In this document: in pieces, positions 1 through 64,000 of the stretch
How the letters are laid out: every line of letters starts with the position of its first letter
How positions within the stretch are numbered: position 1 is the first letter of the stretch
Assembly (NCBI GenBank): GCA_050951325.1
Contig: JBMNIW010000001.1
Coordinates: 320,001 to 384,000 of the forward strand
Direction of reading: 5' to 3'
Origin: Clostridia bacterium
Lineage (GTDB): Bacteria; Bacillota; Clostridia; UBA1212; DUPL01
Length of the DNA stretch: 64,000 nt
Translations under genes and position numbers: made by a program
Notes under the pieces: generated by a model
Databases searched by the model: none
The model's input: only the letters and a program-made list of their open reading frames with translations
What the model was told of the DNA's origin: nothing

Positions 1-160
1 CATTAAGCTTGAAATTATTGCTGTTGAAATCAGCTCTCGTCTCCTTGGATATACCCAAAAACACATTTCCCGTTGCCTTGCACCTGTAAGATATTACACC
101 CATCTCAGGTTTCCTGTTTTTATACATCTCAATCAATTCTTTTCTTCTTCCTTTATCCAT
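1..160 (-). CDS. GIY-YIG-like family protein, N-terminal part (runs off window edge)
   Basis: Manual translation MDKGRRKELIEMYKNRKPEMGVISYRCKATGNVFLGISK...; GAGGTG SD upstream of ATG at 160; resembles small clostridial GIY-YIG-like proteins. Confidence 0.5.
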   Translation of the reverse strand, partial: MDKGRRKELIEMYKNRKPEMGVISYRCKATGNVFLGISKETRADFNSNNFKLN

Positions 161-176
161 ATCATCACCTCATAGT

Positions 177-1097
177 TTACTTAATCAATCTTCCCGTACT
201 AATTCCCTCAAGCACATCAACATTTTTGTAATGGTCAACTATTCCTATCAAATTCTTCATTTCTTCAGTCATGACCTTGTTCTTATGATACACAACACTA
301 AAGAACCTGTCCCAGCCTTTATCCTCGTTTGTTATAACATGTATTTGACCGTTCTTTACCTCCTCTTCCACAAGCCTTACAGAAATAACTGCAAGAAACC
401 CATTTTCAATAACGGATTTCTTGATGGCATCGGAACTGTTTCCTTCCAGTGCAATTCTAATAGGCATTCCTTTTTCCTGCATGTATCTTTCAAACAATTC
501 CCTGGTTCCGCTTCCCTCTTCCCTCATTGCAAAACTTTCGCTCTTCAGCTCTTCAAGCTTTACCATATTCCTCTTTGCAAAAGGATGCTTTGTACTGCAA
601 ATGAGGACGAGAAAGTCATTTAGTTCAGGAATTGAAATCAAATCAGGACTTTTTACACTCCCCTCCACTATACCTATATCCAATTCAGACCTTAAAAGCT
701 TTTCTTCTATATTCTTTGTATTGCTTACGTAAGAATATATCTCGGTATTGGGGTTGATTTCTCTTAAAGCATTTATGACATCCCCAAGGAGGCAGTCACC
801 TACAGTGTGCGTTGCCCCAATCCTTATTCTTTTTAAATATGCATCCTGGAGCATGGCTTCTTCCATGTCGTCAAACATCTTTACCACATTCCTTGCATAA
901 GAAAGAAGCTTTTCACCCATTTCGGTAATGTAAAGCTTTTTAGACAGCCTCTCAAACAATAGACCGCCATAATGTTCCTCCAGCTCTTTTATGGCCTGGC
1001 TTACTGTCGGCTGGGAGATATATAGATTTTCTGCAGCTGTACTCATTTTGCCGCTGTCCACAACCTCAATAAAAATCTTTAAATGCCTGATTGTCAT
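177..1097 (-). CDS. LysR family transcriptional regulator (CysL-like)
   Basis: N-terminal HTH (MTIRHLKIF...AAENLYISQPTVSQAIKELE), LysR substrate domain with REEGSGTR; divergent from reductase operon. Confidence 0.93.
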   Translation of the reverse strand: MTIRHLKIFIEVVDSGKMSTAAENLYISQPTVSQAIKELEEHYGGLLFERLSKKLYITEMGEKLLSYARNVVKMFDDMEEAMLQDAYLKRIRIGATHTVGDCLLGDVINALREINPNTEIYSYVSNTKNIEEKLLRSELDIGIVEGSVKSPDLISIPELNDFLVLICSTKHPFAKRNMVKLEELKSESFAMREEGSGTRELFERYMQEKGMPIRIALEGNSSDAIKKSVIENGFLAVISVRLVEEEVKNGQIHVITNEDKGWDRFFSVVYHKNKVMTEEMKNLIGIVDHYKNVDVLEGISTGRLIK

Positions 1098-1120
1098 AAC
1101 ATCACCTTTTTTCAACATCT

Positions 1121-1157
1121 ATAGGTTTTACCTATGACTTTAATCAGATAATATCAT
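1121..1157 (+). promoter_or_regulatory. LysR box: palindrome ATAGGTTTTACCTAT + 7 nt + secondary site ATCAGATAATATCAT
   Basis: T-N11-A inverted repeat in the lysR/reductase intergenic region; identical 15-mer recurs at 6673-6687. Confidence 0.75.
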
Positions 1158-1228
1158 TTTATTATTAATCTCACAAGTGATATATTTAAATAGAAGATAA
1201 ATTCATTCTAAACAAAGAGGTGCATTTA

Positions 1229-2851
1229 ATGAAAGTGCTTATAATTGGAGGAGTTGCCGCAGGCACCAAGGTCGCTGCAAAACTGAAACGTGATAATTTC
1301 GAGCTCGACGTCACAATACTGACAAAAAGTAAAGATATATCCTACGCAGGATGTGGTCTTCCATACTACGTTGGAAACGTAATTCAGGAAGCAAACAAGC
1401 TAATCGTAAACACACCCGATAGTTTTCATAAACTTACAGGAGTTAATGTACTTGTCGAAACGGAAGTAACACAAGTAAATCCTGAAGAAAAATACGTGGA
1501 AGCCATTTGTTTGAAAACACAGGAAAAGATGCGCTGCGAGTACGACAAACTGGTAATAGCTTCGGGAGCTGAAGCTGTAAGACCAAACATCGAAGGAGCA
1601 GATCTTGATAACGTATTCTTTATGAGAACTCCCGAGGACGCATATGTGCTGAGAGATGCCATTGAAACAGGAAACATCAAAAGGGCGGTAATAGTCGGCG
1701 GAGGATATGTAGGCCTTGAGATTGCAGAAAACCTGAATTCACAAGGGGTTAGAGCTGTGGTTATTGACATGGCAAAACACATCCTGCCAGGCTTTGATGA
1801 TGAAATTTCAGAGTATGTAGAAAACCACCTTGCAGAACAAGGTATTCCAATCCTCACAGAAACAAGACTTGAAGCCATACTAGGTGATGGAAAAGTAGAA
1901 AAGATTAAAACGGACAGAAGAGCCATGAAGGCAGACGCTGTCATTCTCTGCGTTGGCATAAAAGCAAATACTGAGTATCTGAAAGATTCAGACATTGATT
2001 TAATGCCCAACAAGACAGTGAAAGTAAATGAGTATCTGGAAACAAACGTAAAAGATATTTATGCAGTAGGCGACTGCGCCACAGTAATAAACAGGGTAAC
2101 AAACAAACCTTATTGGTCGCCCATGGGTTCTACTGCAAACATTGCAGGCCGCATCGCTGCCAAAAACATTGCTGGAAAGAAAAAAGCATATCCAGGAGTA
2201 TTGGGTACTTCTGTTGTGAAGCTGCCAGAGCTTAATGCCGGAAGAACAGGACTGACAGAAAAAGAAGCAAATGAAAATGGATACAATGCAGAAAGTGTTG
2301 TAACTGTTGTGGATGACAAAGCCCACTACTATCCTGACGCTTCATCCTTTATTGTAAAGATGATAGCAGACAAGGATACGAAGAAATTATTGGGACTGCA
2401 GGTTTTGGGTAAAGGACAGGTTGACAAGATGGTTGATATTGCGGTAGCTGCAATAACCATGGGAGCAACCCTTGAGGATGTTGAGAACATGGATCTGGCA
2501 TATGCACCTCCTTTCTCAACAGCAATACATCCTTTCTCTCACACTGTAAACATACTTTTAAATAAATTGAATGGAGAATTTGAAACTGTCACACCTGCAG
2601 ATTTTTCTAAAGAAAAGGCGGAAGGATTTAAGTTAATCGACGCATCCTTAAGTCCAAGTATCGATGGCGCACAGTACTTGGATTTGGCAAAGATAAAAGG
2701 AGAAGTGGATGGTCTTGGACGAGATGAAAAACTTCTTCTGGTATGTGCAAAAGGGAAAAGAGCATACATGCTTCAAAAGAGACTCAAACATTTTGGATAT
2801 ACAAACACAAAAGTGCTTGAAGGCGGAACAACATTTAATGATTTGGAATAA
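1229..2851 (+). CDS. CoA-disulfide/persulfide reductase (FAD-dependent pyridine nucleotide-disulfide oxidoreductase) with C-terminal rhodanese domain
   Basis: GGVAAG FAD motif, SYAGCGLPY redox Cys, GGGYVGLE NAD(P)H motif, YAPPFS, C-terminal CAKGKRA...LEGG rhodanese. Confidence 0.9.
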   Translation: MKVLIIGGVAAGTKVAAKLKRDNFELDVTILTKSKDISYAGCGLPYYVGNVIQEANKLIVNTPDSFHKLTGVNVLVETEVTQVNPEEKYVEAICLKTQEKMRCEYDKLVIASGAEAVRPNIEGADLDNVFFMRTPEDAYVLRDAIETGNIKRAVIVGGGYVGLEIAENLNSQGVRAVVIDMAKHILPGFDDEISEYVENHLAEQGIPILTETRLEAILGDGKVEKIKTDRRAMKADAVILCVGIKANTEYLKDSDIDLMPNKTVKVNEYLETNVKDIYAVGDCATVINRVTNKPYWSPMGSTANIAGRIAAKNIAGKKKAYPGVLGTSVVKLPELNAGRTGLTEKEANENGYNAESVVTVVDDKAHYYPDASSFIVKMIADKDTKKLLGLQVLGKGQVDKMVDIAVAAITMGATLEDVENMDLAYAPPFSTAIHPFSHTVNILLNKLNGEFETVTPADFSKEKAEGFKLIDASLSPSIDGAQYLDLAKIKGEVDGLGRDEKLLLVCAKGKRAYMLQKRLKHFGYTNTKVLEGGTTFNDLE

Positions 2852-2872
2852 AATTATGGAGGTTTTAAGATT

Positions 2873-3823
2873 ATGGGATTAACAATAACTGCGGAAGATG
2901 AAAAAAGAGTAAAAGCTTTGGGATTTTTACGCAACAAAGGAACAAACAACTTTTCAGGAAGAATTATAACTGTAAACGGAAAAATAACTGCAGCTCAAAA
3001 CAAATGCATAGCTGAAGCTGCCGAATTGTACGGCAATGGAATAGTTACCTTTACCACAAGACTTACAGTGGAAGTACAAGGTATTCCTTATGATAAAATC
3101 GAAGACTTCAGAACGTACATTGCAAAAGAAAGTCTTGTAACTGGTGGTACTGGTTCAAAGGTAAGACCCATAGTGTCCTGCAAAGGCACCACCTGCCAGT
3201 ACGGACTTATTGACACTTTTGGATTGTCTGAAGAAATACACGAAAAATTCTACAACGGATATTCCAATGTAAGGCTTCCTCACAAGTTCAAGATAGGTGT
3301 AGGCGGTTGTCCCAACAACTGCATAAAGCCTGAATTAAACGACTTGGGCATCGTAGGACAGCTCATTCCTAACTTTGATGAAGACTTCTGCAACGGATGC
3401 AAGAAGTGCCCTGTGGAAGACGTATGTCCAATCAATGCTGCAAAGGTATCGGAGGGTATTCTCCACATTGACGAGAACGAATGCAACAACTGTGGACGCT
3501 GCGTTGAAAAATGTCCCTTTGACACTATTGAAGACGGTACTGTCGGCTACAAGGTGTACATAGGCGGAAGATGGGGAAAACGTGTTGCTCACGGAATACC
3601 TCTTGGAAAGATCTTTACAGACAAAGAAGAGGTTATGAGTGTAATTGAAAAAACCATACTTATATATAGAGAACAAGGCAAGACAGGAGAACGTCTGTCA
3701 GAAACCATCGAAAGACTTGGTTTTGAAAATGTGGAAGCTCAAATACTCTCCAATGAAATACTTGACAGAAAGCAGGAAATACTTGAAGCAAATCTGCATT
3801 TGACAGGCGGCGCTACCTGCTAA
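2873..3823 (+). CDS. Nitrite/sulfite reductase family protein (AsrC-like, siroheme + 4Fe-4S)
   Basis: SCKGTTC and GCPNNC siroheme/Fe-S ligands, LPHKFKI, two CxxCxxC...CP ferredoxin motifs. Confidence 0.88.
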   Translation: MGLTITAEDEKRVKALGFLRNKGTNNFSGRIITVNGKITAAQNKCIAEAAELYGNGIVTFTTRLTVEVQGIPYDKIEDFRTYIAKESLVTGGTGSKVRPIVSCKGTTCQYGLIDTFGLSEEIHEKFYNGYSNVRLPHKFKIGVGGCPNNCIKPELNDLGIVGQLIPNFDEDFCNGCKKCPVEDVCPINAAKVSEGILHIDENECNNCGRCVEKCPFDTIEDGTVGYKVYIGGRWGKRVAHGIPLGKIFTDKEEVMSVIEKTILIYREQGKTGERLSETIERLGFENVEAQILSNEILDRKQEILEANLHLTGGATC

Positions 3824-3833
3824 TAACCCCCTA

Positions 3834-3870
3834 AAAGAAAAACTTTCATCGCATGATGAAAGTTTTTTCT
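3834..3870. terminator. Bidirectional intrinsic terminator
   Basis: AAAAACTTTCATC-GCA-TGATGAAAGTTTTTT hairpin between convergent genes. Confidence 0.85.
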
Positions 3871-4635
3871 TTAGTTCAAACAGAAAACATACTGTATTTC
3901 ATTCTTTCCAACCATAACTTGAGAAGAAGTTATACCAAACACTTCGTCAATCAATTTGCTTTCAAAAACATTTTGAGGAGTGTCACAGCAAACTATCTTT
4001 CCTTCATGCATTAAACACACCTTGCCTGAATAAGTTAAAGCACTGTTAAGGTCATGCAAAACCATTACAACGGTTTTCCCCATATCCTTCAACTTCCTTA
4101 TCATTTCCAATATCTCCAGCTGGTGATTTATGTCCAAATACGTAGTCGGCTCATCCAAAAACACAATATCCGTATCCTGCGCAAGAACCATAGCCAGGTA
4201 CACCTTCTGCCTTTGGCCTCCTGAAAGTTCAAGCACATTCCTATCCGCTATATCGCAAAGACCCATTGTAAATATAGCTTCATTCACAATCTCTTTGTCC
4301 TTCTTCTGAGGCGTGCGTGAAAAACCAAGATAAGGGTATCTACCGTGCAGAACCAAATTGAACACAGTAATATTGGGAACTGTCCTAATCTGCGGGAGAA
4401 AGGACACTTTCTTTGCCAGTTCCTTTGGTGGTATTTCTGAAACATCCTCTCCATGAATACTTACCTTTCCGCTAAAAGGTTTTAGTACATTGGCAGCGGT
4501 TCTAAGCAAGGTAGTCTTTCCGCAGCCATTCTTCCCAATTATGCTGGTTATCGTTCCTTCTTCAAATTCAATATTAATATCCTTGACAACTGCTGTCTTT
4601 TCGTAGCCTGCAGTTACATTCTCAAGTCTAATCAT
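3871..4635 (-). CDS. Iron-chelate/cobalamin ABC transporter ATP-binding protein
   Basis: Walker A GKNGCGKT, LSGGQRQ signature, LDEPT, VLHDLN. Confidence 0.93.
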   Translation of the reverse strand: MIRLENVTAGYEKTAVVKDINIEFEEGTITSIIGKNGCGKTTLLRTAANVLKPFSGKVSIHGEDVSEIPPKELAKKVSFLPQIRTVPNITVFNLVLHGRYPYLGFSRTPQKKDKEIVNEAIFTMGLCDIADRNVLELSGGQRQKVYLAMVLAQDTDIVFLDEPTTYLDINHQLEILEMIRKLKDMGKTVVMVLHDLNSALTYSGKVCLMHEGKIVCCDTPQNVFESKLIDEVFGITSSQVMVGKNEIQYVFCLN

Positions 4636-5671
4636 AAAGCTGTCCTCTCCTGCGACTTATTAATAGATAGATAAAGAATGGCCCTCCCAAAAACGACATG
4701 ATAATTCCCACAGGAATCTCAAAAGGAGCAAAAAGAACCCTTGCCAAAAGATCACACAGCAATGTGAACAAACCACCCAGCAAAGCAGACACAGGTATCA
4801 GTATTCTGTTGTCATATCCAACAATTATTCTTGATACGTGGGGAACAATAAGTCCGACGAATCCCAAAAGACCTGCAAAACTTATGGCGCTGCCGGAAAG
4901 AAGAGCTGCCAGGATTAAAAACAAAAATCTGATTCTTGAAACTTTCATACCTAGTGACTTTGCACTTTCATCTCCCAGCGCCAATACATTCATGTCGTAA
5001 CTAAGTATCAAAGAGAGTATTAATGCAATAGCTATAAAAATTCCTGCAAAACCCAGCTTCTCCATTGTCACTCCTGACAAACCTCCAATTAAAAAAGCCG
5101 TCCTTTCTATGGAAACATCGGGTTTCAAAGCAAGGACTGTATCCGTTATCGCCCCTATAAAGCTGGATACCGCAACTCCTGACAGAACTATCGCCATTCT
5201 GGATGCACCTGTTTTCCTGGCTATGAAATATACCATCAAAACCGCCAAGAGAGCACCCAAAAAAGCGGCAATGGTTGTGTAATATATGCTGGCAGGAAAG
5301 AAGGCAGCTATCAAAACAGTAAACAGACCTGCACCGGAATTTACACCAATTATGCTGGGACTTGCAAGGGAGTTGTTCAAAACAGACTGGAGAATAGTTC
5401 CTGAAACAGCCAAGGCACAGCCTGCAAGAACTGCAGCCAGAGTCCTTGGTATTCTTACAAAACTTACAATCCTGTAGGTTTTGGAAGTTACATCTCCTTT
5501 ACGTATGGCTTCAATTATCTCAGAAATGGGTATTCTTGTAGATCCAATGCTTATGCTAAGCAAAATACCAGCAATTAATAAAACAACAAGGAGAGCTACA
5601 ACCATCAAGTTATAGCTCCTCTTGTTTTTACTCAAACTTTTCAGGGTAGAGAATTTTCGCAACGTATTCAT
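4628..5671 (-). CDS. FecCD/BtuC-type ABC permease
   Basis: RIPRTLAAVLAG, NSLASPSIIGVNSGA, GFVGLIVPH, EIPVG motifs; multiple TM segments. Confidence 0.92.
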   Translation of the reverse strand: MNTLRKFSTLKSLSKNKRSYNLMVVALLVVLLIAGILLSISIGSTRIPISEIIEAIRKGDVTSKTYRIVSFVRIPRTLAAVLAGCALAVSGTILQSVLNNSLASPSIIGVNSGAGLFTVLIAAFFPASIYYTTIAAFLGALLAVLMVYFIARKTGASRMAIVLSGVAVSSFIGAITDTVLALKPDVSIERTAFLIGGLSGVTMEKLGFAGIFIAIALILSLILSYDMNVLALGDESAKSLGMKVSRIRFLFLILAALLSGSAISFAGLLGFVGLIVPHVSRIIVGYDNRILIPVSALLGGLFTLLCDLLARVLFAPFEIPVGIIMSFLGGPFFIYLLISRRRGQLYD

Positions 5672-6587
5672 AGCTTTCACCCCATCTTGCATTTGGCTTG
5701 TAGTGGAACAAATCCTTTGGCAGCACAATGAATCTGTCATTCTTGACAGCTTGCAGCTCGCTCCAAGCAGGGTTCTTCTCCACCCTCTCCTTCAACGCCT
5801 TCAGCGCCTTTTCAGTATCACCCATGGTAACTACAAATATGTACTCAGGATCTTCCTGTATGATTACTTCCATACTTAAGTCTTCAAGGAGAGAATTGTG
5901 TTTCGAAGCAATGTTTACAGTACCAAGGTCGTTTAGAATTCTGCATGCGTTGTTGTCATCATTCTTTGCCTTTGCACCACTGGAGAACGCTCTGATAAAC
6001 AACATGTCAGGATTCTTTGTCTTGTCTATTTTGGCAAGTATGTCATCTATCTGTTTCTTTACATCAAGACCATTTTTCTTATACAACTCCTTGTCACCTG
6101 TTATGTCGGTGCATATGTCCAGCATGGAAAGATAGTCTTCAAAATGTTCCACTTTGAAGAATGCAAAAGGTATGTCTACCTTTTCAAGAATTACTGATAT
6201 ACTTACATGACTCTCTATATCCGGAGAAAGCAGTACAAAATCAGGAGAAACATCCAGTATTTCTTCCACATTGGGCTCTTTTATCGTGCCAACAATCCTG
6301 GTCCCCTCAGGCACATCCATACCCCTCTCGGTTATGACATCATTAGTTACACCAACAAGCTCGCCACCTGCAAGCATCCAGGTTTCAGCATAGGAACCAA
6401 CAAGAGAAACAACCCTTTGAGGCTTGTCTTTCAGATTGACAGTATTATCTAATGAGTCCGTGAAGGTATAGTAATATTCCACGTCTTCTTTTCCATTATT
6501 TGCCACGCACCCTGTAAGATATGCAATTGCCAGAAGTACAAAGAATAAAAGCCACACTGTTTTTACTTTTTTATTATCAACAACCAT
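5628..6587 (-). CDS. Class III (FecB/BtuF-like) substrate-binding lipoprotein
   Basis: Lipobox LTGC, PQRVVSL, EPNVEEI, WSELQAVKN motifs. Confidence 0.9.
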   Translation of the reverse strand: MVVDNKKVKTVWLLFFVLLAIAYLTGCVANNGKEDVEYYYTFTDSLDNTVNLKDKPQRVVSLVGSYAETWMLAGGELVGVTNDVITERGMDVPEGTRIVGTIKEPNVEEILDVSPDFVLLSPDIESHVSISVILEKVDIPFAFFKVEHFEDYLSMLDICTDITGDKELYKKNGLDVKKQIDDILAKIDKTKNPDMLFIRAFSSGAKAKNDDNNACRILNDLGTVNIASKHNSLLEDLSMEVIIQEDPEYIFVVTMGDTEKALKALKERVEKNPAWSELQAVKNDRFIVLPKDLFHYKPNARWGESYEYVAKILYPEKFE

Positions 6588-6650
6588 CCTATCATCCTTA
6601 ATATATTTTTCCTCTACAATAATCATATAACTTAACAAATGTATTGTAAA

Positions 6651-6687
6651 ATATGATTGTTTGATAGTTGTAATAGGTTTTACCTAT
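6651..6687 (-). promoter_or_regulatory. Second LysR box facing the ABC operon
   Basis: Same ATAGGTTTTACCTAT palindrome (6673-6687), then on the minus strand 7 nt and ATCAAACAATCATAT; TATGAT -10 at 6627-6622. Confidence 0.7.
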
Positions 6688-6922
6688 ATGTTTGTGATAG
6701 TATGGTTGTCTGTAAAGAAATATGCGAGGAGGTTTAAATGGAATTCTCATAACCATGATGCTGAAGAAAAGATCGATTGAGAAATAACGGTTTGGAGGAA
6801 ATGAGCACCGGAATTTGTCCCCGGTGCTATCAGAACTACAAACCTATTTTAAGACTTGTAGCAGACCTCGTTGTAGAGTCTGAAAAACTATGGCTGTCCA
6901 TATTGAATTAGAACAGCCATCC

Positions 6923-8014
6923 TCAATAACTTTTTGCCAGGAAATCAACAATATCCTTTGCTTTTGGAGGACATCCCTTTACACATTTGGCAAAACGCGA
7001 CGTGCATATACCTATACCTATTCCATCAAGCGTTTTGTCCTTAAACCCTTGTCCAATATATATTTTCTCCTCAAGTTTATTCAAAAGATTCTTGTCATCA
7101 AGCCTCTCCAGTGCATAAACAAGACTTCCGTAACACGCCGAGCAGGCACTGTCTTCAACAACATTTCGTACCAAATGCTGCACTCTTCTTGTTGGCCTAA
7201 ACTTTCTTTTGCCAGTATCCTTGTTCAGCTCAACAATATCCATATTTGCAAGATTTGTTGTACCTACACCAATATCCTCAGCCATACCAATATACGGAAT
7301 TTCACCAATATCAAAACCTAACAACTCAGCGGCATATGCATCAACAAGCACAGGGTCTTTTCCTGCAATGATTCTATTCATTTGAACAGGGTTTCCACCC
7401 TCTTCAAAGTTTAGATCTCCATTCATTCCGTCAACTATTACCAGGTTTTGCTTCAACATTTTGCTTAGATAAGCAATTGGCTTGTGCAAACCCATGGTAT
7501 GAAATCTTCTTTTCTCTGTGTTCGGTATGCACCCTTTCATATTCTTCAACGCACATGTAAGATTGGTTTGACAGTGTCCCTTAAGCACGGGAACATTTAT
7601 GAGATAATCAACATTTACGGCATAATTGCATATGTTAATCCTCACACCACCATACTCAAATTCCGAATAAGTATCCCTTTGCAGATCAATAAGCGGGACA
7701 TTATATTCCTTCGATATCTTTTCATATCCACAAACCTTGAACGCTTCACGGGTTCTGTCGCCTACCCAGGAACCTTCCATGATCACGATGTTCATATGTC
7801 CTTTTAATTGCAGGTATTCAATTAAGCCTTCCACTATTGCCGGTGTGGTTGTTGCGCCTGAACTTGACGGCTTTGCCAACACAAGATTCGGCTTGATTCC
7901 AACAAGAGCATCCCTTTCTATATCCTTTTCAGGCTGTACAACTTCAAGAAGTTCCATAATCATCCGCTTTGGATTATCGCCATAAATGATGCGCAGTGAA
8001 TTATTACCCATCAT
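6923..8014 (-). CDS. DUF362 domain Fe-S protein
   Basis: GIKPNLV, NVPVLKGH, ALKNMKG, DPVLVDA motifs; C-terminal CSAC and GCPP. Confidence 0.85.
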   Translation of the reverse strand: MMGNNSLRIIYGDNPKRMIMELLEVVQPEKDIERDALVGIKPNLVLAKPSSSGATTTPAIVEGLIEYLQLKGHMNIVIMEGSWVGDRTREAFKVCGYEKISKEYNVPLIDLQRDTYSEFEYGGVRINICNYAVNVDYLINVPVLKGHCQTNLTCALKNMKGCIPNTEKRRFHTMGLHKPIAYLSKMLKQNLVIVDGMNGDLNFEEGGNPVQMNRIIAGKDPVLVDAYAAELLGFDIGEIPYIGMAEDIGVGTTNLANMDIVELNKDTGKRKFRPTRRVQHLVRNVVEDSACSACYGSLVYALERLDDKNLLNKLEEKIYIGQGFKDKTLDGIGIGICTSRFAKCVKGCPPKAKDIVDFLAKSY

Positions 8015-8139
8015 GCATATCATCCTCCCCATATAGCTTACCTCAACACATCTCTTTCGTAAAGCAGGGGTAATTTGTTGAAATCCGCTGTGAATTAATT
8101 TATAATGTTGTTGTTAATAAATTCTACGGAGGTTTAAAA

Positions 8140-8331
8140 ATGGCTTGCAGCAATAGAATCAAATGTACTTGTACATATACGTCATGTTCACGTCATGGCA
8201 AATGCTGTGAATGTGTTGCTTATCACAGAAGAAGCGGCGAAGTTCCAGGATGTTTCTTTTCTGCATCCGGTGAAAGAACTTATGACAGGTCCATAGAGAA
8301 CCTGTACAGAGACTACAAGAAGAACGGATAA
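8140..8331 (+). CDS. Small Cys-rich protein (DUF6485-like)
   Basis: GGAGG SD; CTCTYTSCSRHGKCCECVAYH...PGCFF. Confidence 0.75.
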   Translation: MACSNRIKCTCTYTSCSRHGKCCECVAYHRRSGEVPGCFFSASGERTYDRSIENLYRDYKKNG

Positions 8332-8516
8332 TCTATTCAGCGAGATATACTTTGCAATATATGTTTTTTGATGCCTTAATAAACAAAAAGGCATCTTATT
8401 TTTCTTGCCGTTGCAACACATCTCCTAAATTACAACAATTGGAAGAGAAAAAATATGCAGAATATACAAGCCAAGGGTTGTATGGTTGTAAGGTACCTGA
8501 ATATTGTATTAGGCTT

Positions 8517-9299
8517 TTACCATTCAATTTGCTCAGGATAATTCGTACCCGCCATCCTTATATCACTCGGATGACAGTTGTACTCTCTGGCTGCTCTCGT
8601 TAACATCCTCTTTATTTCATAATGTTCGTCATCATTCCTGTAATCCGCTATTCGTCTTGCGAAGTAGTTGAAATTCTTAAGCCTATTATCCTTGGACATC
8701 CTAAGATACTTGATATTCAACAAATCTACGTACTGGTCAGATATGCCTTCTATATGTGTTCCTTCACTATTCATTAAAGACAGCCATCTGCTGAAGGTCC
8801 CAGGTGATACGGTTTCTTTGACACAGTTTACAAACTTGGCCTGGAAACTGCGGATGGTTGCAATAGTATCATCCCAGATAACCCTCCTATCCAGTATTCC
8901 TTTATGCAAAGAACCTGTCTTTGCCAGTTCCTTAATACGCAAATTCACAAGTTCATTCAAAGCCAGCATAACAAAAAACATCTCAGGATAAAGGTAATTG
9001 CAGCTGTAGTACACATTGGTTGATGGCACAATTATAGAATGCCTTTTCATGTTATAAACGCTCATTTTGTTATCTACAAGCTCCACCATGCGGTCTCCCT
9101 GATATGCATGCCTTATGTCATAGCAAAGCCCAAGAACCCTAATAGAGATACCAATGTATTTATGGTGTTTTTCTGAATACTCATTTATTGTTATTTCATG
9201 AAACGCTTCTACCAAGCTGTATAAATCATCGTAATCTCCGCTTATGGTAACGCCTGTCAGGTTTGGTGTGCTTTGTACTGAAATCATTGTTACATTCAA
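8517..9299 (-). CDS. Conserved hypothetical protein (DUF6904-like)
   Basis: 260-aa ORF; TPNLTGVTISGDYDDL and LCYDIRHAYQGDR resemble a Firmicutes family from memory. Confidence 0.6.
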   Translation of the reverse strand: MNVTMISVQSTPNLTGVTISGDYDDLYSLVEAFHEITINEYSEKHHKYIGISIRVLGLCYDIRHAYQGDRMVELVDNKMSVYNMKRHSIIVPSTNVYYSCNYLYPEMFFVMLALNELVNLRIKELAKTGSLHKGILDRRVIWDDTIATIRSFQAKFVNCVKETVSPGTFSRWLSLMNSEGTHIEGISDQYVDLLNIKYLRMSKDNRLKNFNYFARRIADYRNDDEHYEIKRMLTRAAREYNCHPSDIRMAGTNYPEQIEW

Positions 9300-9841
9300 T
9301 CCTTTAATCTGGTTTCTTTTCTTGCATCATTTGTAAGTACCGAGCAGAAGTGGAACCTTTATCAGCATGTTTATTGCTCATTTCATGCCATCAAGAACCA
9401 TTGTACTAGAATTCCGTATAAAATCAAGACTTTACAAAGCCTGAAACCTTTTCCTTTTGTCAAAGGTAAAGCGGAATGTAATCAGATTTGTAGGAGGTTT
9501 GAAGAAATCTGGATGAATTGAGCATTCCGATACCAAAATCTCCTTCAGCCAAAACTGACAGCACCATTGAAAGCCTAATTGGCAAATATGGACAGAGAAT
9601 TACGGATTTCTTGTCAAGAGATGGTGCTCCTCTTTCTGCTGAACTAAAGAAAATCCTGACAGTCAGAAAATTCATAAACATATACGGTCCATTGGGTACT
9701 GGAGTTTAAAGCATACCGAAGGAATATTACACATCAGAGGATCCAGCAGGCACAAGTCACTACCGAATATGACAGAGTGAGCCTGCTTGTATAAGGCAGC
9801 ATATACTAACACCGGTATTGAAAGACAATACAGTTAATCTG

Positions 9842-9874
9842 AAAACGCCTTCTATTTAAAGAAGGCGTTTTTTC
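9842..9874. terminator. Intrinsic terminator
   Basis: AAAACGCCTTCT-ATTTAA-AGAAGGCGTTTTTT. Confidence 0.85.
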
Positions 9875-9878
9875 ATAA

Positions 9879-10982
9879 TCAAACAAAACCTTTTACAAGA
9901 TTGCTCCCAAGGGCTTGAGGTCTGTCTACCCTGCTCTTCATTATGTATGACTTTCCACTTTTTTGCGACTCATCTATTGCACACATTATTTCAAGCACAT
10001 GGTTTGCCATTCTTCCACTGGCTTTGTTGTCGTCTATTTCTTCAATTATGCACTGGGCCATGTCGGACAGCCCAATACCTCTACTGTTTTCAGCATAAAT
10101 ATGTGTTAGAGGTATTTCTCTGAAAATGCCTCCATCCCTGGTCGCAAGCAAAACAGGACCACCAAAGGTATTCGGATCCGGTGCAATCAAGGTTCCTTTC
10201 GTTCCATAGATTTCTATTCTAGGCAGAGTACTGTTCCATACATCAAAGCTGGTAATAATGGTGGCAACTGCACCATTTTCAAATCTCAATAGACCAGCAA
10301 CATGAGTATCAACCTCAACCTCGATAGCTTTGCCATACAGTGGCTGGCTGGTTATAATTCTTTCTTCCACAGCCTTGGTAGTCATACCCATGACTTCCCT
10401 TACGCTACCCATAAGGTTTACAAGTGCGGCCAAGTAGTATGGACCCATGTCAAACATGGGACCTCCGCCTCTTTTGTAATAGAATTCTGGTGATGGATGC
10501 CAGCTTTCGTGTCCGTGGCACATCATGAAAGCTACAGCTCCAACAATCTCCCCTATAAAATCATTATCTATGAGCTTTCTGCAGGTTTGCATTCCAGCAC
10601 CAAGAAAGGTATCAGGTGCACAACCAAGCAAAAGCCCTTTTTCTTGGCTAATCTTAACCAGCTCAGAACCTTCATCAAATGTAAGGGAAAGAGGCTTTTC
10701 AACATATACATGCTTTCCTGCCAGCAATGCCTTCTTGCACACGTCATAATGGCTTTCCGGTGTAGTTATGTTAAGTATTACCTCAACATCCTCGCATTCA
10801 AGCATTTCATCTAATGTCTGTATGTGCGGAATGCCCCATTTTTCAGCAGCATCTTTCGCTGCCTGCTCGCGTATATCACAGCATGAGTATACATTTGTGT
10901 TTTTAAATACATGTGTCAGGTTCTGAAAATATATACCGCTGATATTTCCACAGCCAACAACTCCCACATTAACCTTTCTCAT
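9879..10982 (-). CDS. Gfo/Idh/MocA family oxidoreductase
   Basis: GVVGCGNIS Rossmann, HVYVEKP, GGGPMFDMGPYY. Confidence 0.93.
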   Translation of the reverse strand: MRKVNVGVVGCGNISGIYFQNLTHVFKNTNVYSCCDIREQAAKDAAEKWGIPHIQTLDEMLECEDVEVILNITTPESHYDVCKKALLAGKHVYVEKPLSLTFDEGSELVKISQEKGLLLGCAPDTFLGAGMQTCRKLIDNDFIGEIVGAVAFMMCHGHESWHPSPEFYYKRGGGPMFDMGPYYLAALVNLMGSVREVMGMTTKAVEERIITSQPLYGKAIEVEVDTHVAGLLRFENGAVATIITSFDVWNSTLPRIEIYGTKGTLIAPDPNTFGGPVLLATRDGGIFREIPLTHIYAENSRGIGLSDMAQCIIEEIDDNKASGRMANHVLEIMCAIDESQKSGKSYIMKSRVDRPQALGSNLVKGFV

Positions 10983-10988
10983 TAATTC

Positions 10989-11654
10989 CTACCCCCTTTT
11001 TGCGGCCCATAGAAATCCGTTTCTCATCAGCTTCCTTGCTTCAGGAATATCAAAAACAGAAGCATTGTGTCCCAGCGAGTTGTAGAAAACCCTGCCCCTG
11101 CCCCAAAGTTTGGTGTATACAACAGGAACGTCAACAATTCCATTTGCTGCGTGAGGACCATCCACAGTTGGGAATCTTGTGGTGGCAAGCACATTGACAC
11201 AAGGGTCGATGTGTATATAGTATTGTTCACTTTTTACGGCAAAATCCTCTATCCCCTCAATTATTGGAGAAGATGAGTTCTTTTTAATATTAACCGTGTA
11301 TTCCACACCATCATTGCCAGGGTGTGCCACCCATTGCGAACCGGTCAAAAACTGCCACGTTGTATTGTTTCTGAAAGCATCACACATGCCGCCATGACAA
11401 CCTGCAATACCAACGCCTTCCTCTACGGCATTGGCCACATTTACAGCATATTCTTCCGATATTTCTCCCATGGTCCATATGGGGACTATAAGGTGAAGTT
11501 GTTTTAATTTCTCAGGATCAGAAAAACTGTCAAGTGTATCTGAAACTTCAGTCTCAAAGTCTTCTTCAACAAGTATTCGGTTGAATACCCCAGCCACATC
11601 AACAGGTTCATGTCCTATCCAGCCACCTTGTACCAATAAAGCTTTCCTTTTCAT
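10989..11654 (-). CDS. ThuA domain protein
   Basis: GGWIGHEP, GCHGG, SEQYY, GRVFYNSLGH. Confidence 0.9.
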   Translation of the reverse strand: MKRKALLVQGGWIGHEPVDVAGVFNRILVEEDFETEVSDTLDSFSDPEKLKQLHLIVPIWTMGEISEEYAVNVANAVEEGVGIAGCHGGMCDAFRNNTTWQFLTGSQWVAHPGNDGVEYTVNIKKNSSSPIIEGIEDFAVKSEQYYIHIDPCVNVLATTRFPTVDGPHAANGIVDVPVVYTKLWGRGRVFYNSLGHNASVFDIPEARKLMRNGFLWAAKRG

Positions 11655-11740
11655 AATCTACCTCCAATCAAGTCGAGTAAACTAAATATATATTACTGCC
11701 ATACCCACTTAATATCAAGATAGAATGAAAAAAACACCAT

Positions 11741-12328
11741 TCATCTACACCATTTCATGTAGATTCTCGCAGTAAAACCCTTAAGTTTGGCATTCTTCTC
11801 CAACTTTCTCATAAACTCCTCAAATCCCAGTTTTTTATACAACCTGATTGCATTCATATTGGTATCCGCCACATCCAAAACATACTCACGGTACGACAGC
11901 TCCTGCATGACATGTTTGAACAACGCTGTACATACACCTTTTCCTCTGGCATCCTCACTTGTTGCAACACATTCTATATATGCAGTTTCATCAGTAAAAT
12001 CCAAAGGGGTGTTAAATTCCTTGTTCAGCAGCATGAATGCAATACCACCCATTAAAAAACCCAGTCCATGACTCATTGAACTCTTGTCAATATGCATGGC
12101 ACGGTGTTTGTTATTGGAGCATGCCAGTATTCCCGCAATCTTTCCATCCAACTCTGCCAAATAAAAAACATCAGGACAAAAAGTATCTTTAAATGCACTG
12201 CAAAGCTTTTCCCTGTCCTTGCTGAAAAAGGACAAGTCCTTGTAATATCCGTCTACAAACACATTTGCCACATCATAGCTAACATCTCTGTCATAATCAC
12301 TCATTTTACGTATAACTATATTACTCAT
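11741..12328 (-). CDS. GNAT acetyltransferase
   Basis: YIECVAT...RGKGV motif A, NMNAIRLYKKLGF. Confidence 0.88.
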   Translation of the reverse strand: MSNIVIRKMSDYDRDVSYDVANVFVDGYYKDLSFFSKDREKLCSAFKDTFCPDVFYLAELDGKIAGILACSNNKHRAMHIDKSSMSHGLGFLMGGIAFMLLNKEFNTPLDFTDETAYIECVATSEDARGKGVCTALFKHVMQELSYREYVLDVADTNMNAIRLYKKLGFEEFMRKLEKNAKLKGFTARIYMKWCR

Positions 12329-12343
12329 TTTTAACCTCCATAT

Positions 12344-12940
12344 CTAAATCAATAAAAATCCCAATACATCATCCAACTCTGGAGCTACATATTTGTCACC
12401 CATGAATAGTTTCATGTTTGCCATGCCTTGTATTATTGAGAAAAACAGCAAAGTGTATTTGTACGGATTGCCTTGTTTAAACTCTCCTCGTTTTTGTCCC
12501 TCTTTGATAAGGTCTTTTGTTTTATCGTATAAAGACAATATACTTTTCCTGAACTCATCAATTTGAGAAAGCACCTCTTCCTCCAGCATTGAGCGAATAA
12601 CTATTAGAAAGTAGCGCGACAATTCATTACTAAAATGGATGTCTCCAATTAAACTTGCTGTCATTTCCACAATAGCCTGTTTGGGAGAATCATACGAATC
12701 AAGAATCTGAATAAATTTGTTTAATTCTTCAATGGTATTTGCTATGAGACTGTTAAACAGGTCTTCCTTGGATGAAAAATGCCGATATATTAGCCCGGTG
12801 CTAATACCTGCAGCTTCTGCAATGTCTTTTATACTCGTCAATGCAAAACCCTTTTGCGCAAACAAAACAAGTCCTGCTTCCATTATCTTTTTTCTTGTCG
12901 CCATTGTCATTCTTTCATTCTGCTCCTTTGTTCTTGCCAT
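12344..12940 (-). CDS. TetR/AcrR regulator
   Basis: IMEAGLVLFAQKGF...IAEAAGISTGLIYRHFSSKEDL HTH. Confidence 0.93.
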   Translation of the reverse strand: MARTKEQNERMTMATRKKIMEAGLVLFAQKGFALTSIKDIAEAAGISTGLIYRHFSSKEDLFNSLIANTIEELNKFIQILDSYDSPKQAIVEMTASLIGDIHFSNELSRYFLIVIRSMLEEEVLSQIDEFRKSILSLYDKTKDLIKEGQKRGEFKQGNPYKYTLLFFSIIQGMANMKLFMGDKYVAPELDDVLGFLLI

Positions 12941-12966
12941 AACAAAACCTCCTTAATATAATAAAC

Positions 12967-12980
12967 TGAATTTAAATTCA
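12967..12980. promoter_or_regulatory. Probable TetR operator
   Basis: Perfect 14-bp palindrome TGAATTTAAATTCA just upstream of tetR SD. Confidence 0.6.
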
Positions 12981-13004
12981 TTATAATAGAATAAAAAAAG
13001 CACG

Positions 13005-13435
13005 TCAACTTTGTCCGTACTTTTCTTCAAGATAACTCACTGTGGTGCAAATAAGCCTTTCAAGCGCCTCCATGTCTATATCCGACAGTTTCTTAACATA
13101 TATACATGCCTTGCCCATCGTGAACTTTCCCAAGTCTTTCAACAAGTACTCATGATCCGGATCCCCAGTATATACGTACAAGGAAATAGCTGCTTTGCGA
13201 GGAGAAAATGCCACGAGCGGCCAATCCCCTTCCTGCCTGCTGCGCTCGGATTTGTAATGATAGCTGCCAACACCAATCATTGAATCCCCCCACATATCTT
13301 TGGGGGATATCCTGTTACCTTTTGCATAAACTCTACAAGCTTATAACTGTCCTGCTTTTTCTGTTCACTATTCGCATATGAATCGATAAACTCAAAAACA
13401 TCTCCATCATGCTGCTTTGTCTTTAATTCTGACAT
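13005..13435 (-). pseudogene. DUF1801 protein, frameshifted (copy 1)
   Basis: MSELKTKQHDGDVFEF... frame shifts at AAG-AT-ATG-TGG (~13296); second frame continues MWGDSMIG...GKACIYVKKL. Confidence 0.8.
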
Positions 13436-13479
13436 TTTCTCACTTCCTCATATTTTTTCCAAAGTTCAATAGCAGAAAG

Positions 13480-13833
13480 TCATATACCAAGAGATGCTTT
13501 CCATTCACTTTCCTTAAACCCAACCAGTACAAAATCATCACCAACAAGAATGGGACGTTTAACAATCATTCCGTCTGACGACAAAAGTTCAAACTGTTCT
13601 TCATCACTCATTTCCGTAAGTCTGTCTTTCAGATTCAACTCCCTGTATTTCATGCCGCTGGTGTTAAAGAACTTTTTTAGAGGTAGTCCGCTCTTCTTAT
13701 GCCATTCCTTCAATTCTTCCAGAGTCGGATTCTCCTCCTTAATATTTCTCTCTGTGAACTCCAGATTGTTCTCAACAAGCCACTTCCTTGCCTTTTGACA
13801 TGTAGTGCATCTTGGATAGCATACAAAAACCAT
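13480..13833 (-). CDS. ArsC/Spx/YffB-family thioredoxin-fold protein (copy 1)
   Basis: CTTCQKA, FFNTSG, MIVKRPIL, GFKE. Confidence 0.9.
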   Translation of the reverse strand: MVFVCYPRCTTCQKARKWLVENNLEFTERNIKEENPTLEELKEWHKKSGLPLKKFFNTSGMKYRELNLKDRLTEMSDEEQFELLSSDGMIVKRPILVGDDFVLVGFKESEWKASLGI

Positions 13834-13834
13834 A

Positions 13835-14362
13835 TTAATCCTCCTCAATATTTCTTCTATTTTCAAAAAAGAACACATCACCCAATGTACCATCGTCATA
13901 CATGGCACCAGGACATGCTCTTATAAGTTCATAATTCCCATTTGTATATTCATCTATTACCTTGTCCCAAAAATATACCGATGAAGTATTGGCAGGGTGT
14001 CTTCTTAATTGCCATCTGCCTTTATGTAAGTCAAGCACCTTGAAAAACGCCTGCCTGCCAACTCCTGCCCTTCTATACTTGTACATAACAAAAAACTCCG
14101 CCAGTTGGAAGTCTGTCTCCCTGAAATCCACCTCTGGATAGTCATTCACCATGACAAACCCTGCTAGTTTGTCATCTACAAGAATAAAATATGCCCACCG
14201 GTTTTCCTCGGTCCAGTAATAGTCAAGATATTTATAGCCATATAGACCTAAATCGTTGACATCACGTTTGTCATACTGAGAAAACTCATAATCGTATTTC
14301 TCCAACAGATTTCTCAGTACCTCCTTTTCATCTTCTTCAACTTGCTTTAAGTCCACCCTCAC
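13835..14362 (-). CDS. GNAT acetyltransferase
   Basis: AEFFVMYKYRRAGVGR motif, FWDKVI. Confidence 0.85.
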   Translation of the reverse strand: MRVDLKQVEEDEKEVLRNLLEKYDYEFSQYDKRDVNDLGLYGYKYLDYYWTEENRWAYFILVDDKLAGFVMVNDYPEVDFRETDFQLAEFFVMYKYRRAGVGRQAFFKVLDLHKGRWQLRRHPANTSSVYFWDKVIDEYTNGNYELIRACPGAMYDDGTLGDVFFFENRRNIEED

Positions 14363-14421
14363 CTAATTTTACCTGCTTTCATAAAATCTCTTAATCAATA
14401 CTATACATCATAATATTCTCC

Positions 14422-14451
14422 TTGACAATTTTATCTTTAAGAGCATATTAT
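14422..14451 (+). promoter_or_regulatory. SigA-type promoter for T-box leader
   Basis: TTGACA (14422) ... TATTAT (14446). Confidence 0.6.
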
Positions 14452-14471
14452 ATGTAAAATAACATAAGAAA

Positions 14472-14720
14472 AGCAATGACGGAAACGAGTAAACTACAGG
14501 AAGCATACAGACAGAGGAATATTTGGTGGAAGTTCCTTATGTGAAATGTAGTTGAAAACCCTTCCTGAGCTCCAATGCGGAAATTATAGTATGTGTTGCC
14601 GTGCACCTGCGTTAAAGGTTAGGATTTGTTGGAATCCGAATTGAAAAGTTAAGGTGGAACCGTGCAGGAATACTTGCACCCTTGGACAGAACAATTTCTG
14701 TTTAAGGGTGCCTTTTGTTA
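14472..14720 (+). promoter_or_regulatory. T-box riboswitch leader (probably Thr-specific)
   Basis: Stem I GCAATGACGGAAACGAGTA...GGTGGAA...GAAAACCCTTCCTGAGC, T-box AAGGTGGAACCGTG (14651-14664), terminator GCACCCTT...AAGGGTGC-TTTT (14676-14718). Confidence 0.88.
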
Positions 14721-14753
14721 ATTTAATTCCATGTTTTCTTATGTTATTACAAA

Positions 14754-14862
14754 AAACAGCTGCATAAATGGTCTTTCTACAGACTTGCTAGTTTTATCCA
14801 ATATAAGGGAAGTTTAGCGGGTATTAAGGTTGAATATGTTAATCCACAAAATACAAGTCAAA
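14754..14862 (+). pseudogene. TnpB (IS200/IS605) RuvC-region fragment
   Basis: Start-less frame KQLHKWSFYRLASFIQYKGSLAGIKVEYVNPQNTSQ matches the TnpB WSF..L...I.YK....G..V..V.P..TSQ motif. Confidence 0.8.
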
Positions 14863-15069
14863 ACCAGGTTCATTCTTACCCTCTGGAGGTATAATTTTTA
14901 CAGATTCTATGTTATGTGGAATTGTTATTACACTATTATTCAATAAAGCATGTTTTAAATCTATACAGCCACCACAGGGCCAATCCATCCACTAGGACCT
15001 GGAAGGAATCTTTTATTCGGAGGTGGTGCGCCCGGTACAACATTCAATACATTTCGTTCATATACAACT

Positions 15070-16278
15070 ATGACGGATTACACAGTTGACGGCTTGTCAG
15101 CTGCCAATCCGCCATTTACAAAGGTGGATATAAGGGCATATGCCACTACAGAACTTTTGGGTGCAACAGGCATAAGAACTACATATAAATTGCCCGGACC
15201 ACCAGCCACGCCTGACTCATTAACAATTATACAGGATGTAAATGTAATAGGTTTATCCTTTGCAGACTCATATATAGTTGTCAGGGTTGAAATAATCAAC
15301 CATAACAATGTAGATACCAAAATAGGTAATCGCTACCTTTGGGATCCCATAATAGAAGGTGATGACGGACCTACTTTCCAAACAGTTAACCCTATTGGTC
15401 CGATGATAACAAACGAAACGGAATTCGAACATCCGTTATTTGAAGCTTTCCAACTAGTTGACAATGGCAACCCGAATCCACCAACATATATCACATATGG
15501 TTCAGTAGCGGGTCCACAAAGTCTTCGTTTAGGCACTCGGCCTACAATGATAAAGTATGTCAGCTGGGCTACAAGCAGAGGCACAACCTTTGATTATACC
15601 ATCGACCCAAACAGGGTTGTTTCAAGTCCACCCATCAACGATAGTGCAGTACTGTACTACTGGGGGCATAACATGGAAACAGCAATTGTTCTTGAAGCTT
15701 GTGGTGGCAAAGCTGCAAGAGCTGCTGCATTGTTTGCAACAAAACCAGGAATCGTACCACCTTTCATAAACAGCACCATTTGTGTTAATGTGAACAGGAT
15801 ACTGGACACTTGCAGACAGGAAGTAATCCACACTGAAACACATGAAATTCCATCATTGAACTGTGGTGTTTTACTTGACTGCAAGGTCAAGAAAGCAAAG
15901 TGTGTTGTTAAAAAAGAAACCGAGGATACCGTTCAAGTACAGGTAAAACTCAGGGTTGCTTTCAAGATAAAGATTGGCGGCAAGAAAATGACTGTTGTAA
16001 AGCCGTTTATCATTAATTCGACAGCTCATTTGATGGTTCCTGAAAAAGCTACAGTGAGCTGCGAGGTACAGAATCCAAGATGCGTAAGCAGGCAAATTGA
16101 TGAATGCGGTTTGGTTGAAACAACAGTCTGCGCTTTCATCAAGATTCAATCGGAGGTTAAAGAATCTATTGTAATACCCTTCGTAGCAAGCTGTCCTGTA
16201 GGACTTTGTTCGAGAGTTGTTACCGAAAACGAGGATCATAATTCCGATCTTATAGACGAATCCGATGAAACCATGTAA
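15070..16278 (+). CDS. Hypothetical protein with C-terminal SPOCS/SipL-like (spore coat) region; 5' end probably eroded
   Basis: Frame is open back to 14959 (IYTATTGPIHPLGPGRNLLFGGG) without a start codon; Cys/Val-rich beta C-terminus (CVNVNRILDTCRQE). Confidence 0.55.
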   Translation: MTDYTVDGLSAANPPFTKVDIRAYATTELLGATGIRTTYKLPGPPATPDSLTIIQDVNVIGLSFADSYIVVRVEIINHNNVDTKIGNRYLWDPIIEGDDGPTFQTVNPIGPMITNETEFEHPLFEAFQLVDNGNPNPPTYITYGSVAGPQSLRLGTRPTMIKYVSWATSRGTTFDYTIDPNRVVSSPPINDSAVLYYWGHNMETAIVLEACGGKAARAAALFATKPGIVPPFINSTICVNVNRILDTCRQEVIHTETHEIPSLNCGVLLDCKVKKAKCVVKKETEDTVQVQVKLRVAFKIKIGGKKMTVVKPFIINSTAHLMVPEKATVSCEVQNPRCVSRQIDECGLVETTVCAFIKIQSEVKESIVIPFVASCPVGLCSRVVTENEDHNSDLIDESDETM

Positions 16279-16297
16279 TACCTGATCTATAGCCTAG

Positions 16298-16337
16298 AAA
16301 CACCCTCGTTATATTCACATGCATAGCGAGGGTTTAT
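16298..16337. terminator. Intrinsic terminator between convergent genes
   Basis: AAACACCCTCG(T)TAT...ATAGCGAGGGTTT. Confidence 0.6.
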
Positions 16338-16383
16338 TGTGCTCAAATTTATCACTTCTTCTGCCGTATACAAATATTATAAT

Positions 16384-17196
16384 TCAGTCCTTTGAAACAA
16401 ACCTCCATCTAAGTCCATATGCAGTAATCCAGGTTCCAATCTGGTTTTCATCCCACCCAGCGACAATGTCATCACAAAAGAATACTGATTCATCCTTTAC
16501 AATGAGTGTTGCCCCATAGATATCAGCTGAATAGTTATCCTCTGGAGGTCGCAGGTTGAAAGCGGTTACACCTTCAAATACCATCTCAATTGAGTCGCAC
16601 CATTGACTATCAAAGACCAATGTTGCCTGTCTGATTTTTGCTTCAGGATACATGGTTTTGTCGGGATTTACATATGCTCCACTTATGTAATTTGCTGTTC
16701 TGAGAACAGAATCATGAAAGTTAAAGACTTGTTTCATGAACTCTTCAGCATCTTTATCCGATTCAACATAATTCCAACCAACCATATACGAAGAAGTTAT
16801 CATGCTCTCAAAAATACTACCTTTGAAATTTATAGAGTTTCCATTCAGCAACTCAGCCAGCATTGCCTTGTTTTCAAATATCCATGGATACCCAAAGTAT
16901 TCAAAAAACAGAACATCACTTCTCACAAGTTTTTTGAAGCCGGATATTGTCTTGGAAACACCTGTTGATTTCTTGTAAATCCACCCTTTCGGATATGTGG
17001 GGACTATGGTATTTACAAGCACTTTGGGAAATGGTTTGCCCTCATCTTTATCCAAGTAATTAAAAAACTTTATGTATCCTCCGTCATCCGATGGCATATG
17101 AACCAAGTATTTTTCATAATATCCAGGATTAATCCTTGCATACACCTCAGACTTGAAGTATTTATTAGTTGACTTGTCATAAACACGAACCTTCAC
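16384..17196 (-). CDS. Hypothetical protein
   Basis: 270-aa ORF with AGGAGG SD and GTG start; FHDS motif in C-terminal half. Confidence 0.7.
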   Translation of the reverse strand: MKVRVYDKSTNKYFKSEVYARINPGYYEKYLVHMPSDDGGYIKFFNYLDKDEGKPFPKVLVNTIVPTYPKGWIYKKSTGVSKTISGFKKLVRSDVLFFEYFGYPWIFENKAMLAELLNGNSINFKGSIFESMITSSYMVGWNYVESDKDAEEFMKQVFNFHDSVLRTANYISGAYVNPDKTMYPEAKIRQATLVFDSQWCDSIEMVFEGVTAFNLRPPEDNYSADIYGATLIVKDESVFFCDDIVAGWDENQIGTWITAYGLRWRFVSKD

Positions 17197-17224
17197 AGCA
17201 CCACCCTCCTTTGAATGTTCGTTT

Positions 17225-17896
17225 CTATAATACAGACACCCATAATACTATCATTGCGTTATATGAACCATGAGCAATAATTAAAGAAAGCAGAGTGCAT
17301 CCCTTGATTTTCTCCCTGAACAAGCAAAACAAAACTCCCAGGAATGACGTCATTATAACTTGAACTATATTTCCGTTGAATATGTGAAACAGGCCAAACA
17401 GTAATGACGATACAATAATTGCAAACCACCTTTGGTTCTTAATTTCCAATAGTTTGCTAAAGATATAGCCGCGAAATACAATTTCTTCCGCCAAAGCAAC
17501 TCCCGTAATTGCATATATGAATTGATAGACAAATTTCCATGTTTCCGTATATTTTATACTTCCAACCATATCTTTAAAACCAAGCAATATGGGTACAACA
17601 GTCAGAACCAACGACATGGCAATGGCTAATATTATCCCAATCCCTATTTGCACAAGAATCTTGTCTTTTCTAAACCCGATGTCTGTAAGCTTCTCTTTAT
17701 TCACAAACATTAAAACCCCTGGCCCTATCAACATTAGCCATTGCGTTACAATCATAAGGACCATGCGTATCGGCAAAGAAAACGACATAAGTAAATACTG
17801 GTTGAACATTGATAGGCCAAATACTGCGATAAATGCAGAAATCACTGCAATAATCAGCTGTATGACGGGTAATTTATTTTTAGATATCGATTTCAT
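17225..17896 (-). CDS. CPBP (CAAX/Abi) intramembrane metalloprotease
   Basis: AEEIVFRG, FGLFH, HGSYN. Confidence 0.9.
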   Translation of the reverse strand: MKSISKNKLPVIQLIIAVISAFIAVFGLSMFNQYLLMSFSLPIRMVLMIVTQWLMLIGPGVLMFVNKEKLTDIGFRKDKILVQIGIGIILAIAMSLVLTVVPILLGFKDMVGSIKYTETWKFVYQFIYAITGVALAEEIVFRGYIFSKLLEIKNQRWFAIIVSSLLFGLFHIFNGNIVQVIMTSFLGVLFCLFREKIKGCTLLSLIIAHGSYNAMIVLWVSVL

Positions 17897-17971
17897 AACA
17901 AATCCTTCTTTCATATATAATCAAATACTTTACTATTATATCAAAGAACCCGTCATACCAGTGGTTTCAAA

Positions 17972-19792
17972 TTAAATATTATTTACCACTACCCCTCCAT
18001 CGGATTTGATAGTCTTTCCACTCTTAAGCGTATACTCACCAGCTTTATGAAAAACAAAGATATGGCCACCATTTCCAAACTCAACACCTTGAATCAACGG
18101 AGTGTTTACAATGTTTTCGACCTCAAGCTTCTTCGAAGCGTCAATAACCGCATATGAAAACTTTGAACCCTTTGGACTTGTTCCATGACTTATCCCAATT
18201 TTAAGCACATCCACCGCAACAGTTTCCGTCGGTATATTTTTGTTGTTTCTTCTCCAGCTTCCTGTAACTTTGGCGTATGTGTATTCCAATTTCCGTTCAG
18301 GATCCAAATTTATGTATAAAAAAGAACCGTTGGTTATTACATTACCATCTACCTGAACATTGAAGTTGTCCTCAAGGACGCACTGATTTATTGTTGTCCA
18401 TATTTCCTTGTCATTGTTCTGCTTATGACAGCAAATATTCGTACCCAGTACTATGACACCTTCGTCAAACACAATATACGTAACAGTTCCTGTCAGCATA
18501 TCCCTGTTGTCAAAATCCATGGTCATGGCGCCTTTTCCGTTCTTTATACTGGCATAACATTTATCATTCAACCCAATTTTACTATTCCAGATGTTCAGCC
18601 TGTTTAGCACATCCTGTTCACTTTCAATATATGATGTGGTACCAGGCATCATGGAATAATCCCATACAGCAGGCATGTTTTCATATTCCTTTCCTGTACT
18701 CAAAAAGCACATGTTTGTGCCATAGGACAGGTTGTAACCGAGAATGTTTTCTCCATTCAAGCTTTCCGAACCTATAAGGGTGTTGTTCAAACCTTTAATG
18801 GAGATATAGAAGTTTTGACGCTGATGAGTCAGGACAAGACTGTCTTCAAAGAATTTTGTCTCCTTTATATATGGAGTTCCATTGTCATACGCAGTTATAA
18901 ATGCTTCAAGATTGGCTTTTCGCGGAATAGATGAAGTTTTTGAATACAGTTCCGCAGCTCGTCTAATTGCTATACTGGTATATGCCTCCGGCCTGCAGTA
19001 TTCACGACCTATGGCAAGATAGTCAACAGTACCGTTTCTAATCATGTACACTTGACCTTCAAGCAAAAAGTCAACAAGCAGCTTCAGTATTTCTTTAGAG
19101 AACTGATATTCAGTTCCTGATAGTATGTATACCATTGGTGATAGGGATTCTGTAAACGATCTGCCATACCCCATTGTATAATGCTGGGGGCCATGCTGGA
19201 AGAAGCTGTAGTCAGGCTTTACTCCTTCCTTTAAGCCATCTGCAATTTCAAACTCATAAGAGGCACGATCCACCGCCTTTTTCAAAAGCTCACAGTCCTG
19301 AACAAGGAGGGCATGCTTTACTGTAGTCCATACACCCCATATCAGATTGGCACCTGTCATGTTATATGCATGCTGATTGTGGGAAAAAGAACCTCTTTGA
19401 ATAATTGAAACAGCTTTGTCAAGCTCCTCTTCTGTTAACTCATCCTCCAGCATTATTGTCAGGTCACACAAAGCAGAAGGCACACCTATTTGCATATACC
19501 ACCAGTTGGTGTTTTGAAAATCATGCTTTAACCAGTAGCGGAAAGCGCCAGCAAGTTTATCAAAAAGCTCCTTGTCCATATCTCTTCCGTACCGCTGCAG
19601 TACAAGGCGTGTTCTATTCAAGAATGTATGTCCCTGCCAGTTAGCAGTGTTTGAATCTTGACAATTCAAATCTGACCATCTGTACAAATCACCCTCGTTT
19701 TGCAACAAAGGCAGATACTCCTCCGCATCTTCCACATTACGCCACAGATATTCATAGTACCTCTGTTTTATAACCATTAAATCCTCTATCAA
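17972..19792 (-). CDS. Polysaccharide lyase family 8 (chondroitin/hyaluronate lyase-like)
   Basis: NWWYMQIGVP, TGANLIW, DYSFFQHG, GYG, GREYCR, ESLNGEN, WDYSMMPGTT; no signal peptide. Confidence 0.85.
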   Translation of the reverse strand: MIEDLMVIKQRYYEYLWRNVEDAEEYLPLLQNEGDLYRWSDLNCQDSNTANWQGHTFLNRTRLVLQRYGRDMDKELFDKLAGAFRYWLKHDFQNTNWWYMQIGVPSALCDLTIMLEDELTEEELDKAVSIIQRGSFSHNQHAYNMTGANLIWGVWTTVKHALLVQDCELLKKAVDRASYEFEIADGLKEGVKPDYSFFQHGPQHYTMGYGRSFTESLSPMVYILSGTEYQFSKEILKLLVDFLLEGQVYMIRNGTVDYLAIGREYCRPEAYTSIAIRRAAELYSKTSSIPRKANLEAFITAYDNGTPYIKETKFFEDSLVLTHQRQNFYISIKGLNNTLIGSESLNGENILGYNLSYGTNMCFLSTGKEYENMPAVWDYSMMPGTTSYIESEQDVLNRLNIWNSKIGLNDKCYASIKNGKGAMTMDFDNRDMLTGTVTYIVFDEGVIVLGTNICCHKQNNDKEIWTTINQCVLEDNFNVQVDGNVITNGSFLYINLDPERKLEYTYAKVTGSWRRNNKNIPTETVAVDVLKIGISHGTSPKGSKFSYAVIDASKKLEVENIVNTPLIQGVEFGNGGHIFVFHKAGEYTLKSGKTIKSDGGVVVNNI

Positions 19793-20037
19793 AACAGTAT
19801 CCCCCTTTTACCCTTGCCTTGATTTTAGATTAAAGTATCCCGCATACAAGCACTTTGTCTACTACAAACTCCTCAAAGCTATCAATATCTTTAGTAGAGC
19901 TTATCCTTGCCGTCTGCCTCAATTAATACAGCACAGTCAGGATTGTAGCTGCCAGCTTGGCAGTTATGCATACAATTTGACTCAAAGCTTTTTGCAAAAC
20001 TCATCAATAAAATGCATCCTATGCCTTCTAAATCATT

Positions 20038-20703
20038 CTATAAATCAATAACATTACACATATGCTTATTGGGGTCAGAATCAAAAGTAACATATGTATC
20101 AGGTAGTTTTACTCCCCATTTTCGTAATACAGACACAGCATCATCAATAATTTCTCTTACTACATTCTCATCAATCACCGGATATATAAAAGTTTTCTTC
20201 GGCTGTACTTTTATATTTTTGACTCCCATCTGAGTCAATACTATTTCTAGATTTTTTCTTTTACGTAGAGAGTCTTTTACACAAGAAAATTGAAACCAAC
20301 CATAATTATTGAAGTTATGAAAATCTTCTGTGTTCCATTTCTCATATGCATACTCAATATGAGATACTCCTGATGGAGCAGGGCATGTTATGTTCTCCAA
20401 AGCATTTGATATAATTTTATCCAGAAAATTTATCTTAGTATTTTCTCCATAAATAAGCCAATATGCTACAGCAAAATCATTTACTATCTGTTCCTCACTT
20501 ATAGGGTGTGGACGCACATCTGCGTTAAAGCACATGATACCATGTCCCAACTCGTGCAATAAATTATACCAGTGAAAGTATGTTTCGAATCTTTCTCTCG
20601 CATGTATTCCTCCAAAAATAGCATCAACAATATGATTTAATTCTGATGTACCCATACCATACCTACCCGTTATTATGTTAATTGCCTTTTTACCCGTTTC
20701 CAT
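20038..20703 (-). CDS. Hypothetical protein with HExxH motif
   Basis: LLHELGHG followed by EEQIVNDFA. Confidence 0.6.
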   Translation of the reverse strand: METGKKAINIITGRYGMGTSELNHIVDAIFGGIHARERFETYFHWYNLLHELGHGIMCFNADVRPHPISEEQIVNDFAVAYWLIYGENTKINFLDKIISNALENITCPAPSGVSHIEYAYEKWNTEDFHNFNNYGWFQFSCVKDSLRKRKNLEIVLTQMGVKNIKVQPKKTFIYPVIDENVVREIIDDAVSVLRKWGVKLPDTYVTFDSDPNKHMCNVIDL

Positions 20704-20796
20704 ATGTTATCTCCTATTCATAAATACAAATTTTACTAATCACCCCACAAATCAGACTATGCATTTTTTAATTTTGAGCTCAGATTATAGCCACCT

Positions 20797-22419
20797 TTAC
20801 AATTTACTTAATTCATCCATCATTGCAGTTCTATTTTTATATCTTGATTTCCAGTCATTAGTAATTTCTAACACTAGCTCTTTACCTCCTGGATATTTCT
20901 CCATTCTTCTTAAAATCGATACTATCTCTCTATAGCGAGTTCTACTTGTTGTTTTTGTTGCCATATCCTTTACTGTATACTCGTATTTTTTCAAAAGTTC
21001 TTTTGGATAAATATCTTTTAAAATTTCTTCATATTCCATAAGCATATATAATCCATAAGAGCTCATAACCAAATCAATTAATCTATCATACAATCCCTCC
21101 ATCTCGTATAATTTATCAATTCCACTATATGGAGATAACTTACTAAAAATTATTTCTCTCTTCTCTAGCCATTCTTCTTCCGTGTATATTGATTTTAACT
21201 CTTTATATAATTCCACATCTCCTGCATTATAATCTAATACTAATGACCACAGCTCTTCTTCATAAAGTTGTTTTTCTCCTATTTCTTTATATAAATCTTT
21301 TAGCTTCATGCTATAATAGATTAAAAGCCCTGGCAAATCTTTTCCTTTGTCTTTACCTTCCTTAAGCAAGGTAATTGCTATATCGTAGTCCTTCTTGTTA
21401 ATACAAATATCAATATAATATTTTCTAACTTCATCAATTTCTATATTTTCTCTACAATACTCATCAATCTCTTGTTGACTTATATTCATTTCCTCTAGAG
21501 TCTCTATACTTCGTAAAATTAATTTACCAAGTTTATATTGATTAAACCATGAATCTTTTTCTACTTTATATTCTTTTATCTTGTCATCCAGGTACATGAG
21601 TTTGCTTTCCATGAACTCTTCTTCTCTAAAATCTTCAAATAAAATCTTCTCTACATAATCCTCCATATAATCTATAACAGACCCATCCAAATGTTCAACA
21701 AACCACTTGTACATATCTCTTTTAAAATCAATACTGCAATTGTCCAATATCTCTTGCCATATCTCTAAACATCTGCCAGCTATTTCTCCCGTTCCGCCAT
21801 CCGAATCATCCATATCTTGATTTGCTACTTTAACAAATATGTAATTCGTAAGGTCAAAGGCCTCTTTTAATTGATCATTATCTAGCATTGCTTGTATATC
21901 ATTGTCTAGAATTTCTTCAAGTTCTGATATGAATCCCCAGGCATTTTTATAATCAACAAAACCATGATACCCTGAATATCTCATAAATATATTATTTATT
22001 TGATTTTTATAACATTCCATATCAACACATTGCAATCTACTTTTAAATCTATTTAATAATTTTTCATCGGTTCTTAAAACATCAATTAAAAACTCTTTAA
22101 TTAAAGTAGGTTCTGCTTCTTCCACCAATTTAACAAGACTCTCCTCTATATCCTGACTTAGGAAAGCATTTTTTTCTTCCAAATAAAATAATACTGCAGC
22201 CATATGTTTGCAATTGTATCCAGCATCCGCATATGGACAATTACAACTTAAATCTATGATTTCCTCATCATCCTTCACAATGCCAACCTTGTATTCTTCC
22301 GTTCCATACACTGTAGCTTCTATCATATTATCTTTAGTATATACATTTCCAACACGGTTAGTAATAAAATAATCTATACCTTTATCTAATATATGTTCTT
22401 TAAATAAATGCCTCCACAT
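20797..22419 (-). CDS. SWIM zinc-finger family protein
   Basis: CNCP...CKHMAAVL SWIM motif; helical C-terminus ending YKNRTAMMDEL. Confidence 0.88.
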   Translation of the reverse strand: MWRHLFKEHILDKGIDYFITNRVGNVYTKDNMIEATVYGTEEYKVGIVKDDEEIIDLSCNCPYADAGYNCKHMAAVLFYLEEKNAFLSQDIEESLVKLVEEAEPTLIKEFLIDVLRTDEKLLNRFKSRLQCVDMECYKNQINNIFMRYSGYHGFVDYKNAWGFISELEEILDNDIQAMLDNDQLKEAFDLTNYIFVKVANQDMDDSDGGTGEIAGRCLEIWQEILDNCSIDFKRDMYKWFVEHLDGSVIDYMEDYVEKILFEDFREEEFMESKLMYLDDKIKEYKVEKDSWFNQYKLGKLILRSIETLEEMNISQQEIDEYCRENIEIDEVRKYYIDICINKKDYDIAITLLKEGKDKGKDLPGLLIYYSMKLKDLYKEIGEKQLYEEELWSLVLDYNAGDVELYKELKSIYTEEEWLEKREIIFSKLSPYSGIDKLYEMEGLYDRLIDLVMSSYGLYMLMEYEEILKDIYPKELLKKYEYTVKDMATKTTSRTRYREIVSILRRMEKYPGGKELVLEITNDWKSRYKNRTAMMDELSKL

Positions 22420-22864
22420 TTTATCAACTCCTTAATACTAAGGTGTATCCACAATTAATTAGTACAATTATATGAACCAGTGAGTCCGAATCAATTGACC
22501 ACTTACAACTTCGTTTTGACACTCATGTGCTATATATAATAAAATACAAAATTGCATATTTTAATGATAGCATTTTTAATTTTGATAAACAAGATTGTCA
22601 ATCTCTCTGGTGAGCACTACATACTATTTTCTGTATTTCCTCATACTCTCCTCTTCCAGTTCAATTTTGCATGTACCATGATTAAACTGCCCAAAACGCC
22701 ATCAGCATCAGCTTGCGGCTCACACTCAGCTTTCCGCATTACATGCAAACTTGTGCGGAACGAAAAAATCGCATGCACCAAAAGTACTCCTCGCAACACT
22801 TATGCAAGGGGCGCATGCTTACTGATATTGAGTTATCTATAAAGCAAATGGGATAACGGTGTTT

Positions 22865-24328
22865 TTATAAACATATCGGTAACACCACGGATAGCAGCAG
22901 TACTATAGAGAACACAAGCACTGCCCACCCAAGCCAAACAGAGAGAATCGGAAAAACCGAGGAAACAAACAGATATTTCTGACAAGAGCACCAGATAAGT
23001 ATCCCAAGAAAAACAAATGACATAGCAAGCTTAAGCATTATGGCAAATGTTTTCATTTTCTGATTAAAAGGAACAATCATTCTTAGTATCACCATTATGC
23101 TGGATGCGACCAATATGCCTACAATTACGCAAAGCCCATAATGCCCCCAAATAATACGTTCCATGCCAACAGATGAAAATCCGCGCCACTGTGCCCAGTC
23201 ACTTAAAACATAAGCAATAAGCGGCCAGCTTCGCTGGCTGTTTGTTAGAATTACGATGGCGTCACCTGTTTCGGGCACGGACTGCAAATGAGTCATAATA
23301 CCATTGCCCTGGCCACCGTGAGAAACAGAGAGCATACCGTTTGGTAACTTTTCAATATAGTGACCAAATCCGTATGCATCGAATACAAAACCGTAAATGC
23401 CAATTTTATTACTTTGTGGAGTATAAAGCTGTTTAATACTGTCCTCACTTAATACCAAATTTCCCTGCATACCTGCCGCTGCAAAGAGAGCAATATCGTG
23501 AGCTGTGGCAAACAATCCACCTGAAGCTTTTGATGGGTAGAGATAAACTGGAACCATCTTCCCTTCAAGGTTATACCCAGTTGGAGGATAAGGCTCAAGT
23601 GTGTCAATATTAAAGAAAGAACTATTCATGCCAAGTGGAAGCAAGACTTCATTGCGTATATATTCTGAAAAGCTTTGCCCTGTAACATCCTCAATTAATA
23701 TTTCAAGCAAGTTATAGCCTATGTTGGAATAGGAAAAACCAGCACCCGGTTTGCGCACAAGTATTGCTTCCTCTGTCATCACATCCCGATTGGAGGGCAT
23801 CACCTCGTCTAGGGAATAGATTTTGGTGAAATCCCCCAATGGCATTCCCGAAGTGTGGCTCAAAAGCTGCCGTACCGTTATTTTTTTTACCGGATAGTCA
23901 GACTTTGGAAATTTCCAGCTTGTTAGATACTGCGATACCGGAGCATCCAAGTCAACAAGCCCCTTCTCCACAAGCTTTATAACTCCCCAAGCGGTAACAG
24001 GTTTCGTAATGGATTGAACACTCATGGGAGTATCGACAGTCAGTACTCTTCTGTTTTCCACATCTGCATACCCATAACTTTCAGTCCATGTCAGTTTAAA
24101 ATCTTTAACAAGCGCAATACTGCATCCTGGTATACCATACTGCTTCATAAGATGAGGAATGCGTTCATTTATATATCTCTTGAATTCCTCAAGAGGCGCA
24201 TCGGTACTAATCTTTCGCTTGACTTGCAGACTACCGGAAAACAGCATAACGAGAAAGCTGGCTGCCATTGATAAAGTGATAAACCATATCCACATCCTTC
24301 GACCTTTAAGAATTCTTGGCTTTTTCAT
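22865..24328 (-). CDS. Serine hydrolase (beta-lactamase class C-like), membrane-anchored
   Basis: SITK (SxxK), YSN, LLSHTSG, HGG; N- and C-terminal TM helices. Confidence 0.88.
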   Translation of the reverse strand: MKKPRILKGRRMWIWFITLSMAASFLVMLFSGSLQVKRKISTDAPLEEFKRYINERIPHLMKQYGIPGCSIALVKDFKLTWTESYGYADVENRRVLTVDTPMSVQSITKPVTAWGVIKLVEKGLVDLDAPVSQYLTSWKFPKSDYPVKKITVRQLLSHTSGMPLGDFTKIYSLDEVMPSNRDVMTEEAILVRKPGAGFSYSNIGYNLLEILIEDVTGQSFSEYIRNEVLLPLGMNSSFFNIDTLEPYPPTGYNLEGKMVPVYLYPSKASGGLFATAHDIALFAAAGMQGNLVLSEDSIKQLYTPQSNKIGIYGFVFDAYGFGHYIEKLPNGMLSVSHGGQGNGIMTHLQSVPETGDAIVILTNSQRSWPLIAYVLSDWAQWRGFSSVGMERIIWGHYGLCVIVGILVASSIMVILRMIVPFNQKMKTFAIMLKLAMSFVFLGILIWCSCQKYLFVSSVFPILSVWLGWAVLVFSIVLLLSVVLPICL

Positions 24329-24337
24329 GACAGCACC

Positions 24338-24508
24338 TCATTTTTTAAATTGCATGGTAATTGCTCCTAGAACCACACCCAAACCAGCTCCAAAGCAAAG
24401 CCACAGAATTACGTTCTGCAAAAGTGCACCCAGAACTATGCCAAAAGCAGCACCTAAAACTATACTTGTTCCCATGTTCCAATAATCTGACATTTTACTC
24501 TTGTTCAT
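24338..24508 (-). CDS. 56-aa glycine-zipper membrane protein (below ORF-track cutoff)
   Basis: AGGAGGTG SD; MNKSKMSDYWNMGTSIVLGAAFGIVLGALLQNVILWLCFGAGLGVVLGAITMQFKK. Confidence 0.7.
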   Translation of the reverse strand: MNKSKMSDYWNMGTSIVLGAAFGIVLGALLQNVILWLCFGAGLGVVLGAITMQFKK

Positions 24509-24535
24509 GCAACTCACCTCCTTTTGTTTTTCATG

Positions 24536-24703
24536 TTATAACAGTTGTTTTCTTTTGAGTGTCTCACTGACCTCACAACAGGTTTTCTCCTTTTTCCTCT
24601 CTGCTTCGTGTATTTCAGCAGCATTTAGACTCTGAAACTCTCCGGACAACTGATGGAAAAACTTCAATATTTTCTTTCCAATACTTTTACTAACCATAAT
24701 CAT
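24536..24703 (-). CDS. 55-aa hypothetical peptide (possibly truncated)
   Basis: GAGGAAGG SD; MIMVSKSIGKKILKFFHQLSGEFQSLNAAEIHEAERKKEKTCCEVSETLKRKQLL. Confidence 0.4.
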   Translation of the reverse strand: MIMVSKSIGKKILKFFHQLSGEFQSLNAAEIHEAERKKEKTCCEVSETLKRKQLL

Positions 24704-24792
24704 AATACCTTCCTCATTATTCTTGTTTCATATTGAGTATAAAAGGTTGGATGGTCATATGATTAGTTACCAGAGTCATGTTTTGGGTAATA

Positions 24793-24820
24793 AAAAGTGG
24801 GAGCTTTGGCTCCCAACTTT
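24793..24820 (-). terminator. Intrinsic terminator after response regulator
   Basis: AAAGTGGGAGC-TTTG-GCTCCCAACTTT. Confidence 0.7.
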
Positions 24821-25454
24821 AAAATCCTAACTGCTTGAAGTATAATATTGCGTTTGCCCGGTCAGATATTCCTGCCTTGCTGTAGATTTGACTGATATAG
24901 TTCTTTACCGTACCAACGGTTAAAAAAAGTGTTTGAGCAATTTCCTGATTGCTTTTCCCTTCCATCAGCAGACGAATGATATCCTGCTCTCGCTGGGTAA
25001 AGTCCTCAAGTTTTGTTTCCACTTTACCAGGTCTTCCAATATGACCAACGATTTTGGCGGCAATATTTCCTGGTAAAATGACATTTCCTTGTACGGTATC
25101 ACGAATTGCTTCAGCCAGTTTCACCCCGCTTATATCCTTAAGAAGATACCCTGAAGCACCATATGTAATGGCACCCAGAATCGATTCGTCATCATCAAAG
25201 GTGGTTAGTACCAACACGGCTGTTTCAGGAAAATCTTGCTTTATTAAACGGGTTGCTTCTACCCCATTCATAACCGGCATTCGTATATCCATAAGAACCA
25301 CCTGCGGTCGATGGATTTTAGTCTGCTCGTAAGCTTCCATACCATTTTTAGCTTCTGCAACAATCTGAATATCCGAGTTGGTTTCAAGTAATGCACGCAG
25401 CCCATCCCGAATGATGGTCTGATCGTCTGCCAGCAGTACGGTAATCTTGTTCAT
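24819..25454 (-). CDS. NarL/LuxR-family response regulator
   Basis: LADD, MDIRMP, LTTFDDD, GYLLK, C-terminal HTH SNQEIA...GTVKNY. Confidence 0.95.
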   Translation of the reverse strand: MNKITVLLADDQTIIRDGLRALLETNSDIQIVAEAKNGMEAYEQTKIHRPQVVLMDIRMPVMNGVEATRLIKQDFPETAVLVLTTFDDDESILGAITYGASGYLLKDISGVKLAEAIRDTVQGNVILPGNIAAKIVGHIGRPGKVETKLEDFTQREQDIIRLLMEGKSNQEIAQTLFLTVGTVKNYISQIYSKAGISDRANAILYFKQLGF

Positions 25455-25455
25455 T

Positions 25456-26841
25456 TTAACTCTCCTTTCTCTGCAAGGTGGGAATAATGAGGTTGACGGT
25501 AAACCCTTCTCCTGGCGTGCTTTCTATTTCCAGCACTCCACCTACGCTATCTACCCGTTCTGTCATGATAGATAGTCCAGACCCATATTTGACATCTGCC
25601 GTTCCACTACCGTTGTCTGTAAAAGTCAGCCGCAACTTCCCTTTATACTCACCTATCAGAATGTCCACATGCGTTGCCTGTCCATGCCTGATTGCATTGG
25701 TTGTACATTCCTTAACTGCCGAGAGTAGTATGCCGGCTTGAAGGGGAGGCAGAGCAGGTTCTGTCTCCATGACAAGATTAATATCAAGTCCGGTATCAGA
25801 ACGGATTTCTTTTAAAAGCTGCTCAAGGGTGGCTGCAAAACCGATTTTCTTTTCAACTCTGACAACTTTAACTGAAGCACGAAGCTCGGAAAGTCCTCTC
25901 CGCACCAGATCCGTGCCTTGCTGTATCTTTTTTTGTGCTTCATGGGACTTAGAAACAAGTCCTTCTGCCGCTTCCAGTGTATGGACGGCTGCAGTTAATG
26001 TATGTCCAACCGTATCGTGCATTTCCGCAGCAATACGGTTTCTCTCTTCCACCACTGCCAGTCTTTTTAGCTTTTCCGATTGCTCATTCACTGTACGGAG
26101 AGCTGATTCCAACTTCACACTTGTAATCATCTGCTTTTTCAAATTATAGAAAGCAAGCAAGGCCAGCAGAACCACAATTGTATTGACGAAAAAATATCGG
26201 ATCAGATCAGCAGTTTCACCAATACGGGACAAATGTATTGTTCTTGCCATGCTGCCCAATAGATATGCGCCCATTGCACCCATACCATACGCCTTTGCAC
26301 GAGATAGCGATGCGTGGTTGATGGCACTAAAACCCGCAATGATGGAAAGAAACAAATTATCGCCAGAAGAATCCAGGTATTGGATTGGTATACAAAGAGC
26401 AAGCTGCAGTATCGGCAAAAGAGGTTCGGCTCTAAAGCGCTTTTTTTCAGGAAGCAGATTATATAGCAGCATTATGAGAAAAGAGAATGTCAAAAGCCAA
26501 ATCAAGGGAATGTACGCAGAAGTTTCGTAATTTTCCGCCAGCATATGTATACCCATTACTTGATAAGCAATCAGCAGCAGTAAAAAGATCCCCTTGTTCG
26601 TCAAGTGATTTGCCTTCTCTACTTTCTCAGTTGTGGTGTCCTTTGGCAGCTTCTTTTCAGCACGAAGCAGATAAAAGGCAATGGCAGCAAGCCCAAAAAC
26701 AGTTACAGACAATATGTACAAGACGCAGAGAAGAGGCTTTCGATTTACTTGTCTTATGCTCTTTGCAATATAGAGAATTTGCAGCAACAGCTGAAGCAAT
26801 ACCCCCGGCAGTAAAAACGGCCATATTTCCCTAATTTGCAT
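25456..26841 (-). CDS. Sensor histidine kinase (HisKA_3)
   Basis: ERNRIAAEMHDTVGH H-box, TNAIRHG, DNGSG, GSGL; TM-rich N-terminus. Confidence 0.93.
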   Translation of the reverse strand: MQIREIWPFLLPGVLLQLLLQILYIAKSIRQVNRKPLLCVLYILSVTVFGLAAIAFYLLRAEKKLPKDTTTEKVEKANHLTNKGIFLLLLIAYQVMGIHMLAENYETSAYIPLIWLLTFSFLIMLLYNLLPEKKRFRAEPLLPILQLALCIPIQYLDSSGDNLFLSIIAGFSAINHASLSRAKAYGMGAMGAYLLGSMARTIHLSRIGETADLIRYFFVNTIVVLLALLAFYNLKKQMITSVKLESALRTVNEQSEKLKRLAVVEERNRIAAEMHDTVGHTLTAAVHTLEAAEGLVSKSHEAQKKIQQGTDLVRRGLSELRASVKVVRVEKKIGFAATLEQLLKEIRSDTGLDINLVMETEPALPPLQAGILLSAVKECTTNAIRHGQATHVDILIGEYKGKLRLTFTDNGSGTADVKYGSGLSIMTERVDSVGGVLEIESTPGEGFTVNLIIPTLQRKES

Positions 26842-27056
26842 AATACTACCTCGCCTTCCCAATCAACTTGTTGTTTCCGCATTACACCGTATACCGGGTG
26901 TACTTTGGAAGTGATTATCTTCACTGTAATCCATTAAGATGATCTTCCCATTTATCTCACCTTTTTTGTACAAACACGATAACTCTGCATAAAGGTCATT
27001 TTTTATTATATATTCCATTTTCCCATGAAGTCAACTGTAATACATCAAATATAAAT

Positions 27057-27086
27057 ACACCCTCGATATTTCATCGAGGGTGGTTT
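27057..27086. terminator. Intrinsic terminator
   Basis: CACCCTCGAT-ATTTC-ATCGAGGGTG. Confidence 0.7.
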
Positions 27087-27113
27087 AAATCCCATAAATG
27101 CAGGCAAATAACT

Positions 27114-27509
27114 TTATGTTGTTGCTTCTATCCACTTTCCAACAACTTCTATTATCATTTGTCTTTTTTCCTGTATTTCATTCATAGTATTGAAGGATGC
27201 AATTGCTCTGTCATTTTCCTTCCAAATTAAAATATCATAATCGCCGCTTAGCAATCTGTTCTTTGGCATTTCTTTAACCTTCGCACCGCGATGAAATATT
27301 ACTTGCAGCTGTTTTTTAGGACTGATTCTTATAGTGATGCGATCCTCTCCATTTATACTGTAGTTAGGACCGTTCCACTTTACACTTTCAGTCAACTCAT
27401 AACCCGCACCCATTATTATTTCCCTCAAACACTCAACCTCATCTCTTAAGGAAAGGTTCAAACTATCCAAAAAATATGTCACTTCTTTATTCAAATTACT
27501 TTGACCCAT
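27114..27509 (-). CDS. DUF1801 domain protein
   Basis: LREII...ESVKWNGPNY, FHRGAK. Confidence 0.8.
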   Translation of the reverse strand: MGQSNLNKEVTYFLDSLNLSLRDEVECLREIIMGAGYELTESVKWNGPNYSINGEDRITIRISPKKQLQVIFHRGAKVKEMPKNRLLSGDYDILIWKENDRAIASFNTMNEIQEKRQMIIEVVGKWIEATT

Positions 27510-27575
27510 ATGTGCACCCCCATTATTCAATTAGAAAAAGTATAAAGGGAGTAAAACATAAAATCAAATTAAATT

Positions 27576-27944
27576 TCATATGGCAAAAAGGTCTGTGCCG
27601 CACTGTGTACAAAAACGCGCGTCGGGAACGGTGGGAGTGCCGCATTTTGGACAGAAATTTATCTGCGGGTTGACCTGATATGTAAGCGGCAAATCTTCAT
27701 CCAGCGCTTTTTCAGAAAAAAACAGCCAGAATATGTCTCCACCGTCCTCACATATTCCGATGGCACCACTGGGAGACACCACATAAAAGTCGTTTTCGTC
27801 AATGGGGTCTTCACTGTCGCTTGTTTCGGCAAGCACCAGCAAGCCTTTTACGTCGTATCTATCATTGGAAGTGGCAAAGCTCCAGCTTCCGCAGAGTGTT
27901 GCGGCAAGTTCCGCCGCTTCCAGCATAGTATCGAATCTCTCCAT
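27576..27944 (-). CDS. Zinc-ribbon domain protein
   Basis: C-terminal FCPKCG...FCTQCG. Confidence 0.8.
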   Translation of the reverse strand: MERFDTMLEAAELAATLCGSWSFATSNDRYDVKGLLVLAETSDSEDPIDENDFYVVSPSGAIGICEDGGDIFWLFFSEKALDEDLPLTYQVNPQINFCPKCGTPTVPDARFCTQCGTDLFAI

Positions 27945-27958
27945 TATAAAAAGCCTCC

Positions 27959-29293
27959 TTATTTGAATAACAGATTATTACACCGCTTGCAGCGGTCATT
28001 TTGTATGGGGTTCATCATGGAGCAGACGTTGCAGTAGATGATGCGGTCTTTAGATTTGTCATACTTCTCGTATGTACCGAATTTGGGATGAAACCGTACC
28101 CTGTCGCCAACGGACAGATAATCGTACATATCTCGCCCGCTGTCCTTTTCCACGATAGTCTTTTTCTTGCCCGCATCGGTGTTGATGATTGTGGTATATT
28201 CCGTATAGGTTCTGTAATTATCATCTTCGCCGCCCCTATGCTCGCTTTTCTCCTTGCTGTACTTATTGACGACCACACCCTCCCACATTGGTTGCTTGGT
28301 TCTTCGGAGCGCCAGCAGATTAAAGACCAGCATGACAAGAGCAATGCCCATGCCGATGATAATGGATTCTCCAAAGGGGAAATCGTCCATCAGCAGACCG
28401 GCGACAGGAAAGCCGATGAGCGGCACGAACACCAATATCCACATACATCCAATGGAGAATTTTTTGTTTTTCTGTGCGGCCGCCAGTATCTCAGGGCAGT
28501 TATACCTGTCGGAAAAGCCGACCAGCCCCGCGCCGCTCTGTGGGGGCGCGGGAGTTGCTACATGGTGTGGTTCCATCGGCTCCGACGTTGCCGAATTCAC
28601 CGCCTTTCCGCAGCCAATACAAAATTCGGCTCCCTCCGGAAGCGTTGCGCCGCAGGCCGTACACTCGCCGGGGACATTTGCTTGTGTTTTTGCGCCGCAG
28701 CCCGAACAGAAATCCGCGCCCTCTGGCAGTTTATTTCCACAGTTGGGACAAAACATATCCGTATCACTCCTTTGCTCGATAATTTGAGATGCGGCGGGCT
28801 TCCTCGCCGCTGTTTTCTTCTTTTTCTCGCCTCTGGCTGTTCGTATGACAAGCAACAGCAAAAGCAGATAACCGATAGGGGCAAGAATGTGGTAAATAAT
28901 TGCTACTTCGCCCATCTCGCTAAATTCGCACAGCATGGCGGGTTCATTCACATAAGGTAAAAAGCTAAGGTAGCGGATGCGCTCGGAGCGCGTTTCGCCC
29001 TCGTCCAAGCTCGGCCATGCCTCGTCGCTGCTATATATCACATAGCCCCGGTATTCCTTGCCGTTTACCAGAAACCAATAGCCTTTTGAAACGGTGCGGG
29101 AACGGTTTTCTCCCGCATTCGTATTATCAAGTCTGCTGTCATAGCTGTCCACCGTACCCATGACGGAATCGCCCCATATCGCCAGCGCCAGCGTAGAGAG
29201 GCTCAAATACATGGCAAACAGCAAAACAGCATAGATCAGGATGCGTATAACTATTGGGATTTTATCGTTTTTTTTAGCCAATGTAAAACACAT
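27959..29293 (-). CDS. Membrane protein with double zinc ribbons
   Basis: Four CxxCG motifs centrally, TM helices, C-terminal CNVC...CKRC. Confidence 0.8.
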   Translation of the reverse strand: MCFTLAKKNDKIPIVIRILIYAVLLFAMYLSLSTLALAIWGDSVMGTVDSYDSRLDNTNAGENRSRTVSKGYWFLVNGKEYRGYVIYSSDEAWPSLDEGETRSERIRYLSFLPYVNEPAMLCEFSEMGEVAIIYHILAPIGYLLLLLLVIRTARGEKKKKTAARKPAASQIIEQRSDTDMFCPNCGNKLPEGADFCSGCGAKTQANVPGECTACGATLPEGAEFCIGCGKAVNSATSEPMEPHHVATPAPPQSGAGLVGFSDRYNCPEILAAAQKNKKFSIGCMWILVFVPLIGFPVAGLLMDDFPFGESIIIGMGIALVMLVFNLLALRRTKQPMWEGVVVNKYSKEKSEHRGGEDDNYRTYTEYTTIINTDAGKKKTIVEKDSGRDMYDYLSVGDRVRFHPKFGTYEKYDKSKDRIIYCNVCSMMNPIQNDRCKRCNNLLFK

Positions 29294-29299
29294 CTTTCG

Positions 29300-31761
29300 T
29301 TATTTTTTCTCCAGAATATATACGCTGAGATTTCTTTGACCACCCTCTGTTTCACTCAGGAATGTGTATTTGGCTCTGTGTCCCACTGATATGATTTCAA
29401 CGGTGTGAGTAACAGTCGTAGTGCCGTTTTGGTAAGTAATTTCATAGCGTGTATCACTGAATTTTTCCAGAACATGCTCAGTCAGATAAGGGTCGCTGTA
29501 ACTTTTCAGAGTCAAGCTTGGTCCGTTGTAATGTAACCATACCTCGGCAGAGGGCTTTTCCCAAGGTTCGTAGTCCTCTTTTTTATCTATTTGCATCATG
29601 CCTTCTCCCGGAATAAACAATTCAGCCCGGATCATATAAGAGGAATAATCCCCGGAAATGCTGTTAAGTATATCGTCCTTATTTCCTTTTGGCTTAGCTT
29701 TAACAAGGATAGTATATAACGGTTCGCCGGAATATTCACCCGAATAGGACCCTGAGAGGGAAAAGCTGGCTATCACATCTGGCTTCTTTTTGCTCAGCAA
29801 GTCCTCTTTATATTGATAAAGCCAGATTTTTGACGGTGATTCCAACGCCTCATAATCAGATTTTTGAAAGCGGAGTATGCATTTGCCTGTGTTATCGAAC
29901 ATCGCAAGCATATCTTCCAGTTCAACATGCATATCCTTCGGATATTCGAGTACAGCATACCAGCCGGCAAAAGCCTTTGGATTGGTGTTATCTAATGATA
30001 CTATGGTGGCATCGTACCATGGATTTGCCTCCTTAACCGGTTCCTTTGTAACGGGAGGAACGCTTGTCGGGGTGCTGCTATCGGTGTCTTCACTTGAGGC
30101 TGGTTCAGTTTCTTCGGTTTGGTTCACTTTCCGAGGTTCCAATACTACTGTCTGAGTGTTTTCGGAGAAAGACTTTAAGGTTACAGATTTCAGCTTTTTG
30201 CCGCTTTTTATATCGGCAGATGTCCGATACAGCTCCAGTGTCATCGGAAAACCTGCTTTAAGGTGCGCCAGCAGGGTGAAGGTTATTGTGCCGCCGCCGT
30301 CGCTGTTTAATTTGCCCGTCCACGATGATGGATCGGCCGTAGAGGAAAGGGGTGCTAAACGCGCGTAACAGCCCGCCCAGGTGGATTTCTCACCTTTGTC
30401 CTTATCTTCCTGAATTATAATTGAAAACTTCGTATTATAAAAATCAGCTAATTTGTTGTATTCCTTTTCTCGTTCAATTAAGCTGTCCAAATACATATTT
30501 CGGCACATTGTGCGGAATACCGAGTTTAAATATTCATAAAGATGTGATTTATGAATCGCCGAAATATTTTCTCTGTCTTTTTTCACGGGCCACGGGTATT
30601 TTGACAATTTCCCGTTTTTTTCATAGGCATCAATCCAGGATTCCCAATCTGTCCCCGCAACAGTCCAATATTCATTTGCATAACGGTCGATTTCCGCTCT
30701 CATCATGTCCAGTACCAGCTGCGGATTATCCTTGTTCTTTTTATAATAGGATTCAAAAAGCGTCCACCAATCGTTCAGAGTCCGGCTATTTTCTTTGCGT
30801 TTATAGTAAGCGTCATACATGTTTTTCGTGCTTTTGTATTTATTGGCTACCGCAAAAGTTTGAACATCGGATAAAGCAAGATCAATCATCCCGACACTTA
30901 AATATGCCAGCTTGATAGAAGGTGTTGCAAAGTTGATCGCTATGTCCAGACTGGATTTTACGGCGGTGAAAGTCGTTTCGGCAGATCGAAGAAGCCGTTG
31001 TTGTAAGCATCGCAGGCCAGCTGCGCGCAGGCGGTGCTGACGCCAAGGCCCGACATGGAATTTTGAAAGGGCTTTGGTTACCCAAGCATCATACGCCTCT
31101 CCCACGTGAAAAAAAGGTATGTGCGTTAGCGGCAGCAAAATATCTGAGCGTACCGGTGGTTTCCAAAAAAGCGGCGGCAGCATTCTCCTGCCATGAGTCG
31201 CCTTGCTGCGGCAAAGGCCTGTAATACTGCCCTGTGCCCGGGAATGCAGGTCATGTATGCGGCATAGACGTTGACTTCAGAGATGTATTCGCTGCGTTTG
31301 CCGGGATTGGTAATCTTGAATACGCCGTAGGTGGAAAGGTGATTTGTTATAATATGTACCTTATTGGCTTCTGTGTCCACCGTGTAGAAAACATCCTCCC
31401 ACTCATTCGTCTCTTGGTTTAAATACTTGCCGCAGACCGAAAGAATTTCATCTTCTTTTTTCAACCCCTTATCGCTGTATGGGATGATGATTTCAATCGC
31501 TCCATCGGGTTGACCGGAGGAGAGCTTAAAGTCGTATGCAAAAATCTCCACATCGTTATCGACAGAAGCGGGTGTTACCTTCTCAATAATCACCTCATCG
31601 CCTTGCTCCAGCTCATATCCAAAATTAATATACGGTTCACTGAGGGAAGATGATGGTTTTTCCTTACGAAATATAAAACAATAAGCAACTATGCTGATTA
31701 CCGTAATCGCTGCAAGACAGATTGCGACGGCGCGTAAAGTAGTCTTCTGGAAAATGTTCAT
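29300..31761 (-). pseudogene. Large secreted/anchored protein split by several frameshifts (paralog of 31786-33936 N-terminus)
   Basis: ORFs 31126-31761 and 29300-31183 overlap; plausible protein switches frame repeatedly in ~30980-31250; HLSTY matches HFSSY in the neighbour. Confidence 0.65.
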
Positions 31762-31785
31762 TTTATCCTCCTTACTGCTTCCTTC

Positions 31786-33936
31786 TTATGACATATGCCA
31801 TTCATACTCGTAGGCAGTTGTTACCAAGTTGTTTCCGCCGCTCATGCTGATAAGGATATAGACTTTATCTCCATTAGCAGAGCCGCTCGGCATTTCGCCG
31901 CCAACGGTGAGTTCTCCTCCTACATATCCTGTATTTGTATCGTTCTTATTTGTACTCACACGGGATTTTTGGGGATTTTCAACTACTTCCCATAAATCCA
32001 TGTTTGTGCCGTAGCTAACAAACGGATCGTCATGGTTTACGGGCGTTATGCTTGCTCCCAACGAAGCGCCAAGATGAAAGCAGATATTAGGCGATGTTTC
32101 TGCCGATATTTTTAAATCGATTGTGACCTTCTCGCCACCTAAATAACTATCCTTCGGTGAACTTGCAGTTCCAGAATTATTGACAAATTCACCGTGACAG
32201 TCGTCGTGCGTGCTTGCTGTATACCAATGATGCCCGATAAACTTGCAGTTGTAGGAGTAGCTTCCACCACCACCGCTCCATGAAGATAAATAGTTTTCAT
32301 CAGCCGCGCTTTGTTCGTATTCATTCTCAAACGACCGAACTAATTTCCAATAACCCTCCGTCGCTTCTCCGGCTTTTTTCAGATACCCCTTCTCGCGCAT
32401 CCAGTCATAGAATTTCGCCCTGTCCTTGCCGCAGCTGAGCCACTTGGCGATTGCTATGCTCAAATTAACTTCACGGTCTTTTTCACTGCCGAAAACAGAT
32501 ATATCTCCGCCCACCATTTTCAAAATTACTTGTCGAATGGTAAAGAGCGACCGCAGCCGCTGCTCAACGGTCATTTCATATTTATATCCGTACTCAAGGC
32601 GGTTGAGTAGGTTGACGTCCTTAAAAGTCTGAATAATCTTCTCATATTCCGCCGCTTTTTGAGCAATCTGTTTCTCGTTTGCAAGCCTTGCATCAAATTG
32701 CTTTCGCAACTCGGCATCAACCTGCGTCTCAAGCGTCCTTACCTCGTCGTCGGTCAGTTTGCTCTTTCCGTGAAGCTTGCGATACGCCTCCTTCTTTTCG
32801 CTCAAAAGTCTGTTATAATACCCACGCATTTGGATTGTCAACGTTTCCCAGTCACCGGAGTTAAGCGTATAGCCGTAGGCCCCTTTCTTTGCAAGCCCTG
32901 CATAAGCCTTGTAAGCGCACTCCAGTTCATAATCCTTCCACGCCATAATACCTTGCTCGGTCGCCGCAATACCCAAATCTGCCACTGATTTTAAGGTACC
33001 AACCCCGGTACCATAACCCATTAAACTGACTCCTAAATCGGTGAACTCAACTAGCGCGGTTTTGTAGTCCCCGTTATTCAACGCCTCTGTTCCTTCAATT
33101 AAGGTGCCTATGTTTCCTAACCCCACCATCAGGCTCTCCTTAACAAGTGGATTTTCCTGAACCATTTCAATGGTGGCTTCGGCAAGAAGCTCTCCGCATT
33201 TATAGGCCAATGCCTGCATATCGGCTTCTGCCGCCAGTTCCCGCGTCGTCGGGACTATATTCATATCCAACACACGGTCAATGATTATTTCACGCATCTC
33301 GCTGGCATACAGACCAATCCCATCAAAATAATCATTGCACACTGCCTTTACCTTTTCAATGTAAGTCGGATCTTCATTCTCGTTGCTCCAATTTTCAACT
33401 GCCATCTTCTGGGCATACAGCTTGATTTGTTCCTCTCTGTTCATCAGCTTGCCGCCGTAGGATGAAAAATGCCAGGTTTCAAACTCCAGATACCCCTCGG
33501 ACAGGCGAACAGGGTCGGGGATAATTGGCTCCCACTCGCCGCCGTTCCAATATGTCATGACCGTTCGGTCAAAGCTCTCGGCATCCGGAAGGTTTTTCTT
33601 ATTGAGTTTCATTGTGATTTTTACCGGTTCGTTTAACCGCACGTTTTCCATACCTTCAATACTTATATCAATTGGTAAAGCAAGAAAACTATCCTTTGCA
33701 GCGTCATAAGCCTCGCCGCTTCCCACTTTGGTCACATTAACTTTTACGTCCTCGTCGAAACAGTTCTTTGGAATGGTTAGACTCCAACCATCTTTCTTTA
33801 GATTTCCAATTTTCGTTTCTTTATTGGTGACAACTGTGGTTGAACCAAAGCCGCTTTTTCCACATCCGGAAAACCCTGCCATAGCCGACAACAACATTAC
33901 AGCAGTCAGAATAAGGGACAATAATCTTCGTTTCAT
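31786..33936 (-). CDS. Large lipoprotein with ZU5-like N-terminal domain
   Basis: Signal peptide with FSGC lipobox; LTIPKNCF...PVKITM...YWNGGEW...ETWHFSSY resembles ZU5. Confidence 0.7.
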   Translation of the reverse strand: MKRRLLSLILTAVMLLSAMAGFSGCGKSGFGSTTVVTNKETKIGNLKKDGWSLTIPKNCFDEDVKVNVTKVGSGEAYDAAKDSFLALPIDISIEGMENVRLNEPVKITMKLNKKNLPDAESFDRTVMTYWNGGEWEPIIPDPVRLSEGYLEFETWHFSSYGGKLMNREEQIKLYAQKMAVENWSNENEDPTYIEKVKAVCNDYFDGIGLYASEMREIIIDRVLDMNIVPTTRELAAEADMQALAYKCGELLAEATIEMVQENPLVKESLMVGLGNIGTLIEGTEALNNGDYKTALVEFTDLGVSLMGYGTGVGTLKSVADLGIAATEQGIMAWKDYELECAYKAYAGLAKKGAYGYTLNSGDWETLTIQMRGYYNRLLSEKKEAYRKLHGKSKLTDDEVRTLETQVDAELRKQFDARLANEKQIAQKAAEYEKIIQTFKDVNLLNRLEYGYKYEMTVEQRLRSLFTIRQVILKMVGGDISVFGSEKDREVNLSIAIAKWLSCGKDRAKFYDWMREKGYLKKAGEATEGYWKLVRSFENEYEQSAADENYLSSWSGGGGSYSYNCKFIGHHWYTASTHDDCHGEFVNNSGTASSPKDSYLGGEKVTIDLKISAETSPNICFHLGASLGASITPVNHDDPFVSYGTNMDLWEVVENPQKSRVSTNKNDTNTGYVGGELTVGGEMPSGSANGDKVYILISMSGGNNLVTTAYEYEWHMS

Positions 33937-33957
33937 TGTGTAAATCCTCCTTAAAAT

Positions 33958-34533
33958 TTATTCAACCGTGAATTTGAACACTAAATCCGGCGGCACATTG
34001 ACAAATCCGGCGTAATAATGCATGGTAATCTCGCTTTTGTCGGCTTGATACTGATATATCATCCAGCCGCTGGTGGATTCACCGGGTGCCAGGTCAACTC
34101 TTGACATATATCTTTCATTGCGGTCAGCGACTTCAAGCATAACCTGTGAATTTTCCTCCGATTTCATATCGCTGTCATCACCTGTGGCCCCCTCGGTATA
34201 CACAATATACAATGCCTTCGCCTTTGGTGATTCTATCGTTTCGTCCGAAATATTTTTAAAGGTAAACCATACTTTGATATATTCAAAGCCGTCCTTTGCT
34301 TTTTCAAGAGTGGTATTCGCTTCGGCTACTGCAACTTTATCAATTGTGATAGAAAGTCCGTTTGCTTCTGCCGCTTCACCGATACCATACACCTTTGCTT
34401 CTTCTTTTTTTGAGTTATCGGACGTTGTGCTGCCGCCTGTGGGCGTAGAGCTTTCCGATGGCGATTCACCGTCGCAAGCGGCGAGGGAAATCATCATCAT
34501 AAGTGTTAGAAAGAATGTAATAAACTTTTTCAT
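33958..34533 (-). CDS. DUF4352-like lipoprotein
   Basis: LAAC lipobox, Ser/Thr linker, FKNISDE, LAPGESTSGW. Confidence 0.75.
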   Translation of the reverse strand: MKKFITFFLTLMMMISLAACDGESPSESSTPTGGSTTSDNSKKEEAKVYGIGEAAEANGLSITIDKVAVAEANTTLEKAKDGFEYIKVWFTFKNISDETIESPKAKALYIVYTEGATGDDSDMKSEENSQVMLEVADRNERYMSRVDLAPGESTSGWMIYQYQADKSEITMHYYAGFVNVPPDLVFKFTVE

Positions 34534-34569
34534 CGTGTTCCTCCATTATTCAGATATAATTTTAATGGA

Positions 34570-35088
34570 TTACCAACCGCTGATACTGGCAGACACACCG
34601 GTTTCATGCCAAAATTTCTGATTTATCTCCAGTATTAACGCTTGTTCGTTCATACCGTGCAAGAGCTCAATGCGCATTCTCCTGGTCGCATCTCCAAAGG
34701 TCAGTATTATCCGTTGTCTGTCAATCTCAATAGCGTTCAAGCAAACACCGTGAACTCCATCAAGACCCCATCGGTATATTTCTGTACCAATGAGAATACC
34801 GAAGGTAGAAATCACAGTCACCTCTGCATGATTCTCGCTTGTATTACCTGCTGCAGGCAAAACAGCCGGCACAACATAAAGTATACGATTATCCCAGATG
34901 AGGGTCGCATCATAAAGTAACCTGCTTTGTTTTACAAGCAAAACGAGAAAAGTTATACAAACAATACCAATAGCAATGGCCACTTCTGCTTTTGCTCTAA
35001 CACCAAGCCAGGCTGCAGGCAATGTATAACTTGATAAAAACAAGCCATATATATTTCGTATCCTTCGCATAGCCTTTATTTGCATCAT
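34570..35088 (-). CDS. Hypothetical membrane protein
   Basis: Two N-terminal TM helices; GGAGG SD. Confidence 0.7.
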   Translation of the reverse strand: MMQIKAMRRIRNIYGLFLSSYTLPAAWLGVRAKAEVAIAIGIVCITFLVLLVKQSRLLYDATLIWDNRILYVVPAVLPAAGNTSENHAEVTVISTFGILIGTEIYRWGLDGVHGVCLNAIEIDRQRIILTFGDATRRMRIELLHGMNEQALILEINQKFWHETGVSASISGW

Positions 35089-35131
35089 ACCACCTCCAAT
35101 AAAACATTAAGCAAGAATGCATCAAAAGACA

Positions 35132-35147
35132 TCATCCAAAAGGATGA
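35132..35147. promoter_or_regulatory. Probable operator of the membrane LuxR regulator
   Basis: Inverted repeat TCATCC-AAAA-GGATGA upstream of the lipoprotein operon. Confidence 0.55.
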
Positions 35148-35164
35148 ATTTATTGAAAAACGCA

Positions 35165-35196
35165 AAAAACCTCTAATCCTTTCGGATTAGAGGTTA
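35165..35196 (-). terminator. Intrinsic terminator after luxR
   Basis: AACCTCTAATCC-TTTC-GGATTAGAGGTT with A-run on the left. Confidence 0.8.
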
Positions 35197-35220
35197 ATTA
35201 AACCCTGCATTATGCAAATA

Positions 35221-36633
35221 TCATCCATCGGTTTGGTTTTTCAGCAGTATGCTGATAAGCTCTGCACGGCTTGAAACATCGTATTTGGAGAATATACTTC
35301 TTGCGTGTGTCTTAACGGTATTCTCGCTTATGTACAAAACCTCTGCAATTTCGCGGTTGGATTTGCCCATGAGAAGAAGCTGCAATACCTCCTGCTCTCG
35401 AGCAGTCAGAGGGTCAAGAGTTTTTATCTGATTAACATTGTTTGTCTGCTGTGTCTGACTCATATTGTCATAGGCGGCAAGGTAGGCGTGGCTTTTCAAA
35501 AGCAAAACGAGCTGCTGGTTCAGCGGCGTCAGTATAACCAGTGTAACACAAACCACACTAAGAGCTATCACCGCCACCTCTGCGCCGGGCAGCTTTATAG
35601 ATGTTACGACCATTCCCAAAACCCCTCCGCTAAGGACACCAAATACATTTGCGGAAAGCCCAACGCCAAAAATATGTGCAGGGTTACTACTGTAATCCAG
35701 CATTTCTCCAAGGATACTCCACCAGAACAGGTCAAAAATACCGCAAGCACCAAGCATCAGCGTATCCACAATAAGATAATCAACAGTTTTGCGCCCAAGC
35801 AGCATAAAGCAGATAAACGCTCCCATAATCATGGCCATTCCGACATACATAATTCTGGAACGGTTTGCTTTCGTAGGCAGGTTGCGCATGATAGCAAGTA
35901 CCACAATATACGGCAAGGCCCAATACCAGCTCACCAGTCCTGTCAGATGGTCAAAAGCAGGATTGATAACCTCATACATCAGCCCGGAATTGATCGTAAT
36001 GATGAAGACAAAAAGACACAACAGCAGTAACGGCTTTAAAATGCTGACAGAAGTCTTGTTAATTGATGCTTTGTTCTGCTCAACAACCTTTACCACCGGA
36101 AGCATGAATATGAAAATCATGCCGATAATCAGGCAAAGCACAGCCAGGCTTAATCCAATAAACGGTGAGCGATTCATTGCTACCACGTTTACTGCAATCA
36201 TCAGCAGATTGGAATAAATAAGGACATCAGCACAGGACTTTATGCGTTCGGTCTTGGGGGTAAAAGCTCTAAGGAAAAATCCCCATGCCGCCACTGAACA
36301 GCCGCTAAAGTATGCACTAAAAATCAATCCTCCCAGCCACAGAAAAGAGGGAGTAAAGAAGAAGGGTACGGTAGCAGCAAGACAAACACCCATGCCAGCG
36401 AGCATCATGTTTTTGGCAGATTTCAGAGTTCTGATAAACAGACCACAGGTGAGAAGTCCAAGAAAATGAGCAATCATGGAAGCCAATACGTAAGTAGAGC
36501 CGTTAACCCCATGCCTTTCCAGCAGGATATAAAGTATCTGTCCCTCAAACAGAAAAGACAGCAGATACGCAAAGGAAAATGAAAATGCCGCAATGGAAAG
36601 CCTGCGGGGATTCAATAATTTATGTCCGTTCAT
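35221..36633 (-). CDS. Multi-TM (MFS-like) sensor fused to LuxR HTH
   Basis: About 12 hydrophobic segments then LTAREQEVL...SNREIA...ENTVKTH. Confidence 0.88.
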   Translation of the reverse strand: MNGHKLLNPRRLSIAAFSFSFAYLLSFLFEGQILYILLERHGVNGSTYVLASMIAHFLGLLTCGLFIRTLKSAKNMMLAGMGVCLAATVPFFFTPSFLWLGGLIFSAYFSGCSVAAWGFFLRAFTPKTERIKSCADVLIYSNLLMIAVNVVAMNRSPFIGLSLAVLCLIIGMIFIFMLPVVKVVEQNKASINKTSVSILKPLLLLCLFVFIITINSGLMYEVINPAFDHLTGLVSWYWALPYIVVLAIMRNLPTKANRSRIMYVGMAMIMGAFICFMLLGRKTVDYLIVDTLMLGACGIFDLFWWSILGEMLDYSSNPAHIFGVGLSANVFGVLSGGVLGMVVTSIKLPGAEVAVIALSVVCVTLVILTPLNQQLVLLLKSHAYLAAYDNMSQTQQTNNVNQIKTLDPLTAREQEVLQLLLMGKSNREIAEVLYISENTVKTHARSIFSKYDVSSRAELISILLKNQTDG

Positions 36634-36859
36634 ATAATAATCTCCATCTCAACGAAGGTTAGTTCTAATTATACATTTGCAAAAATCATTTGTCAATTAG
36701 CAAGCTTTCTTTGCGTTTCTGCAGGTATAACAGACATTACATATTGCCAATTATCCCTCCAACATGTTCTTGCATACTAAAGTTAATTCCGATATGCCAC
36801 CTCTCTTCCAAAAAAAAAGCACATCATCTCCAACTTTAGGTCTGACACTTTCATCAAAA

Positions 36860-37220
36860 CTATTGCTTAGTTTTGCAGGAATTGTCCAAAATCATAAAAA
36901 ATCCGTCTTTTATCTTTATCTTGCGATATGAAGGAAACTCCAACTCCATCTGCTTTATTTCCTCTTCATCTTTGTCATATTCTCTATATACAGATCTTTC
37001 CACATACTTACCTCTAACAGAACAAAACACTTCCTCATCAAGCGGAAGACACATAAAAGCATCAAAGTTTCTGCCTTCTGAATCCGTAATGCCAAACTTG
37101 TCACAAGTGACAAAGCCTACCTTGGGGTAGTAGGTAGGTTCGCCAACAATAACAACTCCTGAATAACCAGCCTCTTTGTTAATCAACTGGTGTTTCACGC
37201 CTGATAATCAATTTGCTCAT
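36860..37220 (-). pseudogene. YhbS-like GNAT with internal deletion
   Basis: GGAGG SD + MSKLIIRRETPVD* is joined out of frame to KEAGYSGVVIVGEPTYYPKVGF; central motif A missing. Confidence 0.7.
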
Positions 37221-37288
37221 TATCTAACCTCCGATTTCACCCAATGCTTCTCTGATATGAGTTGCCACTTCTTAGTGCCTGAAAACAA

Positions 37289-37327
37289 ACAAGTCACTCT
37301 ACACAAATATTGCATAGAGTGACTTGT
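37289..37327. terminator. Hairpin/terminator
   Basis: ACAAGTCACTCTA...TAGAGTGACTTGT. Confidence 0.7.
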
Positions 37328-37350
37328 AAAGGTCAAATCATCATTTCAGC

Positions 37351-37914
37351 CTATTTCTTGTATCCACATTTTGGGCATACACCGTTCTCGTTCAATGTGA
37401 CTCCGCACAACGGACAGCGATCTAAATTCTTATTAGGCTCGTACTCTTCTGTAGCCCCATTTACTTCACTCGTAAATGTAATCTTCACGATGTTCAGCTT
37501 GTCCTTAAGAAGGTCATATACGATTTTAATCATCCCTTCTACTGTCATCGTTTCTTTTGTGACTTCCAAACGACACTCCGGATATGCAGTAGCAAGCTCC
37601 GTCTTAAAGGCAGGTCCTTTTTGCATGTTGTTTGGTGCACCATCCTTAATACCTTGTGCTTCATAAACACTGAGAATCGCAGGGAGCAACGGATCATCTT
37701 CTCTTAAAACCAACGCATGGTCGAAGTTCTGTAAGACTTCCCAAGCAATTTTATTGATTTCATTGCATGGATACACCATGTTGACACCCATGTTTACAGT
37801 ATCTTCAACCTCAATCGTCAGTATTCCCGTATGTCCGTGCAAATACTGTGCCTCGCCCTTGAACCCATAGAATCTGTGTGCATATTGCAGTTCTAATGTT
37901 GTGAAACTTCTCAT
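37351..37914 (-). CDS. QueD/PTPS-like T-fold protein with C-terminal zinc ribbon
   Basis: AHR, LHGH, FDHA, TVEG, TSE motifs; CPLC...CPKC. Confidence 0.8.
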   Translation of the reverse strand: MRSFTTLELQYAHRFYGFKGEAQYLHGHTGILTIEVEDTVNMGVNMVYPCNEINKIAWEVLQNFDHALVLREDDPLLPAILSVYEAQGIKDGAPNNMQKGPAFKTELATAYPECRLEVTKETMTVEGMIKIVYDLLKDKLNIVKITFTSEVNGATEEYEPNKNLDRCPLCGVTLNENGVCPKCGYKK

Positions 37915-37980
37915 ACAATTAATGCTAAGCTAAATGTACCATTTCTAATAGTAATATACAAACACCGTGGAAAATTTTTT

Positions 37981-38601
37981 CTAACTACACCTTTTTAAAT
38001 CAATATTGATGACATGTTCTGCCCACAATGAAATTGCTGCATTTGATCTTTCTGTGATTGCTTTATGGTAAAGCTGGTATCCAGTCTTATCGTAATCTCT
38101 CAAATACGAAATGGATCTTTTGCTTCCGAAGTAAAACAAATCTCGCAGCTGAAAATAATCGGCAAGGCTTTCAGATAGAAATGCAACTGCCCTGTAGTTT
38201 CCTTCATCATCGTTCTTTTCTGCTCTACGCATCGTCTTTTTTATCCAGGAAATGATAAACTGTTTTTCTTCCATTGAAGTAATGGAATGGTCTTTCACAT
38301 ACTCCTGAACTCTCGTCTTTAAGTTTTCAGCAATGTATTCTGTATCCAAAACAATATCCCCGTTAAAAACTGCGATAAATTTGTCAATATTCTTGCTCTG
38401 GATTTCCTTTTTGGTATATATAAAGCAGTCAAGCTGGATGCCGTTGATAACAGAATCATCATGCTTTCTGCTTTTTTCCTCTACTATGATCATACAGTCG
38501 AAATCACTGTATTCGTCATTTGTGCCGGACGCATAGGACCCATATACAACTATTGCCAGCGGGTTATATTCTTTTTTTAAATATTCAATAATCTTATACA
38601 T
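37981..38601 (-). CDS. Nucleotidyltransferase domain protein
   Basis: YGSYASG...SDFD pol-beta NTase motif. Confidence 0.85.
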   Translation of the reverse strand: MYKIIEYLKKEYNPLAIVVYGSYASGTNDEYSDFDCMIIVEEKSRKHDDSVINGIQLDCFIYTKKEIQSKNIDKFIAVFNGDIVLDTEYIAENLKTRVQEYVKDHSITSMEEKQFIISWIKKTMRRAEKNDDEGNYRAVAFLSESLADYFQLRDLFYFGSKRSISYLRDYDKTGYQLYHKAITERSNAAISLWAEHVINIDLKRCS

Positions 38602-38954
38602 TTACTCTAACTCCTAATATATTTTATCTCTATATATTTTTCATTTAAAAATGAATAGCAATTGTTTAAGTTGCATCAAAACCCTGCAATTAAGTACCAC
38701 ATTATGATTTTAAGTAGAATCCTGATAGTACTCATGTTTAATCTCCATTTCTGCGTATCTTATTTCCCAGAACAATGGTATAATGATTATTCCAAGGCAG
38801 CCAACCCATTAAACAACAATTACATATTTTCACCAGGATGGTCTATTCGGGAAAATATGAGACCAATTAATAAGATTGGCAGGATAAAACTCCAACTGCA
38901 TGGATGCTCACTTCCTTGCGTAAAAGGCGTTTTCAATTCCTTGTTTTTCCCCTT

Positions 38955-39419
38955 TTATTCTTTGAAATTGATGTATTTACTGATTATCTCACCATAGAAC
39001 CTCACAGCACCTTGAATTTCACTTTCAGTAGGATGCCCCTTGCTAATTCCACCAACAAGCTTGAAAGGTCCATATGTATCATATCCCTTGCAGTAATAAG
39101 TGCCAAGAACATTACAATTTTTCTTAGATAGAATTCTCTTTATGCTTTTTGCATAATCCGGCCCTGTTTTTCCGCAGGTATACATAAGAAAAACATTTTT
39201 GCCTTCAGGCATTTTATCTTTTGTTACTTGCAAAATTTCTTTGTAAAATCCGCCAAAGGCAACACCGGATGCAATACCAATAAGATCATATTCTTCCAGA
39301 GCAATAACATCTTCTTTTACATTGAGAAGTATGACATCTTGATATTCTTTCTTTATTTCATCACAAAGTCTTTTTGTATTTCCATGGTGCCAGGATTCAT
39401 ATAATATTGCTGTTTTCAT
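38955..39419 (-). CDS. Flavodoxin family protein
   Basis: YESWHHGNT, GIASG, GYDTYGPFKLVGG. Confidence 0.88.
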   Translation of the reverse strand: MKTAILYESWHHGNTKRLCDEIKKEYQDVILLNVKEDVIALEEYDLIGIASGVAFGGFYKEILQVTKDKMPEGKNVFLMYTCGKTGPDYAKSIKRILSKKNCNVLGTYYCKGYDTYGPFKLVGGISKGHPTESEIQGAVRFYGEIISKYINFKE

Positions 39420-39450
39420 CTTTATTCCCCCTATCCCTTGTTTCAAAAGT

Positions 39451-40374
39451 TTAATCAATGTATAAAAGCAAAGCCAAAACAGTATGATCAATTTTCATGT
39501 TTTCCTGTCGTCTCCAGTCATCGGATAGTTTCTGGCATTTAAAATTCTTGCCAAAGTTCCAAAAACCATCTTTATTCCTTTTGTCTTTCAGACAGCGTAG
39601 TTCTTCTTCAAATTCTTTTTTGAAGCAGGGAAATTTGGAAAGAAGTAAATACACCTTGTACAACTCAGAAAAATTGTTATCAAAGCCATGATTTAGTACA
39701 ACATTTGTATAGCGAACAACCTGTCCATTATGATGCAGCCATCTAAGGTAATTTAGTTTCAACTCATCACTTATTTCAGCTTGCATGTTGCCGAACAACT
39801 CAATAAGATATATTGAGTTGAGCCCAATATAACTTCCATCAATATCACAACCCAATAAATCTTTTGATATCTTGTTTGTTCTATCCTTGTTATACTCACC
39901 ATTCTCAAATGCTTCTTTTAAAATAGCATGCCAGCAATTGAAAATGTCCTTAAACTCCATGCAATTTGAACCAAATATTGAGAGTTTGGTTGCAACAAAC
40001 AAAGGTTGAGCAGATCTGTACCATCGATTTTTTTCAAATCCATCCGGCCAATCAATTTCATTCCTTAATATTTTCTCCATATAGTCACATGATTTATCAA
40101 CCAACGAATTGCCACGTCGAAGATCCAGCATTTTCATAGAATTAAGTGCTGTTTCTGTCGTTGAAAATTTCTGCTTTGTTTTTGAGTCGCGGGAATGAAA
40201 CCTTCCATATCCACCATCATCGAGCTGGTTTGCTTTCAATAATTCAACCCACTTGCTATTATAGAATTCAGTAAACAGTTCAGAGTCAATTTCTTGCTTG
40301 AGTATTCTTCTAATTCTGTATCTAACCGCAGCACAAGGAGATAATTCCTGAATTTGGTCAATTACGTTGAACAT
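39451..40374 (-). CDS. Hypothetical protein (alpha/alpha toroid, QW-repeat-like)
   Basis: QLDDGGYG and RNKDGFW motifs. Confidence 0.55.
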   Translation of the reverse strand: MFNVIDQIQELSPCAAVRYRIRRILKQEIDSELFTEFYNSKWVELLKANQLDDGGYGRFHSRDSKTKQKFSTTETALNSMKMLDLRRGNSLVDKSCDYMEKILRNEIDWPDGFEKNRWYRSAQPLFVATKLSIFGSNCMEFKDIFNCWHAILKEAFENGEYNKDRTNKISKDLLGCDIDGSYIGLNSIYLIELFGNMQAEISDELKLNYLRWLHHNGQVVRYTNVVLNHGFDNNFSELYKVYLLLSKFPCFKKEFEEELRCLKDKRNKDGFWNFGKNFKCQKLSDDWRRQENMKIDHTVLALLLYID

Positions 40375-40440
40375 GCTTAAGCCTACTTCCTTTCCTGGTC
40401 AAAACAACCACCAACAGCATTTACCATGCATGCATTGTAC

Positions 40441-40917
40441 TTACAATTCTTTAATCATAATCAAGCAAGGATTTTCAGAATCCCACATTTCAGTTAATGT
40501 TATTAATTCTTCGAAACCAACTTTTTTATAAAACAGCCTTGTTCTTTCGTAGGGTTCATATTCCACAATATCGCTTAGCGTTTTTACAATTATGTACTTG
40601 CAATTATTGTTCTTTAGATACTCTTCTGCTTTAGCCAACAATAATCTTCCTATGCCTCTACCCTGATATTCAGGCAATACTCCAAAAACATAGATATCGC
40701 CCGTATGACCATAATGAATCTTTATAGAAATAAAACCAATGCATTTGTCTTCATGATCCAAGGCAGCCCAAAATGGCAGAGATGTCACACCATCTACAAA
40801 CTCAACAAGTGCTTTCTCATTTCCAAACCATTCTGGCAAATATCTCATGACCTCTTCTGCAAACTGCCCTTTCTTTTTTGAATCCTTCACTTCAACTATA
40901 CTTATATCCACTTCCAC
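40441..40917 (-). CDS. GNAT acetyltransferase
   Basis: LPEWFG, GVLPEYQGRGIG, FYKKVGF; paralog of 48560-49024. Confidence 0.9.
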   Translation of the reverse strand: MEVDISIVEVKDSKKKGQFAEEVMRYLPEWFGNEKALVEFVDGVTSLPFWAALDHEDKCIGFISIKIHYGHTGDIYVFGVLPEYQGRGIGRLLLAKAEEYLKNNNCKYIIVKTLSDIVEYEPYERTRLFYKKVGFEELITLTEMWDSENPCLIMIKEL

Positions 40918-40942
40918 ATTCCTCCCTGTTTTTAAATCATCA

Positions 40943-41293
40943 TTATGCAGGCTTAATAATCCCTTCTCCAGAAAGAGCTTCGAATGTATTTACTGCTCCA
41001 CCATACTCGACAATCTTCCCATCCATAAGCCTATCAATATCAACACCTGTCATTCGCAGCTTCTTTCCCGTGGGCTTCATGCCCAGCCATTCACCCAGAT
41101 GCGTACCCTCCATGACAAACTCCGAGATTACTGTATCGCCATCGATATATTGGCGGATAATTGTCATCTTCAAGTCCGGGTAAGTTTTCCTAACCTCAAT
41201 TAGATGTTGTTTCATTCCCTCTACGCCTGCCGGAAAAACGTCATTACCTATTCTAATAACATAGAAATGCTTGACTTTTTCCTTATAACCCAT
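40943..41293 (-). CDS. SnoaL-like ester cyclase, probably 5'-truncated
   Basis: YPDL, GTHLGEWLGMKPTGK, DGKIVE. Confidence 0.7.
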   Translation of the reverse strand: MGYKEKVKHFYVIRIGNDVFPAGVEGMKQHLIEVRKTYPDLKMTIIRQYIDGDTVISEFVMEGTHLGEWLGMKPTGKKLRMTGVDIDRLMDGKIVEYGGAVNTFEALSGEGIIKPA

Positions 41294-41349
41294 ATTCCTG
41301 TTCCTGCAATGATTTATTTGCTTACTAGATAATAGATTCTACCAGTATT

Positions 41350-41378
41350 AACCTGATTACTCAACATCGAAAAATCCG
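41350..41378 (+). repeat. Degenerate copy of the element-end motif (see 45380, 56607)
   Basis: AACCTGATTACTCAACATCGAAAAATCCG vs AACCTGACCACACAACCTCAAAAACTTCCG. Confidence 0.45.
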
Positions 41379-41685
41379 AGTACCAAATGAATGGTTCATT
41401 TTTGGTTTTCCAAACATTCATCAAGGATTAATCACACCCAAAAAGATAATCACGAACTTTCATGAATGATTATTGATTAACCTGATAGCCTAAAACGATT
41501 TTTAGAAACTTGTTAGATATGAAACAATGAACATAAGAGCATGAAAACAGCTGCGTAACTTCTTCTTTCCGTCGGATACCTCTGTGAGAATAGACAACTT
41601 GGATATAGTCCAGCAAATCCAGTAAAATCAAGCCTTATAGCCCGCCAACAGCTCTGTCTAAACATATTTTCAAACTATAAGGTTT

Positions 41686-42264
41686 TCAGTATCTGTCCCC
41701 ATATATCTTGCGAGCCTCAGATGTCCATCTGTAAATGAAGTCCGTTTTTGCATCTGTATAAGCATCTCTGTTATGCTCGTACTTCTTCCATAATCCAAGT
41801 TTTAAGTTCTCATATTCTTTAGCAATTTTGGGATGCTCATTCAAATAATCTCTGAAAAACAGTTCGTCATTGTCTCCTGTGTATCTTAGATGAATGTGAT
41901 AAACTTTATCAGCAAACCCATCCTTTGTATACCCTTTATTGAATGAAACCCTTTTATCATCTGCAGACATTCTAATAAATCCACTCTTTTCTATCACTTG
42001 AGCTACTTCCACAATGTCAGTGTAAGTAGGTATTTCAATCAGCACATCAACAATGTCCTTCGCCCATATACCCTGTATAGCAGTGCTTCCTATATGACTG
42101 ATTCTATCGATAGGATAGTCTACCAGCACCTTCTGCAGAAATTCCTCTATCTCTATATAATACCCGGACCACTTTTCATCATGTTCAACAAGAAATATTG
42201 GAAAAAGCTCCCACAGCTCTTCCAATGTCATCTCCGAAAGTTCCTTTTCCATAATTCTCCTCAA
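41686..42264 (-). CDS. GrpB family protein
   Basis: HIGSTA, AKDIVD, FRDYL, YTDAKT. Confidence 0.9.
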   Translation of the reverse strand: MRRIMEKELSEMTLEELWELFPIFLVEHDEKWSGYYIEIEEFLQKVLVDYPIDRISHIGSTAIQGIWAKDIVDVLIEIPTYTDIVEVAQVIEKSGFIRMSADDKRVSFNKGYTKDGFADKVYHIHLRYTGDNDELFFRDYLNEHPKIAKEYENLKLGLWKKYEHNRDAYTDAKTDFIYRWTSEARKIYGDRY

Positions 42265-42462
42265 AAAATCCTATTTGTTGGTCTTTATTCATAGCTCTCA
42301 CTCTCAGTAAAACGAGTCAAGTTTCTTTCACTTGATACAATATAACATAAGCTTTTTATCTTTATCAAGCGTATAGCTATAAAAATATATTGAATAGGTT
42401 CAGAAAGAACTCGGTCATTTAAAATTACAACCTAGTTTGCATTTTCTTAAATCAATAACATA

Positions 42463-42514
42463 TTGACACTTTTTAATTTGAAGCATATAATGTATCATAT
42501 CAAGTATTTTGGAT
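42463..42514 (+). promoter_or_regulatory. ars promoter and ArsR operator
   Basis: TTGACA-17-TATAAT followed by ATCAAGTATTTTGGAT; second copy ATCAAGTTTTTTGGAT at 42885-42900. Confidence 0.8.
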
Positions 42515-42527
42515 TTGAGGTGAGAAC

Positions 42528-42845
42528 ATAGTTACCACATATGATGATCAAGTAAAGGTATTCAAAGCCTTCAGCGATGAAAAGCGGCTGCGTATCCTTG
42601 AGTTACTTCGGAGCGGCGAAAAATGTGCCTGTGTTCTGATAGAGCAGCTTGATATGCCACAGTCTTCGTTGTCCTATCACATGAAAATTCTCTGTGAGTC
42701 TGGGATCGTGGACAGCAGACCTGAGGGAAAATGGATGTACTATAAAATAAGCGAAAAGGGTGGCGGAGAAGCTATGGCACTTTTGAGAGAGTTAATCACC
42801 CCAAATGCTATTGCTATGACTGAAGAAAGTAATTGTTGTCTGTAA
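42528..42845 (+). CDS. arsR: ArsR/SmtB repressor (ATA at start position)
   Basis: Frame extends upstream of ORF-track start: FKAFSDEKRLRILELL...EKCACVL...SLSYHMKIL; GAGGTG SD precedes ATA at 42528. Confidence 0.85.
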   Translation: MVTTYDDQVKVFKAFSDEKRLRILELLRSGEKCACVLIEQLDMPQSSLSYHMKILCESGIVDSRPEGKWMYYKISEKGGGEAMALLRELITPNAIAMTEESNCCL

Positions 42846-42933
42846 AGGCCATTTATTTAAAATGGCTTTTTTTAGATGCGATACATCAAGTTTTTTGGAT
42901 ATGATTGTCCTTTTTTAGAAAGAAGGTTAACTT

Positions 42934-43947
42934 ATGCAAATACTAAAAACAATCTGGGATATTTTCCAGACGCAAATTCTCGGTATGAAATGGCTCAATG
43001 ATTTAATTGGAAGCATGCTATCAGCTTTTGGGCTGGACACTACTAATCGCTGGGTAGGCAGCATTCACTTTTTCATTTATGATGTTATCAAAATTGTAGT
43101 GCTATTATGTGTCTTAATTTTTATTATCAGTTATATTCAAAGCTACTTTCCTCCGGAGCGCAGTAAAAAGATCTTAGGACGGTTCCACGGGATTGGGGCA
43201 AATTCCGTTGCTGCCTTGCTTGGGACTGTAACACCCTTTTGCTCCTGCTCGTCTATTCCATTGTTTATAGGTTTTACATCTGCAGGTTTACCTCTCGGAG
43301 TCACTTTTTCATTTTTGATTTCTTCACCGATGGTAGACCTGGGTTCTCTCGTTCTGCTAATGAGCATATTTGGAACAGAAGTCGCCCTATTATATGTTAT
43401 ATTTGGACTTATCATAGCTGTGGTCGGAGGCACCATCATCGATAAGATGCGCATGGAAAAGTATGTGGAAAGCTTTATTTTATCTGCTGGCAGTGTTGAT
43501 ATTGAATCTCCTGAGCTTACAAAAAAAGAACGGCTCATTTATGCAAAGGAGCAAATGCTATCAACATTTAAAAAGGTTTTCCCGTATATCTTAATTGGTG
43601 TCGGAATAGGCGCATTTATTCATAATTGGATACCCGATGAATGGGTGGTATCCCTGCTGGGAAGCAACAACCCCTTCGGCGTAATATTAGCGACAGTTAT
43701 TGGCGTACCGATGTACGCTGACATCTTTGGCACGATTCCGATTGCAGAAGCACTACTGGCCAAAGGGGCACAGTTGGGAACGGTGCTGGCGTTTATGATG
43801 GGAGTAACTACGTTGTCTCTACCATCTTTGATTATGCTTCGCAAGGCAATAAAGCCAAAACTGCTGGCACTGTTCATCGCCGTATGCACTGTAGGAATAA
43901 TTATTGTCGGGTATTTATTCAACGCTTTACAAACGCTGATAATTTAG
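42934..43947 (+). CDS. arsP: ArsP/DUF318 permease
   Basis: TPFCSCSSIP and GVPMY motifs; ars context. Confidence 0.85.
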   Translation: MQILKTIWDIFQTQILGMKWLNDLIGSMLSAFGLDTTNRWVGSIHFFIYDVIKIVVLLCVLIFIISYIQSYFPPERSKKILGRFHGIGANSVAALLGTVTPFCSCSSIPLFIGFTSAGLPLGVTFSFLISSPMVDLGSLVLLMSIFGTEVALLYVIFGLIIAVVGGTIIDKMRMEKYVESFILSAGSVDIESPELTKKERLIYAKEQMLSTFKKVFPYILIGVGIGAFIHNWIPDEWVVSLLGSNNPFGVILATVIGVPMYADIFGTIPIAEALLAKGAQLGTVLAFMMGVTTLSLPSLIMLRKAIKPKLLALFIAVCTVGIIIVGYLFNALQTLII

Positions 43948-43956
43948 GAGGGATAA

Positions 43957-44499
43957 ATGATGGCAAAAACATTAGGAAAATCCTGCTGCTCTTGCGGTTG
44001 TGGTGATGGTAAAAAAATGGTTCTTGTTGAATACCTTTACCTTGATCTTCAAACCTGTGAGCGGTGTATTGGGACAGACAGCGTTCTTGACGAAGTAATG
44101 CTGGTGCTTACTCCTGCCTTAAAACTTGCCGGTTTTACTGTCGAGTACAAGAAAATTGAAATGAAGACGGTTGATATGGCTATTAAGCATCAATTTGTTT
44201 CATCACCAACAATTCGAGTCAACGGTCAAGACATCTGCAAATCAGTTGTCGAAAACAACTGTGGCTGCTGTAGTAACATCAGCAACACAGATGTGGAATG
44301 CCGTGTTTTTGAGTATAGTGGAAAGACCTACGAAATTCCACCAAAGGAAATGCTCGCAGAAGGCATTCTTCAGCTTGTATTTAGTCAATACAATGCAGGG
44401 TATTCTCCAGATGAATATGAATTACCTGAAAATCTAAAAAATTTCTTCGACGGAAAGAAAACCAAATCCGGATGTCATTGCGAAGGAAACTGCTGCTGA
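43957..44499 (+). CDS. DUF2703 domain protein
   Basis: YLDLQTCERC, SSPTIRVNG, Cys-rich termini. Confidence 0.8.
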   Translation: MMAKTLGKSCCSCGCGDGKKMVLVEYLYLDLQTCERCIGTDSVLDEVMLVLTPALKLAGFTVEYKKIEMKTVDMAIKHQFVSSPTIRVNGQDICKSVVENNCGCCSNISNTDVECRVFEYSGKTYEIPPKEMLAEGILQLVFSQYNAGYSPDEYELPENLKNFFDGKKTKSGCHCEGNCC

Positions 44500-44545
44500 T
44501 AAATATGATAAGTTGGATTCTAATAATGATAAAGGAGATAAATTT

Positions 44546-44896
44546 ATGGCGTTGTTTGGAAAGAAAAATAAAAATGAAAAAAACACCTCCTGTTGCGGAG
44601 GTAGCTGTGATACTGAAAACATGGCAAAGGCTGAAAAAGCGAAAGCAGAGGGCGCAAGTGTTAAGGTGCTAGGAAGTGGCTGTGCGAAATGTAATCAACT
44701 TGAAGCTGCAACAAAAGCTGCGCTCGAACAACTGGGCATGGACGCAACAATCGATCATGTGACTGATTTCGCACAAATTGCTGCTTACGGTGTGATGACT
44801 ACTCCTGCTCTGGTTGTAGACGGAAAAGTTGTTTCATATGGCAAGGTTCTTAAGACTGATGAGGTTGTAAAGATACTGCATAAGGTCAGAGGATAA
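44546..44896 (+). CDS. Small redox-active disulfide (thioredoxin-like, MTH895 type)
   Basis: VLGSGCAKC, GVMTTPALVVDG. Confidence 0.88.
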   Translation: MALFGKKNKNEKNTSCCGGSCDTENMAKAEKAKAEGASVKVLGSGCAKCNQLEAATKAALEQLGMDATIDHVTDFAQIAAYGVMTTPALVVDGKVVSYGKVLKTDEVVKILHKVRG

Positions 44897-44900
44897 ATAT

Positions 44901-45323
44901 ATGGAAAAGAACAAAAACACAAGCATTAAGCCAAAGGTTGCATTTATTTGCGTCCATAATTCTTGTCGCAGTCAGATTGCCGAAGCACTCGGTAAACATT
45001 TAGCCTCTAATGTTTTTGAAAGCTACTCTGCAGGCACGGAAACAAAAAATTGCATCAACCCTGATGCAGTAAGGATTATGAAACAACTTTATGGAATTGA
45101 CATGGAAGAGACCCAGCATCCCAAGCTTTTAGAGGATATCCCCCCTGTGGATATTGTTATTACAATGGGATGCAATGTTGAATGTCCATTTCTGCCTTAC
45201 AGGCACCGAGAGGACTGGGGCTTGGATGATCCGACAGGAAAGAATGATAATGATTTTATTGAAGTTATTAAGAAAATTGAAACTAAGATCAAAGACTTAA
45301 AATCGACTTTGAGTCCTGTGTAA
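44901..45323 (+). CDS. arsC: Arsenate reductase, LMW-PTP fold
   Basis: CVHNSCRSQ, SAGT, TMGC...CP, WGLDDP. Confidence 0.9.
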   Translation: MEKNKNTSIKPKVAFICVHNSCRSQIAEALGKHLASNVFESYSAGTETKNCINPDAVRIMKQLYGIDMEETQHPKLLEDIPPVDIVITMGCNVECPFLPYRHREDWGLDDPTGKNDNDFIEVIKKIETKIKDLKSTLSPV

Positions 45324-45341
45324 AACTTATGATAATAGAGC

Positions 45342-45378
45342 AAGACCTCCTATGAAAACCTTAAGGAGGTCTTTTTTT
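45342..45378 (+). terminator. ars operon terminator
   Basis: AAGACCTCCT...AGGAGGTCTTTTTTT. Confidence 0.85.
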
Positions 45379-45379
45379 C

Positions 45380-45418
45380 ATCCAACCTGACCACACAACC
45401 TCAAAAACTTACGAAAAA
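45380..45418 (+). repeat. Element-end motif, near-identical to 56607-56645
   Basis: ATCCAACCTGACCACACAACCTCAAAAACTT identical over 31 nt; 38/39 overall. Confidence 0.9.
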
Positions 45419-45531
45419 TATCGTTTCAACTGTTCCATACTGTTTGTACTCACACGACAATATATGCCCACTCGTTTTTTACGCTTTGGAGGAAATGGAG
45501 GTATAAAGTGAATTGTTATATTATCGGCCAT
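45409..45531 (-). pseudogene. Serine recombinase 5' fragment
   Basis: GGAGG SD; MADNITIHFIPPFPPKRKKRVGIYCRVSTNSMEQLK then stop; YCRVST catalytic motif as in 58291-59217. Confidence 0.85.
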
Positions 45532-45904
45532 AATATGCCTCCATTTTTTGCAGCCCGGTGTAAAGTCTAATCAATAATATTTTTGCAAAATGAACAATGT
45601 AAATTTTACCCAGTTTTTATACCGTATTTATCTGCTTATTCTACCAAACTACTGGTTAATAATACTCAGCAGTCTTTTCCTTTCAGCCCATGATCATTCA
45701 ATGAGCAAGTATAATCGCATGACGTAGGCTATTGTCATTCCAGATAATATCCGTACTCCAAAACGCATTGATAATGGCATATAAGTACGGGGATAACCTT
45801 TTTTGCATATCTGAAAAAGGACGCTCACTGTTATAACCTTTAAAAAATGCTGGAAAAATCAATACATCACTTCTCCCGGTGTAGTTATCAGGATAATTCA
45901 TCAG

Positions 45905-46804
45905 TTATAATATGATACGATTCTCTCTGCACAATGTGCTGCAACTCTGCTGACCCGTATACCCAAAGTAGTGTTCACTGACTAAAGATAAAATCATTCC
46001 ACCATTTTTACCATAGCCCACACTGCCTAGGCTTGTTGCTCCTAGATATGCTAAGGATGCATAAATAAGACTCATTCCAACCACACAGATTAAGCCTGAT
46101 TTACTTGTCTCTATAGCTTTTCTTTTAGGATGGATTACGCCTAGCTTTTCTATGTTGGAAATTATGACTATAGCAAAAGCAAGGGAAGCTAAGGCATCCA
46201 TGGTATGATACCCATCTAACAAACCTATAAAAAAGGGTTTTTGATTGTAATCTCCTTGGGCTGGGAATTCACTTACTTGCCCCATAGGTTTTAAAAGAGT
46301 AGCAAGAATTAATATGGACAAAAGGGCTAAGAAAATTGGAGTAAGGTATTTACCTACCCAATCTATTATTCTACTTGGCCTAAGAGAGAAGTATAGGGTT
46401 ACTGCAAAGAAGATTAAGGAGAATATAAATAAACCAAGTTGAAGATATTCTTTTTTAATAAACGGATTTAAACCTACTTCAAAGGCTACACTTGCCGTTC
46501 GCGGAATTGCAAATAAAGGACCAATGGTTAGATACAAGGCACAAGTAAAGAATATGGAATATGCCCTATTAACAGGTTTCGCCATATCGTATAAACTTTC
46601 ACTTCTAGACAGAGCCGAGGCAATAACACCAAGCAAGGGTAACCCTACTCCAGTTATTAGAAATCCAATCGTTGCATGTAATGTGTTGCGTCCGGCCAAT
46701 TGGCCCATCTGAACAGGAAATATCAAATTACCTGCCCCAAAAAATAACCCAAATAACAATGATCCTATTAATACACTTGATTTTAAATTAAGTCTTTCTT
46801 TCAT
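45905..46804 (-). pseudogene. brnQ: Branched-chain amino acid carrier BrnQ, 3'-truncated
   Basis: LFFGAGNLIFP, IGPLFAIPRT, GYHTMDALASL; 299 aa versus about 440 typical, ends in unrelated sequence. Confidence 0.85.
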
Positions 46805-47128
46805 AATATGTCACCCCCTATATTAAATTCCTTTAGGACTAATGTTTAGTAATACATATTTTTAGCAATCTATATTATGTCTCAAACAACCCATATTAAA
46901 ACAGGCATGATAGAGGGTACCATATTAAAGTTTTTATATCAAAGATTTTTATATAATGATTAGGGTGTCAAAAGTATAAGACTTGACACGTTTGCACCTT
47001 GAAAATTTAACACAAATCCCCATTATCCATATGTGATGCGGTATAATATAAGCATACACACTACATATGAACAAAAATTTTTACTAAAAAACCTTTTGCG
47101 GATATAATTTTCCCTACAATTGATGAAA

Positions 47129-47285
47129 AGCTTGTTGGACAACTCTATCCTTTACAGTAGGTATACCGAGGAGTCTGACCCCTCCGTTGTCCTTTTCTAT
47201 TTCAGTTCTTAACCCAACACTGGTTCGCTTGCGCTTTGCTTCAATAGCCGCCATCACCATCGGATGGGCAACATGCCCCGCGAAC
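47129..47285 (-). mobile_element. Group II intron remnant (RT fragment plus possible class C 5' end)
   Basis: RTEIEKDNGGVRLLGIPTVKDRVVQQA RT/maturase motif; GTTCGC..GCATG starts directly after terminator 47286-47310. Confidence 0.65.
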
Positions 47286-47310
47286 AAAAAGCTCCCCACA
47301 ACGGGAGAGC
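47286..47310 (-). terminator. Intrinsic terminator
   Basis: Minus strand GCTCTCCC-GTTGT-GGGGAGC-TTTTT. Confidence 0.7.
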
Positions 47311-47316
47311 TAAACG

Positions 47317-47695
47317 TTAATTATTCCCATATCTTTCTTCTAAATATTTCACAGTGGTACGAATCAGTGATTCAAGGGCTACCAAGTTAATGTCAGACAG
47401 TTTCTTAACATAAATACAAGCCTTCCCCTTGGTAAACTTCCCTAGGTCATTTAACAAGTACTCATGCTAACCCTACTAAGAACCAATCGCCTTCCTGACT
47501 GCTCCTTTCGGATTTATAATGGTAACTGCCAAATCCTATCATCGTATCTCCCCACATCTTAGGAGGATTCCCAGTAATCCTTTCCATTATCTTTACAAGT
47601 TCATAACTATCCTGACGCTTTTGTTCCGTATTTGCATAAGAGTCTATAAATTCAAAAACATCTCCATCGTGCTGCTTTGTCTTTAGTTCTGCCAT
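47317..47695 (-). pseudogene. DUF1801 protein with internal deletion (copy 2)
   Basis: MAELKTKQHDGDVFEF...GDWFLVG jumps out of frame to HEYLLNDLGKFTKGKACIY; about 50 nt missing relative to copy 1. Confidence 0.8.
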
Positions 47696-47815
47696 AAAAA
47701 CACATCCCTTAATTTTTATTCCTGAGACCATATACCCAATTATACCACAAATACGTAGTACAAAATTAAAAAGGGGCCCTGCGTAATCGCCATAGCCCCA
47801 ATTTTACATACTCTA

Positions 47816-48178
47816 TTATACCTTTTCGATACCAAGGGCATCTTTCCAGTCCCCTTCTTTGAAGCCTACTAAAACAAAATTATCCCCCACAAGAATCGGA
47901 CGCTTTACAAGCATACCATCCGATGCCAGAAGGTTATATTGTTCTTCATCGCTCATAGTAGGGAGCTTGTCCTTCAGCTTTAGTTCCCTATATAGCATTC
48001 CACTAGTATTAAAGAACTTCTTAAGGGGCATACCACTTTTATTATGCCAATCCTTCAGTTCCTGTAATGTAGGATTATTTTCTTTAATATTCCTTTCCTC
48101 GAAAACTACGTCGTTTTCATTAAGCCACTTCCTAGCCTTCTGGCAGGTAGTGCATTTTGGGTAACACACAAATATCAT
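47816..48178 (-). CDS. ArsC/Spx/YffB-family protein (copy 2)
   Basis: CTTCQKA, FFNTSG, MLVKRPIL; highly similar to 13480-13833. Confidence 0.9.
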   Translation of the reverse strand: MIFVCYPKCTTCQKARKWLNENDVVFEERNIKENNPTLQELKDWHNKSGMPLKKFFNTSGMLYRELKLKDKLPTMSDEEQYNLLASDGMLVKRPILVGDNFVLVGFKEGDWKDALGIEKV

Positions 48179-48226
48179 AATCTTTCCTCCTTTAGTTTCC
48201 ATCTACCACATTCATAGCAATTCATT

Positions 48227-48517
48227 TTAATTTAAGATTATAAATAGCAAATTCATCATAATCCCTATACAGGATAAAATTCTCCAAAAGATATCAGGAT
48301 AGCCCTTATCTTTACGGATATTACCATTCCATGCCATAATCATAGCAATACAAACCACCAGAGAAAGGACGGCTGCAAGATATTTTGACATATAGTTACT
48401 TACACCACCTAAGTTCCACTGTACGGCTATTTGATCTGGCAGAACAATACACGCCAAGATTGAAGTAACGAATGTTATCGAAATTACAACTATCTGATAT
48501 ATCTTCTTATTTTTCAT
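48227..48517 (-). CDS. DUF1648 membrane protein
   Basis: LPDQIAVQWNLGG motif, three TM helices. Confidence 0.75.
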   Translation of the reverse strand: MKNKKIYQIVVISITFVTSILACIVLPDQIAVQWNLGGVSNYMSKYLAAVLSLVVCIAMIMAWNGNIRKDKGYPDIFWRILSCIGIMMNLLFIILN

Positions 48518-48559
48518 ATAAATTCTCTTCCCTTTCTTTTAAACAAGCGTTATGGTGCT

Positions 48560-49024
48560 TTAATCAATGTGTCGAATCATAATAAGGCATGGGTTATCCC
48601 TGCCCCATAATTCCGGTAAACATTCTAAGGGTCTAAAACCCACTGATGTATAAAACCTTCTAGTCTTAGCATAGTATTTGTCTGGATGAGATTCATCTAA
48701 GGTCTTTACCTGCAAAAATTCATATCCTTTTTCCTTAGCCCATTGTACAATTTTATTCATCAAAGATGTCCCAATCCCTTGATTATGACTATCCGGAATA
48801 ACACCCATAACGTAAACCTCAGCAGTATATGGAGTATTTTCTTTAATTGCAACAAACCCCAAAACCTTTGATTCATCGAGTGCTACAAAAAAGGGCATTT
48901 TGCTGCTTTCACGAATATAATTTTCTGTAGCTTCTTGTATTCCAAACCAATTAGGCAAGGATTCCAAAACACTCCTGGATATTTCTTTCTTTTCCTGTTC
49001 ATCCTTGATTTCTTTAATTACCAT
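48560..49024 (-). CDS. GNAT acetyltransferase
   Basis: LPNWFG, HNQGIG, FYTSVGF. Confidence 0.9.
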   Translation of the reverse strand: MVIKEIKDEQEKKEISRSVLESLPNWFGIQEATENYIRESSKMPFFVALDESKVLGFVAIKENTPYTAEVYVMGVIPDSHNQGIGTSLMNKIVQWAKEKGYEFLQVKTLDESHPDKYYAKTRRFYTSVGFRPLECLPELWGRDNPCLIMIRHID

Positions 49025-49147
49025 CTACTATCTCCTTATCTAATTTCAAGTACATCGTCCCCTATATTCTATCATAACATGACCAAAGAAATATATAAGA
49101 TTTAGTTAACTCCTTTTATCAGAAAGCTTAACTTTTCGTCGAAAGAC

Positions 49148-50998
49148 GGTTAATTGAAAAAGTAAACGCAAAATGGAAGTAGTAAATGCAATTTGTAAAA
49201 GTAAACGCAATTTGCAAAAGTAAATGCAACGGTAATTTCTGTAAATAACAGAGAAATCGTTGTATTTTTTGCTGTTTTGCCCTATAATCGAAGGTGAAAG
49301 GTGAAGTTTGTATATATTTTGGGACATGACAATCTAACCTTGCGTTTTTCTCGATTTTTACGAAGAAGTAAACGCAAAGTAATATATTACCATATCTGCC
49401 TGCCTGGAGTTGCTTTAAGCACTTATTATTTTAGTAGTTGTGGTGTCAAAATAATCTCTTCTGCGGGTATTTCAACAAGCCCAAGTTTGTTTGCAAGCTC
49501 ATCACCATATATTGCTTTAAAAACAGCAATAGGTGACTTTTTCCCAAGCCGAGGCCTTGGGTATGAATTAACATGGTTTGTTATCATGTCCGTCTTTTTC
49601 CGCGTGAGGGCAGAAAAGGACGAGCCTTTAGGCAAAATGTAGCGGAAAAACTCATGGTTCCGTTCACATTTTGCCTTTTGGTTTGAATTCATTGGGTCAC
49701 AGTAGAATACTCTCGTTTGGATTTCCCCTGTATCCTTATTAACTTCTATAGCGACTGGATCGGTGAACTCTGTGCCCCTATCAGCTAAGATGCATTTGAA
49801 GAGTTTTGAGTATTCAGAATCTGTCAACTTTGATCTCAGCTCATCAAATATCTCTGTAACTGAACGAGCGGTATTGTAACTGCGGTAGAAGTAGAGCTGT
49901 AAATCACAGTTTCTTAACAACAATGACAGGACTACTCCTACTTCGCCTTGTTTTCCTACAATAGAGTCCATTTCAACAACATTAGGATTATTATTTTGCT
50001 CCAGATATTTCTCAAAATCCGTGTAAGTTCTGTCTTTATAACATTGCTTGTCAACTTTTACTGCTGGTCCTGCTTTTTTGCGTGGCCTTCTTTGGACAGT
50101 ACGTTGCAAATCAGTTGGCTTTGCTGATAAAAGTCCCTTGTTTACATACTTGTACACACTTCGCTCTGAAAGATTTAAGACATCTTTTTCATCTGCACAT
50201 ATTGAATGTATAGATTGGCCTTTTTGTAATCTTGGTGAAACTATTTCATCAATACGGTTCAGCTCTTCACTAGTAACAGAAATGCCTTTCCTAGATTCTG
50301 AAAGTTTATCTTGGTAGGCATTTTGCGCTTTTGCAGCATCGTATACATATTTAGAAAGTGGACATCTTGGCTTCTTTTCACAACTGTTGCAAACGTACGG
50401 TGGCGAATCATATTTTTTACAGATCTCTTCTTCAAACTCACTGCAGTAATCGTTGCAACCACCACATATTTTGCAATTACGCTTATGTATTGCAGTGCAT
50501 GTAGGTTTCTTGCATTTACCTGATATCTTGCAATCGAAGCGTTTTAAGCACGCATTTTTGGTTTGCATTGTTGTAACATCTTTACGATTGATAAAAACAC
50601 GATGGTTCTTAACTTCTCTCATAATGGTACTGACTGATCTGCCAAGGCAGATTGCAATGTCTGAGTAAGACTTACCTTCTTTAAGTAATTGCTGAATACT
50701 TATTCTATCCTCAATAGTAAAATGTTTGCCCATGTATTATTACTCCTTTCTTACTCCGGGCAGACACTTATATATATACCACATGTTTTAAGATAAAAGT
50801 AGTAGCAATTTATATAGGTATCTTTACAAGAATTAGAAAGTTCAGGAGCTAACCAGCAATCTTGTCCAGTTCAGAGTGCTGTTTGCATTTAAGAAGAGGT
50901 AAATGCAAACTAAGCAATGAACAACTGAAGATACTAAACCATAACATGTGGAAGAAGTAAATGCAAAGAAGCCTTTGCATTTAAAAATTCAAATGACC
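49148..50998 (-). mobile_element. Complete IS30-family element with 25-bp imperfect IRs and 13-bp flanking direct repeats
   Basis: IR GGTTAATTGAAAAAGTAAACGCAAA (49148-49172) / TTTGCATTTAAAAATTCAAATGACC (50974-50998); DR TTCGTCGAAAGAC at 49135-49147 and 50999-51011. Confidence 0.88.
49426..50733 (-). CDS. IS30-family DDE transposase with Cys-rich insert
   Basis: N-terminal HTH (IAICLGRSVSTIMREVK), EMDSIVG, DRGTEF, QKAKCERNH, NSYPR. Confidence 0.92.
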   Translation of the reverse strand: MGKHFTIEDRISIQQLLKEGKSYSDIAICLGRSVSTIMREVKNHRVFINRKDVTTMQTKNACLKRFDCKISGKCKKPTCTAIHKRNCKICGGCNDYCSEFEEEICKKYDSPPYVCNSCEKKPRCPLSKYVYDAAKAQNAYQDKLSESRKGISVTSEELNRIDEIVSPRLQKGQSIHSICADEKDVLNLSERSVYKYVNKGLLSAKPTDLQRTVQRRPRKKAGPAVKVDKQCYKDRTYTDFEKYLEQNNNPNVVEMDSIVGKQGEVGVVLSLLLRNCDLQLYFYRSYNTARSVTEIFDELRSKLTDSEYSKLFKCILADRGTEFTDPVAIEVNKDTGEIQTRVFYCDPMNSNQKAKCERNHEFFRYILPKGSSFSALTRKKTDMITNHVNSYPRPRLGKKSPIAVFKAIYGDELANKLGLVEIPAEEIILTPQLLK

Positions 50999-51108
50999 TT
51001 CGTCGAAAGACACTAGATAAGTTTGATTGACATCTTACGGATTGCTGATAAAATGGAAGTAGTTTTAGCATTACACTTTATCCATTGAATAAAAAGGGGG
51101 TGTGTGAA

Positions 51109-51564
51109 ATGGTCGACGCAAACGGTGAATTAGAAAAACACGATATTGAGAAAATCGAAAAAGAAATGAAAGAGTTCGGCGAAGAACTAGAACTTTTCAT
51201 ATCAAGAATGGGATGGTCCAAAGAGGAAGTCCTTAAGGAATTGGAGGAAATGGAAAGAGATTACGAGAACGGAGTTCCATTCTCGGATTGTGTAATGATG
51301 AACGCTCCAAAGTTCGCAAAACTGAAGCAAATCGAGAGTCTTGCAACACAGTTGCTTGACGAGTTTGATAAAATTGAAGTATTAGACAAACCGAACTTTC
51401 CTCATGGCGATGTCACCATAACCACAGGTTATGCCTCGTGGTTTAATAAACATTTTGAGATACTGTTACAAATTTTGAATTTGGCAGACGGCGTTACGGT
51501 AGAGGGTTATAAAGATATTGCTAGAATCACTTTTAGAGTAAGCCATATCTATAATTCTGTCTAG
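51109..51564 (+). CDS. Hypothetical acidic protein
   Basis: ORF with TTGACA/TAAAAT promoter at ~51027-51056 and terminator at 51563-51595. Confidence 0.6.
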   Translation: MVDANGELEKHDIEKIEKEMKEFGEELELFISRMGWSKEEVLKELEEMERDYENGVPFSDCVMMNAPKFAKLKQIESLATQLLDEFDKIEVLDKPNFPHGDVTITTGYASWFNKHFEILLQILNLADGVTVEGYKDIARITFRVSHIYNSV

Positions 51565-51641
51565 AGAGGGTGAAACAAGTTACCCTCTCTTTTATATACT
51601 GATTATTAAATATTGAGAGAAAAGAATAAAAACAACTTAAC

Positions 51642-52448
51642 TTAACTAACCTTTTTACTCTCCTTATTTCTAAATTTTACTGTTAAGATAATGGATACAA
51701 CAAGTTCAAAGATAAAAACCATATAAACTTTCCAGTTTAGATCTAGCTGCAGATACCCTTCACTTCCTATGTATACGGCTAATCCAATACAACCATTGAA
51801 AAATGCATGGGTTAGCACACATAAGAATACATTCTTTGTAAATTTGTATAATGCGGTGAAACTGAAACTTAGAATAATGGCTAGAACTGTATACATAAAA
51901 AAGGGCAGTGCACTTTGTACTGTCCCTGCTATAAACCATAAAGGTAAATGCCAGACACTCCAAACTACACCTACAATAAGGACAGAAGTTAAATAGTTAG
52001 TCATATTCTCTAGTTTAGGTTGCAAATAGCCACGCCAACCTATTTCCTCAAACCCGCCTCCAATAATATAAAGGGGTAGGTTAATAAACATATATAGGAT
52101 TGAAATGGGTTCTTGGATTCCGAAAGCAAACCAGACAATTAGAAAACGCCAACAAGCAAACAAGCCAAAGATTAACCATGCTTTCTTATCTTTACTTCCT
52201 TTAAAAACTAGGTTAATATAAGTCTTAAATGAAGTTTCTTTGTTAAATTGCCTATAAACTATGTATGCACCAATGGGAGGACCTAGAGCACCTATCAACA
52301 TAGGTATCCAAGTCAATAGCTCCCCATACCAAAGGGCATCAAAAAATCGATTAGCTATAATTATTATTAGCCAAAATAGCCAGGATATAGAAAAAGTATA
52401 TATTAAAAATAATACAATTTCCTTTATGGGCTGTTTTCTTCCAGTCAC
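51642..52448 (-). CDS. CPBP intramembrane metalloprotease
   Basis: FEEIGWRGY, WSVWHLP, HAFFN. Confidence 0.9.
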   Translation of the reverse strand: MTGRKQPIKEIVLFLIYTFSISWLFWLIIIIANRFFDALWYGELLTWIPMLIGALGPPIGAYIVYRQFNKETSFKTYINLVFKGSKDKKAWLIFGLFACWRFLIVWFAFGIQEPISILYMFINLPLYIIGGGFEEIGWRGYLQPKLENMTNYLTSVLIVGVVWSVWHLPLWFIAGTVQSALPFFMYTVLAIILSFSFTALYKFTKNVFLCVLTHAFFNGCIGLAVYIGSEGYLQLDLNWKVYMVFIFELVVSIILTVKFRNKESKKVS

Positions 52449-52482
52449 GTTCTTCCTCCTTAATATTAGCTAAGATTTTTAG

Positions 52483-53340
52483 CTATCTCAAATATTCATC
52501 GAAGTTATTATACTTAACCTCAGTAATCTCAAAATTAAACCAATTAAAATCACCTGTATCTAACTTCCAGGTAACGTCTCCTTTAGTAGGAATCCATATT
52601 CCTTCAAACTCCTTATATTCCCTTACAGGAATTGACCAGGTTTCTAGTCTTATCTCCCCATTAAAATCACCATATCTTTCAGCTTCAAAATTAATAACCT
52701 GACCCATATCGTTAAACGCAAAAATGCCTGAAGCGGATATATCACCATAAGTCATAGTAGCTTTAGCGTGATATTGGTCTAACTCTTCCCAAACAATGTA
52801 TTCATTTAGCGCTGCTGAAGGGAACCAGATGGACTCTGCTAAATATCTTAATAAAGTGCCTTGATCTATTTCTTTTCCCTTGGAGTCGGCTACAGTAAAC
52901 AACGAAAGAATTTTGATTAGCATATTTCCTTTGCCATTTTCGTATTTATCTCTTCCCGAAATGTGGAATAGAGGGGCTGCCTTAATGTTTGCTTTCCATA
53001 CGAAGCCAGGTTCATCAGTAGTAAAGTATTGTTCTGCTTCCACTGGCATCCATGACTTGTCATTTTCTAATCTCATTTCTGCTTTTTGCTTAACGTAAAC
53101 AGATACTATTTTTTCTTTTCCAATAACACCAGAGTATTCAAGCCATTTTTGGACATTAGGAGGTAACTCAGATATATCATCCTGGGTTACAATTTCTCCC
53201 TTGTTTTTCACCTTGCTAAATAACCCCTTAATCTCCTTCTCAACTTTCTTGTTAAATACATATTTTGCAATAGCAGAAACAACTAGATATATAGCCAAGA
53301 GTACGACTATAGTTATAAGCACAATCTTTAATATTTTTAT
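52483..53340 (-). CDS. DUF6544-like membrane-anchored protein
   Basis: LPPNVQKWL, PGFVW, RYLAESIWFP; GGGAGG SD precedes in-frame ATA at 53340. Confidence 0.7.
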   Translation of the reverse strand: MKILKIVLITIVVLLAIYLVVSAIAKYVFNKKVEKEIKGLFSKVKNKGEIVTQDDISELPPNVQKWLEYSGVIGKEKIVSVYVKQKAEMRLENDKSWMPVEAEQYFTTDEPGFVWKANIKAAPLFHISGRDKYENGKGNMLIKILSLFTVADSKGKEIDQGTLLRYLAESIWFPSAALNEYIVWEELDQYHAKATMTYGDISASGIFAFNDMGQVINFEAERYGDFNGEIRLETWSIPVREYKEFEGIWIPTKGDVTWKLDTGDFNWFNFEITEVKYNNFDEYLR

Positions 53341-53603
53341 GTAAATCTACCTCCCATTCATTTTTACCACAAACCACATCAATACATACTATTAACTAAT
53401 ATATATCTCATTACCCACAATTCCCATCTTCTTTAATGATACAATATATTTGGTTATTTGTATATGTTTGGATGATATCCTAAACAAACTTTAGCGTTAA
53501 AATAAAATAAGCAGGAACAAAGCCGCTAAACCCACATCCTGCCTACCTATATTATCTGAATTAATGACAACAACTGTAAAATGTATGATTCAAGGTATTA
53601 ACA

Positions 53604-54200
53604 CTACTGATTGTTCTTTGAACTTAGCTTTTTCTTTAATAGCCAACCAATTAACAATCCAACTAGGATACCAATGGCATGGGCAGGACCTCCCACAGAT
53701 ACCTGAGGGTTCTGTATCGTTAATATTGCATTTACAACAAATAATGCTATTAACCAGTATTTAGATTTAGACTTTAGAATTATTGCATTAGGCTGAAGCA
53801 TAACATAAGTAGCCACTATTCCAAAAGATGCTGCTGAAGCTCCTGCAATTAGTCCGCCATTATATCCAATTAGTGAAGCATATACTAAAACTGATAAGCT
53901 ACCAATAAACCCACAAAGGATATACGCTATGTAAACTACTTTTGCATTTGTTTCTTTATAAAGCTCAGTTCCAAAGACAAGAACCAAAAACATGTTTAAT
54001 AGAATATGTATTAGTAGTTCATGAGAGAAAAAGACAGTTATTAAGGTCCATGGTTTTTCTAAAGCTATTTTAGGTTCAGCATTTAGCAGAAAAACATCAC
54101 GAAGATCTGGAAAGGCATTTAAAGCGATAAAGACAATTATATTGATACATATGAGTATCAATACAGCATAGTTTTTATTAAAATATTTTTTTAGACTCAT
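53604..54200 (-). CDS. Rhomboid family intramembrane serine protease
   Basis: HILLNM, GASA, AHAIG. Confidence 0.85.
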   Translation of the reverse strand: MSLKKYFNKNYAVLILICINIIVFIALNAFPDLRDVFLLNAEPKIALEKPWTLITVFFSHELLIHILLNMFLVLVFGTELYKETNAKVVYIAYILCGFIGSLSVLVYASLIGYNGGLIAGASAASFGIVATYVMLQPNAIILKSKSKYWLIALFVVNAILTIQNPQVSVGGPAHAIGILVGLLIGWLLKKKLSSKNNQ

Positions 54201-54323
54201 TTTATCTCCTCCAATACTTATTGTTGCCACTATATCATTATGCAAATATTATAATAAATCCATATTTTGATGACAATTACTCAAGAAAAAAACCCGTCTT
54301 CCGTCATAAGGTACTAGTATAAT

Positions 54324-54498
54324 CCGTAGTTCCAAAATAGATATGCATTGTTATTAACTTATAAACCTTGAAAAACCTACGTTTTATTTGTGTTTACACC
54401 AGAAAAATCTGGTGTTTTTTTCTTGCAAAAAAATTTATGTATGATATAATAATAGTACTTCATAGTACCCTGAAAACGGAGGATTAACATGGCATACT
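54324..54498 (+). mobile_element. Probable 5' remnant of an earlier IS (IS1634-like) interrupted after its third codon
   Basis: CCGTAGTTCCAAAA end-like sequence, TTGCAA/TATAAT promoter, GGAGG SD, ATG GCA TAC then second element. Confidence 0.45.
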
Positions 54499-56253
54499 CG
54501 ATAGTTTGACACTTGCTCACATATCCGATTTTCAGAAAAGCTCATAATATGAGCTTTTTTTATATATTTTTTGTCAAATTTCCCTAGTTAGCTATTGCGT
54601 AATGTCTCGTAATGTGATATAATATCAGGTATTGGAGGTGTCATTATGGCTATTAGAGTATCAATATCTAAATCAAAAAATGCCAAGTCATACTATCTGA
54701 TAGAAGATGTTGTGAAAAATGGAAAGAGAACAACGCAGATAAGAGAAAAACTTGGCACTCATGAGGAACTGCTTAAAGAACTTAACGGACAAGATCCGTA
54801 TGAATGGGCTAAGAAATACGCCGAGGAACTAAATAGAAAAGAAAAAGAAAACGAACAGGAAAAGAATATTATCGTTAAGTATTCCCCCACCAAGCAAATT
54901 ATGAAGAATAAACAGAATACATTTAATGGCGGTTACCTGTTCTTGCAGAAAATCTATTATGAACTGGGTTTGCATAAGATTTGCGATGAAATATCTGAAA
55001 AATACAAGTTTGAATATGACTTGAACTCAATACTCTCGAGACTACTATACAGTAGAATAATATACCCTTCCTCAAAACTATCTACGTATAAATTATCAAA
55101 AAGATTTTTTGAGCAGCCCAATTTTGACTTGCATCATATATACCGGGCCTTAAGTGTTTTGGCGGAAGAAAATGATTTCATACAAGCCACAATCTATGAG
55201 AACAGCAAAAAAATATGCAATAGAAATACCAAAATACTATACTACGACTGTACAAACTATTATTTTGAAATTGATTACGAGGAAGATGACAAGAGATATG
55301 GTTATGGGAAGGATCATAAGCCAAATCCCATAGTGCAAATGGGACTGTTCATGGACGGAAGCGGCATCCCTCTTGCTTTTAGCATCAATAGAGGTAATGC
55401 CAATGAACAAACAACAATGGTACCACTGGAAGAAAAGATACTATCTGACTTTAATCTGGCAAAATTTATTGTTTGTACAGATGCCGGATTGTCATCAACA
55501 GCAAACCGGAAATTCAACGACAAAGGCGACAGGGCTTTTATCACAACCCAGTCTGTAAAAAAACTAAAAGAACACTTGAAAAACTGGGCCTTGAAACCGA
55601 CGGGATGGAGTTTGCCAAATGACAGTACAGAATATGACATCAGCAAACTTGATGAAGAAGAATACAAGGACAAGGTTTTTTACAAAGATCGTTGGATTAA
55701 GGAAGACGGTTTGGAACAGAAACTAATAGTGACATTTTCATTCAAGTACAGAAAATATCAACAGCAAAAGCGCCAAGTTCATATCGAAAAGGCATTAAGC
55801 TTGCTTGAAACAGAACCGCAAAAATCAAACAAGAAGCGAAACAGCGACTACAAACGTTTTATCAAAAGCGTTAATTGCACAGAAAGTGGAGAGATAGCCG
55901 ATAATGAAGTTTATTATATTGACGAAGAACTTATTGCCAACGAGCAGAAATATGATGGGTTCTATGCGGTATGCACAAACCTTGATGATGATGCTTCAGA
56001 AATTGCAAAAATCAACCATAGACGCTGGGAAATAGAAGAATGTTTTAGAATAATGAAAAGTGAGTTCAAAGCCAGACCTGTTCATTTGAAAGACAAGGAT
56101 AGGATACTTGCACATTTTGCTACATGTTTTATGGCATTAATTCTGTATAGAATACTCGAGAAAAGACTTGAAGAAAAATATACATGCTGTGAAATTATTC
56201 AGTGTTTGAGAGATATGAATTTTACAGACGAAAATGGGTATGGATACAAACCT
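54499..56253 (+). mobile_element. IS1634-family element; transposase (start 54646) 3'-truncated, right end deleted
   Basis: YYDCTNYYFE, QMGL, TDAGL, RWEIEECFRIMK; after GYGYKP the frame reads antisense of the neighbouring ATPase. Confidence 0.85.
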
Positions 56254-56582
56254 TTATTAGAGTATTTTTTTCGAATTTCTAAATATCCTTGTTCATTAAG
56301 TAGGTGTTCTCGACTTAAAGATGTAGATACTCTCTCATCCAATACAATTTCCTCAGGTAGCTCGTCAAATGAACAGCCAATTTCTGTGTCTTCATCAGTG
56401 AGAAAGACATTCTTGTCTTTTAGATCGATTTTTGTTTGATTAAAAAATATATCAAGGGCCTCAAGAATTGTTGATTTCCCAACATCATTTTTCCCTATTA
56501 ATGCAGTTATTGCATCGATACGGATTCTGGTTTCGTGGCTATATCCACGGAAATTCTTTATTATGACCTCTTTTAATTTCAT
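56251..56582 (-). pseudogene. OLD/AAA_15-type ABC ATPase, 5' fragment
   Basis: IKNFRG and Walker A GKNDVGKSTILEAL; truncated at about 110 aa where it abuts the transposase. Confidence 0.8.
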
Positions 56583-56606
56583 AATCACACCTCTATTATC
56601 TTAAAT

Positions 56607-56721
56607 ATCCAACCTGACCACACAACCTCAAAAACTTCCGAAAAAACATCTAACCTGACCACTCACGACCCCTGACATCTAACCCGACCACTCGCGGGGC
56701 TATGACATCTAACCTGACCAC
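56607..56721 (+). repeat. Four direct repeats ATC(T/C)AACC(T/C)GACCAC
   Basis: Copies at 56607, 56648, 56677, 56707. Confidence 0.9.
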
Positions 56722-56859
56722 TTGACTATCAAAAACCGCTCTTATGGACTTGTTCCCGCGAAGCAAAAAAATCTCATTTTTGTTTGATGGATTTTACACC
56801 CATATGTGCTAAAAGCCTTGATATATAAGCCTTTCTCACATACTCACTCTTTTACCCTC

Positions 56860-56916
56860 GACATCAATGTCACGCACTCAACGTGTGATAGGTAGGTGTT
56901 CGCGGAAACAAGTCCA
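56860..56916 (-). other. att-like junction of a serine-recombinase element (rlmD-derived)
   Basis: Minus strand GAC TTG TTT CCG CGA ACA (DLFPRT) ... CAC GTT GAG TGC GTG (HVECV) then ATTGATGTC arm. Confidence 0.65.
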
Positions 56917-56990
56917 AAATGCAATGAAAACGCTTGATTTTACAGGCGTTTTACGCATTCATCAGAAGTGCCGACGTCCAATCTGTTAAC

Positions 56991-57398
56991 TCACATAAGT
57001 AGGCTATTCTGCAATTTCCTAACCAGCGTCACATCAGCAGGGAGCCAATTAACATTGAACAATTCATTTTTATTAAGCCATCTTGCAGATTCTGCTTCCT
57101 TAAGAATAATCTCTCCATCTATCACAACACACCAAAAGCAATACATACTTAAATGAAAATCAGAATAATCATACTCGATGGTCTCAATCAGTTCACTGAC
57201 CTCGATTTTTACGGCGAGTTCCTCTTGGATTTCTCTTATTAGTGCTTGTTGCGGTATTTCTCCAGCTTCAATCTTACCTCCAGGAAATTCCCATTGTCCT
57301 TTAAACTCGCCACAACCTCTGGCGGTAGCAAAAATCTTTGTAGGGTTTTCCAAAGAATCGCAAATGACTGCAGCTACCACTTTTATTGTTTTCATCAC
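56991..57398 (-). CDS. Nudix hydrolase, MutT/NudG-like
   Basis: WEFPGGKIEAGE...ALIREIQEEL Nudix box, WLPAD. Confidence 0.92.
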   Translation of the reverse strand: MMKTIKVVAAVICDSLENPTKIFATARGCGEFKGQWEFPGGKIEAGEIPQQALIREIQEELAVKIEVSELIETIEYDYSDFHLSMYCFWCVVIDGEIILKEAESARWLNKNELFNVNWLPADVTLVRKLQNSLLM

Positions 57399-57399
57399 A

Positions 57400-58272
57400 T
57401 TATTCCTCAGCTAAAAAGTCAGATATGTAGTTAATTTCAGAAAGATAGCTATTATTTATTACGGAAGCCTCAACAAATATCTTTGCAAGCTCACGATTAA
57501 TCTCAAACAGGTATCCCATATTTCCGTTTCCATTCTTATCAAACGGAGAATATTTCACCTGGCATAATCTAATAATATCATCTTTAAACATTGATGTTTT
57601 TACAGGATTCCTAATTTCTATGTAATCACAATCAACTCTACGGCCGTCACGCTCCCATAGCCCTTCAACTGTTAATTCGTTTGGTTGAACACATTCATAA
57701 CAAGGCGCCTTTGCAGTACTAATTGCTTTTACATATCCATCATAGCCATGTAGGATTATATCACCCTTGCGAACATCAAGAAGGCGTGTCCAGTGATGAG
57801 GCATAGTTCCTGCTTTATTTGAAATAGGTGCCCATATATACCCGCCACTAAACTCTTTGTCAAAGGTGTTCCCTTGGAAAACAAAGAATGTCATACGCTT
57901 ACCTTCAATACGCTGAGAACGAGCAACTGGCTTCGGAATATATCCTGTTTTATGTGATACTGCAGCACCCTTTACTACTTCCGCAGCGATTTTTCTTTCT
58001 TCCTCAACTTTGCGAGCTGCTAGTTCTGCCTGACGTCTTTCTTCCTCAGCCTTTTTTACAGTCTTGATTTCGTCCATAATTGAAGCCTGTACTGACGCAT
58101 CATCAGCCACTATGAACTTTTCAAAGGAGTCTGGGTATAGAAACTTCGATTCTTTCGCCGCAAATTTGATAGTCAAATAATTACCTGAAACCTCTGTTAT
58201 AACACCTTGACCAAAGGCTTTATGTTTTACTTTTATATTTAATAAATCTACACCATTCATTATAATCTCCAC
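57400..58272 (-). CDS. SH3/Tudor-like domain + coiled linker + EVE/PUA-like domain protein
   Basis: VKHKAFGQGVI...FLYPDSF N-terminus; FFVFQGNTFDKE..GGYIWAP...GDIILH...GNGNMGYL resembles the reader domain of EVE-HNH modification-dependent nucleases. Confidence 0.6.
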   Translation of the reverse strand: MEIIMNGVDLLNIKVKHKAFGQGVITEVSGNYLTIKFAAKESKFLYPDSFEKFIVADDASVQASIMDEIKTVKKAEEERRQAELAARKVEEERKIAAEVVKGAAVSHKTGYIPKPVARSQRIEGKRMTFFVFQGNTFDKEFSGGYIWAPISNKAGTMPHHWTRLLDVRKGDIILHGYDGYVKAISTAKAPCYECVQPNELTVEGLWERDGRRVDCDYIEIRNPVKTSMFKDDIIRLCQVKYSPFDKNGNGNMGYLFEINRELAKIFVEASVINNSYLSEINYISDFLAEE

Positions 58273-58290
58273 CTTATAACATGTAAATTT

Positions 58291-59217
58291 CTATTGTTTC
58301 CTTTGCTTCGAACTGTATTTTTTGCTGCTACGATGAGTGCCGTCATCGTCCGTCACGACGTTACTCCTTTTGAATCTTTCTTCTTGAACGGCCCTGAACT
58401 CGCTCTCCGTAATGATCGGCGGATGACATTCTTTCATTTGGAACTCATATTGCTGTGTTGCGAAATCTAAAAGTGTAACTGTACCTGTGTATTTCTCATT
58501 TTCGAGCATCTTCTCTATAGAACGCTTGCTCCATGTTTCTTTACCAGTAGGAGAAGGGACGCCTGCTAGTGACAGTTTCTTGATGATACCAAGCACGCTG
58601 GCGCCATCCAGATACCATCTAAAAATGTCCCGCACAACCTTAGCCTGTTCATTGTCAATTACAAGGTCCCCATCCTTATTCTTAGAGTAGCCGTACAGCT
58701 TTCGTTTGTAGAGTCCAGATGTTCCATTTGCAGCTTTCATGGCAAGTCCCATGCGGATATTTTCGCTTCGGCTCTCATTTTCAGCTTGAGCAAAAGACTC
58801 CATCACCGAAATCATAAGATTGCTGTCAACCTCATCGGTATCCAAATTTTCTTCTTCAAATATGATTCTGACTCCTGCTGTCTTCAATCGATTGATTGCT
58901 GATAATGTCTCTACAGTATCTCTACCAAATCGACTGATGCTTTTGGTAAGGACAACAGAGATATTGTGCGCTTCACATTCTCTAATCAATCGATCAAATT
59001 CTCTACGTGGAACTTCGCCTTTGGCAGACGCAATATCAATAAATACATCTGCCAGCCTCCATTGACTCATATTCGCAACTGCTCTCGTTAAAGCAGAAAT
59101 CTGTGCTGCGAGGCTATAAAGCTGTTCTTTTTCGTTCGTACTTACTCTGCAGTAAATTCCGACTTTCTTTTCTAAACGGTCATTCTTTACCGGGATATAC
59201 CAGATTTTTGAATCCAC
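58291..59217 (-). CDS. Serine recombinase (catalytic + recombinase domains, no zinc ribbon)
   Basis: YCRVST, KSISRFGR, AQAENESRSEN, LYGY, NEKYTG, HPPIIT. Confidence 0.92.
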   Translation of the reverse strand: MDSKIWYIPVKNDRLEKKVGIYCRVSTNEKEQLYSLAAQISALTRAVANMSQWRLADVFIDIASAKGEVPRREFDRLIRECEAHNISVVLTKSISRFGRDTVETLSAINRLKTAGVRIIFEEENLDTDEVDSNLMISVMESFAQAENESRSENIRMGLAMKAANGTSGLYKRKLYGYSKNKDGDLVIDNEQAKVVRDIFRWYLDGASVLGIIKKLSLAGVPSPTGKETWSKRSIEKMLENEKYTGTVTLLDFATQQYEFQMKECHPPIITESEFRAVQEERFKRSNVVTDDDGTHRSSKKYSSKQRKQ

Positions 59218-59341
59218 AAGCTCACCTCCTGTTTTAATATAGCCTAATTATATCACGTTTTATCGCCAATGATAAGTAGGCAATTATTGCTCATTAAATG
59301 CGTGAAATTACAACATATTGTGTCCGCGTAATCTCTTTCAG

Positions 59342-59404
59342 CTACATATTGCGCGTTATCAATACTACGCACTCAACGTGCAACGAGCGGGGTGGATTGA
59401 TGTC
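59342..59404 (-). other. att-like junction carrying an rlmD/rumA-type 3' end
   Basis: Minus strand GACATCAAT arm, then CAC GTT GAG TGC GTA GTA TTG ATA ACG CGC AAT ATG TAG = HVECVVLITRNM*. Confidence 0.75.
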
Positions 59405-59487
59405 TTTTACATTGTCGGTAGTCGGAAACACGTCATCGCCACTTTTTGCACTATCGGTAGGCGGGAACATATCGACATATATAATAA

Positions 59488-61269
59488 CTACCCTTTCAAA
59501 ACTCTAAACATTTCTTCTTTATGCTTTCTTGCTTTTTCTTCCGTCCATTTTTCATCATCGAAGTTCACCAACTCTTTCATAATCTTGAGTTTCAAACTTT
59601 GTTCTATAATACTTGGATATGAGGTGATTTTTCCCTCTGGTGGTAAATTAGAAAACTTCGAGTTTCCTGACACTGTAATTAATGCGAGGTTGCCAAAGCC
59701 ATCAAGGTCATCTGCTTCCCAGCTTTCACCTTCAACGGGATTTTGAGGTTGAAAGTGTTCAATGGAACTTCTAAATTGGAACTGCCACTCATCATATAAT
59801 GGAGGAATAATTTCCTTGCCCAAGTAAGAATAACCATTCTTATATAAAAGATAATCAAGGTAAGTAAATACGATTCTTTCAAAACCAAATCCACTAGAAT
59901 TCTCAAACTTTGATTCGAAAACTTTTGTTTTGCAGTAATCTTCAAGTATTTCAATAATGTCACATGATTCATTTTCTAATAAGCTTGTTAATATTAATGA
60001 AATCCAATGCATAGTTTTAGGTGATGTGTAGGTTATACGCAAGCAGGATTGCAGAGTTCTTAGTTGTTTATTATTCTGACTATTGTCCTCACCAAATGTT
60101 CCTACATATTTGGGTTTATCACCTTTCCCATCATTATACCTTTCTAAACGTTGTAACGACCATTTCCCAGTTTCTTTATAATCTCTAGCATATTCACGTT
60201 TCAATATATATTTATCAAACAGTACACGGCATTTTAACATATGAAATAAAAAGTTCTTTGCTTTATCAGCGTCCCCCCAGGCCCATGATAAATTATTTAA
60301 GAAATGTTTATCATCAAGGGTTGAATCTTCCTCTTCTAAATTATTAAGTACAGCATTTATCTGAAGTAAAAAATTTGGGAACGAAATAATCGATTCAAAA
60401 CGTTCATTCTCAACTTCATCCTTACTTATTTCATTATTAAAGAGTTTCTTGTTTTTTAGAATCTCAATCAAAGGAACTAAATTATTGTCTTCATCTTCAC
60501 TATGAATAAATTCCTTAATTGTATCAAAATCGTTAATATTATCCCTGATACTAGACCAATCATTTGTAAAAAGATACTTTCTAACACTGGGATCAAAATT
60601 CATTTGTATATACGAGTCCATGTTAGAGCATTTTTCCCAAATCAATGCTGCCGTTTTTTTATCTTGTTCTGTATCCAATACTTCTAAAAATTTTGCTTTT
60701 GCTATTTCATGAAGTTCAAGTTGCTCGCCACGAGTATTCATGATTTCAAAATAATGATTTAAATCTATACCTTGTGGAACTTGTACACGAACAATAAAAA
60801 CACTTTCCAGTTTTTTAGTTAAATCATTTTTATCTATATTATTAGATTTAAAATAGCTATCAATTATTTGATATCCCTTTAAGATTTCAACAGATGCTAA
60901 TTCCTCTATTAGCTCATTCTTGTTTCCTTTGCTTAGCATGTTAAGGGTACGGTTTGATTTTTCCCGTGCTTCAAATCTCAACCCATCTTTAGCAAAATTC
61001 ATACCAAGATAACTTTCTAATAGAAATAGTGTTGTCAACCTCTGTTGCCCGTCTATTACTTCATAAACATTATCATCCCTTTGATTAACAATTAGGTTTC
61101 CAAGAAAGTAATTTTTATTAGAGTCGCCAATAGAGCTATCAATATCTTCTATCAATTGTTCTATCTCCGATACTCCCCAAGCATAGTTGCGTTGATATAT
61201 AGGAACTATATAATGAACATTAGTAAAAATTTTTGATACCGGTATGATTCTTATATTTTTATCCATCAT
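59488..61269 (-). CDS. DUF262 + C-terminal HNH (DUF1524) protein, GmrSD/SspE-like
   Basis: PIYQRNYAW, DGQQRLTT, FEIMNTRG; SIEHFQPQ...GNLALI...NS. Confidence 0.88.
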   Translation of the reverse strand: MMDKNIRIIPVSKIFTNVHYIVPIYQRNYAWGVSEIEQLIEDIDSSIGDSNKNYFLGNLIVNQRDDNVYEVIDGQQRLTTLFLLESYLGMNFAKDGLRFEAREKSNRTLNMLSKGNKNELIEELASVEILKGYQIIDSYFKSNNIDKNDLTKKLESVFIVRVQVPQGIDLNHYFEIMNTRGEQLELHEIAKAKFLEVLDTEQDKKTAALIWEKCSNMDSYIQMNFDPSVRKYLFTNDWSSIRDNINDFDTIKEFIHSEDEDNNLVPLIEILKNKKLFNNEISKDEVENERFESIISFPNFLLQINAVLNNLEEEDSTLDDKHFLNNLSWAWGDADKAKNFLFHMLKCRVLFDKYILKREYARDYKETGKWSLQRLERYNDGKGDKPKYVGTFGEDNSQNNKQLRTLQSCLRITYTSPKTMHWISLILTSLLENESCDIIEILEDYCKTKVFESKFENSSGFGFERIVFTYLDYLLYKNGYSYLGKEIIPPLYDEWQFQFRSSIEHFQPQNPVEGESWEADDLDGFGNLALITVSGNSKFSNLPPEGKITSYPSIIEQSLKLKIMKELVNFDDEKWTEEKARKHKEEMFRVLKG

Positions 61270-62574
61270 CTACCACCTATTCCATTCACAAAGTAAATCA
61301 TACACATCCCTGTACTTCTCTTTGTTTTTATTCTCAATTTTAGGTTGCTCTAAAGAAATGAGTTTTAATTCTTCTCCGTTTTTCATTTCACTGATTTCTG
61401 AAAACATACCTAATCCATAGTTTACGCGTTCATGTTCTCCTCGCACATATTTATTAATTGTCTGTAGATAGACAGCTTCCATAACCAGCCGCAAAGAATA
61501 ACTCCAAGTATATAATTGCTGCATCACAGCTTTAGATAGGTTTTCAATTCCAAAGCGATCAGCAAAAAATAATAGCGCACATTCATATAATTGTTTAATG
61601 TAAAGATCTCCAGTGCGTCTACTCGGAACTTGTTCCTCTGTATGAACTTTACTCACTAATCTTTGTACTTGCTCAAGTAGATTTCTATAATGTAGAGTGT
61701 AATAAAAAAATCGCTTTCCTGCCATAAGAGGCTGTGTTAATTGAAATTGATTTAATGCTCTAGATGCAAGTAATTCATTGCTTCCATTTGCATTAAACTG
61801 TTCTACAAAAAGATTACTTGCTTTATGATAAATCGCATAATTAAATACATTTGTGGTTTTAATCCCTTTGAACACATCTATTTTACTAGATGAATAGCCC
61901 AAACCACTCTTTCCTTTATACCATTGGGTCAATGGGTAAAGATAGATTTTAAATAGGTCATTCAAATCATCTTGGTTTACATTTTCCCATTGGTTGATAA
62001 TCCTTATTTTTTGGTTTTCCTCTTCATCATTCATCTCGCGTAAATGATATGACTTTAATAAATCATGTGGGGCTAACTCCTTACCGCGCGAATTTTGTGA
62101 ATCGAAGAATTGAAAAGCCTCTTGCTCACTGTCTGTAACAATTTGAACTACACTACAACGTTCGAATAAATAATTTTTGTACTTGTTTTGCTCATCTTTC
62201 GGTAGCTCACTTATTCTCTTAGATAAAATTTCATAATTAGTTACAATCACATCGTTAGACAGTTGATTGTATTTTTCTTGTAATAACCCCAGATCCTTCT
62301 CACCTAAACAGTATAGAAGAATCGAAATAGTTGTCAGTCGTTGTTGGCCATCGACAATGTTATACTTTCCGTTTTCTTTATGTAAAATTACTGAACCAAC
62401 TCTATATTCTTGTAAACCTTCATGGTATGCATTATAAGTATCTTGAAAAAGCGTATTTGCAGACTTCACACTCCAACTATACGGGCGCTGATATGGTGGT
62501 AAAGCCAATTTCATATGAAGTAATTCATGAATCTTTCTTATTTTTAATTCATCTTGAAGCAAAGCCACCTGCAA
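61270..62574 (-). CDS. DUF262 domain protein (no recognisable HNH)
   Basis: PPYQRPYSW, DGQQRLTT, FFDSQNSRGK. Confidence 0.88.
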   Translation of the reverse strand: MQVALLQDELKIRKIHELLHMKLALPPYQRPYSWSVKSANTLFQDTYNAYHEGLQEYRVGSVILHKENGKYNIVDGQQRLTTISILLYCLGEKDLGLLQEKYNQLSNDVIVTNYEILSKRISELPKDEQNKYKNYLFERCSVVQIVTDSEQEAFQFFDSQNSRGKELAPHDLLKSYHLREMNDEEENQKIRIINQWENVNQDDLNDLFKIYLYPLTQWYKGKSGLGYSSSKIDVFKGIKTTNVFNYAIYHKASNLFVEQFNANGSNELLASRALNQFQLTQPLMAGKRFFYYTLHYRNLLEQVQRLVSKVHTEEQVPSRRTGDLYIKQLYECALLFFADRFGIENLSKAVMQQLYTWSYSLRLVMEAVYLQTINKYVRGEHERVNYGLGMFSEISEMKNGEELKLISLEQPKIENKNKEKYRDVYDLLCEWNRW

Positions 62575-62590
62575 GTCCCCCCCTGACTAC

Positions 62591-63169
62591 TCAAATCTCG
62601 ATTATGTAATATTTACGACCGTCACTTAAATCCTGCCAGATAAAATCATATCTGCTTGTCAATGCAATGCTATCTTTATTTTTTCCTACACCTGTTGGCT
62701 TAAAAATACAACCGTAAACAGAATATTCTTCTCTAAAAAACCTATATATACCTTCATTGTTGCGCCCTTCATAAAAAGGTCTATCTGAAACAAGAGCAAC
62801 AGCAGCTGTTTTAGTAAATCCTCGGTTCTTAAGCTCCTCCATAAATTTAATATCCTTCACGAACGAATACATCTGTTCTGGATACTGGCCATTTAATGGG
62901 CACTTAAGTTCAATTGCATATTTCTCTGATTTATCTTCATTAAAAATAGTAATATCTACTTCTTTTTTTATAGTTTTATTGTCTGGTGTAAAGTATGATA
63001 CATTTCTTTCAAATTGAATACGATAGTCCGGAAGCTTTTCACGTAGGAATATCCCCAGCTCATGCTGGAGGCTAAACTCATTATAAATTTCAATACTCTT
63101 AGACTGAACAAACAAGAAAAAGTCATCTACTAATTGCATTAAATTAAGCAAAGCCTCCACCCCATACAC
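62591..63169 (-). CDS. Putative PD-(D/E)XK nuclease
   Basis: NEFSLQHEL helix, EVDITI...AIELK, then DIKFME. Confidence 0.6.
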   Translation of the reverse strand: MYGVEALLNLMQLVDDFFLFVQSKSIEIYNEFSLQHELGIFLREKLPDYRIQFERNVSYFTPDNKTIKKEVDITIFNEDKSEKYAIELKCPLNGQYPEQMYSFVKDIKFMEELKNRGFTKTAAVALVSDRPFYEGRNNEGIYRFFREEYSVYGCIFKPTGVGKNKDSIALTSRYDFIWQDLSDGRKYYIIEI

Positions 63170-63222
63170 CCTAATATAATTTATAGTTTTTTATTGCCCT
63201 TCATAATAGTTTTGCTATATCC

Positions 63223-63456
63223 TCAAACCTTCTGATACCTCTGCTGGTTAGATGAGGCCTTTTCAATTGCCTTTATATTACCTTCCATTTTATTTACGTA
63301 GTTTAAAAATAAAGTCCCAAGCAGAAGTCGATCCTTTCTGGGTATTCTATTCCATACATAACCCTTGAACAAATCTTTAACAAGAAAGACTTCACCTTCA
63401 TTCAAGTTTTCAGTTTCCTTAATAGCTTCTTCTAGTAACTCATTAACATCACCCAT
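63223..63456 (-). CDS. DUF1413-like small DNA-binding protein
   Basis: EVFLVKDLFKGYVW...LGTLF...QQRY; AGGAG SD. Confidence 0.7.
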   Translation of the reverse strand: MGDVNELLEEAIKETENLNEGEVFLVKDLFKGYVWNRIPRKDRLLLGTLFLNYVNKMEGNIKAIEKASSNQQRYQKV

Positions 63457-63539
63457 GTTGTCATCTCCTTATCAATAACAATATCAACAACATTGTTAAT
63501 AAGATTATATGCCTTTTACCAATTCCAGTCAATGAAAGA

Positions 63540-63580
63540 AAACCACCAATCAAGAGAATATATCTCCTGAATGGTGGTCA
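63540..63580 (-). terminator. Hairpin after recombinase
   Basis: ACCACCA(A)TCA...TGAATGGTGGT. Confidence 0.5.
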
Positions 63581-63596
63581 TTCATGAAGGTTATGT

Positions 63597-64000
63597 TTAT
63601 ACATCTACTTCTACACCAGATTTAAATTCAATAGTTAGTTTATCATCATAGACCGTTATTTTCTCTATAAGTCTCCTTACTAGCTGCTCATCATATTCCT
63701 CAAGGAGGGTGGATTGTTCATTAAGGAATTTTTCCATATCTTCTAGCCTTTGCTTGGAACCTTTTTTGCCTGCTTCTTCTGCTAAAGCCTTATGCCTTTC
63801 CTCTCTGAGCCTGTAAATCTCATCGGCTATATCGTTATAATCTTCTTTGGAATTGGCCAGTCTCAAAAGGTCTTTTTGTAATTCCTCTAGCTTTTTATCT
63901 ATCTCGGAAACAATATTATTGTCCGTTTCACTTATCACTGTTTCTATATTTTCCTTTAAGATAGTTAAAAAGCCATCCTTTTGCCCTATTAGTTTATTAA
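63597..64000 (-). CDS. Large serine recombinase, C-terminal part (starts beyond window)
   Basis: Coiled coil then EYDEQLVRRLIEKITVYDDKLTIEFKSG, the typical large serine recombinase C-terminus. Confidence 0.85.
   Translation of the reverse strand, partial: NKLIGQKDGFLTILKENIETVISETDNNIVSEIDKKLEELQKDLLRLANSKEDYNDIADEIYRLREERHKALAEEAGKKGSKQRLEDMEKFLNEQSTLLEEYDEQLVRRLIEKITVYDDKLTIEFKSGVEVDV

Follow-up and report, generated by a model that had tools for sequence, protein, structure and literature searches.

A search of a 64,000-nucleotide stretch of a Clostridia contig (hereafter the window) found a core, ACGCACTCAACGTG, at 56872-56885 and again at 59367-59380, as direct repeats. The two cores very probably represent the attR and attL sites of a single small integrative element that targets the tail of rumA and lies between remnants of other elements. 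The element is designated E1. It occupies 56886-59380, or 2,495 bp with the crossover TG counted once, and its order in the direction of rumA (the minus strand) is tail copy, 124-nt leader, recombinase, two cargo genes, hairpin, and 30-bp arm. Its features are as follows.

56884..56885, no strand: putative crossover at attR of E1; in E1 copies the element's A is always 5' of CA, and the base 3' of CA differs by partner
56886..56915, minus: E1 distal arm GGACTTGTTTCCGCGAACACCTACCTATCA, which contains DLFPRT; identical in L097, L098, L117, and L120
56927..56953, minus: hairpin followed by a T run, 3' of the NUDIX gene; read by eye, part of the approximately 75-bp conserved right end of the E1 family
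56991..57398, minus: cargo gene for a NUDIX hydrolase, 135 aa (Pfam NUDIX, 5.6e-18)
57400..58272, minus: open reading frame for a cargo protein of 290 aa, without known family in Pfam, NCBIfam, and PADLOC searches
58291..59217, minus: serine recombinase, 308 aa (Pfam PF00239 and PF07508)
59247..59275, minus: promoter-like site in the leader, upstream of where the E1 recombinase gene starts, TTATCA, 17 nt, TATAAT with TG extension, 10 of 12 positions; consensus match only
59342..59380, minus: rumA-tail mimic of E1, copying the last 12 rumA codons, HVECVVLITRNM and stop, a B'-like half-site that forms attL with the junction
59379..59380, no strand: putative crossover at attL of E1; upper homology edges to E1-type loci cluster at 59380-59385

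Cores and boundaries

At up to two mismatches, the window matches the core at these two positions only (0.09 matches expected by chance; two matches were reached in 0 of 100 shuffles). Both cores had been placed at exactly these coordinates by an earlier sequence-only reading, and the HVECV-type minus-strand reading that it reported is seen at each, as HVECVTLMSRVKE and stop at the first core (56844-56885) and HVECVVLITRNM and stop at the second. The arm that it described to the left of the first core and inverted to the right of the second is present too, as GACATCAAT at 56860-56868 and the inverse, ATTGATGTC, at 59396-59404; in both cases a spacing of 15 nt separates it from the TG that closes the core on the right. 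DLFPRT, which it placed ahead of HVECV, does occur at 56898-56915, but at the first site the two motifs are in different frames, with 11 nt from the Thr codon to CAC as against 3 nt in real rumA. DLFPRT is not a relic of rumA; it is part of E1's conserved arm. A third core, a near-copy with one mismatch, lies outside the window at contig position 393509 (window-equivalent 73509), and at each of the contig's three cores a tail-type half faces an arm that differs from core to core.

The 30-bp arm, which runs GGACTTGTTTCC...CCTACCTATCA, is unchanged in all four other E1 copies whose right end is visible, while their partner tails differ. A profile of 28 distinct related right ends matches this arm (E 4.7e-16), and a profile of 37 distinct left ends matches 59207-59380 (E 1.8e-46); profiles of both ends detect no further E1 relics in the genome, only the single copy. 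Homology to the third site stops at 56885, a match of L067 to the end of a neighbouring element starts at 59379, and public metagenome contigs break at 56877/56884 and 59365/59380 (pieces start at 56884 and 56877, and end at 59380 in two of four runs). The finding that homology among relatives breaks at the cores supports the proposal, made from the sequence-only reading, that these are junctions of serine-recombinase elements stacked on the rumA 3' end. Neither excised circles nor empty junctions were detected, in that no contig in the four public runs skips 56886-59380, contigs being blind to rare forms.

For the 290-aa cargo protein, which has no match in Pfam, NCBIfam, or PADLOC, a protein atlas gave weak EVE-domain leads only (scores 0.83-0.86). 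The NUDIX protein scores 98.3 bits against the MutT model TIGR00586 (cut-off 97.9) and matches the PADLOC candidate PDC-S07 (2e-47). The hairpin is the same in related right ends and was not listed by a simple terminator scan. Promoter-like sites in the leader region showed no excess over shuffles.

The E1 family and its target

Copies of E1 with the same 290-aa and NUDIX cargo, 92.4-95.9% identical, were found at five of 75 metagenome loci (L096, L097, L098, L117, and L120). Their homology edges fall at 59380/59381 and at 56877 or 56854, and in L117 and L120 the homology continues into the module that lies left of E1 (below). Their flanks differ, being rumA bodies in L097 and L117 and the arms of other elements in L096 and L098. 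The order in L117 is rumA, E1, module, an arrangement that apparently represents the state before arrival of E2, the right-hand neighbour of E1.

E1-type elements are widespread in anaerobic-digester and bioreactor metagenomes, and the 23 for which both ends are available measure 1,510-3,442 bp. A script classified what adjoins 46 E1-type left ends: rumA bodies in 19, arms of triplet elements (with three adjacent recombinase-family genes) in 10, E1-type arms in 4, and other sequence in 13. A D[ML]F motif was recognized by eye in 17 of the 19 left ends abutting rumA, and in 14 of these the open frame reaches 400 aa or more. At least 14 contigs have an E1-type element directly on a full-length rumA frame, without a large recombinase between. 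The HVECVVLITRNM tail and its stop are fused to rumA bodies in L097, L145, and others. Defence as the main role of E1-family cargo found no support; only one of 17 cargo proteins from other members has a PADLOC match, a weak one, and the Pfam assignments are mixed.

The five nucleotides preceding CA are nearly fixed (TATCA) at right ends and variable at left ends. Among copies of identical E1, only CA, from a His codon, is common to element and partner, and the base that follows depends on the partner. From this comparison, in which CA and the following GT were fixed by the search pattern and the argument is drawn from flanking positions and a few identical copies, we infer that crossover occurs at the CA of the His codon.

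Neighbouring units

The sequence left of the first core contains the following.

56604..56883, minus: tail module of a third element type, 280 bp, carrying tail mimic HVECVTLMSRVKE and stop (56844-56885) together with a hairpin, a DMFP-like copy in inverted orientation, and a set of four 17-nt repeats
56605-56621, 56646-56662, 56675-56691, and 56705-56721, plus: four direct 17-nt repeats, ACATCTAACCTGACCAC and variants, found also in the L073, L090, L088, and third-site modules
56746..56763, plus: inverted DMFP-like copy GGACTTGTTCCCGCGAAG, 120 nt from the crossover, with a matching copy in the third-site, L073, L088, and L090 modules

A unit running left from the first core had been proposed earlier, and the module, which recurs elsewhere, bears this out. 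It is 77-88% identical to the left flank of the third site (window-equivalent 73299-73522), 72-84% identical to L073, L090, and L088, and 82% identical to the flank of a rumA paralog in the closed chromosome G030. In L088 it lies directly 3' of an intact rumA frame; in G030 it follows the rumA paralog, with no recombinase within 12.7 kb. The module is most likely a remnant of a unit, X1, now cut by an IS, and could instead be an independent unit without a recombinase rather than what is left of a triplet element. The generalization that recombinase genes occupy the rumA-proximal end in every unit was dropped; the module belongs to units with a rumA-facing triplet.

To the right of the second core lies E2.

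59381..59488, minus: conserved distal end of E2, an arm with ATTGATGTC (59396-59404) and DMFP-like copies at 59414-59434 and 59453-59476; shared at 75-97% identity by different genera (13 of 80 loci)
59488..63456, minus: E2 cargo (Pfam; PADLOC HEC-06/Orf5-like), two genes of GmrSD type and those for a 192-aa protein and a protein with DUF1413
63597..64000, minus: 3' part of the inner large serine recombinase of the E2 triplet (open reading frames and Pfam), the gene continuing to window-equivalent 65177

The conserved end from 59381 to about 59488, with its recurrence in 13 of the 80 loci, agrees with the earlier suggestion of an element running right from the second core. The segment 59487-63165 is matched by L040 and L093 only, and the E2 backbone, 63224-68685, which like the E2 end is conserved from genus to genus, is 97-98.7% identical to L015, L016, L017, L021, and L022. 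The triplet encodes proteins of 526, 154, and 528 aa, the middle one with a Recombinase domain only. The conjugation module is deleted here, and the last 108 aa remain of the upstream open reading frame. We infer that E2 represents the final 9.3 kb of a triplet-bearing conjugative element, truncated at window-equivalent 68685. The array continues for about 15 kb past the window, where two more units appear to follow. The triplet recombinase is 98-99% identical from Clostridia to Bacilli. The closed chromosome G030 has a comparable series, in which rumA is followed by a 53-kb unit, next by one of 2.2 kb that encodes a 316-aa recombinase, and then by a 54.4-kb element whose recombinase is 99% the same, all joined at such cores.

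A proposed model for insertion and stacking

In the model that we propose, the recombinase would cut at CA and swap strands between the joined ends of the element and the 3' end of rumA. Because the tail half-site of the element copies that of rumA itself, the rumA-proximal junction would stay both a working rumA end and a target, and later arrivals would stack there. The most likely order of arrival is X1, at the left, then E1, then E2; E2 and E1 may have been transferred together as a composite.

A broader version of this model, which we put forward tentatively and consider possible rather than probable, treats the rumA tail as an integron-like platform for self-mobile cassettes of the E1 type (1.5-3.4 kb, one or two accessory genes, and a recombinase of about 306 aa). 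Since the tail half-site of the element equals that of its target, attL would be equivalent to attB and attR to attP. The reaction might then run both ways without a directionality factor, with each insertion rebuilding the pad, and the DMFP-like copies, at -54 and -93 in the arms of the large triplet elements and 8 bp farther out in that of E1, would be true recombinase-binding sites that set synapsis or direction, as resolvase accessory sites do.

The E1 recombinase

The E1 recombinase matches PF00239, the catalytic domain, at 3.2e-31, and PF07508 at 1.9e-20 over residues 189-281. No PF13408 (zinc ribbon) match was found at E <= 0.001, and no coiled coil. PF13408 is present in the three complete recombinases of the island (522-528 aa) and in one recombinase fragment cut by the contig end. 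Large serine integrases, of about 440 aa or more, read attP and attB with a zinc ribbon and an embedded coiled coil. The best 120 homologue clusters of the E1 protein are all 305-309 aa in length, 84-95% identical, which rules out a truncated large recombinase and, together with the lack of PF13408, argues for a natural short form that would consist of catalytic and Recombinase domains only. In a structure model of modest quality (mean pLDDT 67.4), no additional domain follows residue 285 or so, and nothing is folded beyond about 296. All 17 aligned homologues keep the catalytic RVST motif, with R24, V25, and S26, as well as the arginines; we take S26 to be the serine nucleophile, by analogy. 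Activity is putative, and E1, whose recombinase is without zinc ribbon and coiled coil, might need a helper.

These features leave room for a view in which E1 is bounded as described but passive, moved in trans by the large serine recombinases of its neighbours, with the 308-aa protein serving in resolution, regulation, or control of excision. Besides the missing zinc ribbon and coiled coil, it would account for the 10 of 46 E1-type left ends that adjoin triplet-element arms and for the tail half-site common to E1 and triplet elements. We nevertheless consider it unlikely. In 43 of the 58 related loci that were examined, the core is upstream of the recombinase gene at a fixed distance of 163-165 nt from its start. 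The right arm of the family is specific to it (...AAATAGCCTAAnTATCA), as opposed to the triplet arm (GACATCAAT, 15 nt, CA). The at least 14 contigs with an E1-type element directly on rumA have no large recombinase in between, and the invariance of the RVST motif and arginines also speaks against a passive E1.

DMFP-like copies

Minus-strand DMFP-like copies occur at three positions around E1.

56898-56915 (GAC at 56914), minus: DMFP-like copy in the E1 arm, from sequence reading
59414-59434, minus: DMFP-like copy in the E2 arm, from sequence reading
59453-59476, minus: second DMFP-like copy in the E2 arm, from sequence reading

In 28 distinct related element ends, at least one such copy occurs in 24 and at least two in 20, mostly at fixed offsets of -54/55 and -93/94; for E2 the offsets from the crossover are -54 and -93. 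Among random 115-nt windows just 0.97% have one, and the copies are therefore not due to chance. None is found at a junction, however, in 46 E1-type left junctions or 28 arm junctions, all of which are at CA beside a tail-type half-site. The copies stand 33 and 72 nt from the core, and that in the E1 arm is 8 nt too far out, so this arm forms no attB with rumA spacing. Judged by sequence, the DMFP-like motifs are probably parts of the element arms, namely recognition or accessory sites for the recombinase that resemble the rumA DMFP half-site, and not insertion points. The sequence-only reading had supposed that elements carry half-sites with them for further stacking. This holds for the tail half-site (B'-like), which would rebuild the pad, and fails for the DMFP copies, which are at none of the junctions examined.

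The same evidence bears on the arrangement first suggested for this region, in which the cores mark two separate elements facing outward, one leftward from 56885 and one rightward from 59342, with inter-element DNA between them and the DMFP.T copies as spare attB half-sites. Units do run outward from both cores, the DMFP-like copies are conserved in 24 of the 28 ends, and in L090 an arm is joined at CA just upstream of the next element's DMFP-like copy, which could be a secondary site. The interior, however, is a complete element with its own recombinase that recurs with exactly these ends in other contexts. With this, the absence of DMFP-like copies from all 46 left-end and 28 arm junctions, and the spacing in the E1 arm, we regard the outward arrangement as quite improbable.

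Search for a rumA body

The assembly as a whole has a single match to PF05958, at 21 bits, under the cut-off of 23. A tblastn search with RumA proteins and open reading frames from loci of 12 order-level relatives likewise found no rumA body in the assembly, giving a weak match on contig 5 only. The contig ends inside a recombinase gene 15.5 kb right of the window, and for this reason the anchor of the array is not visible here. The search for relatives returned genomes of the same order only. Of 80 loci fetched with the triplet recombinase, just 3 have a RumA-like gene within 10 kb, so that triplet loci alone did not reveal the target; the closed chromosome G030 did. The sequence-only reading had looked both to an rlmD-like gene nearby with a matching 3' end and to breakpoints in relatives. 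No matching rumA body was found in the assembly, but the homology breakpoints of relatives do fall at the cores, and the reading is therefore not refuted. That the repeats are instead degenerate copies of a rumA 3' end, produced when the gene was duplicated or rearranged, rather than marks of element junctions, would suit the absent rumA body and the out-of-frame DLFPRT, but has negligible probability, given that the flanks on both sides of each core keep 72-97% DNA identity across unrelated genera and metagenomes, with homology breaking at the cores, and that the DLFPRT piece is a conserved element arm.

Relation to known systems

The rumA gene is a known hotspot for serine-recombinase elements with resistance and defence genes. 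The locus is otherwise one more example of that hotspot, tandem stacking at rumA being already published. What it adds is a large, apparently undescribed family of very small (1.5-3.4 kb) rumA-targeting elements with a recombinase of about 306 aa that lacks a zinc ribbon; a limited literature search found no description of such a mini-element family with a short recombinase. How a recombinase without zinc ribbon chooses site and direction is a testable question raised by this family. The locus also suggests a simple sequence rule for array growth, that every element brings a copy of the tail half-site, and it draws attention to conserved rumA-like repeats at fixed offsets in the arms of widespread conjugative elements.

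Composite SCC/SCCmec islands at rlmH (orfX), moved by CcrAB or CcrC, are similar in their use of serine recombinases, in restoring the 3' end of an rRNA methyltransferase gene, and in having repeated att cores between stacked units. They differ in target gene and recombinases, and NCBIfam Ccr models give 85 bits here against a cut-off of 900. Integrons, with the tyrosine recombinase IntI, attI, and attC, resemble the present system in array building only; here the recombinases are of serine type, and each unit has its own recombinase or arm.

Published rumA elements include vanG elements and ICE-r (Srinivasan 2014, PMC4120198), streptococcal ICEs and IMEs that have just one serine integrase (Ambroset 2016, PMC4701971; Coluzzi 2017, PMC5357655), and CTn5 of C. 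difficile (van Eijk 2015, PMC4320837). As far as the available portions of these papers describe them, they and E1 are alike in insertion within the last 11-12 or so rumA codons, in a look-alike C-terminus, and in tandem and cross-species occurrence; they leave a 2-bp repeat, to which the putative CA of E1 would correspond. The integrase described in these accounts, of 547-549 codons, sits at the far end across the junction and has its own 3' end exchanged. In contrast, the 308-aa recombinase gene of E1 (58291-59217) lies entirely within the element, 163 nt away from its rumA-proximal end, with neither putative crossover (56884-5 and 59379-80) within the gene. The target dinucleotide in the same accounts is GA, whereas that proposed for E1, CA, is 6 nt upstream of GA.

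Accretion in tandem through site-specific recombination (Pavlovic 2004 and Bellanger 2011, cited in PMC5357655 and PMC5704250) is, on these secondary accounts, similar in its functional and decayed units, the chimeric att sites between them, and later deletions. The accretion-array design, with one orientation, chimeric att sites, and a common core, is found in both this contig and G030. The accretion described in those sources mostly involves tyrosine integrases at tRNA or ribosomal-protein genes, whereas at this locus one rumA-tail site serves at least three types of serine-recombinase element, two of which insert oppositely relative to their recombinase genes.

Defence-linked small serine recombinases (Andersen 2026, PMC13552941) likewise lie beside small accessory or defence genes; they are Gin/Mu-like, and the accessible text of that paper describes no rumA site or bounded element. 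Like the triplet ICEs in the available part of Ambroset 2016 (PMC4701971), E2 and the units X3 and E3 have, close to one end, a group of three adjacent genes of the recombinase family, the cargo lying between triplet and att. The streptococcal triplets described there are at mutT, traG, and hsdM, whereas the triplets here end on rumA-type tails, and, unlike in the triplet ICEs of that account (PMC4701971), the middle gene here encodes a protein of 154-163 aa with a Recombinase domain only.

Core sites in the window and in the genome

The 14-mer core ACGCACTCAACGTG occurs in the window at 56872-56885 (site S1) and 59367-59380 (site S2). These are its only two matches there with up to two mismatches; the chance expectation is 0.09, and a pair was not seen in any of 100 shuffles. 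Read on the minus strand, S1 encodes HVECVTLMSRVKE and S2 encodes HVECVVLITRNM, each followed by a stop codon. The window is positions 320001-384000 of contig 1 in a 12-contig genome, and a search of all contigs at the same tolerance found 11 matches, 2 of them exact. A third core with one mismatch and similar flanks (site S3) lies at contig position 393509, or 73509 when the window's numbering is continued past its end, while the other eight matches have two mismatches each and unrelated flanks. A sequence-only reading had correctly located the cores, both arms (GACATCAAT and ATTGATGTC) and the four copies of the DMFP-like motif (the upstream-half motif of the rRNA methyltransferase gene rumA, or rlmD). 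The DLFPRT that it placed before HVECV at S1 is present but out of frame, with 11 nt rather than 3 nt from the Thr codon to CAC.

Features around the core sites, from Pfam scans and ORF lists, in window coordinates or their continuation
54646-56439, insertion sequence (IS) that cuts the AAA_15 ATPase gene
56199-56588, AAA_15/AriA-like ATPase gene, IS-interrupted, N-terminal 129 aa left
56605-56721, four 17-nt repeats
56872-56885, S1, first core
56991-57398, NUDIX
57400-58272, 290-aa protein of no known family
58291-59217, serine recombinase, 308 aa
59367-59380, S2, second core
S2 to 63456, two GmrSD-type genes, a 192-aa protein, DUF1413
63597-67172, recombinase triplet of 526, 154 and 528 aa
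67639-68349, amidase
68713-70588, inverted recombinase fragment and 522-aa recombinase
70964-73248, S41 peptidase, AAA_18
73509, S3, third core
S3 to 79566 (contig end), AraC, AbiEii/AbiEi, and a third triplet ended by the contig edge

A second cluster in this genome, three adjacent serine-recombinase genes at 3019-6504 near the start of contig 12, is 35-43% identical to the recombinases of the island.

A complete mini-element between the two cores

The two cores had been taken for the ends of two separate elements running outward. Instead, both bound one complete mini-element, E1 (56886-59380, minus strand, 2,495 bp), whose copies elsewhere end at the same places. A metagenome scan found 75 loci. 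In five of them (L096, L097, L098, L117, L120), the E1 recombinase is accompanied by the same two genes for the 290-aa and NUDIX proteins, and the proteins are 94-100% identical to those of the window. The edges at 56877 in L098 and at 59380 or 59381 in L097, L098 and L117 agree with the expectation that homology in relatives should break at the cores.

DNA homology of the five E1 copies to the window
L096, 56962-59403
L097, 56854-59380, 95.9%
L098, 56877-59380, 95.9%
L117, 56655-59381, 94.1%
L120, 56607-59272, 92.4%

In four public metagenome runs, each from a different study, contigs break at 56877/56884 and 59365/59380, and accumulate on the sequences adjoining E1, namely the left-hand module and the end of the right-hand neighbour, E2. 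Most other family members align only from 58285 or 58307 to 59380-59385, that is, over the recombinase gene, its leader and its tail. Profiles of the element ends detect exactly one E1 in this genome (56884-56975, E 4.7e-16; 59207-59380, E 1.8e-46), and the 23 elements found with both ends measure 1,510-3,442 bp.

A search of 5.8 billion proteins returned 5,394 candidates for the 308-aa recombinase, 4,049 of them at E <= 1e-20. The best 120 homologue clusters are all 305-309 aa long, at 84-95% identity, which rules out a truncated gene, and their domains are PF00239 and PF07508 only. In Pfam scans the PF13408 zinc ribbon is absent from the E1 recombinase and present in the three complete 522-528-aa recombinases and the recombinase fragment at the contig end. 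A structure model of modest quality (17 homologues, mean pLDDT 67.4) shows a predicted catalytic domain, long helix and Recombinase domain, with nothing folded past residue ~296.

The E1 NUDIX protein is MutT-like and matches the PADLOC candidate PDC-S07 at 2e-47; the adjoining 290-aa protein belongs to no known family and has weak EVE-domain leads. The two may form a two-gene defence pair. Other family members (L099-L157) carry mixed cargo: metallophosphatase, DUF6487, AAA_18 kinase, GT28/EryCIII-like glycosyltransferase, GNATs, WapI-like immunity proteins, and an ECF sigma factor with a serpin.

Element ends, insertion partners and the proposed crossover

The recombinase start is preceded by a CAYGTNGAR core at a distance of 163-165 nt in 43 of 58 loci examined, and the sequence to the left of that core varies. 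Upstream partners of 46 E1-type left ends, assigned by script, were a rumA body in 19, a triplet-element arm in 10, the arm of another E1-type element in 4, and other sequence in 13. Inspection by eye of the 19 rumA calls found the D[ML]F motif in 17 and an open frame of at least 400 aa in 14; L137 looked arm-like, and L147 lacks the motif. At L104, the upstream arm is the one found at S2. A 550-aa open frame without a DMF motif is fused in frame to the E1-type left end at L147 (6838), and this joint may represent insertion into a gene different from rumA.

Right ends share about 75 bp, comprising a hairpin, GGACWTGTTYCC, and ...AAATAGCCTAAnTATCA, then CA, beyond which follow many different tails or modules. 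The window's E1 arm, GGACTTGTTTCCGCGAACACCTACCTATCA, is identical in L097, L098, L117 and L120. The five bases before CA are nearly fixed at right ends (TATCA) and variable at left ends. Copies of this one E1 differ in the base that follows the right-end CA, with T in two (L097, L098) and C in three (the window, L117, L120), and agree on C after the left-end CA, so that only CA is common to element and partner. We infer a 2-bp CA crossover, as expected for a serine recombinase; CA itself was fixed in the search pattern, so the crossover is inferred rather than measured. Sites of the triplet elements form a 50-bp near-palindrome centred on the same CA (GACATCAAT, 15 nt, CA, 15 nt, ATTGATAAC). 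For streptococcal elements, PMC4120198 gives the crossover as GA, 6 nt downstream of CA.

Relation to described elements

Published work (PMC4120198, PMC4701971, PMC4320837, PMC5357655, PMC5704250) describes serine-recombinase elements at the rumA 3' end, look-alikes of the RumA terminus, and tandem insertions; the present locus is a genuine instance of this known phenomenon. E1 differs from the published elements in its 308-aa recombinase without a zinc ribbon, and in the small size of units of its type (1.5-3.4 kb). Its recombinase gene lies inside the element at the rumA-proximal side, unlike that of the elements described there, which spans the distal junction. A literature search found no description of a short-recombinase mini-element family, although supplements to the papers may list such elements. 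This family, together with the fixed-offset repeats of the element arms, is the part that merits experiment.

The right-hand neighbour

The outer recombinase of the E2 triplet served as query to fetch 80 loci from species-representative genomes. Identity to the query reaches 98-99% in Anaeromicropila, Clostridium, Alkalithermobacter, Robertmurraya, Ureibacillus and Bacillus; in Ligilactobacillus it reaches 93%. The backbone, 63224-68685, is 97-98.7% identical to L015, L016, L017, L021 and L022. An end segment running from 59358-59379 to 59476-59488, with the arm and both DMFP-like copies, is kept in 13 of the 80 loci at 75-97%, upholding the proposal of an element that runs right from the second core; cargo between this segment and the backbone varies across loci. 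The match of L067 to this end begins at 59379. At 68685 homology stops, the next upstream ORF is reduced to its last 108 aa, and the inverted recombinase fragment starts. Backbone identity, the conserved end, the start in L067 and the stop at 68685 together indicate that E2 is the distal 9.3 kb of a conjugative element, ending at S2.

Position 68685 (5685 in L014, this genome's own locus) is a rearrangement joint, where the E2 upstream ORF is interrupted at residue 357 of 464 and an inverted piece of another element's middle recombinase gene adjoins it; conjugation genes are gone from both elements. Between the amidase and outer recombinase genes is a DLFPR-like motif, GACCTGTTCCCGCGG (L014 ~4440-4490, window-equivalent ~67480). 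It is kept in relatives (L016 9691, L028 9688) and so does not mark a junction; an operator for recombinase binding is one possibility.

The left-hand module and a second element type

Self-comparison aligned 56604-56885 with 73299-73522, the left flank of S3, at 77-88% identity; S2 and S3 have only 52 bp in common. The 280-bp module left of S1 recurs in L073, L090 and L088, as foreseen in the suggestion that another unit runs left from the first core. The complete Anaerocolumna genome L088 has the module immediately after an intact rumA frame (...PVDMFPGTEHVETVVLITRVKE, then stop); beyond the module lie cargo genes together with a recombinase triplet whose transcription runs towards rumA. At S3 and in L073, too, an inner recombinase of this subfamily, inverted, comes after the module. 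These three arrangements indicate a second element type, X, whose triplet faces rumA and whose rumA-proximal end is the module. In the closed genome G030, a second rumA paralog is followed by a module with 82% identity to this one, and the nearest 12.7 kb hold no recombinase, so the module could persist, or move, without the triplet. The window's own unit left of S1, X1, is IS-cut and has no recombinase; the IS insertion probably marks its truncation point.

The IS transposase (region 54646-56588) is a DDE_Tnp_1 protein in a 597-aa frame, and the 129-aa ATPase remnant resembles AriA, OLD and GajA. Direct repeats of 17 nt, ACATCTAACCTGACCAC, number four in the module (56605-56721) and two at S3 (L014 10303-10359), are kept in L073, L090 and L088, and look like protein-binding sites.

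Stacking and the likely order of arrival

Each unit's rumA-proximal end carries a copy of the tail half-site (the last rumA codons), CA then CGTTGAGTGCGTAGTATTGATAAC or a close variant. After insertion, the DMFP half of rumA and the element's tail copy would recreate the original target, and rumA would retain its full reading frame; since every unit brings a faithful tail copy, elements could stack. The sequence-only reading, most of which is correct and which needs correcting mainly on the cores, had drawn its landing pads from the DMFP copies; stacking rests on the tail half-site instead.

The order in L117 is rumA, E1, module, which is the window's arrangement without E2. In G030, a 110-kb array on the closed chromosome (contig 1, 936996-1046670) begins with rumA at 936,996, followed by units of 53 kb and 2.2 kb, the smaller of which has a 316-aa recombinase, and then by an element of 54.4 kb; the outer recombinase of this element and that of E2 are 99% identical. 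All of them are joined at such cores and point the same way. An inverted DMFP-like copy also lies in the tail end of the 53-kb unit. From these arrangements, the most likely order of arrival in the window is X1, then E1, then E2; joint transfer of E2 and E1 is possible.

rumA in this genome and its relatives

The rumA body that the sequence-only reading expected nearby was found nowhere in the assembly: PF05958 gave only one match, on contig 5, at 21 bits against a 23-bit cut-off, and tblastn with ORFs from 12 relatives' loci, RumA proteins included, found no rumA. Among 29 relatives searched, all related at order level only, 22 have PF05958 matches above cut-off. Of the 25 such matches, eight are no more than 1 kb away from a contig start, which fits assemblies broken by repeated elements at the 3' end of rumA. 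The RumA of one relative has the C-terminus ...VDMFPFAGHVECVTLMTRK, similar to the S1 tail.

DMFP-like copies in element arms

In the E1 arm, the DMFP-like motif starts 30 nt before the crossover, versus 22 nt in rumA. Among 28 distinct triplet-element arms, one or more copies are present in 24 and two or more in 20, most of them at -54/55 and -93/94, against a background of 0.97%. Modules keep an inverted copy 120 nt from the crossover, and the E2 backbone has a further conserved copy upstream of the outer recombinase gene. No junction at a DMFP-like copy was found among the 46 left ends and 28 arm junctions examined. The copies are real, conserved parts of element arms, and we read them as putative recombinase recognition or accessory sites. 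One triplet-element arm, in L090 (10760-10890), meets its partner at CA just upstream of the next element's DMFP-like copy, and this partner is not a rumA-type tail; the joint may be a secondary-site insertion.

Follow-up and report, generated by a model that had tools for sequence, protein, structure and literature searches.

How might a small protein that appears to read modified cytosine, but carries no nuclease, act on the DNA that it recognises, and why should it be encoded beside a Nudix hydrolase? The question is raised by a 2.5-kb cassette on the minus strand of a Clostridia bacterium contig, within the window (the whole stretch of 64,000 nucleotides that was analysed). The cassette comprises the genes for a serine recombinase, a reader protein and a Nudix hydrolase and has direct repeats at its ends; its sequence suggests an unusual means by which modified (phage) DNA might be handled. 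The features discussed below are, in window coordinates:

59358-59380, no strand: left junction repeat, a 23-nt direct repeat, with the cassette boundary at 59380
59247-59275, minus strand: promoter-like site ahead of the recombinase gene (consensus scan, 10/12 matches: TTATCA-17-TATAAT with TG)
58291-59217, minus strand: serine recombinase, 308 aa, without the zinc-ribbon and coiled-coil C-terminus
57400-58260, minus strand: reader protein, 286 aa from ATG (290 aa from GTG 58272), from the open reading frame and ribosome-binding site
58105-58233, minus strand: predicted PcrA/UvrD-type Tudor barrel of the reader, residues ~10-52 (profile, Foldseek, VIA)
57967-58098, minus strand: long charged helix of the reader, residues 55-98 (from the model's secondary structure and pLDDT)
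57496-57894, minus strand: predicted VcaM4I-type EVE domain of the reader, residues ~123-255 (profile against PDB, Foldseek, conserved pocket)
57403-57495, minus strand: three short C-terminal helices of the reader, residues 256-286 (model; no nuclease domain)
56991-57395, minus strand: Nudix hydrolase of the MutT/NudG type, 134 aa, or 135 aa if started at GTG 57398 (Pfam, PADLOC, NCBIfam, PDB)
56863-56885, no strand: right junction repeat, a 23-nt direct repeat, with the cassette end at about 56854-56877

The genes are ordered as recombinase (59217-58291), reader (58260 or 58272 to 57400) and Nudix (57395/57398-56991). The 23-nt direct repeat is identical at 20 of 23 positions between the two junctions, and a second block common to both lies 30-55 nt farther outward. 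Identical cassette ends are found in at least four other contigs, whose flanks do not match those of the window. Similarity to the window has its left edge at exactly 59380 in four loci (L002, L072, L074 and L075) and at 59381 in another (L073); its right edge lies at 56877 (L072, L076), 56854 (L075), 56811 (L001) or 56655 (L073). Because the similarity of other contigs starts and stops there, the junctions that the original prediction had described as att-like are real element ends. What the cassette brings into unrelated flanks is limited to the recombinase, the reader and the Nudix. The recombinase does lie directly upstream of the reader between these junctions, its 308-aa frame ending 18 nt before GTG 58272. 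It matches the Pfam Resolvase (3.2e-31) and Recombinase (1.9e-20) domains as well as the PHROGs integrase family phrog_95 (4.9e-81), has no Pfam match to Zn_ribbon_recom before it ends at 308 aa, and is intact in L001 and L002 (95% amino acid identity). A neighbouring 526-aa paralogue aligns with it over the first 282 aa only. The promoter-like site is a pattern match only, in a region that gives 10 such sites against 7.8 expected, and no Rfam match was found between 56000 and 60000 at E <= 0.1.

The longest reader frame (290 aa) runs from GTG 58272 to TAA at 57402-57400; ATG 58260, 8 nt after AAGGTGGAG, is the likelier start. A single base lies between the reader stop and GTG 57398 of the Nudix gene, and an ATG preceded by GAGGA follows at 57395. 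Given these two candidate Nudix starts, the gap is 1 or 4 nt: the 1-nt spacing noted originally holds for GTG 57398, and becomes 4 nt for ATG 57395. We identified 409 reader homologues at E <= 0.001, and 42 columns are invariant among 37 aligned members, so the cassette genes are not chance open reading frames. From N- to C-terminus, the AlphaFold model of the reader (pLDDT 82.6) consists of the Tudor barrel, the long helix, a linker modelled at low confidence (residues 97-122), the EVE domain and the C-terminal helices.

The C-terminal half is, by sequence and model, a VcaM4I-type EVE domain with a predicted flipped-base pocket for modified cytosine, in agreement with its earlier assignment to the EVE/PUA fold. 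The reader family profile aligns with VcaM4I at E 1e-32 (query residues 122-260 on chain residues 4-143). Foldseek retrieves 6yex with the reader model (E 1.1e-14, 35% identity), followed by EVE, YTH and ASCH structures, and places this half in the PUA-like beta-barrel fold. The residues that form the flipped-base pocket of VcaM4I (T11, E15, W22, P24, W82 and Y130; PMC7897488) align to T132, E136, W143, P145, W202 and Y250 of the reader. The last four are conserved in all 37 rows of the family alignment, T132 in 34 and E136 in 35. At the wedge position, Gln128 of VcaM4I corresponds to M248, a Met in 36 of the 37 rows. The Pfam EVE model (PF01878) has no match at E <= 0.01 in the window reader or any of the 37 family members, but does match the EVE-McrB proteins of L034 and L037, which are more distantly related; it appears that this model does not reach the reader's branch of the EVE domains.

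The nearest relatives outside the reader family are EVE-HNH proteins, so relatives with HNH exist. In the reader itself, Pfam and the model agree with the claim that no HNH follows: after the EVE domain there are about 30 helical residues only, with no HNH, PD-(D/E)XK, PLD, GIY-YIG or other Pfam domain. The reader has no match in PADLOC or NCBIfam, and a single weak match in PHROGs (0.042), in the charged helix. An extra C-terminal domain is present in four reader relatives (L020, L022, L023 and P0221); it has no Pfam match and belongs to unnamed Atlas clusters only. The nearest named Atlas cluster to this extra domain is EVE, on 28% of the cluster's members, which is a lead only.

At the N-terminus, the PcrA/UvrD Tudor-like motif of the original prediction is supported, in sequence and model, as a five-stranded Tudor/SH3-like barrel of the PcrA/UvrD type, this being the nearest PDB fold by three methods although each single score is weak. 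The N-terminal profile has six PDB matches (E 0.0019-0.57), every one of them a C-terminal domain of UvrD/PcrA. The top seven Foldseek matches are all UvrD/PcrA Tudor domains, with E values above 0.01 (0.013-0.065), and the top three VIA matches have Z 7.1-7.2 (rmsd 1.5-1.8 over 46-48 residues), Z of about 7 being in the range that the tool describes as usual for barrels of small size. The corresponding Pfam model (PF21196) scores 16.3 bits in the window reader, under its cut-off of 23.9, but 30.1 bits in the homologue L012; at E <= 0.01 it matches six of the 37 family members (best 0.00077). H681 and W684 of PcrA are needed for RNA polymerase binding (PMC5397179). The position of H681 is occupied by H13 in all 37 rows, and that of W684 (position 16) by F, L, Y or W. 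At K39, 30 rows have K and two have R, the equivalents of PcrA K712/L714 lying outside the HMMER alignments and being placed by spacing only. The docking motif of the PcrA C-terminal domain is given as [VIL]D..TGE[VIL][VILT] (PMC8318588), and the host RpoB carries VDPQTGEIL, which fits it. The same source describes binding of the UvrD Tudor domain to UvrB (PMC8318588), and PDB 7egt is among the top fold matches of the reader N-terminus.

The Nudix hydrolase, likened to NudG from the start, is MutT/NudG-like by its Pfam (PF00293, 5.6e-18), PADLOC and PDB matches. It aligns over residues 1-131 with positions 3-130 of the 135 in the PADLOC model PDC-S07 (2e-47), a family listed in PMC11514479. 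Among solved chains it is closest to 3gwy, a putative CTP pyrophosphohydrolase (7e-23), and to MutT proteins, and 2rrk (1.3e-12) and 5zrc are further relatives. The Nudix box is present with its catalytic Glu residues: G39, G40, K41, E46, R54, E58 and E59 do not vary across 35 rows. The equivalog models give 98.3 bits for TIGR00586, barely over its cut-off of 97.9, 92.3 against 148 for NF008044, and 74.7 against 156 for the NudG model NF007834. E. coli NudG prefers 5-methyl-dCTP. The Nudix family is present in 37 of 398 genomes, and two divergent Nudix clades pair with readers.

The tight coupling of the reader and Nudix genes that had been proposed holds in the cassette. Adjacency is recurrent (12 of 23 assessable genome loci and 32 of 56 metagenome loci, the latter corresponding to 10 of 17 lineages at 90% identity), and one natural reader-Nudix fusion was found, once, in a phage head-gene module (P0109/L071). 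Yet about half of the readers have no Nudix, and the Nudix is not a dedicated partner: across the 29 loci of its closest homologues in a sample of 400 genomes, a single one has a neighbour that even weakly resembles a reader. One abundant reader lineage (16 of the 56 metagenome loci) is found among housekeeping-like genes. Many of the 29 Nudix loci lie beside SauUSI-like, GmrSD, McrB-like or HNH genes; in seven of them, homologues 48-63% identical to the Nudix of the window directly follow DUF3427 (SauUSI-like) genes. This SauUSI-MutT/Nudix linkage has been in print since 2011 (PMC3141236), and the SauUSI-linked Nudix of S. aureus is reported as dispensable for restriction (PMC3312211). Co-divergence of reader and Nudix was considered and rejected. 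Nudix type and presence are scattered over a 22-row reader tree, which left out L001 and L002, as they are near-identical to the window, and, for their broken or split frames, L014, L024, L028, L030 and L036. The tree needs eight Nudix-label changes, and shuffled labels do as well in 45 of 200 cases. Such a mismatch between Nudix clades and reader tree speaks against a specific complex of co-evolved reader and Nudix. NTP pyrophosphatases non-homologous to Nudix also accompany modified-cytosine sensors: in L032, a MazG-like gene and the start of an EVE-McrB gene overlap.

The reading that we prefer, and to which we give an even chance, is that the reader is a type IV-like sensor of modified cytosine that would act through host RNA polymerase or UvrB and not through a nuclease of its own, together with a Nudix that would clean up modified dCTP. 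In such a scheme, when phage or foreign DNA enters, the EVE domain would flip out and bind its modified cytosine (5mC or 5hmC, or a derivative). The Tudor barrel could dock the reader onto a host machine, either the TGE hairpin of the RNA polymerase beta subunit or UvrB. Transcription of the marked DNA might then be blocked or host nucleases recruited, which would stand in for the HNH domain of EVE-HNH enzymes. The Nudix would hydrolyse the matching modified dCTP, leaving the invader short of precursor, keeping the host DNA free of the modified base, or both. In its full form, a nuclease-free type IV immunity on a self-mobilising 2.5-kb cassette, with transcription arrest or excision repair on hypermodified DNA as the outcome of enlisting RNA polymerase or UvrB, this scheme is possible but less likely than not.

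Gene neighbourhoods bear on where the reader might find its effector. The expectation that readers would be linked to defence islands was borne out, in that defence and mobile-element settings recur around them. The reader-Nudix pair lies between hsdS and hsdR in L003 and L004, after hsdM in L028, and directly after a SauUSI-like gene in L010. SLFN-type (SLFN-g3) helicases adjoin in L006, L012 and L111, a TIR gene in L007 and an HNH_4 gene in L112, and GmrSD is nearby in the window and L111. Defence genes are typically found in such places, embedded in R-M operons of the host and next to type IV genes. Most of these neighbours would also suit a trans-acting specificity adaptor, which would have no effector of its own and would flag modified DNA to a nuclease whose gene is adjacent or at another site (HsdR, SauUSI-like, SLFN-type helicase-nucleases or GmrSD), with the Tudor barrel binding that partner and not RNA polymerase. 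Bell et al. 2020 (PMC7641849) put forward such a role for standalone EVE proteins whose genes neighbour type I R-M systems. We consider it unlikely here, as the neighbours vary by locus, no candidate partner is conserved, and the cassette of the window carries no such partner into its unrelated flanks.

A mobile repair or house-cleaning module is a further alternative. Its EVE domain would see damaged (e.g., oxidised) cytosine, its Tudor barrel would recruit UvrB-dependent excision repair or stalled RNA polymerase, and its Nudix would remove the oxidised dNTP. The score at the MutT equivalog cut-off, the MutT proteins among the best solved relatives of the Nudix and the UvrB-binding Tudor of UvrD (7egt; PMC8318588) are all consistent with this, as is the gene for an SRAP (abasic-site) protein that follows the reader in L094. 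The distribution is, however, accessory and patchy, with the Nudix family in 37 of 398 genomes, the settings of the module are defence islands and mobile elements, and its pocket is identical to that of a restriction sensor that binds 5mC/5hmC. We consider a repair role unlikely as well.

The reader is not mainly phage- or plasmid-borne. Full-length copies were found in none of 50,697 phage records and none of 72,556 plasmids (none of the 88 plasmid matches covers at least 80% of the query), and one of 2.9 million viral contigs has a reader. That copy is the fusion, on a phage-like contig between portal and scaffold genes. A Tudor-only relative was observed in a gut phage record. The position of the sole viral copy inside a head-gene module also fits a phage-side role, in which the reader would coat the element's own modified cytosines against host type IV enzymes, or compete with PcrA/UvrD at RNA polymerase, while the Nudix adjusts nucleotide pools. 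Such counter-defence would suit a nuclease-free protein that is cargo of a recombinase cassette, and the Tudor-only phage relative also speaks for it. Against it stand the near absence from viral and plasmid sets and the embedding in host R-M operons; moreover, prophage morons are often defence genes too. We regard counter-defence as decidedly unlikely.

A simple self versus non-self distinction by methylation is also questionable. That the host genome (96% complete) has no C5 methyltransferase (PF00145) counts in favour of the sensor that we prefer; the two genomes with near-identical cassettes have seven and two matches. That carriers avoid C5 methyltransferases was considered and rejected: these enzymes occur in 8 of 24 reader carriers versus 178 of 400 genomes of the class sample. 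With C5 DNA methyltransferases about equally frequent in carriers and in other genomes, 5mC is doubtful as a simple non-self mark. A methylation-reading transcription factor, whose EVE domain would bind methylated sites and whose Tudor barrel would contact RNA polymerase to regulate nearby genes, is very unlikely: the reader is small, non-enzymatic and combines a DNA-reader domain with a putative polymerase-contact domain, and some carriers do have C5 methyltransferases, but no target operon is conserved, a helix-turn-helix is absent, contexts vary, and the Nudix coupling and the fusion would be left unexplained.

To our knowledge, the modified-base sensor is coupled with either a nuclease or an NTPase-nuclease in all type IV systems characterised so far. 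If the modified-cytosine sensor that we favour is correct, a sensor of the same lineage with a polymerase- or UvrB-docking Tudor barrel would represent a distinct mode of action on modified DNA, and a small nuclease-free reader of modified cytosine would be a possible tool. The results sharpen an old loose end, namely why a MutT-like Nudix, and also a MazG-like gene, accompany modified-cytosine restriction genes; sanitation of the modified-dCTP pool is a testable idea for the Nudix association. The 2.5-kb recombinase cassette with its defined ends is also a compact example of cargo movement between gut Clostridia.

Each component resembles a known system and departs from it. Compared with a complete large serine recombinase, the cassette enzyme has the Resolvase and Recombinase domains and lacks the zinc ribbon. 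The Nudix shares its fold and Nudix box with E. coli NudG (Orf135), MutT and mycobacterial MutT2, but falls under the NudG equivalog cut-off and its gene is accessory and patchy. In PADLOC, PDC-S07 is a single-gene candidate, whereas the cassette Nudix of this family is paired with a reader. The pairing recalls that of SauUSI with a MutT/Nudix gene, which involves the same Nudix family, except that the cassette partner has no helicase or PLD nuclease. By sequence and by fold, reader residues 4-53 match the C-terminal Tudor domain of PcrA/UvrD best, with the His kept and an aromatic residue or Leu at position 16. In the reader, this barrel is N-terminal and joined to an EVE domain instead of a helicase; the similarity is weak and partner binding is putative.

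We found no literature that joins the EVE domain, Nudix and defense. The standalone EVE proteins that Bell et al. 2020 (PMC7641849) describe with type I R-M systems are likewise nuclease-less and located in or beside hsd operons, but unlike the reader they are mostly archaeal and often have ASCH domains. In its main text, that paper makes no mention of a Tudor-EVE fusion in bacteria; a pyrophosphohydrolase enters it only in a figure legend, as MutT homologues beside SauUSI homologues. The BREX paper, in the part of its text available to us, describes no bacterial Tudor-EVE either. The closest comparison is with VcaM4I, whose EVE domain is homologous to that of the reader and whose residues stacking on or hydrogen-bonding to the flipped 5mC/5hmC are all kept. 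The reader differs from VcaM4I in lacking HNH or any other nuclease, in having a Met wedge in place of Gln128, and in the addition of a predicted N-terminal Tudor barrel and a long helix.

The reader, a Tudor-EVE protein of 286 or 290 aa, is the middle gene of a cassette in which a serine recombinase precedes it and a Nudix hydrolase follows it. The features of the region are:

63223-63456, minus strand: DUF1413 protein, 77 aa, one of two genes that separate the large recombinase from the GmrSD pair
62591-63169, minus strand: protein of 192 aa, the other of these two genes
59488-62574, minus strand: DUF262-family pair (434-aa GmrSD_N+DUF7834 and 593-aa GmrSD_N+GmrSD_C), directly upstream of the cassette
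59217-58291, minus strand: serine recombinase, 308 aa
58272 (GTG) or 58260 (ATG) to stop TAA 57402-57400, minus strand: reader
57398 (GTG) or 57395 (ATG) to 56991, minus strand: Nudix gene, 134 or 135 aa
56199-56588, minus strand: AAA_15 ATPase gene, 129 aa, AriA/OLD/GajA-like N-terminus, downstream of the cassette and truncated by an insertion sequence
54646-56439, plus strand: insertion sequence with a 597-aa DDE transposase, which cuts the AAA_15 gene

The two-gene order, the recombinase and the spacing (1 nt, or 4 nt) agree with the original prediction. The GTG at 57398 lies one base past the reader stop and the ATG at 57395 is preceded by GAGGA; the reader itself more probably starts at ATG 58260, 8 nt past AAGGTGGAG. 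Four genes lie in one row on the minus strand, no terminator-like site was found between them, and an Rfam scan of 56000-60000 gave no match.

The recombinase, which has Resolvase and Recombinase domains and lacks a zinc ribbon, is intact in L001 and L002 (L-numbers denote loci from other genomes, metagenomes or viral contigs). A 23-nt direct repeat (20/23 identical) is found at 59358-59380 and 56863-56885, and a second block common to both cassette sides lies 30-55 nt farther outward. The same three genes occur in other contigs at ~95% DNA identity. On the left, similarity to the window is lost exactly at 59380 (L002, L072, L074, L075) or at 59381 (L073); on the right, it stops at 56877 (L072, L076), 56854 (L075), 56811 (L001) or 56655 (L073). 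Given this loss at the cassette ends, the three genes make up a discrete, mobile unit of ~2.5 kb in differing flanks. Outside the left end, 59381-59460 resembles the inside of the right end (56886-56960), with a GAC-TGTTTCCG block followed by a CACGTTGAGTGCGT core. Based on this likeness, the segment from a 526-aa recombinase to GmrSD may be a second element of the same kind, and the small cassette may have inserted in tandem at its end. A gene for a rumA-like RNA m5U methyltransferase is directly upstream at L075 545-1918 and L021 4267-5871. In L075 this ORF extends 39 nt into the cassette left end, suggesting that in this genome the cassette integrated at the 3' end of the rumA-like gene.

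The C-terminal half of the reader is an EVE domain of the type found in VcaM4I, an EVE-HNH endonuclease that cuts modified-cytosine DNA. Apart from a sub-threshold Tudor match, the models of Pfam, NCBIfam, PHROGs and PADLOC gave the reader no name. A profile built from 37 members of the family has VcaM4I as its single strong PDB match (E 1e-32, residues 122-260 on 4-143). VcaM4I is also the top Foldseek match to the AlphaFold model (pLDDT 82.6; E 1.1e-14, 35% identity), followed by EVE, YTH and ASCH structures. In VcaM4I, the flipped 5mC or 5hmC is sandwiched by P24, W82 and Y130, its Watson-Crick edge is read by T11, E15 and the main chain of Q10 and W22, and Q128 is the intercalating wedge (PMC7897488). 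By HMMER alignment, their respective counterparts are P145, W202 and Y250; T132, E136, N131 and W143; and M248. The pocket is intact: W143, P145, W202 and Y250 are each present in 37/37 rows of the family alignment, E136 in 35/37 and M248 in 36/37 (Q in the remaining row), and position 132 is T in 34 rows and S in the other 3. Three short helices are all that follows the EVE domain in the model, and the 37 members searched yielded no nuclease domain. Outside the family, the nearest relatives belong to the EVE-HNH proteins and to EVE-McrB proteins accompanied by McrC (L032-L034). One sub-branch (L020 6007-7275, L022 1179-2411, L023 6001-7245 and protein P0221) has an added conserved C-terminal domain of ~130 aa with the motifs FYPSRFVGY and HKFWE. 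This domain has no Pfam match and falls in the Atlas into unnamed clusters only, the nearest named being EVE on 28% of members; the first EVE pocket of P0221 looks degenerate.

We give an even chance to the general reading of reader and Nudix as a defence-type module that senses modification and has a partner for cleaning the nucleotide pool. In such a module the EVE domain would bind modified cytosine in foreign DNA, the Tudor domain would dock on RNA polymerase or UvrB and thereby supply the effector, and the Nudix would clean the modified-dCTP pool. That the module works specifically without a nuclease, by way of RNA polymerase or UvrB, is a tentative proposal, rather doubtful as it stands.

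Several neighbourhoods of the reader are of defence or mobile-element type. It lies between hsdS and hsdR (L003, L004), 3' of hsdM (L028), after a SauUSI-like gene (L010), and beside SLFN-type helicases (L006, L012, L111), a TIR protein (L007) or GmrSD (L111), and large serine recombinases precede it in L016, L098, L103 and L108. In the window, the DUF262-family pair is a type IV-like modified-DNA system, both proteins matching the PADLOC HEC-06, Orf5 and SspE models in their N-terminal parts only. The reader could be an adaptor for such neighbouring nucleases, which we consider unlikely. Other settings do not fit the defence and mobile-element pattern, namely the commonest metagenome lineage (16 of 56 loci), which sits among housekeeping-like genes, and loci with a HAD hydrolase (L027) or an SRAP protein (L094) 3' of the reader. 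The 192-aa protein had no family match in any library searched. Just upstream of the truncated AAA_15 gene, a direct repeat of 22 nt (ACATCTAACCTGACCAC...) occurs four times in 56605-56726 at spacings of 41, 29 and 30 nt; the copies resemble iterons or operators.

The N-terminal domain of the reader is closest to the PcrA/UvrD Tudor domain according to three tests that agree, each weak singly. First, PF21196 gives the window protein 16.3 bits, below the cut-off of 23.9, matches 6/37 members at E<=0.01, and its cut-off is passed by the L012 homologue (30.1 bits). Second, a profile of residues 1-58, built from 25 loci and searched against the PDB at E<=10, has six matches, all of them UvrD/PcrA C-terminal domains (E 0.0019 to 0.57). 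Third, the domain folded alone (pLDDT 85.6) has UvrD/PcrA Tudor structures at Foldseek ranks 1-7 (E 0.013-0.065, TM 0.51-0.69), and an independent all-against-all search places UvrD/PcrA at ranks 1-3 (Z 7.1-7.2, rmsd 1.5-1.8, 46-48 residues) and CarD next (Z 6.7), values below the Z of 8 under which the tool warns that matches may be generic. RNA polymerase binding is greatly reduced by point mutations in the PcrA domain, where H681, W684, K712 and L714 were mutated to probe it (PMC5397179). In the reader alignment H13 is invariant, position 16 is F, L, Y or W, and K39, equated with the PcrA lysine by spacing only, is K or R in 32/37 rows. For the PcrA domain, the docking site on RpoB and UvrB is a TGE beta-hairpin (PMC8318588). 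Scanning all six frames of the host genome for this motif gave two matches, one of which (VDPQTGEIL) is in an ORF confirmed as RpoB by Pfam. A Tudor-only relative is encoded in an unannotated gut phage record (MT835621.1 19365-19550; residues 4-65, 42% identity, E 3e-9).

Reader and Nudix might instead make up a repair module, an explanation we find quite improbable. The Nudix has matches to PF00293 and NUDIX_4, only just exceeds the cut-off of the MutT equivalog TIGR00586 (98.3 bits, cut-off 97.9) and does not reach the NudG cut-off (74.7 against 156 bits). The closest solved chain is the putative CTP pyrophosphohydrolase 3gwy (7e-23), and other close chains are MutT proteins, the E. coli CTP pyrophosphohydrolase 2rrk (1.3e-12) and MutT2. 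Its Nudix-box residues are invariant across 35 aligned homologues, and it is a full-length match to the PADLOC single-gene candidate PDC-S07 (E 2e-47).

The coupling of the Nudix to the reader is recurrent but modular. With one genome per species, 26 of 38 loci encode a full Tudor-EVE protein and 23 extend far enough downstream to be assessed (L010, L014 and L024 do not); a Nudix is directly 3' in 12 of the 23 (L001-L004, L007-L009, L011, L012, L015, L022, L028), excluding a weak 88-aa remnant in L018. Among the best 80 of 125 metagenome relatives, 64 have a full-length match and 56 of these loci at least 400 nt downstream; the Nudix adjoins in 32/56 (31 downstream and L112 directly upstream), or in 10/17 lineages at 90% identity. 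Two Nudix clades, mutually 29-36% identical, are used beside readers, and the window reader clusters with type-B-linked readers, yet its Nudix is type A. Mapped onto a reader tree of 22 rows, the Nudix state takes 8 changes and is no more clustered than in shuffles, 45/200 of which do as well; the two proteins do not look like a co-evolved pair.

One protein, P0109 (L071), is a reader-Nudix fusion. Its 421-aa ORF (L071 3983-5248) is on a phage-like IMG/VR contig of 14,793 nt and is the single IMG/VR reader locus. It follows genes for terminase, an SPP1-type portal and a 419-aa ORF, just before the scaffold gene, and is thus placed like a moron within the head module. A reader that protects the element carrying it is very unlikely; the full architecture was absent from the 50,697 phage records searched, and 0/88 plasmid matches reach at least 80% query coverage, those listed covering the EVE part only and being annotated as HNH or restriction endonucleases.

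The Nudix family is also tied more widely to type IV genes. In a sample of 400 genomes of the class, a homologue (E<=1e-20) is present in 37/398 scored, and of 29 loci fetched L041 alone has a reader-like gene upstream, a weak one. In 7/29 the immediate neighbour is the DUF3427 C-terminus of a SauUSI-like helicase-nuclease (L043, L045, L046, L048, L050, L054, L065), and in L066 the PLD-helicase start of such an enzyme. Other neighbours are a GmrSD C-domain protein (L042), a McrB-like AAA_5 protein (L060), an HNH protein (L068) and a C5 methyltransferase (L053). A family member is fused to an N6/N4 DNA methyltransferase at L062 682-1896 (minus strand, 404 aa), where the fusion adjoins a D12-class adenine methyltransferase. 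In a Verrucomicrobia MAG (L032 4340-10268), McrC (DUF2357 + PDDEXK_7) comes after an EVE-McrB (AAA_5) gene of 999 aa, whose start overlaps a gene for a MazG-like pyrophosphohydrolase. Taken together, the Nudix and MazG-like contexts indicate that (d)NTP-splitting enzymes of two unrelated folds accompany modified-cytosine sensors.

No PF00145 C5 methyltransferase was found in the host genome (96% complete). The family is present in 8/24 other carriers, which are related to one another and include two genomes with near-identical cassettes (7 and 2 matches), against 178/400 genomes of the class. There is thus no avoidance of C5 methyltransferases, and the reader either prefers another modification or sequence context or its binding to self-5mC is tolerated. 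That it is a methylation-reading regulator is the least likely of the explanations considered.

Our literature search, which included the main text of PMC7641849, returned no description of the Tudor-EVE architecture, of its pairing or fusion with a Nudix, or of its packaging in a 2.5-kb recombinase cassette. The EVE domain is already known, as are EVE proteins that stand alone next to type I R-M systems (PMC7641849). The Nudix family is likewise known, as PDC-S07 and as the SauUSI-linked gene: a conserved MutT/Nudix gene beside more than 60 SauUSI enzymes was published in 2011 without an assigned function (PMC3141236), its deletion did not relieve restriction (PMC3312211), and a figure legend of Bell et al. 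places MutT homologues next to SauUSI homologues (PMC7641849).
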